DNA from: Podarcis filfolensis
Taxonomy: Eukaryota
Direction: 5' to 3' (one strand)
Length of the DNA: 64,000 nucleotides
NCBI GenBank assembly: GCA_964270895.1
Contig: OZ185435.1
Part shown: one piece after another, positions 1 through 64,000 of the stretch
Layout of the letters: each line of letters opens with the position of its first letter
Position numbering within the stretch: position 1 is the first letter of the stretch
Translations under genes and position numbers: made by a program
Notes under the pieces: generated by a model
What the model saw: only the letters and a program-made list of their open reading frames with translations
Told to the model about the DNA's origin: nothing
Databases searched by the model: none

Positions 1-41
1 TCTTCTTCTCAGAACTGCAGATTCAAGATCAGAGTGCTCAC

Positions 42-29658
<29,617 letters not shown>

Positions 29659-31480
29659 GGTTGGCACACTCGGGATACAGCTGAGGCCAGGGACCTACAG
29701 AGATCAAGAAAGAACCATTGCTGGAGAAGCTGAGGTGAAGGACGGGGAAGGAGACCTTCCCTGTGATTCAGTTCACTCAACCTAATGGTGATGTTTAAGT
29801 GGATCAGAGCTCAGTTTGGCATACAGGCAAGTGGCCATGCGATCACTTATCCTACCCATATTTTTATCACACTGCTATCCAACCTTTCTTCAGCAGCCAG
29901 TAAAGCTGTCACATGGCAGATGGAGGCCAGAGGCATTCAACCCACCCATGCTGCTCTCACCATCACTGGCTTCCTTTGGTTGTGCCTCCAGGCCAATCCC
30001 ACCAGATAATCCCATTTTGTACCAACCTGCTTCAGTGATGCTGGCCCTTTTGTGCCCTGTGCTAGGCCAGTATGGTTTAGGTTAGCCTGTAGGGAATTAA
30101 TGAGCAGAAGGTTTCTGCTGTAAGTAGGACAGGGTACTGGACTACCTTCTGGCCCCTATGATCCTGTGGGCAGGTCCTCTGGACAAAATAAGATATCAAC
30201 AAATGCTCTTAGGGCAGGCGGAGTCCATCAAATTCTCCCCTTGCCCTAATCTCAGCAGCTGCTCCATGCTGGCAGCAGGCCAAGGTCAGGGGCAGACACA
30301 TGGTCTCGGTGTGCAATTCTACGCCTTCTGAAGAGGTGACCCTTTTTCCTTTCTGCAGTTGCACCCACCATGAAGTGCTGTCCCATCAGACTTTTATTCT
30401 GCTCTCTCTTTGGACATCTCAAGATAGTTCACACATACCGTATAATGTATATGTGTCAATCAGAGGGGAATGAATGGAGAGACAGGGCTACATTGCGCCT
30501 TCATTTTGTGGGTATTCATAGAAATCTGGGAAGAAGCATCATGTATACATGCAACTCTATTCTGCCCCCCCCCTTCATGACCCCAAGTCACACAAGTCAT
30601 GGGAGGGAAGACCCAGGATTACCCACTCTGGGCCAGGATTCCCCACTCTGGGCCAGGATGTCTATGAGACAGTTCCAAGGCCACCAGTCCATGAAGATGG
30701 GGATGATCATGTTAAATGAGACTGATTATTGCTTCATCCAACGTATCTCTAGTGTTTTTGCCATCCACCAACTATAAAGTAGGTCAGTATTATCATCCGC
30801 ACAGTGTGGGAGGGGAGGGGGTGGAACTGAGGCTAAGAGGATAGTGGATTCTCAAGGACCACTCAGAAAGAGCATAGAGTCTGAGGCGAGATTTGAACTG
30901 GGCACCTCACAGCTTGCTTTCTGTGCCCAAATGCCACGCCAGCCCCCAGAGGGCCCGCAATATGCATTCCTGCCCTATCCTGTTCTGTGTAATGCTTCAC
31001 TGATAACAGGCTGACACCCCATGGAGCGGGAGGGAGGGAGAACATTCCAGAGAGCCTTCTCTTTTCCTCCAGCTCTCACTCAAAAGGCTCCGGTTTTCTG
31101 TGTGAACATCCTCCTCACACAGAAGGAGCTGGGGAATGAGAAGAGAATGTCTGTGTGCTATGTACTTGAGTCAGTGGCAGGGACAGGATGGAGAGAAAGG
31201 GTTTGCTTCAAAGCAAGGCTCTGGGTTATTATCATCACCTTGTGCAGCATGCACACACACCACCACCACCTCCAGGCTTCAGGTTAGCCAGGCTCTTGGT
31301 GCTGCGGTTTCTGCTGGTATCCCAAAGCCAGCCCCAATACTTTCTCACGTTATTCATCCCTCAGTGACTAGGATCTTGGAGGAGCCATCACCACTCATAG
31401 CAGCTCCAGAGTACCACTGCCACCGCCATAACTTTGCCTCCCTCCAGCTCCTTCCCCTTTATCCCCACCATGACACTTAC

Positions 31481-31890
31481 CTCGTAAGGGGCTGTGAGGG
31501 GACCGGCCTGCCTTCCTCCCAGCATTCACTAACCTCAAGCCACCTTGTGCATCCACTTTACAACTGCCCCACTCTGTCAATCGATCAGCTCCTCCTCCTC
31601 CAGTCAGACGATTTCCACTTGCCCATCCATCCATCTATCCTCATGCCAGCTGCTCTCCTTCGTTCTTCTCTCTCTTTCTGTACCGCGGCGCCCCAGACTG
31701 GGCATCCCTGCTGCCGGTCTGCCAATCCTGCACCACTTCCCCACACACCTACCCTCTGCCCCTCACATACTGTGGGTCCCTGGCCTCCTCCTCCTCTGCC
31801 CCGCTCACCAGGCGTCTGAGAGCAGGGACTCGACGTTACAAATGCCTGCAGCTGCTGTCCCCAAAAATACCCTCTGATGACATGGCTGGG
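31481..31890 (-). other. OBSL1: Candidate OBSL1 5' exon(s): donors at 31481/31480 (GAG/GTAAGT) and 31809/31808 (CTG/GTGAGC); transcription start not determined
   Basis: The first coding exon has a clear acceptor, so an upstream exon must exist. These are the two consensus-quality donors in the GC-richer region next to muscle-type motifs. Confidence 0.55.
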
Positions 31891-33194
31891 CTGATAAGCG
31901 GGGGCTGGGGCTTGGCTAAGTATAGAGCCCAGCAGGGAGGAGCACAAAGGCATCCCTCAGCCCTGGAGCTGCCTCAGGCAGAACCCACCTCAGGGGACGG
32001 GGAGAAAAGGGTCACCATGGCCTCAAAGCAGGGTAAACCACCCCTCAGGGTAACCCCTTCCCCCACAGGCTGCCTGAAATTTTGGTTCTTGTCACACCGC
32101 AAGAGTGACTGGCTTAAAATGCTGGACAGGAGGTCTGGCATCAGCACCTTGTACTCCAGGGCAGCTGCTGGGACCCCAGAGCCCTTATAGGGCCCGCCAG
32201 CATCGACACCTGTCCTGCACATGAGGCAACTGGGTCTGCCAGCCTCCATCTTAATTTCCCCAATGCACCAAGGTGACACTATGTTGGACATTCCAGGGCA
32301 TTGTGGGAAATGGAAATTTAGAGGGCTGTAAGCCTGAAGGAGCCTATCAGCAAAAAGCGGGTGGGGGCACAAGAGGACACTTTGACTGGGGACCCCTTTA
32401 ACCTGGAGCCATCTCTGCTGCTGGATACTACTTTGGAAGTAAAATCAGAAACCAGGCTACAGCGCTGGAAAGTATTTTATCACTGAAGACTGGAATGGGG
32501 AGATGACAAAGGATATGGCAACATCAGCCAAAAGAGAAGCAGAAGGTCACAGGAAAACTCAATATTCTCTCACTGCCACCATTTCAGTAAGCACTGAGCT
32601 GTTAAGTTGTTTTTCTCCCCATAAACTGCATTCTTCATTTGCTTTCCATGTTACAAATATTATCAACAAACAATACTGGTGCCATTTAAACGCACGCATC
32701 ATTTTCAGGATAATTTGCAACTTTCCCCATTTCCCAAGAGATTGGCCTCCTTCTTTCCCAGGAGGGAACAACTGGCAGCCTGCTCTCAGCTGAGAGGTTA
32801 AAAAAGAAAAGAATGGAATCCAGGGTGGGGGCCTGAGAAGGAAGGAGCCATAGATCCTGCAATGAGGAACACATAGCGGTGGTGGAGAGGTCAGTTTACA
32901 ACAGCCTCTGCCAACCTGGTGCCCTTCAGATGTGCTGGCTAGGTCTGATGGGAGTTGTAGTCCAGAACATCTGGAAGACGTCAGGTTCGTAAAAGCTGGC
33001 TTATGCATTCGACAGAATTAAAGGGGGAACTCCCCCCCCCCGAACTGTGCTATGAAAGGCTCAAGTTCGGGGCTTACATGTCGTAATGCAATTCAAAAAA
33101 TAAACAAATCCCCATACTTAAAAAACAAAACAAAACCTGTCAGCCTACTGCTGAACTGTAACAGAGATGGGGATGAATTCATTAGCTTGCTCAG

Positions 33195-33330
33195 AATGCC
33201 TTGGGATGTGGCAGACCCTCCTTCCTTAGAGGTTTTAAAGCAGAGACTGGGAAAACAGCTGTCAGGGATGAGGCAGTGGCTTTCCTGGATTGGCTGAGGG
33301 TTGGACTAGATTATCGCTGAGGTCCCAACC
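33195..33330 (+). mobile_element. CR1 LINE 3' end (similar fragments at about 22435-22510, 40065-40130 minus, 55590-55770, 56140-56385)
   Basis: CCTTCCTTAGAGGTTTTAAAGCAGAG...GGGTTGGACTAGA motif typical of CR1 3' termini. Confidence 0.6.
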
Positions 33331-34020
33331 ACATGATTCTAATACCACTATTTATTCTGCTTCATGTAAACTGTTCCAACTGATGCTGTTTTGTTGAGCA
33401 CCGGGAAATTAGGCCTGTACAGGGCAGCAAGGGTCTTCCTGGATTTCTGAAGAAGGTGGGAAGGTTTTGTGATACAAATCCAAGATGACCCCTGGGCTGT
33501 TTGAACATGAATACTGCCAAGGGATTGAGCTACTTGTTCTATAACACAGCAGGACACCCACACACCCATTTCAGTTGCCAGCCTCTTTCATAGAGCCAGA
33601 TGGGCATACATCACTGGAAACAAAGTCAGATGAGATGGCATTGGCAGCACCCCACCCCAGAAAATGTCCAGGCCAGACTTGCTTCCTTATCCTTTGGGTC
33701 CAGGAATCATCCCCACCAAATCCCTACTGCCAGTGTGAACCGGATCGCACCACAGTTTGAGAGTGCGTTGAAATTTAACCTCAGCCAACAGATGCCGGAG
33801 CAGCAAGATGTTCTGAATTCTTTGATACGTGCTTGAAAAATTACATTCTTTGTAGTCTCTCCCTCAATCCATGAGCTATTTGTCTGTGTTTGAATTCCGG
33901 TCACCACTTCACACATCCTGTGCCCCCAACCCTGGGATGTAGGGAAGGGGTTGTGTTTAGCACTATGAGCAGAAATCTGTGGTGTTGGTTCCCGATTCAC
34001 TCGGCTGACCAGCTCTAGCT

Positions 34021-34215
34021 GGGACAGGGCCATAGCTCAGCAGTAGAGCACATGCTTGGCATGCTGAAGGTCCCATGTTCAATCTCTGGCATCTCCACTG
34101 AAAGGGATGCCTCTTCACCAAGCTGAAAAGGGGTTTGAGAGCTCCTGCCAGGCAGAGCAGATGGCACCAAGCGAGATAGACCAAGAGTCTGATTCAAAGG
34201 CAGCTTTGCATGGTT
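34021..34215 (+). mobile_element. tRNA-derived SINE (Squam2-like); degraded relatives near 5.1, 24.85 and 42.1 kb
   Basis: A box TAGCTCAGCAGTAGAGC and B-box-like GTTCAATCTC; no intact cloverleaf; SINE body follows. Confidence 0.55.
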
Positions 34216-35065
34216 CACTGGGCTAAGAATTTTTTCCCGGTCAGAAGGTGCAGGGGCTGCCATGGATTTAGTTTCTTTAGGATTAAAAGCTTGTAACCAG
34301 GCAGGCTGGGCTCTGGCAAGCCCATCTCCGAAATACGATCCAGGACCAAGGAGCAGGGAGCAGTGGATGGAGCATCCTTCCAGGTGGGGACATTGTTTAA
34401 TCATCCCACAGTACTCACAGCTAAGCAAAACGCAATTTGTTACCCCTTCTCACCACCCACACTGTCTGTAGTAAAAGGGTGCGACTTTTTAAAAACCTTT
34501 TTAATGCATGTTTAAAGGTCATTTTAATCCACTCCAATAATTCTAACACATCCTTTTGGAGACCTCGATCCACTTCAGCACCTGTGAATACCGAACCAAT
34601 GGATTGCAAGGTGAAATGCGGTTGTGTTCTTTTGTGTGCAATATCCATGCAAGCTGCCTAGTGAGGCCTTTAGGAATGCAGGATCCTGGGTTGCACGGCA
34701 ATATTACAGGGCAATCCAATACCTGGCCACCCAGAAGTAAGTCCCACTGAGCTCAAGGGAGCTAAATCCCAGGCTAGTGGGTATCGGATTGTAGCCTGAA
34801 TCTCCCTAATGATTCCTGGGATTGGTCAGATTGACTAGCTCTGACTTTAGTAACTCAAGAACCAACACGGATCTCCAGGCCGTTATTGAGGGGAGGGGGA
34901 GAAAAACTAGGAAGCATTTGCCCTCTTGGTCTCTGCTGTGCCCCACTGCTGCCATCCCAGCCCTCGATTGCCTCCCTCTCTCCCTCAGAGTACCCTACCC
35001 TAAAGCCCTGTCCCCAGGGCAGCACTGTCCTTGCATTCCAGACGTCTCCTGTGTTTTGCTGCCCA

Positions 35066-35111
35066 GGAGATAATATTCATGGCTGGCAGACACTTGCGTC
35101 AGTGTCAGATA
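35066..35111 (+). promoter_or_regulatory. INHA: INHA proximal promoter module: GATA (35068-35073), SF-1-like TCATGGCT (35077-35084), variant CRE TGCGTCA (35095-35101), GATA (35107-35111)
   Basis: Motif order and spacing match the known mammalian inhibin alpha promoter module as recalled; lies about 250 nt upstream of the ATG. Confidence 0.75.
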
Positions 35112-35355
35112 CAGTCTCAATGCCATCCTACTCCAGCAAAGGAGTCAGGAGGCAGAAGGAGCCCAGCAAGTTAGATGCACAGGAGGAAACGGAGGAGCAA
35201 GACCACATCACAGAACGCATAGGACCTCTGTGCATGCACAAACACACAGACATCCCTTGGACCACGAACCAGCTCCTGGCCACAGAGACTCAGCTCGCAC
35301 CCTTACATCCACCCAGCAGCAATTTTGCACACCCTGCACATCCTTCTATTTGCAC

Positions 35356-35641
35356 ATGCTGGATCAGAGCTCTCTGCGCACACGGACCCTCATCAGCTCC
35401 ATGCTGGTCCTGCTGCTGGCTCCGGGTGCCGTGGCTGGCTGCAGCAGCGGGGAGGTTGACAGGCAGCTCATCCTGGAGAAAGTCAGGGCACATTTCCTGG
35501 AGTCCCTGGGTCCTGCTTTTCAAGGTGAAAGGGTCCAGGTGGGACAAAGAGGGATCCGCCGGCGCCATGCCTCGGACACACCAGCTGCTCAGAGGTGGGA
35601 GGAAGAGGACACATCCCAGGTGATCACCTTCCCCTCCAGAG
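35356..35641 (+). CDS. INHA: Inhibin alpha exon 1 (signal peptide and pro region; alternative ATG at 35401)
   Basis: MLVLLLAPGAVAGC signal-like stretch, DRQLILEKVRA, RRRHA dibasic site, EEEDTSQVITFP; donor AGAG/GTAAG (phase 1). Confidence 0.92.
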
Positions 35642-36051
35642 GTAAGCAAACCCGTTACTTGAGGGCTTACTATGGGAGTTAAGCCACATTGTGTGGCTTC
35701 TTAAAAATTGACTGATTTCTCATGGAAGGAATTTCAATCACCTAGCACCCACTGCCTCAGATGCAGCCTTCCCCAATCCAGTGCCCCCCAGATGCTTCAG
35801 AGTACCAACTTCCATCTGCCCCAGTTAGCAGACTTTACACCTGACATATTTGCTTACCCCAGCTAAAGCATACCTCTCCAGCTCTAGAAATCCAAAACCT
35901 CCCCCAAAAAACCAGAGTCCTTTTTTGTTGGGGATAACCCAGACTGAAATTCCCAGGTGCCAGAAAAGGTTATTTATGTATGCAACAACAACTGCGGTCT
36001 GTGTTTTGTTAGCCCCAAAATGGAAAGTGAGCCAGGTCCCAACTTAAGAGG

Positions 36052-36402
36052 ATTGGCAACTTAGGTTGACAGAATATGCACAACTTGCAGATTTAACATA
36101 TAGAATAAGAGAACAAGAAGAACATACGTTTAAAGAAGATTGGAAAACATTTATTGAGTATATGGAAAATAACTGTATACGGCGGAAAACGCTGGCAGCA
36201 TTAAGATAAATTCAACAGAGTAAATAATTTTTAATGGATGTAAAAGTGGAAAACTGATTTGAATGGTTATAATAAAATATGCTGGGATGTATTATATGTA
36301 AAATGAACCATGGGAAGAGAAGGGAAGTTACTGGATATTTTAAAGTTTGTAAAATGTTGGTTTGAAATTGTAAAATTGTAAAATTAACACAAAAATTATA
36401 TA
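36052..36402 (+). mobile_element. 5'-truncated L1-type LINE 3' end in the INHA intron
   Basis: Frame reads ...EYAQLADLTYRIREQEEHTFKEDWKTFIEYMENN..., like squamate L1 ORF2 C-termini as recalled, followed by an AT-rich 3' UTR. Confidence 0.6.
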
Positions 36403-38069
36403 TATCCACAACCTGCAAATGCTGCTGAGCCTTAAGTGCTTACCTCTGTTCCTCCAGTCCAAACTGGGACTCCCACTGAAGTTCAGTATCATCTGAACAT
36501 CCCTTCCCTCTTGTAGCTGTGCAGCCCAGTTCTGAGTTTGGATATCCAACTGAGTTTAATGAGACTGTGCAGTGCAAAGTATGCAATATTTCCTGGAAGT
36601 AAGTGAATTCAACAGGACATACTTCTGTGCACACACACCTAAGGCTGCAACCTTGCAGCCCAACCTAGCACATATTAATTTAGAAACAAGCCCCATTGTT
36701 TCAGGGTGTTTCACTGGCATTGTGCATAGGACTGCAGTGCTTATTGAGCATTCTTTGAGACAGATACGGACTTTCCCTATTCAGGATTGGCAGACTGGGG
36801 AGTTTCCAGTTGTGCATGAAACGGGATGTACATAAGAAAAATGGGAAATTGGTAATTTAAATTCTATGAAATATAGTAATTATTTACAGGAGGTGGGGAG
36901 GGGACTTTAAAAATTATGGGTTTTTTATGGCTTGACTAGCTCTTCTGCAGCAACCTAGTCTTCGTATACAGATGCTGGCATGTTAAGAGAAACAAAAATA
37001 AGTCTGCAGTCTTTTATTGGACCCAACTTCCGCTGGCGCAAGGACATGCAGGCTCTCATGTGACACTGCCCATGAGTGTTTGCTTACCCTTATCCCAACC
37101 AAAGTTAATTGGTCTAATAAAAGAGAACACCTGACTGAATTTTGTACCACTTTCCCAAGTATGTATAAATATATGCACCTATGACATTTGCCAGGATGGA
37201 GCGAGGCATGCGGGAGACAGGATTGCATGCATACCTAGGGCAGGGTGGAAGCAGCCAACTGGATTTCAAAAGGAAGGGTCAGGAGGTAGCACACTGGGGT
37301 GGCATTCAGTGTGTCCCATAAAGGAAAATCCGACCCAGCCACTAGGGCCACACATTTGATATGCAAATATCAGCACATTTTGCTATGGCGCGTGAGTGTA
37401 ATCTTGACCCAGGTATACGCCAAGTCTCTAGCAACAGATGTGATAACGGCGATGAGATCTATCTCCAAGCTACATCACAGGCACATTTATTTTAGAACAG
37501 GAAAGTGGGCAAATTGTAGGCAGATTCAGTACAACAGGTACAAACATTAAGGCTGGAACTAGGAAATGCAAGCCCAACATAAACATGCTAATTCCAGCTC
37601 TTTCAAGCTCTTCAAAGCCAGTGTTCCATTTTAAAATCCTAGCCCACGGTTGCAGGGTAAAGAGTAAAACGAGGACCCCACGCTTTTGGTGCTGGGAGGA
37701 GGAAAAGCAAACATTGTCTGGGGACCAAGATCTCATGCTTTTAAAAATCTGTTTAGAGCATGAAGCAGGCAGAAAGAGTGTGTGTGTGTGTGTAACAAGC
37801 CAGAAGGGAGATCTGGAAACCAGCATTTAACTTTTCTGCCCATAGGTTTGCCTATATTAGGGGTGGGGAACATCTACTCCTCCCCCCAATGTTATCAGAC
37901 TCCCGACTCCCATCACGGCCAATGATCAGTTACAATGGGCATTGTAGCCCAGCACCACTGGGGAGGCCACAAGTTCTCCATGGCTGGTCTATACTGTTTT
38001 CTGTTGCCTTTCCAAGTTTGGGCCCACACGGCAAGCAAAGCCCCTGCTGACCTCTCTTGTCCTTTGCAG

Positions 38070-38824
38070 ACGTGCCATGTGGGCCACCTCAGCCCGATGA
38101 GCTTCCGGAGGATGCGGGAGTTTTCACCTACATCTTCCAGTCCTCCAGCCACACCCTGAGTCGTGTGGTGACTTCGGCCCAGCTGTGGTTCTACACAGGC
38201 CCCGTGACCGTTCAGAGCAGCAACCTCTCAGAAGCAGCATTGAATGGCTCTGAGACACAGGTAGAGATCCTCAAGCTCTCTGACCAAGGCCGGGTCCCTG
38301 TGGCTACCATGGCAGTGCCAGCCCCCGAGGGCTGGACCGTCTTCCACTTTGGGGACTCCTTCCTGCCCTACATTTCCCAGAAGATATTTGTGCTGTTTGT
38401 CCGTTGCCCTGGCTGCCCTTGCGTGGCGGATGCCGAGAAGATACCCTTCCTCGTCACAGCAACCAAGCCCAGAGGCCATGACCGGGCCCGGCGTTCATCC
38501 GTGGTGCCCGGGACACCAGCCGCTTTCAAGTTACTTTACGAACCTTCGGGTGGCAACTGCCATCGGGCCTCTGTCAACATTTCCTTTGAAGAGCTGGGCT
38601 GGGACAAGTGGATCGTGCACCCCAGCAGCTTCGTATTCCACTACTGCCACGGGACCTGCTCCGATGCCCAAATGTTCACCCATAAGCCCAACTTGCAAAT
38701 GTGCTGTGCGGCTTTGCCAGGCACCATGCGCTCCATGCGGGTCCGCACTACTTCAGACGGTGGCTACTCTTTCAAGTATGAGACATTACCCAACATCCTC
38801 ACCCAGGACTGTGCCTGCCTGTAG
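38070..38824 (+). CDS. INHA: Inhibin alpha exon 2 (alphaN, RARR furin site, mature alphaC TGF-beta domain)
   Basis: Acceptor CCTTTGCAG, phase matches exon 1; [60 protein letters not shown]-stop. Confidence 0.97.
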
Positions 38825-38840
38825 CAAGGACCTGTCTTCA

Positions 38841-39000
38841 GAAGAAGAGGAGTTTGGATTCTGTGAGGTGAGTGGGGCTGAGAGACTTCAAAGAAGTGTG
38901 CCTAGCCCAAGGTCACCCAGCAGCTGCATGTGGAAGACGTGAACCCGGTTCACCAGATTACGAGTCTACTGCTCTTAACCACTACACCACACTGGCTCTC
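38841..39000 (-). mobile_element. Squam3-like SINE (internally deleted) just after the INHA stop codon
   Basis: GTGAGGTGAGTGGGGCTGAGAG...CCCAAGGTCACCCAGC...TTAACCACTACACCACACTGGCTCTC. Confidence 0.7.
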
Positions 39001-40999
39001 AGAAGAACTCCTCCCCCCCCCCCATGCACCTTAAGCTGTTGAGCAAGTTTCCTTTCTGGTTGGACTGGTGACTGAGTCCATCTGTCCAAACCCAAGCCGA
39101 TTCCCTTTTAAGTGTTGTGTTTTAATGTGTTGTGTTTAATGCCGTTTATAATGTGTTGCAGTGGTGGGACTGTAGAGTGATGGAAGGGTAAAATAGTAAT
39201 AGTTAATGATGTTCATCACCTACCCACTGTAAAGGTTCTCCAGCCAGCCACTGGGCTGGCAGGGGGTGGGGCGGGCTCAACAGATCTCATGCAGCTGAAG
39301 TTTTAGTCCCATGTTAATTTATTTTACTGAAGAACATCTTTTGATGTTACAACCAAGAATGGGAAAAGCAGATGTTGGGCAGAGATGCTGCTTAATAGTT
39401 TCCTTTCCTGCTTCCCTCCTGTCAAAAAGGCATCCCATCTAATTTCCCTCGCAGGAGGAAAAGCAAAGTTTTAGGGAGGAATTTAGAGCAGATAGGCAAC
39501 AAGAAGGGGAAAATGATTAAACAAACCCTCGCCCTGCCCCTTGCGTTCTTTTGATTGTAGCCGCCAAGGCTGCTTTTCAGCAACCATGTAAATTAGAGTC
39601 CTGTGGGGAAACAGATAATTCTGGATCCATTTCTCTTGCTAGAGCCAGAAACCAAGCCTTGTTTCCCAATGCCAGAGCACTATTTAGGGCAGGGATGGAG
39701 AACCTGATGCTGCTGACCATTCAGCCCAGCTGGGTTAGCATTGCAAGTACAGACCACTTCTGTCACAAGAGGCATCAGGATCTGCAATAGTGTTCCCGCC
39801 TGAAAATATAAGCAGAGGCTTGTTTAGCCTGCCAAGCCTGCTCTTCCCTCACACAGGTGATCAATCTGGCCCTTGTAGTCAACTTGCCCAGCACGTTTTC
39901 TGGCCTCGCCCCAACAAAAACAATGTTAGGAGATCTTTTTAGTCCAGTCTGAGCAATCCAAAGTCTACCCATTTTTGTTAAAAGTCCTCAATCCCAATAT
40001 GTTGCCCTCCTGCTACCCCAGCTCTTTCTAATCCAGTATCCTTCAAAATCTAGCCACATTGCAGAATCATAACATAGAATTGTAGAGATGGGAGGGTCCC
40101 CCAAGGATCATCTAGTCCAACCCCCTGTAATGCTGGCCCAGGGTGATCAAACCTGCAATCTTGGCCTTATCAGCACCACATTCTAACTGAGTTGCCTTCT
40201 CTGCAGGGATCAGGAGGCAGGGGCAGCCCAGTCCTTAACCTAAGCAATCCAAGTTCAGGGCCTTCCGTTTTAAGTGCTGAGATGTACCTGGAAGCAGCAC
40301 AGGGCGGAGGGGAAGGTGAGGGGAAGTGAGAGGGGTATACTGCACTGTGGGATCAGCAGGGTTTTCTACCCAGCCTCTACATTCCTTATAACTCCTACCA
40401 AGAGGAATGCTCAAGGGAGCAGGAAAGTAGGACCTAGAAAACAAAAAAACTTATCCAGAACACAGCCCCCAACAGCAAGAAGTATAGTCCTGCCTGCTCG
40501 AGGATTGGGGATGCCCCTTGGCCTGACATCGACAACCAGTGTTAAGCTCCACTATTAGAACTGCTGCAATAAGGGGAAAGCGACTTAGCTCCTCCTCTTG
40601 CTGGCCAGAGCATCTGGGGGTGGGAGCAGAAGGCAACCCAGAAGTTTCCAAGTCCTGCTGCCTGCAGCTGTGGGATGCTTGAAATCAGAACACTGCGTGG
40701 CAGCCAAAGTGTGGGAGTCTCCTTGCTTTGCTGAACTTTGTATTTTAACATCAACAGTTGAGCTGTAAAAAAGGCTACGTAGGTGTTTCTGAAACTGTGC
40801 AAGATAAATAAACTTATTAAAAAAATTCTGCCTGAAACCTCAGTGCTATCATACACCTTTAAGAGATGTTTATCTTGGGATATTCTGGACTCACCCACTT
40901 TACTGGTCAGACTGAATAAACAGTATAGTGGGGAAGGGGAATGATTCACTCTTGGCTTCACGTGTGCTTGTAAATAACTTTTTGTAAAAGGCGAAAGAT

Positions 41000-41280
41000 T
41001 TATACGATCTGAAGAGAAACCAGAGTTTGAAAATGGGTTTATAAAAGTAAAATTTCAAGATCACAATAATTTAAGAATAAAGATTTGGGTAGAATAAAGA
41101 GGAAAACAAATTGCTGAGCTAATAAATTGAACTGGAATACAAAAAAGAGAGGTATGAGGAGTTCCAAGAAACAAGTAAATGAAAAATAATGTGATGGAAA
41201 GATTTTTTTTTCTTTTTCTGTTTGTTTTTATTTTTTGTAATGTAAAAATCTTAATAAAAATCTTATATAAAAAAAAGTAA
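41000..41280 (+). mobile_element. 3' fragment of the same L1-related family as 11100-12446
   Basis: Shared AAATT(G/A)...GAATACAAAAA.G.GAGGT.TGAGGAG...GAAACAAGTAAATGAAA block and CTTAATAAA end. Confidence 0.55.
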
Positions 41281-44200
41281 ATAACTTTTTGCACGTGATG
41301 TAAAGTACACAGCAGCTAGGTAGAGGACCAGGTTGGTCTCCAAGCTAGCACAGGCAGGGTGAAAGCTAGCAGCTGTGTGAAAACAATCTCTCTCCGCACC
41401 ACACAAACCACATACTGTAGTAATTTCTGGCTGCAACAGAAGGTTTTGATCAGCAGAGGGCAGCAAAATACTCAAGCAAAATAGCCAGCGGACAGCACAA
41501 AGAACATGGGTCAGGGCTTGCTTACTTTCAGGCTGAGATTGACTTTCCTATTTAAACCAACTCACCTCTCCTTGAAGGACTTCAAGGAGAAGAGAGGCAA
41601 GGCTGACTGCTTGCATTGAATTGTTCAGAAATGTTGAGGGAGGAGAAAGGGAAATTCTCTCCCCCTTCCTCTTGTGTTTTCACATACTAGTCATTACACA
41701 GATTTGAAGAGGCCTTTCTGTGCATTCCTTAAAAGGGTAGCTGGGAGGCAAGGAGTGTTTCTATTCCATTTATCAAGGTGCAGGGGTCAGTATGAAGGGG
41801 TTGGTTGGAGAAGCCCAGTGGCACAGTAGGCAAAGGCACCCTACCTCCCCCAAAACCAACCAAGCCCTTAGCCATCCTCACCACTGTCCACTCCAACCAC
41901 CAGAGACTTTCTGCTGCATATGGTCAGAATGAGATGCTCCCTTACCATGAGCACTAACCAGCATCCAGAAGCCATTTCCTTTCAGCACCCTGGTTCAGCT
42001 CTATCCATGCCCAATGTGGGTCATTGCAACACAAATTTTACTAATTCAGGAAGTCCACCCCACACTTCATAGAAGCTTTTCTCAGGGATGCTTTACAAGA
42101 TGGGGATAGCTCAGGGGTTCAGCATCTGCTTTGCATAAGGATTTGATCATGGGTGCACCTTCAAGAAGGGCTGGGAGACCCCTCTGAAAACCTTGGAGAG
42201 CTGCTGCCAGTCAGTGTATAACAATAAAACAATGAGCAGAATGGTGATACAATGACTACTGCAATCGACCCAAGATAATATCCTCCTGATGGAAACATGC
42301 AGGTAAGTTTCTATAGAGTGTTTTTGTATTAGTAGGACTGGGGGTATTAACTATGTATGTGCGAATAAACTACTTTTATTCTTGTAGAGGTATCCCTGCT
42401 TTAAGTCATTTACATGCTGTCTTCTCTTGTATATTATTTATTACAAAGGTATGTCTTAATTATGCATTCTCAACGTAATTTAATTTTCCTTATTCTACTT
42501 GTTAATTCAATGCAATTCTGTTACAATTGATTTTGACAGCTCGATGACTAAGCTCTTTATTAGAACCATGTCTGAGCACTGAACCACTGGTATATCACAA
42601 GTGAACTCTTTATTTACTGCGTTTCCAAGATAAAACCTATTTCGGAAGGAAACTACTTTTGCTATTTTGGGGGGCATTTATTGTTTGTTTACAGATAGCG
42701 GCCTTGGTGATATTACCTTGTGTCGATTGCACAGCCAGCCATTGTAGGCAATAGAGCTATAGTGCTGTTCCTAGAGTGAGTGGACCAAGCCTGCATCCTC
42801 TCACTCTTGCCTTGCCTGCACAACCCAAGTCCACCAACCCAACCCATTTCTGAGGATGTGAGGATAGACTGTTCAAACAACCCTTCACAGGAGAAGTCAG
42901 TGCTTATAGAACACGGCATGAATCAGAACAGTGTTAATCTCTTAGGGCTTGGCTGAGCTTACAAACCAAGCAAGTACAACAGGATGTGTTACCGAAGAGG
43001 CAGGGGAGAGACAAGAGGCCACAGTAATGTTGCAGAGCAGTCAAGATGGGAGTGTACGCTCTTCCATGTATACAGATCCCCAGTTCAGCTGAGGAACCCT
43101 TGGCCTTCCAGATGTTGCTGGACCAAACCATCCATCATCTCTGCCCATTGGCCATCCTGGCCGGGGCAAATGTGTAGGACAGTCTTCCATAACCAGGTGC
43201 CCTGCAAATGTTTGGACTACAGCTCCCACCAGCCCCAGCTAGCCAGCATGGCCAATGGGCAGGAATTATGGGAGATGTCATTCAAAAACATCTAGAGGGA
43301 ATCTGGTTGGGGAAAGCTGGTGTACTGAATGTGTATCCAACATCTGAACCCTCCACCTTAAGCCTGAGGTGGTACAAACCAGCAGCAAATACGCCATCTG
43401 CTCACAGTGGGGGGCAAGGCTGGAAAGAAACTCATGTGATAGACTGGAGATGTTGCTGCCTGTGGGGATTTGGTGAAAGGACTTCCTAGGGACTGCAGGT
43501 TTCAGCCTGGGCTTCCTGCTCAGAGGTCAGCTTGAGGGATTAAACAGTATCATTTTCTCCTACCCAGCCTCAGCTTTCAGGGAAATTCTCCCTGTCTGGC
43601 CACCTCTAGCCTTTAATGCTTGCCTTTCAACCAACACCCACTTCCTGCTTCCTTCTCAGTCCCCTTGTTTTCACTACTGTTAACTTGCAGGACTATGGAA
43701 CACTTCTCCCGTGCCTGGCAACTGGACCCGATGCCCCTGTGAGAAATTTCCTGTGATTGGCAGAAACACAAGTGAACACACCCATGGCTGTCATGCCAAC
43801 AGGGTGACTGGCTCCTGCCTTTCCTTAATGGCCTGGTCTTTCCCTGCCTTGGCTCCAAGGCCAGTCATCCAGCGAGACACCCAAAGTGCTAAATTGATCC
43901 CTTGCCATCCAACTCGCCCAGTCTTGGTTTCATGTGGTCAGTGAGGTTTTTAAGACTGCAGTGAAAGATTCATATGGGCACATCACTGTCCAAACCTCCC
44001 TCCCCTCCATGGACGCAAAAAAAGAGAGACAGGAACTCAGGATTCCTATAAAACAAATCTCCTGATTTATACCAAATATATATATATATATTCATATAAA
44101 AGAGCAAAAAAACACAATTTCATTAACTATTTCCGCAAATTATAAAAAGACAAAAAATACAAACACAATTCATGTTGATCGCTGAGATGATCAAAACGTG

Positions 44201-44513
44201 ACTGGGGTCCCGATGCAATTCAGCGGGGAACCCAGCACGGCACCCCATAGAGGGCAGGAAGGCAGATGCTGTTTAGAAACTGGCATCTTGGAATGTAGTA
44301 CAATTATCTTTGGCCCAACCACCAACTGCTTGCAAAATCTGGTGTCGGGGGAGAGGGAAAGAGAAAGAGATGACCAGGTTTTGTGCGGCTGTGTAGAGAA
44401 GACAAGAAAGTTGTGGACATCTCATTCCTCTTTCTGCTCTCCCCCCTATACAGTAAACCCCAACAAAAACAGTGAATGCTGCTATATAGCTGCCTATCTC
44501 TGTCCCACTAGTG

Positions 44514-44637
44514 CAGCCTTCGTCACCTGAAGTCTTCCAGATGTTTTGGACTATCAACTTCCATGGCCATTTTGGCTGGGGGCTGATGGGAGCTGGTAGT
44601 CCAAAATACATGGAAGACTCCAGGTTGATGAAGGCTA
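44514..44637. mobile_element. hAT-type palindromic MITE (related degraded copies near 18.6, 32.9, 37.9, 43.1 and 50.0 kb)
   Basis: Long imperfect inverted arms; 8-bp flanks CACTAGTG / GACTAGAG with a CTAG core. Confidence 0.6.
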
Positions 44638-45037
44638 GACTAGAGAAAACATGAAAATCCCTCCTAAGAGGAGACAATCAGCAGAGGAAGAGAACAAAAT
44701 AGTACCTTTACCACATGTATAAAAGTAAAAAAAAATAGTGTCCCTTTTAGAACCTTTTTTAAAAAAGACACTCGCACACTCACATACATACATACATACA
44801 TACACACACGGAGCTAGACTTCCAAACGTGCCCCTCAGGAGACATGGATGAGGAGGCTTCCATCATTTCCCTTCCTTGCCCTCAACCCAACAAAAATCAG
44901 AGAACATCCTCGTCCCTCCACCCACTCTGTCCGGGCGTTTCCAAACTTCAGGCTAGGAGCAGACATTCACACACTGCCAATTCTCCACAGACACTTCCTG
45001 TTGTCATCTGTGCAGCTGCCCAGTGAGGCCCAGTACT

Positions 45038-45045
45038 TCAGAGGC
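45038..45045 (-). CDS. Candidate terminal coding micro-segment of the connexin (GC CTC TGA) after intron 45046-45681
   Basis: Donor ACTG/GTAAGT at 45682/45681; acceptor TTTTTCCTTCCTTTTTCCAG ending at 45046; the join gives ...ERPTGL-stop. Confidence 0.6.
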
Positions 45046-45673
45046 CTGGAAAAAGGAAGGAAAAACATGTTAGTTTCTCAGTCCAAACCTGCCCTTCACA
45101 AATGTGTTTGTATCCCAAGAAGGGTGGGCTGAGGTCCATCAGTGAAGAAAGCTGTAGGCTGGAGAATGGACAGTGAGCTTAGTTCAGTTCTAGCACTCAG
45201 GACCATTTCCCAGGCTTAGAATTCTTTAATACTGTGTGGATGTGTTTTGTACCTGCCTCTAGGTAGTGGATCTTGGAAGTTCTAGCAAAAAAAAATAGGT
45301 GTGGGTACAGTTTGTCTGTTTTAGGGAATTCCCCAATTGTTCCCCGAGCGTCAAATTTCCTCACTGTTGATGCTTGCTACATCTGGATGCTAATCATCAA
45401 CTTTCACTTTAATCCAGCCTATTTTCTGGTTGTCTCTCTCAAACACATTGCCACGGGGCAGAATCCTTAACCATACTGCACCTTGATGTAATCCTCCACA
45501 AGGCTCACCTCAGAACCTACAGGTGGCAGCGGGAAACCCCAGCCCTCCATTCTACACTAGCAGCTCTTTCAAGCTTAACCAGTCAGCACCAGCTAGACGG
45601 CATCATGATTCTGGCTCTTCCAGACTGCAACAGACAGCCTTTGCTGGCATCCTAGGAAAGCCTAACCCAGGCT

Positions 45674-46828
45674 TCACTTACCAGTCGGTCGCTCACAGGC
45701 TGCGCCTTCCTTCTCATGTGCTGAGTTGAGGCGGTTCTGTTCTGCAGCCAGCCCGTTGGACTCGGGGCTGCTACTACGAGAAGGGCTGGCTGTGTCCTCC
45801 GGCTGCAGGTGGAAGGCCATTTCTAGGTGCTCCTGTGCCATCCGGAGGTGTTTGCGCAGTCGCTCCAACTCATGGCTCGGGACGGTCGGTGCGACAGCAT
45901 AGCGGTCGGCGGCCAGCCCAGCCAAGCTCTCTCCACCGTAGCCCAACTTGTCCTTGGCTACCTGTCTCTTGGAGGTCTCCTTCTTGAGAGAATGGTAGGT
46001 CGGGGGTGCACTGGGATGCTTCTGGACATACTGGGACCTGGGGGGGTCACCACCGTCCTTACTATCAAGGCCGCGTAGGGCATCCCGAATCCCGCCGAAG
46101 CCCAGGTGAAACAGCTCACAGACATTGAGCAGGAGACAAAGGCAGCTCACAGCGTACATGATGAGGAGGAAGATGGTTTTCTCCGTAGGGCGGGAGACAA
46201 AGCAATCCACTGTGTGAGGGCAGGGGCTGCGGGTGCAGACATACGAGGGCATCACCTCGAAGCGGTACAGCACGTACTGCCCCAGCAGGAAGCCCACCTC
46301 AAACACCGAGCGGCACAGCAGCTGTAGCACGTAGGCCGTCATCAGCCCGTCCTTCTTGATGCGCCGGCGGCCGTCGTGCTTCTGGCTGTCGGGCTCCTTC
46401 ACCTCCCTCTCGGGCTCCACCTCCTCAAAGATCATGGGGTCCTCCTCGCCATTGTCCTCCGCCTCCTCGTAGTCGCGGCCTGCGCCGCGGTGCACCACAG
46501 GGGCACGGCTTTTCCGAGGCGGCTGGCGCGAGAGGCGGTGCAACGCAAAGCCCAGGTACATCACCGAGGGCGTGGCTATCATGATGATCTGGAAGATCCA
46601 GAAGCGGACATGCGAAAGCGGGGCAAAGGCATCATAGCAGACGTTTTCACAGCCCGGCTGCTGCGTGTTACACACAAACTTGCTCTGCTCATCATAGTAG
46701 ATGGACTCGCCACCCACCGCTGTCAGGACAATGCGGAAGACAATCAGCACAGTCAGCCACACCTTCCCCACAAAGGTCGAGTGCTGGTTGATCTCCTCAA
46801 GGAGGCGGGTGAGGAAACTCCAGCTCAT
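45674..46828 (-). CDS. Gap junction gamma-class connexin (GJC1/GJC2-like; motifs of the Cx43.4/gjc4 lineage), 384 aa
   Basis: [13 protein letters not shown]-terminus, extracellular loop cysteines ([12 protein letters not shown]; [12 protein letters not shown]), four TM segments. Acceptor GACTGCAG at 46846-46847 gives a 17-nt leader with an in-frame stop. Confidence 0.95.
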
Positions 46829-49800
46829 CTTGGCTCAGCACACGCCTGCAGTCAACAAGCACAGTAGGCAGAAGGTTAAACTGAAGTAATTTCATCCGAT
46901 TTCCCCACAAGCTTCCAAGTGAACTCCCCAAGACCCCACAAGGAGGAACGCACAGTCCCCAGTCCCACAAGATGTCTAAGTTTTTTGTGTGTTTTTTTTT
47001 AAAGTGAAGTCATGGGAGGGAATCACTATTTCTGGTGGTGATGAGAATTGGAAATTTTTGGGGAAACTAACAGAAATTATTATAACTTGGTGGATTAAAG
47101 TGTCCTGTTATATTTGGGAAACGTATCTACATGAAAACCACATCATGTCAATTAAACAATAAATAATACATCCTTGAAAACATTGCCATCTCAAAACAAA
47201 TTTTCTAGTAAGGATCAGTTTCAGACAAATCTAAAGCTTCCTATTCTCAACTTTCATTTTTATCCCCATGGACTTCAGAAAGTTTGCATGGATTGGGGGA
47301 GGGGCGGAACCCTCCTACTGTTTCACTTGTTAGCTTGTTTCTTGACCTGGCACATACCGGTATTTTCTCAAAGACAAATCAAGTTTTGTTTTGTTTTTTT
47401 AAAAAATAACAGCCATAGCCCTTTGCAAACACTCTTCATTCTAAAAGAGAAAAAATATATTAAGGGTTTTTTGCGGGGTTATTGTCAATTTTTCCACTTA
47501 AAAATTGACAAAATCCTCAGGCAGGGGAGAAATGGGGGTTCCCTCCCATTTTCCCATGTAATTATGTAAGAATGAGCTCCACAAAAACCCTGGAGCAGGA
47601 GTGAATCATAGCTTAATTCCACTCACTTTCCACTCACTACATAATGACTTGGCTTTTGCCATCATACCCACGGTGACCTCCAACTGATAATCACATAGCA
47701 CCTACAAAAAGCAACAACTGAGGACCACTTAATAAACTGCTCTTTTAAAGATGTAGATGCCAACTATTTTATGTATATACATACTCAGCATGTGTGCAAC
47801 AAATACATACTTGTAAACACATGGATTATACAGGTAAACAGGCAAGAGAATTCAAGTTTGGAGATGGGTTCTTGCCACGTTTAAATACATACACTTCCTG
47901 CTTACTGTTAGAAAGCCAACCAGTGACTCACAGCCCAATCTTTCCATACCCAAAAAGCACAACACAAGTTTCTAAGACACTTGATTCTCCCCCTCCCATG
48001 TCCGGAGTCAACTCAGGGCCAAACTAGACTCATGTCCGAGAAGCATGAATGCATCTCCCAAACATTTTTTGTGTGTGTGTGCTTGGCCAAAAGCAGCCAC
48101 AGGGGAGACCATTTAGATTTGAAATCCAACATAGGCAGAGGGAGGGAATAAGCCTTTCCCTACACTGTGGTCTTGATCCAAACCACTCACCGCCAGAACC
48201 ATTAGCTGAAAAAGTAAAATGCAGTGTCTGTATGTTCCACCATGGGGTGGGTGGGTGGGTGTGTACTCACAAAATTGCCCCCCCTTTTTAGCCCTACCTT
48301 ATATAAAGTGATGAATTTTACAGCTTGCTGACATCACATTTCCTTTGACCCTCCTCCTGAGAGGAAACCCAATTCTGCTTGACTCATTTCATACACATAT
48401 TATAACAATGACGCACGCACACACACACACAGTGACAAAGCTGAATGGAGATGAGGGCTGGCATGGGATATGAAGCCAAGTATCTGCCTATACTACTCAT
48501 GGGGAGGGTTTATTCTCCCCTGCCTCCTAGGAATACTCCCTGCTGTCAACTTAGCCCTGAGATCAGTGCAGGAGATTTGGCAGAGCAGCTGCTCTGGGAG
48601 TCAACTCAAGAGGCTTGCCTCAACCTTTGGATGGATGCCATGTCCTGGTGCGCCTGGGGCGGGTGTGACGCCCCAATGCTCACATACAATAAGCATCCTG
48701 GAGTAAAGGAGGCACCCCAGCCAGCCCCAGGGTAGAAGTTTGTGCTATGCTCAGCTTCTACAGGGCAAATGTTTAAGGGTGCTCAATCACCTCTGCTTCC
48801 TGTTCCCATCACCATGCCAGGGCTTAGCTAGCGAGGTCCTCCTCCCTCTCTTAGCTGTTTGAACAGTACATGCACAACACACCCACAGGTGCTGAGGCTA
48901 AAGTCATGCAAAGAGAAGCAAAGTGTTTTATTTCTCCAGCATTCACACGCATGCTGTAAGCAGGGGAATAGAATATTGTTTTCCCTCCCAAGCAGAAGAT
49001 TGCATCAGTGATGCCGACAAGGGAATGAAGATTCCCACCCACCCACTTTGCTGTGCTTCCTACACCTGCTATCTCCATTCAGAGGTGGGTATCACTGGAA
49101 GGAAAAAAGCAGAAGCTACTCCAATAGCCGCCTTCTAACGTATGTGGCAGGCGTTTGTTCTGATCAAGGAAATAGTCTGCAATCCCCGACTTCGAGCTGT
49201 AAGGGTAATGCTTCTTAACTAAACCACCAGTACTTTAAAAGTTGTTAGAACTGCAACTTGCAGAACAGCCTTGTGGGGGCAGACATCCTTCTCAGTTATC
49301 CCAAAAGTTGTTCTCTGAACATATTCAAGAGTTCAAAAACCATGAGTGCCACAAGTAGCAACATGGGGAAGAAAAGTTTCCTTGGTTTTCTTTTTCTGCA
49401 GGATATTTCCCATTCCCCAAGTTCATTAGTAGCAATAACTCAATGTGAACTGGAAATAAATATTAGGAAACCGTGGCAATTTCAAGGTTTTTAGCAGGTG
49501 TATACAAGGGAAACAAAACATGCTACATCAGATCACTTCCTAGCATATCAGAAAATTTTCCAAGCCAAAATTTCCTAATGCAAATTCCCCTAATTTTCAT
49601 AGGTTTTCCCAGAACTTTTTCCAGCTCACAATTTTCACTGACCACAAGCATTAGTTTGTTTTCTACTCACATAAAGGAGAAAATGGTTATTTGCACACAA
49701 GCATCTTGTACTCAGTTGACTAAACTGACATAAAAAAGACATGAGAAACAGCCACTAGTGTGCACTGTAAAGCAGTTTCAGAGCACCAGTCAGGACAAAG

Positions 49801-50436
49801 TTACTTCAGTTTAACAACCTTACTCAATCTCCAACCTGCCTGACACACACACTTCAGAGCCTGATAAACTTTAAAGGAGACCTGTGCTCAAGGGAACGCT
49901 GCCATCAAGTCAATTCTTTGCAGCTGAGAGGACTGAATACTTTGCAGGATCGGAAGGTCCACACCCTAGGGAAGGTGGTATGCAATTATCACACAGGTGA
50001 AAGCAGCCTAGACCAGTCTTTTTCAACCTGGAGCCCTCCAGATCTTGGAGACTACAAATCCCATCAGCCCCAACCAGCTAGACAGTTTATGAAAGATTTT
50101 CACCCTTTTCTATAAAACTACCTCTTTATTCGCATTCCCAGCTAACAGCAGAATGCCACAAGGGAGGGCACAGTACATGCACAACTTACACACATTTAAC
50201 TTGTGCACATTCAGTTTTATGCGCGAAGCAACAAACAAACAAACAAAAAAACATTTTTTAAAAGGGAGTGGAAAGGGGGCGGATGTCTCAGAAAAAGAAC
50301 TTGGCCAATCCCACCCATCACTGCACCTAATGTGTTTTGACTATGCACAATTTTGGCTGTACGCACTATCCCAGGAAAATCCCCACTCCTTGAGGGCTTA
50401 CTGTAGTAATCTTAAAAATGAATGGAGGCAGCCTAA

Positions 50437-50438
<2 letters not shown>

Positions 50439-50482
<44 letters not shown>
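50439..50482. repeat. (GT)n microsatellite
   Basis: Directly visible. Confidence 0.95.
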
Positions 50483-50485
<3 letters not shown>

Positions 50486-52879
50486 GGAGGAGTGATGTAA
50501 TAGTTGTGCTAGCAGACCTCACCTTACCCATTCAAAGGTTTGGAAATAAATTCACAAAAATTACTAATCCATATGCTCTTCTAGCCTTTCCCTCCCATGT
50601 AAGGATATTTCTGGCACAACATACTGAAATGGGGGTGGGGGTGGAGGACAATTTTCTTCCAACTTACAAAGGCTCCCTTATCTGGTTTCGAGAATGCCAT
50701 AGGTGACAGAAATTTACAAGTCTGTATTCAAAGGGAGTGATAAGAGCAGTTAGAAGGCATGCTAGGAGAATGGGGGATTTACTTCGTTCTTCTGGGTTGT
50801 TTCATTTCAATTCTATTCTGTAATGCAATGTGAGTAGCAATGCAACTGAGCACCCAAGAAAAAAGTTTTGCTACCTAATACCATAGAAGTTATTTATTTC
50901 TAATATGCCATTTTTGACTTGTGTTATAAGAATTCTAAGAACTCAAATATAGAATGGTCATAAATGTACAAGGCAAGCACATACATAAGTATATAAACCA
51001 CGTGTCTGAAATAGTACAGGAGAGCAATCCTGAAGCCATGTTGACTCTCCCAAATTGACCTCAAATATTTTTCTGCAAGGAGGGAGGAAATGGGAAAAGC
51101 TTTCCAATTGTCTTTGGACTGTAGGAGCTTACACATTCCTGCAAATACAGTCTGGCAAGTATCTGTTAAACTGAGCAAACTATCAATATGTGTAAGAGAT
51201 TTAGGAAATAAAGTATTTACTATCTCAAAGAAATGGCCAAGCTACCCAGAAAGTGCAATGAAGTAAGGCATTATCAGGTATCCTGGCAGACAGGAGAGAA
51301 GCAACACTGTCAAATTTCTGCTGGAGAACGCCTCCTTCTGTGATGTATGAATGTTGTTGTTTTTTTGAGGGGGATCTTGCGGTACAGGGTGGGCAATTTC
51401 AAAAGTCTTTATAGGGGCTTCGGCACCATTTTTCTGGGTCTCTCCAACGACCTTGCAAAGGAAGGGAGCCAACTCTGTTGCAACAGAAAAATAAAGACCT
51501 GCCTTGCTTTCTATGGATCTTGCCTCCATCCATTCATCTCTGACCAGTCATAGACTTAGGAGACCATGACTCAGTTGGGCAACTCAGTTGGCCAGCAAAA
51601 GCCAAACTCCCTATTTTTTCTATAACACTTGTCAGAGAGATAACCACAAAGCTCAATTACACACTAGTTTTGGCACCTCTACAAACAGTGCAAAAGTTGT
51701 AGAACTCCTTTGAATTGGAAACAAGACTACCCCCCTCATTACCTGCATTTTGCTGCCAAATAAACAAGTTTTTCTTCTAACAAGCACTGAGAGGGCGGAT
51801 TAGCTAAGAACTGCTTATTCACTGTGGTTGTATACATTGAAGTTAGAATTTCTATGGCTATATATTTATTATATATTTATTTATATTTATTAGTTGTATT
51901 ATTAGTTGTACACTGCTTTTTTTAAAACCCTCAAAGCGGTTTACAAAAAGATAAGACAATAAAACAAAGGAAAAAATAAAACTCTACTTCGAAACATATG
52001 AAATTTAAAATACTACACACACACACACTACTATATTTTACAGGTGATTGTACCCCACTCTGGGATCCTTTTGGGATGAAGGAAGCTTTATTATATAATA
52101 CATAAAAAATGATGGACTAATGCTACCAGAACTCCAGGCAAACAGAGCACCAGGATTGCCTTTTGCTTACAGTTACAATTTTCAACACTGGCCATGTGCT
52201 TGGAGACCACATGCAGAACAAATCAGGGAGCCAAGCTGACTTTGATGCTACTCAAAGGAGAATGGACAATGGAGGAATTCACAGGAATTCCCTACCATAG
52301 AAGAGTCAAGCTAGACAAATCCCTTGTTGGGAGTTGGTTGTTTGGGTCTATGTCCACCCCTCCATGTTACACTCCAACCAATACCAAGCCTGTTCTTTTC
52401 AAAGGACTACTGACCACAAGACTACTTGGCACAAATGCGTGTTTACCAACAAAGGAGCATTTCCTGGGTAAATGGGACAAATATCAGCTGCCCAACGAGC
52501 ACACCTGAATAAAGCATATGCTTGAGCACATAGGGCACTTTAAAATATCATGGCCAGCCCTAGCCCCCAGGGTGTGTTATCCCTCCTTGAGTTAAGTACT
52601 GTACTTCTGTCCCTGTATTATGCCTCAAAACCAACTTTTGCCTCAAAGGGGGCAACTAGAACAAAAAATGCGAGTCACAAGCCCGCACGGCCATATGTAG
52701 ATGCCCCCTTGTTCAAAACTCTTATACTTCGCTAATCTGGGGCATATGCCCCAAATCACTCAACACGGTCCTCGTATATACACAACCAGGGCGACCTGAA
52801 AATGGATCCCCTCTCCATTTTTTGTCTTGTTGGGGTGGAGGGGTGGGCTTCTAACCATTATTATGGGTATACCATATAA

Positions 52880-54420
52880 ATCACGGCGCGGTTAATTAAT
52901 CCGCAATCAAGACAGAGTGCTCTTGCCGGCAGCGCAGCGATAAGCTATCGGTGCCCGGAACAATGGGCAGCTCCGGGAGCAAAAAAGATAGCATTACTTA
53001 TCACAAGGAAACCAAATTCCTCGAAATGCATAACGTGAGAATCTACTCTTTGCTCTTCCTCCCTCGCCGGGGCTTGCCTGGAAAACGCTCACATCCAGAA
53101 GCTTAGAGGAATGGGAGGGAAGGCCATGAAGCGAGGATGCTTGCCCTCCTAGCCCTGCGAAACCCTTCGTGTCGCCCCCTCAAATTCCAGCTGCCCCCCA
53201 CCCCAAGTCAGTCACCCAATCACCAAGCCATTTCTCCATTAGCTTCAGAGGGTTTCCGAAGGCTCCACACGACCTGGCGGAGCTCGCCGGGGAAGACGCG
53301 CGCCTAAGGGGACAAGGCAAAAGAGCCCCCAGCCCCAAGCAGCCTCCCCGCCACCCCAGTCCCTCCTCACTTACTGTACTCTCGTCCGGCGGAGCTCACA
53401 AAAGACTCCCGCCCCGCTGCACTCGCTCTTCTCCCGCCCGTCCGAACAAAGGGGCCCCAGACCGTCGCCGCCCCCCGCCCCCTTCGGCCACGCCTTGGGA
53501 GGGACCCCCGCCCCTTTCCCCTCCTCCTCCTCCTCCTCCCGCCTCCCTGCCGGGGGAGAAAAACCCAACGCTGACTACTGTAATGAGAGACGGGGATGGC
53601 GGGCAAAGAGCCCGCGTGTCCGAACGTGTGCATTACACGTCGACACCCATTCTCCTCCCCGGCTGGGGGCGAGGCGGCACACGGTCCGCCTGCCTGCCTT
53701 TCTCCTGCCAGTGGCGCGGAGGAAAACAAACTTTCAGCGCTAGGAGTAGGTCTTCCGAGTTTGGCGGAGCCGAGAGAGAGAAAGACACGGATCCGCGGCC
53801 CGATCCCAGGGACGTGTTTTCTCGGGAGAAAACTCCGCTTACTTCATATATTCGTGAATCCTTGCAGTGGAACTTAAGTTCCAAGGAGCACGGAAACATT
53901 CAGAGATGGGATATCCCTGGATGTGAATCATACCAGCCGCTCGCCGGTACGGACTAAATGATTAAACTTGGGCGGGCGTCACAAGACGAGGAGTCATTGC
54001 AACAATCAGTGAAAGTCCTCCCGAGACATTAATCAGAGGAAATTCGTCTATCATCGTCGTCAAAATGCTTGTATGGTTTGGGCGTCTATCCAGGGTTCCC
54101 CCCACGCCCCGCAAAGCCTTAGGAAACTCTTTCCACTTTTTTAAAAAAAGAAAAAAGCACAGTAAAGTAGTGCGGCTCGGGGCCATTTGCTCCCCGCCCT
54201 CCCCGATTCATTGGTTTGCTTGCCGCCCATTACATTTCCTTACTGCTTAGGCAGAGGCGATCCCTTTTGGATTGCGCGCTGCCCTATCGATAGACGCCTC
54301 GCATCTTAATGGGTGGAACGTGCGCCAAGCTATTGCTTGGAATTTAGTGATGTGGTCGGGCCTTGAACCTCTCCGCCTGCCAGCTTCCCTGGCGCAGCGG
54401 GAAGGGAAAATGAGAGCACC
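52880..54420. promoter_or_regulatory. CpG island / promoter region of the connexin gene
   Basis: Dense CpG and high GC against a CpG-poor background; GC boxes (e.g. GGGCGGGCG near 53970), ATTGG near 54209. Confidence 0.8.
53375..53600 (-). other. Candidate non-coding exon 1 of the connexin gene (5' end uncertain)
   Basis: Donor TACA/GTAAGT at 53375/53374 inside the CpG island; typical connexin layout of a non-coding exon 1 plus a coding exon. Confidence 0.6.
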
Positions 54421-56574
54421 CAAAACCCGGTCTGGGTTACTTGCAAGGGTTAATTTGAGGCGGGGTTCAGTCCCCACCCTATTCCAAATGCAAAGTTTGG
54501 TTCTGAAATGTATAACAATAAAAATGCCTCTCTCTGGCCTCCTACAGAGTGCATCCTACCGGCACTGCATACCTGCAGCTGCTCAGATCCATGCATCTAG
54601 GATCAGAGGGCAAGCATTTCAAGCAGATTTGAACTCCCAGACTTACCCCCCCTCCATTTTGTAAATTGACTGCTGGTTACTTAAGTGTTACTCACCCCTC
54701 AAGACAGCCTGGAAATTAAAAGTAATTTATCAACATTACCTCAAATCCATCTAACACCTTCCTCAAAGGGGCCACAGATTTATTAAGAAACAGGGAGCCT
54801 GAGGGTGTGACTCTTACACCTTAGTAACCCACAAAACCCGATGCCCAAGGTCACAAGCAACTTCTGGGGACTCCTGGGGACACAATTATGTGGGCCCAAA
54901 GAAACAAGGCTGTGTGGTCAGGGCCTCATGTTGTCTCCATAAACTCCAAAGGATACCAAGGCACTCCACTCAATTCACATAGAGGCCCCTGGGTGCAGTC
55001 CCCTAGCTTTCATTTGGTATAAGGCCTTGCACTTCTGCAAGCAAGGCCATCACATGAGGACAGTGAAATTGAGAAGTTAGGTCTAGAGCAAGTTCAGTTC
55101 TGCAAGATACTCCCTTTGAACAGCAGCACACAAGCAAAAACCATCTGTCAGCTGAAAAGGCATGCCTGCATTGCATCAATGGTTAAACCATGTGCATGTT
55201 GACTCAGATGCACGTTACCCGAGTCCACTATAGCTGACTCCGAAATAAGTTTGCATGAGCATGCAATAACTTTGACTTATTTTTCTCCCCTGCCCCTGCA
55301 AAACCCTGAAAAAGTGTACTTTGCAATCTAGAAAACTAAGTTGTTCACTGAGATTCTACAGTTTTCATTACCGTGCCCCTTGCATGCATTTTCAAAGACT
55401 GCCTTCTCCCCTCCCCCAGTGTAAGCTGACATATTTCAAATTCAAAGCACTGGGGACCAGTTTGTAAACATTAGCAATTTCCACATAAGTGTGTAAGACT
55501 GTTAAAACTATTGCCTCACAATGGCCTGGAAAAGTACAGAGCTAAAAAAGAGACAAGATAAAACTGTAAAATTATGCTCAACTGAACTGCTTGACAGTGG
55601 GATGGACTCCCTCAGGATATTGTTAGCTCTCTTTCATTGGAGCTTTTTAAGTAGAGGTTGGATGGCCATCTGTCATGGATGCTTTAGCTGAGATTCTTGC
55701 GTTACAGGCAGTTGGACTAGATGACCCTTAGAGGCGCCCTTCTGACTACAATTCTATGAATATGTGAAGGTCCCTTTCATTCACACTTGAACACAACACT
55801 GACCTAGAACATGGCTATGGCAGTAACCACTGCAGTAAAAACACTTGATTATTTAATGGGCTTATAAAACCAAGATTGACCCCACTTTTTGATGAAATTA
55901 GTTTGTCCCAACTGAGAAGCAGAGGCAGAAACGGCCCTTTACCTGCAGCAATCCTAAACACAGTGCAATGAGATTTACTCTACAGTAAGAGTAGGGCTGC
56001 ATAAAATTATGTATGGGATGAAAAAAACCGACAGAAGTTGTTGTTTTTCTTCTTTTTCATGCTAGAACCCAAACCACCCAGTGAAACTGAATGCTGTGAG
56101 ATTCAGGGCAACCAAAAGAGAATGCTTCTAATCAGACTTTCGAATTTGCTACCATGAGGGGATTAGACAAGTTATTGGAGGATAAGTATCAATGGCTATT
56201 AGGAATGACAGGTATGTAGTTACCCTCAGTATCAGAAGTGGTAAACCCCTCCACACCAAGCTGCTGGGGTTCAAGAGAGGAAGAGAGCTATTGCACTCAG
56301 GCCTTGCTTGCAAGATGCCCCTAAGCATTTGGTTGGCCACTGTGATAATAAGATACTGGACTAGATAGCCTTTGATGTGATCACTGGGTGGTGTGTTTTG
56401 TTTAATCTTACAGAATTAAGCTGCCAATATAAAGATCTTTTAATTTTATTTCCATGCCTTGATTTTTGATGTATTTTATTTGTTTTGTACTTGTGAACTT
56501 TTAGCTATATTTTCAGATGATTTGATTTGGGGTAGGGAGGACATTCAACAGCACAGTATTCCTTCCACTGTAGT

Positions 56575-56940
56575 GGCGTGCTCTGATCCATGGGGTCATG
56601 AAGAGTCAGACATGACTAAACAACAACAACTCTTTCCACAGTTGTTGTTATTGTTTAGTCGTTTAGTTGTGTCCGACTCTTCGTGACCCCATGGACCAGA
56701 GCACGCCAGGCACTTCTGTCTTCCACTGCCTCCCGCATTTTGGTCAAACTCATGTTGGTAGCTTCGAGAACACTGTCCAACCATCTCGTCCTCTGTCGTC
56801 CCCTTCTCCTTGTGCCCTCCATCTTTCCCAACATCATGGTCTTTTCCAGGGAGTCTTCTCTTCTTATGAGGTGGCCAAAGTATTGGAGCCTCAGCTTCTG
56901 GATCTGGCCTTCCAGTGAGCATTCTGGGCTGATTTCCTTC
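56575..56940. mobile_element. Two BovB/RTE LINE 3' fragments tail-to-tail: plus-strand 56575-56630, minus-strand 56641-56940
   Basis: Minus ORF LRLQYFGHL.RR.DSLEKT.MLGK.EG.RRRGRQR.RWLD is the RTE/BovB ORF C-terminus; (CAA)n tails. Confidence 0.85.
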
Positions 56941-57646
56941 CACAGTATCCTGCAGCTATTTGAGACAATAGACCTGATATCTTCTTTGACACCAGATTAT
57001 TCTCCTCCCTTCTCCTTTTTCCATACATTTGTGTTTTGTTATTTAAATTGTTATTTAAATTTATATTGTTATTTAAATTAAAACCCAGGAGCAGGTTTTA
57101 ATGTTATCACTGCAAGGCTTCCTGCTCTCCTAGTTGCTAAGGAAAGCAAACAACAATAAAACAGTCACAGCTCATGATAGTTAAATGCCTGCAGCTATGC
57201 TTGCCACACCAAGGGACAGGTTACTACAAAAAAAAACCTTCTTGATATAATAGGCAATAGTCATTGCCTTTCCTATGAGATATTTAGAGCTTAAGTATTT
57301 GTAAGCTGTGGAAACAAAACAAGACCACTGTTGAATCTTTCTACCCTTTACAATCATTCTGTTGCCCTTGGGAAGATTTATGCATTACCTGAACCTATAA
57401 TGAAAGTTATAAACCAGACATTGGCTAGAATGCACATTCAATTCTAAAAAGGCTTTTTTCTGTTTTCTACTCTACATTCTCATGTACGCACAAATAGTAC
57501 AGGCAAATCTGAAAGCAATCTTTCCAGCAATGTGCCACTTTCTATTTTGTTTTTATGCTAGGGACAAATTGCCCCTAAATTCTAAAAGGGTAGTTAGGTC
57601 CAACCTGCAGACATAAAACAAACCCAGCATGGCTTATTATATCATT

Positions 57647-58002
57647 AAAGGTAAAGGTACCCCTGCCCGTACGGGCCAGTCTTGACAGACTCTAGGGTTG
57701 TGCGCTCATCTCATTCTAGAGGCCGGGAGCCAGCGCTGTCCGCAGACACTTCCGGGTCACGTGGCCAGCGTGACAAGCTGCATCTGCAAGCCAGCGCAGC
57801 ACACGGAACGCCGTTTACCTTCCTGCTAGTAAGTGGTCCCTATTTATCTACTTGCACCCGGGGGTGCTTTCGAACTGCTAGGTTGGCAGGCGCTGGGACC
57901 GAGCGACGGGAGCGCACCCCGCCGCGGGGATTCGAACCACCGACCTTTCGATTGGCAAGTCCTAGACACTGAGGCTTTTACCCACAGCGCCACCCGCTTC
58001 CC
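57647..58002 (-). mobile_element. Sauria SINE, second subfamily
   Basis: Head GGGAAGCGGGTGGCGCTGTGGG...GGTTCGAATCCCC, same core as the 6839-7188 copy, TACCTTTACCTTT tail; retains many CpGs, suggesting it is young. Confidence 0.85.
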
Positions 58003-58505
58003 ATTATTTTCCCATTATAACATTATTTTCCTTTATTTGTGGCATGGAGTTATGGGTAACAGCCCTTCTTCATTAAGTCTCCCCCCCCACCCTTGCTTCA
58101 ATTTCCATTCTATTCAAATAACAGAAAATGTTCTATTTCTGACCCCTTTATTTGAGCATTAAAATAGGTAATGTAAACACCTTGTTAAAGGGTTAAGGTT
58201 TTTCTTTGATGAAGCCTTGTGCAGAGGTGCCGTCTAGCGCCCAAGATTTGGGGAGGGTGGGTGCGTGACATCATACGTGCGACTTGAGGATGTCACTATT
58301 TGAACCCAAAACATATGCTCCTCCAGAAGACAGTAATAGTACAAATAAAATTAAATAATACATTGAGCTCTCCATACAGCTTTGGTTATATCATTGTTTG
58401 CAGGTAGTGACTAGAAATAGAAAAATGGAAAAACCGGTTGATATCAGAAACTGGATACTGGGCTAACAGATCTTTTATCTAATCCCCTTAGGTGACAACC
58501 AAGTA

Positions 58506-58610
58506 CAGTGGTACCTCGGGTTAGCTAAAGTGGTCCTTCAGGTTAAGAACAGTTTCAAGTTAAGAACGGACCTCCGGAACAAATTAAGTATTTAACCCAA
58601 GGTACCACTG
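58506..58610. mobile_element. Short Tc1/mariner (Tigger-like) MITE
   Basis: TIR CAGTGGTACCT(C/T)GGGTTA, flanked by TA on both sides. Confidence 0.8.
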
Positions 58611-61094
58611 TAAATCATGTTCAGAGTAGGCCCATTTAAATCAACAGGCGTTTATTTTATTTATTTAAGTCTATGACAAATGTTGGCTATCACCTATTAA
58701 CAGTTTATTTTTAATTTTTAAGTTAAATATAAAGCTTTTCTATATTAAAAAAGACCTTTGAAGATAGCATTTTAAGAGCTTACAATTGTATCCTGAATTC
58801 TTCAGAATGGTTGCAAGGAACAATAACACAACGAATGCAGGGGAGGAACGAGGGTAGGAGAGATTTGCCAAGGTGTGGGTTGGGTAGGGTTGTCTGCATT
58901 TATTTTTATTGTCATCATTGAGACTGCACAGGACCAAATAGGGTGCAAATGCACCCTGCAAAACAGGATAAGCACATACAAGAATTCTCCAAATAAGACA
59001 TTATAATCTTACTACTGATAACTTAGCACACCCTGTGCTTATATTAAGCTTCTTAAGTTAAAGTAAGTGTGTGTGTTTGACACGAACTGGTAGGACTTGT
59101 GCTGTTTGCCAACAGTGCAGGCATTCATACTATGACATTCCAAATGAATTAAAAGTGCTATTTATGAGTCGGCCACAGTCAAACGTGTTTCCACATGTAG
59201 AGAGTGAGGAAGCCATTTAGGTGCTCCGGCACCAGATGTATGAACTGAAGGGAATACATTTGGCTCTCCACAACTTAACAGTAATAGAGCATTTCTGAAG
59301 AGGCCCAAATAGCATTTGAAATTCTGAAAGCAACCTAGTTCCCATCCACACACCCATCACGCCAGCATTTTAGTCATGGGTCTGTTGCCCAGTCATTCTG
59401 GCGAGTGTCAGTAAATAAATAAATAGGGGCTGTAACCTTAGGAGACAGTGTGTCCATTCCTCATTTCCGATGGCTGCACTGTGGCAAACCCCTCACTGTT
59501 GTTCACAACAAAACGTCTGCTTCTTTAAGCTGCTTGACAGCTGCTTCCAGCTGTTTGACACTGAAAGCTGAGCCCCAGAAGTGTAGGCACCATTTTGTCT
59601 GTAACCAACTTTGCCTCTGCCCTTTTAAGATCAAGGCTTGGATCACAAAGCTTCACCTCTAGCCCAAATCAGTTCAGAATTGAAGCCCTCGGCAACCGGG
59701 CAATAAAGATTAGCTCTTGAAGATTTAAAAAGGATTGTGAATCTGGTCAGGCAAAGGGCTCTTCTCCTTTTTAGCATTAGAAAGCACCAGAGAAGCCCAC
59801 AAGGACTTCAATAGCAGAGTCAAGGAAAGGCCAAATGGAAGCCTGTTCTCAGCCTGGTGTTGTTCTGAGGAAGCATTTAAGGGCAGGGATGTTGTTCTCC
59901 AGTTGCTGTACACAGGGAAGAGAGGACATTCCTACAAAAACTCAAGACTGACAAGGCCACAGATAGTTTGCTTCTTGGTAAAAACTTGGCAGCTGTTGTG
60001 GTCAGATACAATGGCAACGCAAGTCTGTGATGCTGCGTAGGCAAGGCCTGAGGAAGGAAATGCTTTTCCACAAAACCTCTCCTGTGGGGCTGGATGAAAG
60101 GGAAGCAGCTTTTGGGGGGGGGAATGGAAATTTTAAAAACAGGCATAGAAAGAATGATAGCTCTGTTCTGACAGAAGAGAGATGTACAATAAAGGAATGG
60201 GAGAAGGGCAGGAGGGGAAAAACACCCTGTGCTGAAAGGGGAAGTGGCTTCCTCATTTTTTATCTCCCAGAATCCTGCTCCCACAGGCACATTATATACA
60301 GTACAGTACTCAAATTCTGCCTGAATGGGGTGGTAGCAGAGCTGTGTGTTATCACAGGAGTGGAGTGCCCCCATACAGAGAAATAGGATGGGGTTGAGGC
60401 TGTTTCAGGACAAAAGCGGTGGGGCAAGGAAAGGATTCTCCTGCTTAGGCCTCTTCTGTTTTAAAATCACCCTACCCCCACCTCCTACTTTACAGCTGTG
60501 TGTGGCGTAAGCCATGTTCTAAGACACAGGTCATGCCTCAATTCTTGACTAGCCAGGACTTCACTCAGGGCAGAACTATTGTGTAGTAGTTCTGCAATGG
60601 ATTCTTCCCTCATTGCCCCAGGGTTTCCATTATGTAAAGCAGCTGCAGATGGCTTTAGATTAAGGAGGGAAAGGCAGATACTGTGTAACCCCTTCATTCC
60701 CAACAGCTGCTTTTGTCTTCAGAGGTAACAAGAATAGAAATACAGATCCCAATACCTGATGATTTGCCTGAGCAGACCTGATGCCATCTGAGCAAAACAT
60801 CACACTTGGGACAAAATATTGTGTTAGTGGTTCGTATAGTTGACTACGTGCCCTAAAGGTATTAGGTAGCAAAGTGCTTACTCAAATGCTCTATCCTGTT
60901 GAAATCACTGGGGCTACGATTTGAACTGAATAAAACTTTTGAAAACTAGAATAATTTTCTTCAGATTATACACTCTACCATCAGGAATATCAGCAGCTCT
61001 TGGCACAGAATCAAGGTGGCCAACAATTAAGAAAAGAGCAGACTGCTCTCAGTTAAAAAAAATTTTTTTAATGCTATTTGGCATTGTCATGTAC

Positions 61095-61428
61095 CAGGGG
61101 TTGGCAAAGTTTTTGTGGCTTGGGCCAGTTCACGGTCCTGCAGACGCCACGGTGGGCCGGAGTGCATGCGCACGCACACATGCACAAACACTATTTCCGG
61201 TGCTGCTTCCAGCGCGGAGGAGGCATGCGCAGCTTCCCATTGGCTGCAGGAGCTTCCTGCAGCCAATGGGAAGCCAGCCAGTGTCGCGGAAGGTGGTCCT
61301 CGCTCTTCTCTGCGCCAGTTTAGCATGGTGCACGGGAGCCAACTGAGCGGGTGGCGGGGGTTCATAGGCCGGTTAAACGACCCCTATGGGCCACTTGTGG
61401 CCCATGGGCCTTAGGCTGCCGACCCCTG
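61095..61428. mobile_element. hAT-type non-autonomous transposon
   Basis: TIR CAGGGGT(T/C)GGCA at both ends; CpG-rich interior; TSD not clean. Confidence 0.65.
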
Positions 61429-62409
61429 TATAATGTACTGTGCTATATGGGATTGGGTGATAAGCAACTCTGGAAAGCAACTTTTCAATATGTTTTTAGA
61501 CTGTTATTATTTTTCAGAACTGAGTTCTGCTTTGACCTTGAATAAGTGTCAACTAAGGGATTGGCTCTTCTGGATAGAATCCAGAAGGCACCTACAACTA
61601 ATTAGAAACACAAAAATTTCCCCTTGGTATCCAGTCTTGACAAGGGAGCATTTTAGAGCTAGTTATTTATTGAGCTGCATTTCCAAGTGATGCCCATTGC
61701 ATTCTTGGATGGCCACTACAACAAGGTCCCATATGTAGACGGATTCTGCATTTGTGTTCAGCCTCAGGAGGAAGACATCTTCTTTATCTATTAGCCTGCC
61801 TCTTATATAGAGATTGCTTTCTGAAACCTCCTGCACTCTTGCGCAATTAGGGTCTTTCATTTGTCTCTGTTTAATTTTCATTTGTGGCAGCTCCTGTTTG
61901 ATTACATTTCTCCTCTGAAGTAGAGGTGGGTTTACCCAAGGTGTTGCTAGGCACTCACCAAACAAGAAAAAGTTGATGTGGGCCCATGACAAATTGCCTT
62001 TGGGAAAATTAAGGAAGTGGGTGGCAAATGTCTCACCACCACTGCTTTGCAGTGTATCCAGCTGTTTTCTAAAAAAACAACATGGTTAAAGTGGGAGAGG
62101 GGAGGGGACCGATGATACAGGGTCCACTGCAAAAAAATAATAAATTGGGGGCTCTGGCCCCAGCAAGCCACCAGATCATCCCTGGAGTTTACCAAATGAG
62201 GCTCCACTAGCATTAAAAATGGGAACAAATGTAGATTTCATTCCATTGTGTTGCGTAAGATAACAGTACAGAGGCACTACCCTCAGACAGGAGCCACCCT
62301 TGTTGCCTCATGAGATGGAAGCTGTGTGTCATCAACATCCAAGACCCCACTGTGTTCTCTTGAGTTTGAGTAATTTCCGGTCACAATTCTGATTATGTTT
62401 CCGAGCACA

Positions 62410-62790
62410 ATTCAAAGAGTTTGTGCTGATCTTTAAAGTCCTAAACAATTTCAGCCCTGTATACCTGAAGGAGTTTCTCTACCAACCTTGTCCAGCCCAG
62501 ACACTGAGGTCCTGCTCCAAGGGCCTTCTGGCGGTTCCCTCACTGCAAGAAGTTACAGGGAACCAGAACCAGGCAGAGGGCCTTCCCGGCAGTGACGCCC
62601 TCCCTGTGGAACGCCCTCCCATCACATGTCAGGGCGATAAAGAACTATATAACTTTTAGAAGACATCAGGAAGTTTTTAGTGTTTGATATTTTACTGTGT
62701 TTGATGTTTTCATTTGTTGGAAGTTGCCTAGAGGGGGCTGGGGCAACCCGGTCGGGTGGGCTGCATATAAATAAATCATCATCCTCATCA
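62410..62790 (+). mobile_element. L2/CR1-clade LINE 3' end, degraded
   Basis: GGAACCAG...CAGAGGGCCTTC...CTGTGGAACGCCCTCCCATCA block is homologous to the 12.5 kb and 13.6 kb copies. Confidence 0.65.
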
Positions 62791-63376
62791 TCATCACCAC
62801 AGACATAAAGCTTGATGAGGGAGAATGAGTTCAGCTGAAAGAGTTCCTATTTTGCTGGTTTTGAGAAGGTATCAGGCAGGAAGGACTAAATCGAGATTTC
62901 CATTCATTATGTGCAGTCCCTTGAATTGGTAATATTAATGTTCATTAGCCCACCCCACCTGTCCCCACATATACCAATATAATGCATGTCACACTTGTGG
63001 TAGATGAAACTTTTTTACACCTTTACATTTACCTTGGTTAGGATTAATTTTTCTGTTATAAACTTAGTATGCTATTCTCTCATAGGCTGGGTAGTAATAA
63101 TAACTGAACCCCAAATAACAACAAAAAACCACACACAAAAAACATACTCTCATCTTGAGGCAGTTCCAGCCATTCCTTCATGTGACAAGGAAGTAATAGT
63201 TGGCTGCCGTTTACCAGAAAATCCTGTGGTTAACTTTAACAGAACAAGACTACATGAACACAAGCTTATGAAAGCAGAACTACTGGACCACACTAATTCC
63301 GCTTTAGCTATCTTTCCAATTAAGCAATTATTTGGAAAAAATGCTGTCAATAGTAATTTATGCATGCATACTAGAC

Positions 63377-64000
63377 CAGTGCTTCTCAAACTTTTCCTCC
63401 CCACACACCATTTGAAAATTGCTGGGGTGGGGGGTTCTTGGAAGACAACTGATAAACATTCCCTTGTTTTAAACACCCACCCACCCCATTTATGTGTGCG
63501 GCGTGGAAAACTCAAAAGTGGTGGTGGGGGAGAGACCTGAAGAGCCTCAACAAAACCCTGCTGAACTTCTGACTCATGAGGAGACTCTCCCCAAAACCCT
63601 AAGGAGACATCGTCTTCAGGCTCTTGGGAGGGTCTCCTCACAAGCCAGAAGCTGAGGCTCTTCAGCCACTGGGCTCAGGAAAGTGGCTGCTACTGCTGCA
63701 CTTTCCCTTGTGTCAGCTGTTAGCCAGAAAGCCCTGGTGCACCTCCGGCTCACGAGCAGACGCTCCCTGGAGCCTGAAGTGGTTGTCCTTCTTGGGTTCT
63801 GGAGAGGGTCTCCTCATGAGTTGGAGGCTTGTTGAGGTTTACTCAGCTGATGCATGGGAAAGCTTTTCTGTGTCAGCTGCATGGCTGAATGAAGCCCTGC
63901 TGAAGTGTGGTGAAACTTTCCCACACATTAGCTGAGCAGCCTCAAAAAGCCTCTGACTTGTGACGAGTCAGAGGCCAAAGAGTGTGTCCCCTTTGGTCTC
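63377..64000. mobile_element. hAT-type element with internal inverted repeats, may run past the window edge
   Basis: Starts TACTAGAC/CAGTGCTTCTCAAAC; inverted pair 63572-63599 / 63794-63821. Confidence 0.45.

Follow-up and report, generated by a model that had tools for sequence, protein, structure and literature searches.

A conserved terminal intron and a probable leucine-ended C-terminus in a gjc4-type gamma connexin gene of Podarcis filfolensis

By the textbook rule, the coding region of a connexin gene lies on a single exon, and the C-termini of Cx43, Cx36, Cx45 and Cx47 serve as PDZ ligands that bind ZO-1. According to reviews, a few connexin genes have a coding region that extends over more than one exon (PMC5983588). 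In GJA10 (mouse Cx57/human Cx62), a small downstream exon provides the true C-terminus, and an apparent unspliced product of that gene vanished after DNase treatment (PMC2984586). Among the gamma-type genes, cx43.4, cx44.2 and ‘gjc1like’ have been placed in a separate orthogroup, gjc4, that is not represented in human or mouse (Mikalsen et al. 2020, PMC7066803; 2021, PMC7914757). Of the connexins expressed in zebrafish embryos, gjc4b/Cx43.4 has the broadest expression (bioRxiv 10.1101/2021.11.19.469275). A terminal intron of gjc4 is not discussed in either of the two orthogroup papers (PMC7066803, PMC7914757).

The minus strand of the 64-kb stretch of Podarcis filfolensis DNA analysed here (the window) carries a 384-aa open reading frame at 46828-45674, as read from the window’s ORF translations, whose product is a connexin (Pfam PF00029, residues 2-243, 330 bits against a cut-off of 31.3, E = 9.6e-99). 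The best database match, a ‘gap junction gamma-1 protein-like’ entry from Podarcis lilfordi (P0001), equals the window ORF in all but the last residue, which is a leucine, and the best 120 protein matches, at 60-100 % identity, come from squamates, turtles, birds, a crocodilian, amphibians, coelacanth and ray-finned fish, with no mammal among them. On the basis of these nearest relatives and of intron position, we assign the lizard gene as the probable orthologue of the non-mammalian gamma connexin gjc4 (cx43.4/cx44.2). It shares with that orthogroup the gamma type, nearest relatives of the non-mammalian ‘gjc1-like’ kind, a conserved tail and an intron that in gar falls in the same phase-1 glycine codon; it differs in that the last exon holds 11 coding nt in ray-finned fish, whose proteins end in G-[ILMV]-[RH]-A, and 5 nt in tetrapods, whose proteins end in G-L (or G-I, G-F). 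The position of the terminal phase-1 intron in a Gly codon was found to be identical in nine orthologous loci including gar, and its use as a gjc4 trait is an observation of our own rather than a published criterion.

The feature that drew attention to this gene lies at its very end (Table 1). As the sequence-only reading had pointed out, the final ORF codons, ACT GGT AAG TGA (45685-45674), overlap a perfect G/GTAAGT donor, and the very strong acceptor that it had placed 636 nt downstream is likewise present, with a junction that reads tgtttttccttcctttttccag/GCCTCTGA (slash, splice junction), pyrimidines at 19 of the 20 bases upstream and first place among the region’s 71 AGs in a simple ranking. 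The next exon begins at G45045 and reads GC CTC TGA, so that the spliced codons ACT G/GC CTC TGA give ...ERPTGL and the unspliced ones ...ERPTGK, and we confirm from the sequence that both products have the same length of 384 aa. The junction is more than a chance arrangement, given the rank of the acceptor, the branch-site match, the rarity of GGTAAGT (four occurrences on both strands of the 64-kb window) and the presence of the same junction in nine of nine orthologous loci. The lysine codon itself would be supplied by the GTAAGT donor consensus; that a TGA comes directly after it in Podarcis is a coincidence.

Table 1. Coordinates of the connexin gene features in the window
Feature	Position	Strand	Remarks
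Main exon	45682..46845	-	17 nt 5' UTR (46845-46829) and 1147 nt coding (ATG 46828 to G45682)
Splice donor GTAAGT	45676..45681	-	phase 1 within the Gly383 codon; exon end G45682
Read-through TGA stop	45674..45676	-	inside the intron; used only without splicing, giving ...TGK
636-nt intron	45046..45681	-	sole single GT..AG intron that reproduces deposited P0001
CTAAC branch-site match	45069..45073	-	branch A 45070, 24 nt from the acceptor G
Polypyrimidine tract and acceptor AG (45047-45046)	45046..45066	-	rank 1 of 71 AGs; flank aligns to skink genomic DNA
Terminal exon	44090..45045	-	5 coding nt (45045-45041), TGA 45040-45038, 3' UTR; lower bound is a minimum
Alternative acceptor AG	45517..45518	-	rank 8 of 71 AGs, 14 of 20 upstream bases pyrimidines; no support found
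Candidate 5'-UTR exon (3' part), tentative	53375..53414	-	followed by GTAAGT donor 53374-53369

The main exon accounts for residues 1-382 together with the opening base of the Gly383 codon, and is preceded by an acceptor (...ttgactgcag) that ends at 46846; a skink transcript (L010) aligns from 46842 up to the exon junction. The five coding nucleotides of the terminal exon complete Gly383 and encode Leu384, and the mass calculated for the spliced lizard protein is 43.37 kDa. Downstream of the terminal exon, ATTAAA at 43617-43612 is the only canonical poly(A) hexamer found, so the exon may reach to ~43600; the skink transcripts show a 3' UTR of at least ~950 nt.

Comparison with close relatives places the lizard gene among proteins that already carry the spliced ending. 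The deposited proteins of Podarcis muralis, P. raffonei, P. lilfordi, Lacerta agilis and Zootoca vivipara all end in ...ERPTGL, and these lacertid ‘gap junction gamma-1 protein-like’ models represent the same protein, with 0-9 substitutions per 384 aa, the same C-terminus and nothing essential that is different. At the P. lilfordi locus, whose DNA is ~96.5 % identical to that of the window, the donor and acceptor sequences are identical to the window’s, and the coding exon shows 21 differences, all of them synonymous and in third positions, which argues for a functional gene under purifying selection. Over a longer span, window positions 42111-49857 align to the P. lilfordi locus (L001) at 94-96.5 % identity over ~7.7 kb, with many small indels and an identical connexin, as would suit a congener or a divergent haplotype rather than one and the same assembly.

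To place the intron across vertebrates, we sought at each orthologous locus a single GT..AG intron whose removal gives the deposited protein, with the exons joined by a local script, in P. lilfordi, Rhineura, Eublepharis, Thamnophis, Tinamus, Alligator, Mauremys, Dendropsophus and Lepisosteus; the comparison thus comprised ten DNA sequences, the window and nine loci, and the deposited Gnomon models that it reproduces are themselves predictions. Exactly one solution was obtained per locus, always in phase 1 in a Gly codon (...ACN G/GTRAG...), and the position that the sequence-only reading had proposed to check in bird, amphibian and fish orthologues was found to be the same in Tinamus, Dendropsophus and gar. 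Among the ten sequences the shortest intron measures 141 nt (Mauremys) and the longest 3523 nt (Dendropsophus), and CTAAC or a CTRAY variant occurs in most, not all, of the orthologue acceptor flanks. At the loci examined, the last exon contributes 5 coding nt and TGA in tetrapods and 11 coding nt and TGA in gar (G-M-R-A). Within the terminal exon the glycine is variously completed as GGC, GGT, GGG or GGA and the leucine encoded as CTC, CTG or TTG while Gly-Leu is retained, and this synonymous variation with unchanged amino acids indicates purifying selection on the spliced product. The deposited models of other squamates, turtles, birds, a crocodilian and amphibians end in (T/S/A)-G-L. On this comparison, bony vertebrates would have inherited the intron from their common ancestor, and we take its age to be ~400 million years.

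Two details of the orthologous loci are worth recording in their own right. In the turtle Mauremys mutica (L007:1501-2814), the 141-nt terminal intron is a multiple of three and open, so that read-through inserts 47 residues and the product still ends in ...TGL; an entry from Chelydra serpentina (P0029, 418 aa, ...QQDPNVRLLLPTGL) looks like a model in which the intron was translated. The last exon of gar (L009:1501-3602) reads G/GA ATG CGA GCC TGA, i.e. G-M-R-A and a stop, and the tetrapod loci (L001-L008) read G/Gx CTx/TTG TGA. Because the tetrapod stop occupies the position of the fish CGA (Arg), a single C-to-T change (CGA to TGA) could, by inference, have cost the protein its last two residues on the stem lineage of tetrapods.

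Transcript contigs bear indirectly on whether the intron is removed. The Logan assemblies, in which the ORF calls on contigs do not model introns, contain a skink-type protein (P0131, in a 90 % cluster of Tiliqua scincoides) with an uninterrupted 381-aa ORF that ends in TGL, and this ORF lies on ~1.9-kb contigs from five runs (L010-L014). Aligned to the window, L010, L012 and L014 cover 46842-45671 and then 45046-44693 and 44511-44090, with the predicted intron exactly missing, and many frog, salamander and fish entries that exist only in Logan also end in the spliced form. A read-through member of the same skink cluster, P0132 (...TGKLGLE), comes from a contig of 5.5 kb that consists of collinear genomic DNA, with the 5' acceptor and a 396-nt intron present.

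Read-through versions also circulate in public protein sets. One entry, P0122, is identical to the window’s TGK ORF and is recorded in NCBI/UniRef/nr on a chromosome-size contig; since it is on record, at least one annotation pipeline has emitted the unspliced model, which was possibly derived from an intron-containing transcript assembly. Besides P0122, we noted P0040, P0066, P0006, P0013, P0020-P0022, P0026, P0035 and P0063. Across this set, entries from Podarcis, Hymenochirus and Anomaloglossus end in GK and a stop, and others, from birds, geckos, skinks and frogs, run on into long spurious tails. These entries are annotation noise that stems from the terminal intron, and the public read-through ‘proteins’ are best accounted for by ORF calling on unspliced DNA. 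We considered such database proteins as evidence of intron retention and rejected them, as the one entry that was traced, P0132, proved to lie on a genomic contig.

The sequence-only reading had left two explanations standing for the paired endings, a regulated TGK/TGL switch and, as a fallback, a single-exon ORF prediction that simply gets the C-terminus wrong. The evidence bears out the fallback: lacertid proteins end in TGL, the intron is conserved from lizard to gar and skink transcripts are spliced. Very probably, then, the locus is a gjc4 orthologue made up of a 5'-UTR exon, a large coding exon and a terminal exon, with an ordinary, ancient 636-nt intron and a protein that ends in ...TGL. 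In this gene the 5'-UTR exon would be followed by a single large exon that holds almost all of the coding sequence, and the terminal exon would contribute only the last two bases of Gly383, Leu384, the stop codon and the 3' UTR; the intron would be efficiently recognised, the functional protein would end in ...TGL and the TGK ending would come from a genomic ORF read into the intron. Since the intron is real, the protein would normally end in leucine, and we infer that splicing is the predominant outcome in Podarcis too. The lysine ending is most likely the product of reading DNA without splicing, with no switch involved, and the TGL C-terminus is already known: the feature is ordinary and public annotation has it.

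In a regulated switch, the 636-nt intron would be kept in some tissues or stages and would yield a full-length TGK connexin without the C-terminal hydrophobic residue, with a different 3' UTR and altered scaffold binding. Such a scheme draws on the public TGK entry described above, on the S/T-X-hydrophobic pattern that TGL matches and TGK does not, and on the fact that read-through in Podarcis ends after one codon, so that a retained-intron mRNA would give a stable protein of the same length with no premature-stop problem. The immediate stop, however, is limited to the two Podarcis sequences among the ten compared, and in the other lineages the tails run to 16 to 51 residues and are unrelated by lineage (K and a stop, KHSQGYAF..., ELGWEW..., KCGWGT..., ELGMQR..., ELTPAP..., KMGKRG..., ELDFGI...), with a first residue that is K or E because the donor reads GTAAG or GTGAG. 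As the tails are otherwise long and unrelated, no retained product appears to be under selection, nor is a retained-intron product conserved in the ten sequences. The two frog entries that end in SGK/TGK are a ‘hypothetical protein’ and a ‘LOW QUALITY PROTEIN’ model. Furthermore, the strong donor (GTAAGT), the top-ranked acceptor and the CTAAC match are unlike the signals of typical retained introns, and conservation between squamate families does not extend into the intron interior: lacertid and skink genomic DNA align over only ~20 nt downstream of the donor and ~35 nt upstream of the acceptor, with no alignment across the interior or the region of the alternative acceptor. The sole read-through entry that was traced is genomic, as was the contaminating template behind the analogous ‘unspliced’ GJA10 amplicon (PMC2984586). 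We therefore consider regulated retention very unlikely, and the proposed switch is not supported. Very unlikely, too, is its evolutionary extension, by which a TGA arisen directly after the donor would let an intron-retaining mRNA encode a connexin short of nothing but the terminal Leu, and the Podarcis lineage tune the gjc4 C-terminal ligand and 3' UTR by retention in a way that other vertebrates cannot.

A third isoform had been suggested from the AG at 45518-45517, and the tail reads as claimed: use of this site gives GSEVSLVEDYIKVQYG and a stop. The AG has a moderate pyrimidine tract before it and a frame that is open for 16 codons; against this, it ranks only eighth of the 71 AGs, it lies in the region that does not align to skink DNA, and a comparable tail occurs in no deposited orthologue or Logan contig. 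As a real isoform it is therefore scarcely credible.

With the intron and the leucine ending taken as the preferred reading, there remains the role of the ending itself. The spliced T-G-L fits the class I S/T-X-hydrophobic-COOH motif as a pattern match only, and PDZ binding by TGL is possible. Compared with the connexin PDZ ligands of Cx43, Cx36, Cx45 and Cx47, the gjc4 ending fits the pattern, but its -2 residue varies among gjc4 orthologues, with T/S-G-L retained by most tetrapods. The C-termini among the fetched proteins are TTGL (28), KTGL (14), KSGL (12), PTGL (7), KAGL (6), KSGF (4), TAGL (1) and TTGI (1), and those of ray-finned fish are GIHA (18), GIRA (12), GLRA (9), GMRA (3) and GVRA (2). 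What stays constant is the glycine at the exon junction with a hydrophobic residue after it, rather than Ser/Thr at -2.

It is a serious, if tentative, possibility that the intron and TGL are real and TGL is no PDZ ligand, with the Gly-hydrophobic end serving, for instance, in trafficking or as a phospho-dependent motif, or being kept mainly by constraint at the intron boundary. Alanine at -2 in six anuran entries (KAGL) and one turtle (TAGL), the SGF end of salamanders and the G-[ILMV]-[RH]-A end of ray-finned fish, which falls outside the class I motif, all point this way, and a full-text literature search found no paper linking cx43.4 to PDZ. On the other side, T/S at -2 and Leu at 0 are kept in most sauropsids and many amphibians, and the gamma connexins Cx45 and Cx47 bind ZO-1 through their C-termini.

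The arrangement resembles that of GJA10 in that a nearly complete frame lies on a large exon and a small exon finishes the C-terminus, so that the uninterrupted genomic ORF mispredicts the end. GJA10 differs in belonging to the alpha subfamily and in having an exon of 12 residues that replaces 63, with introns of 4-25 kb, whereas in the lizard gene a single residue and 636 nt are involved; the two terminal exons are analogous, not homologous. In gjc4 connexins the single-exon rule fails by five nucleotides, a caution for annotation, since ORF-based calls then give a wrong last residue or a long spurious tail, and such wrong-ended gjc4 entries sit in public protein sets. The deep conservation of an exon that holds two-thirds of a Gly codon, a Leu codon and a stop is a tidy detail for gjc4/Cx43.4 and marks the extreme C-terminus for partner-binding tests. 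It does not open a new mechanism. The proposed switch draws its only support from a sequence coincidence in Podarcis.

For the 5' end of the gene, homology to the 5' UTR of the skink transcript is limited to two short collinear matches (14 nt and 9 nt), which fall on the correct strand upstream of the gene, within 53375-53414. The matches lie in a GC-rich stretch of the minus strand (53369-53414) in which GTAAGT follows directly. This stretch is probably, if tentatively, the gene’s 5'-UTR exon, ~6.5 kb upstream of the coding exon; with the candidate exon ending at 53375 at a donor, the 5' intron would be ~6.5 kb long. Inside this putative intron, window positions 48523-48709 and 47153-47192 align to a skink genomic contig (L015) at 76 % over 189 nt and 87.5 % over 40 nt, respectively, and the two blocks may represent conserved non-coding elements upstream of the coding exon.
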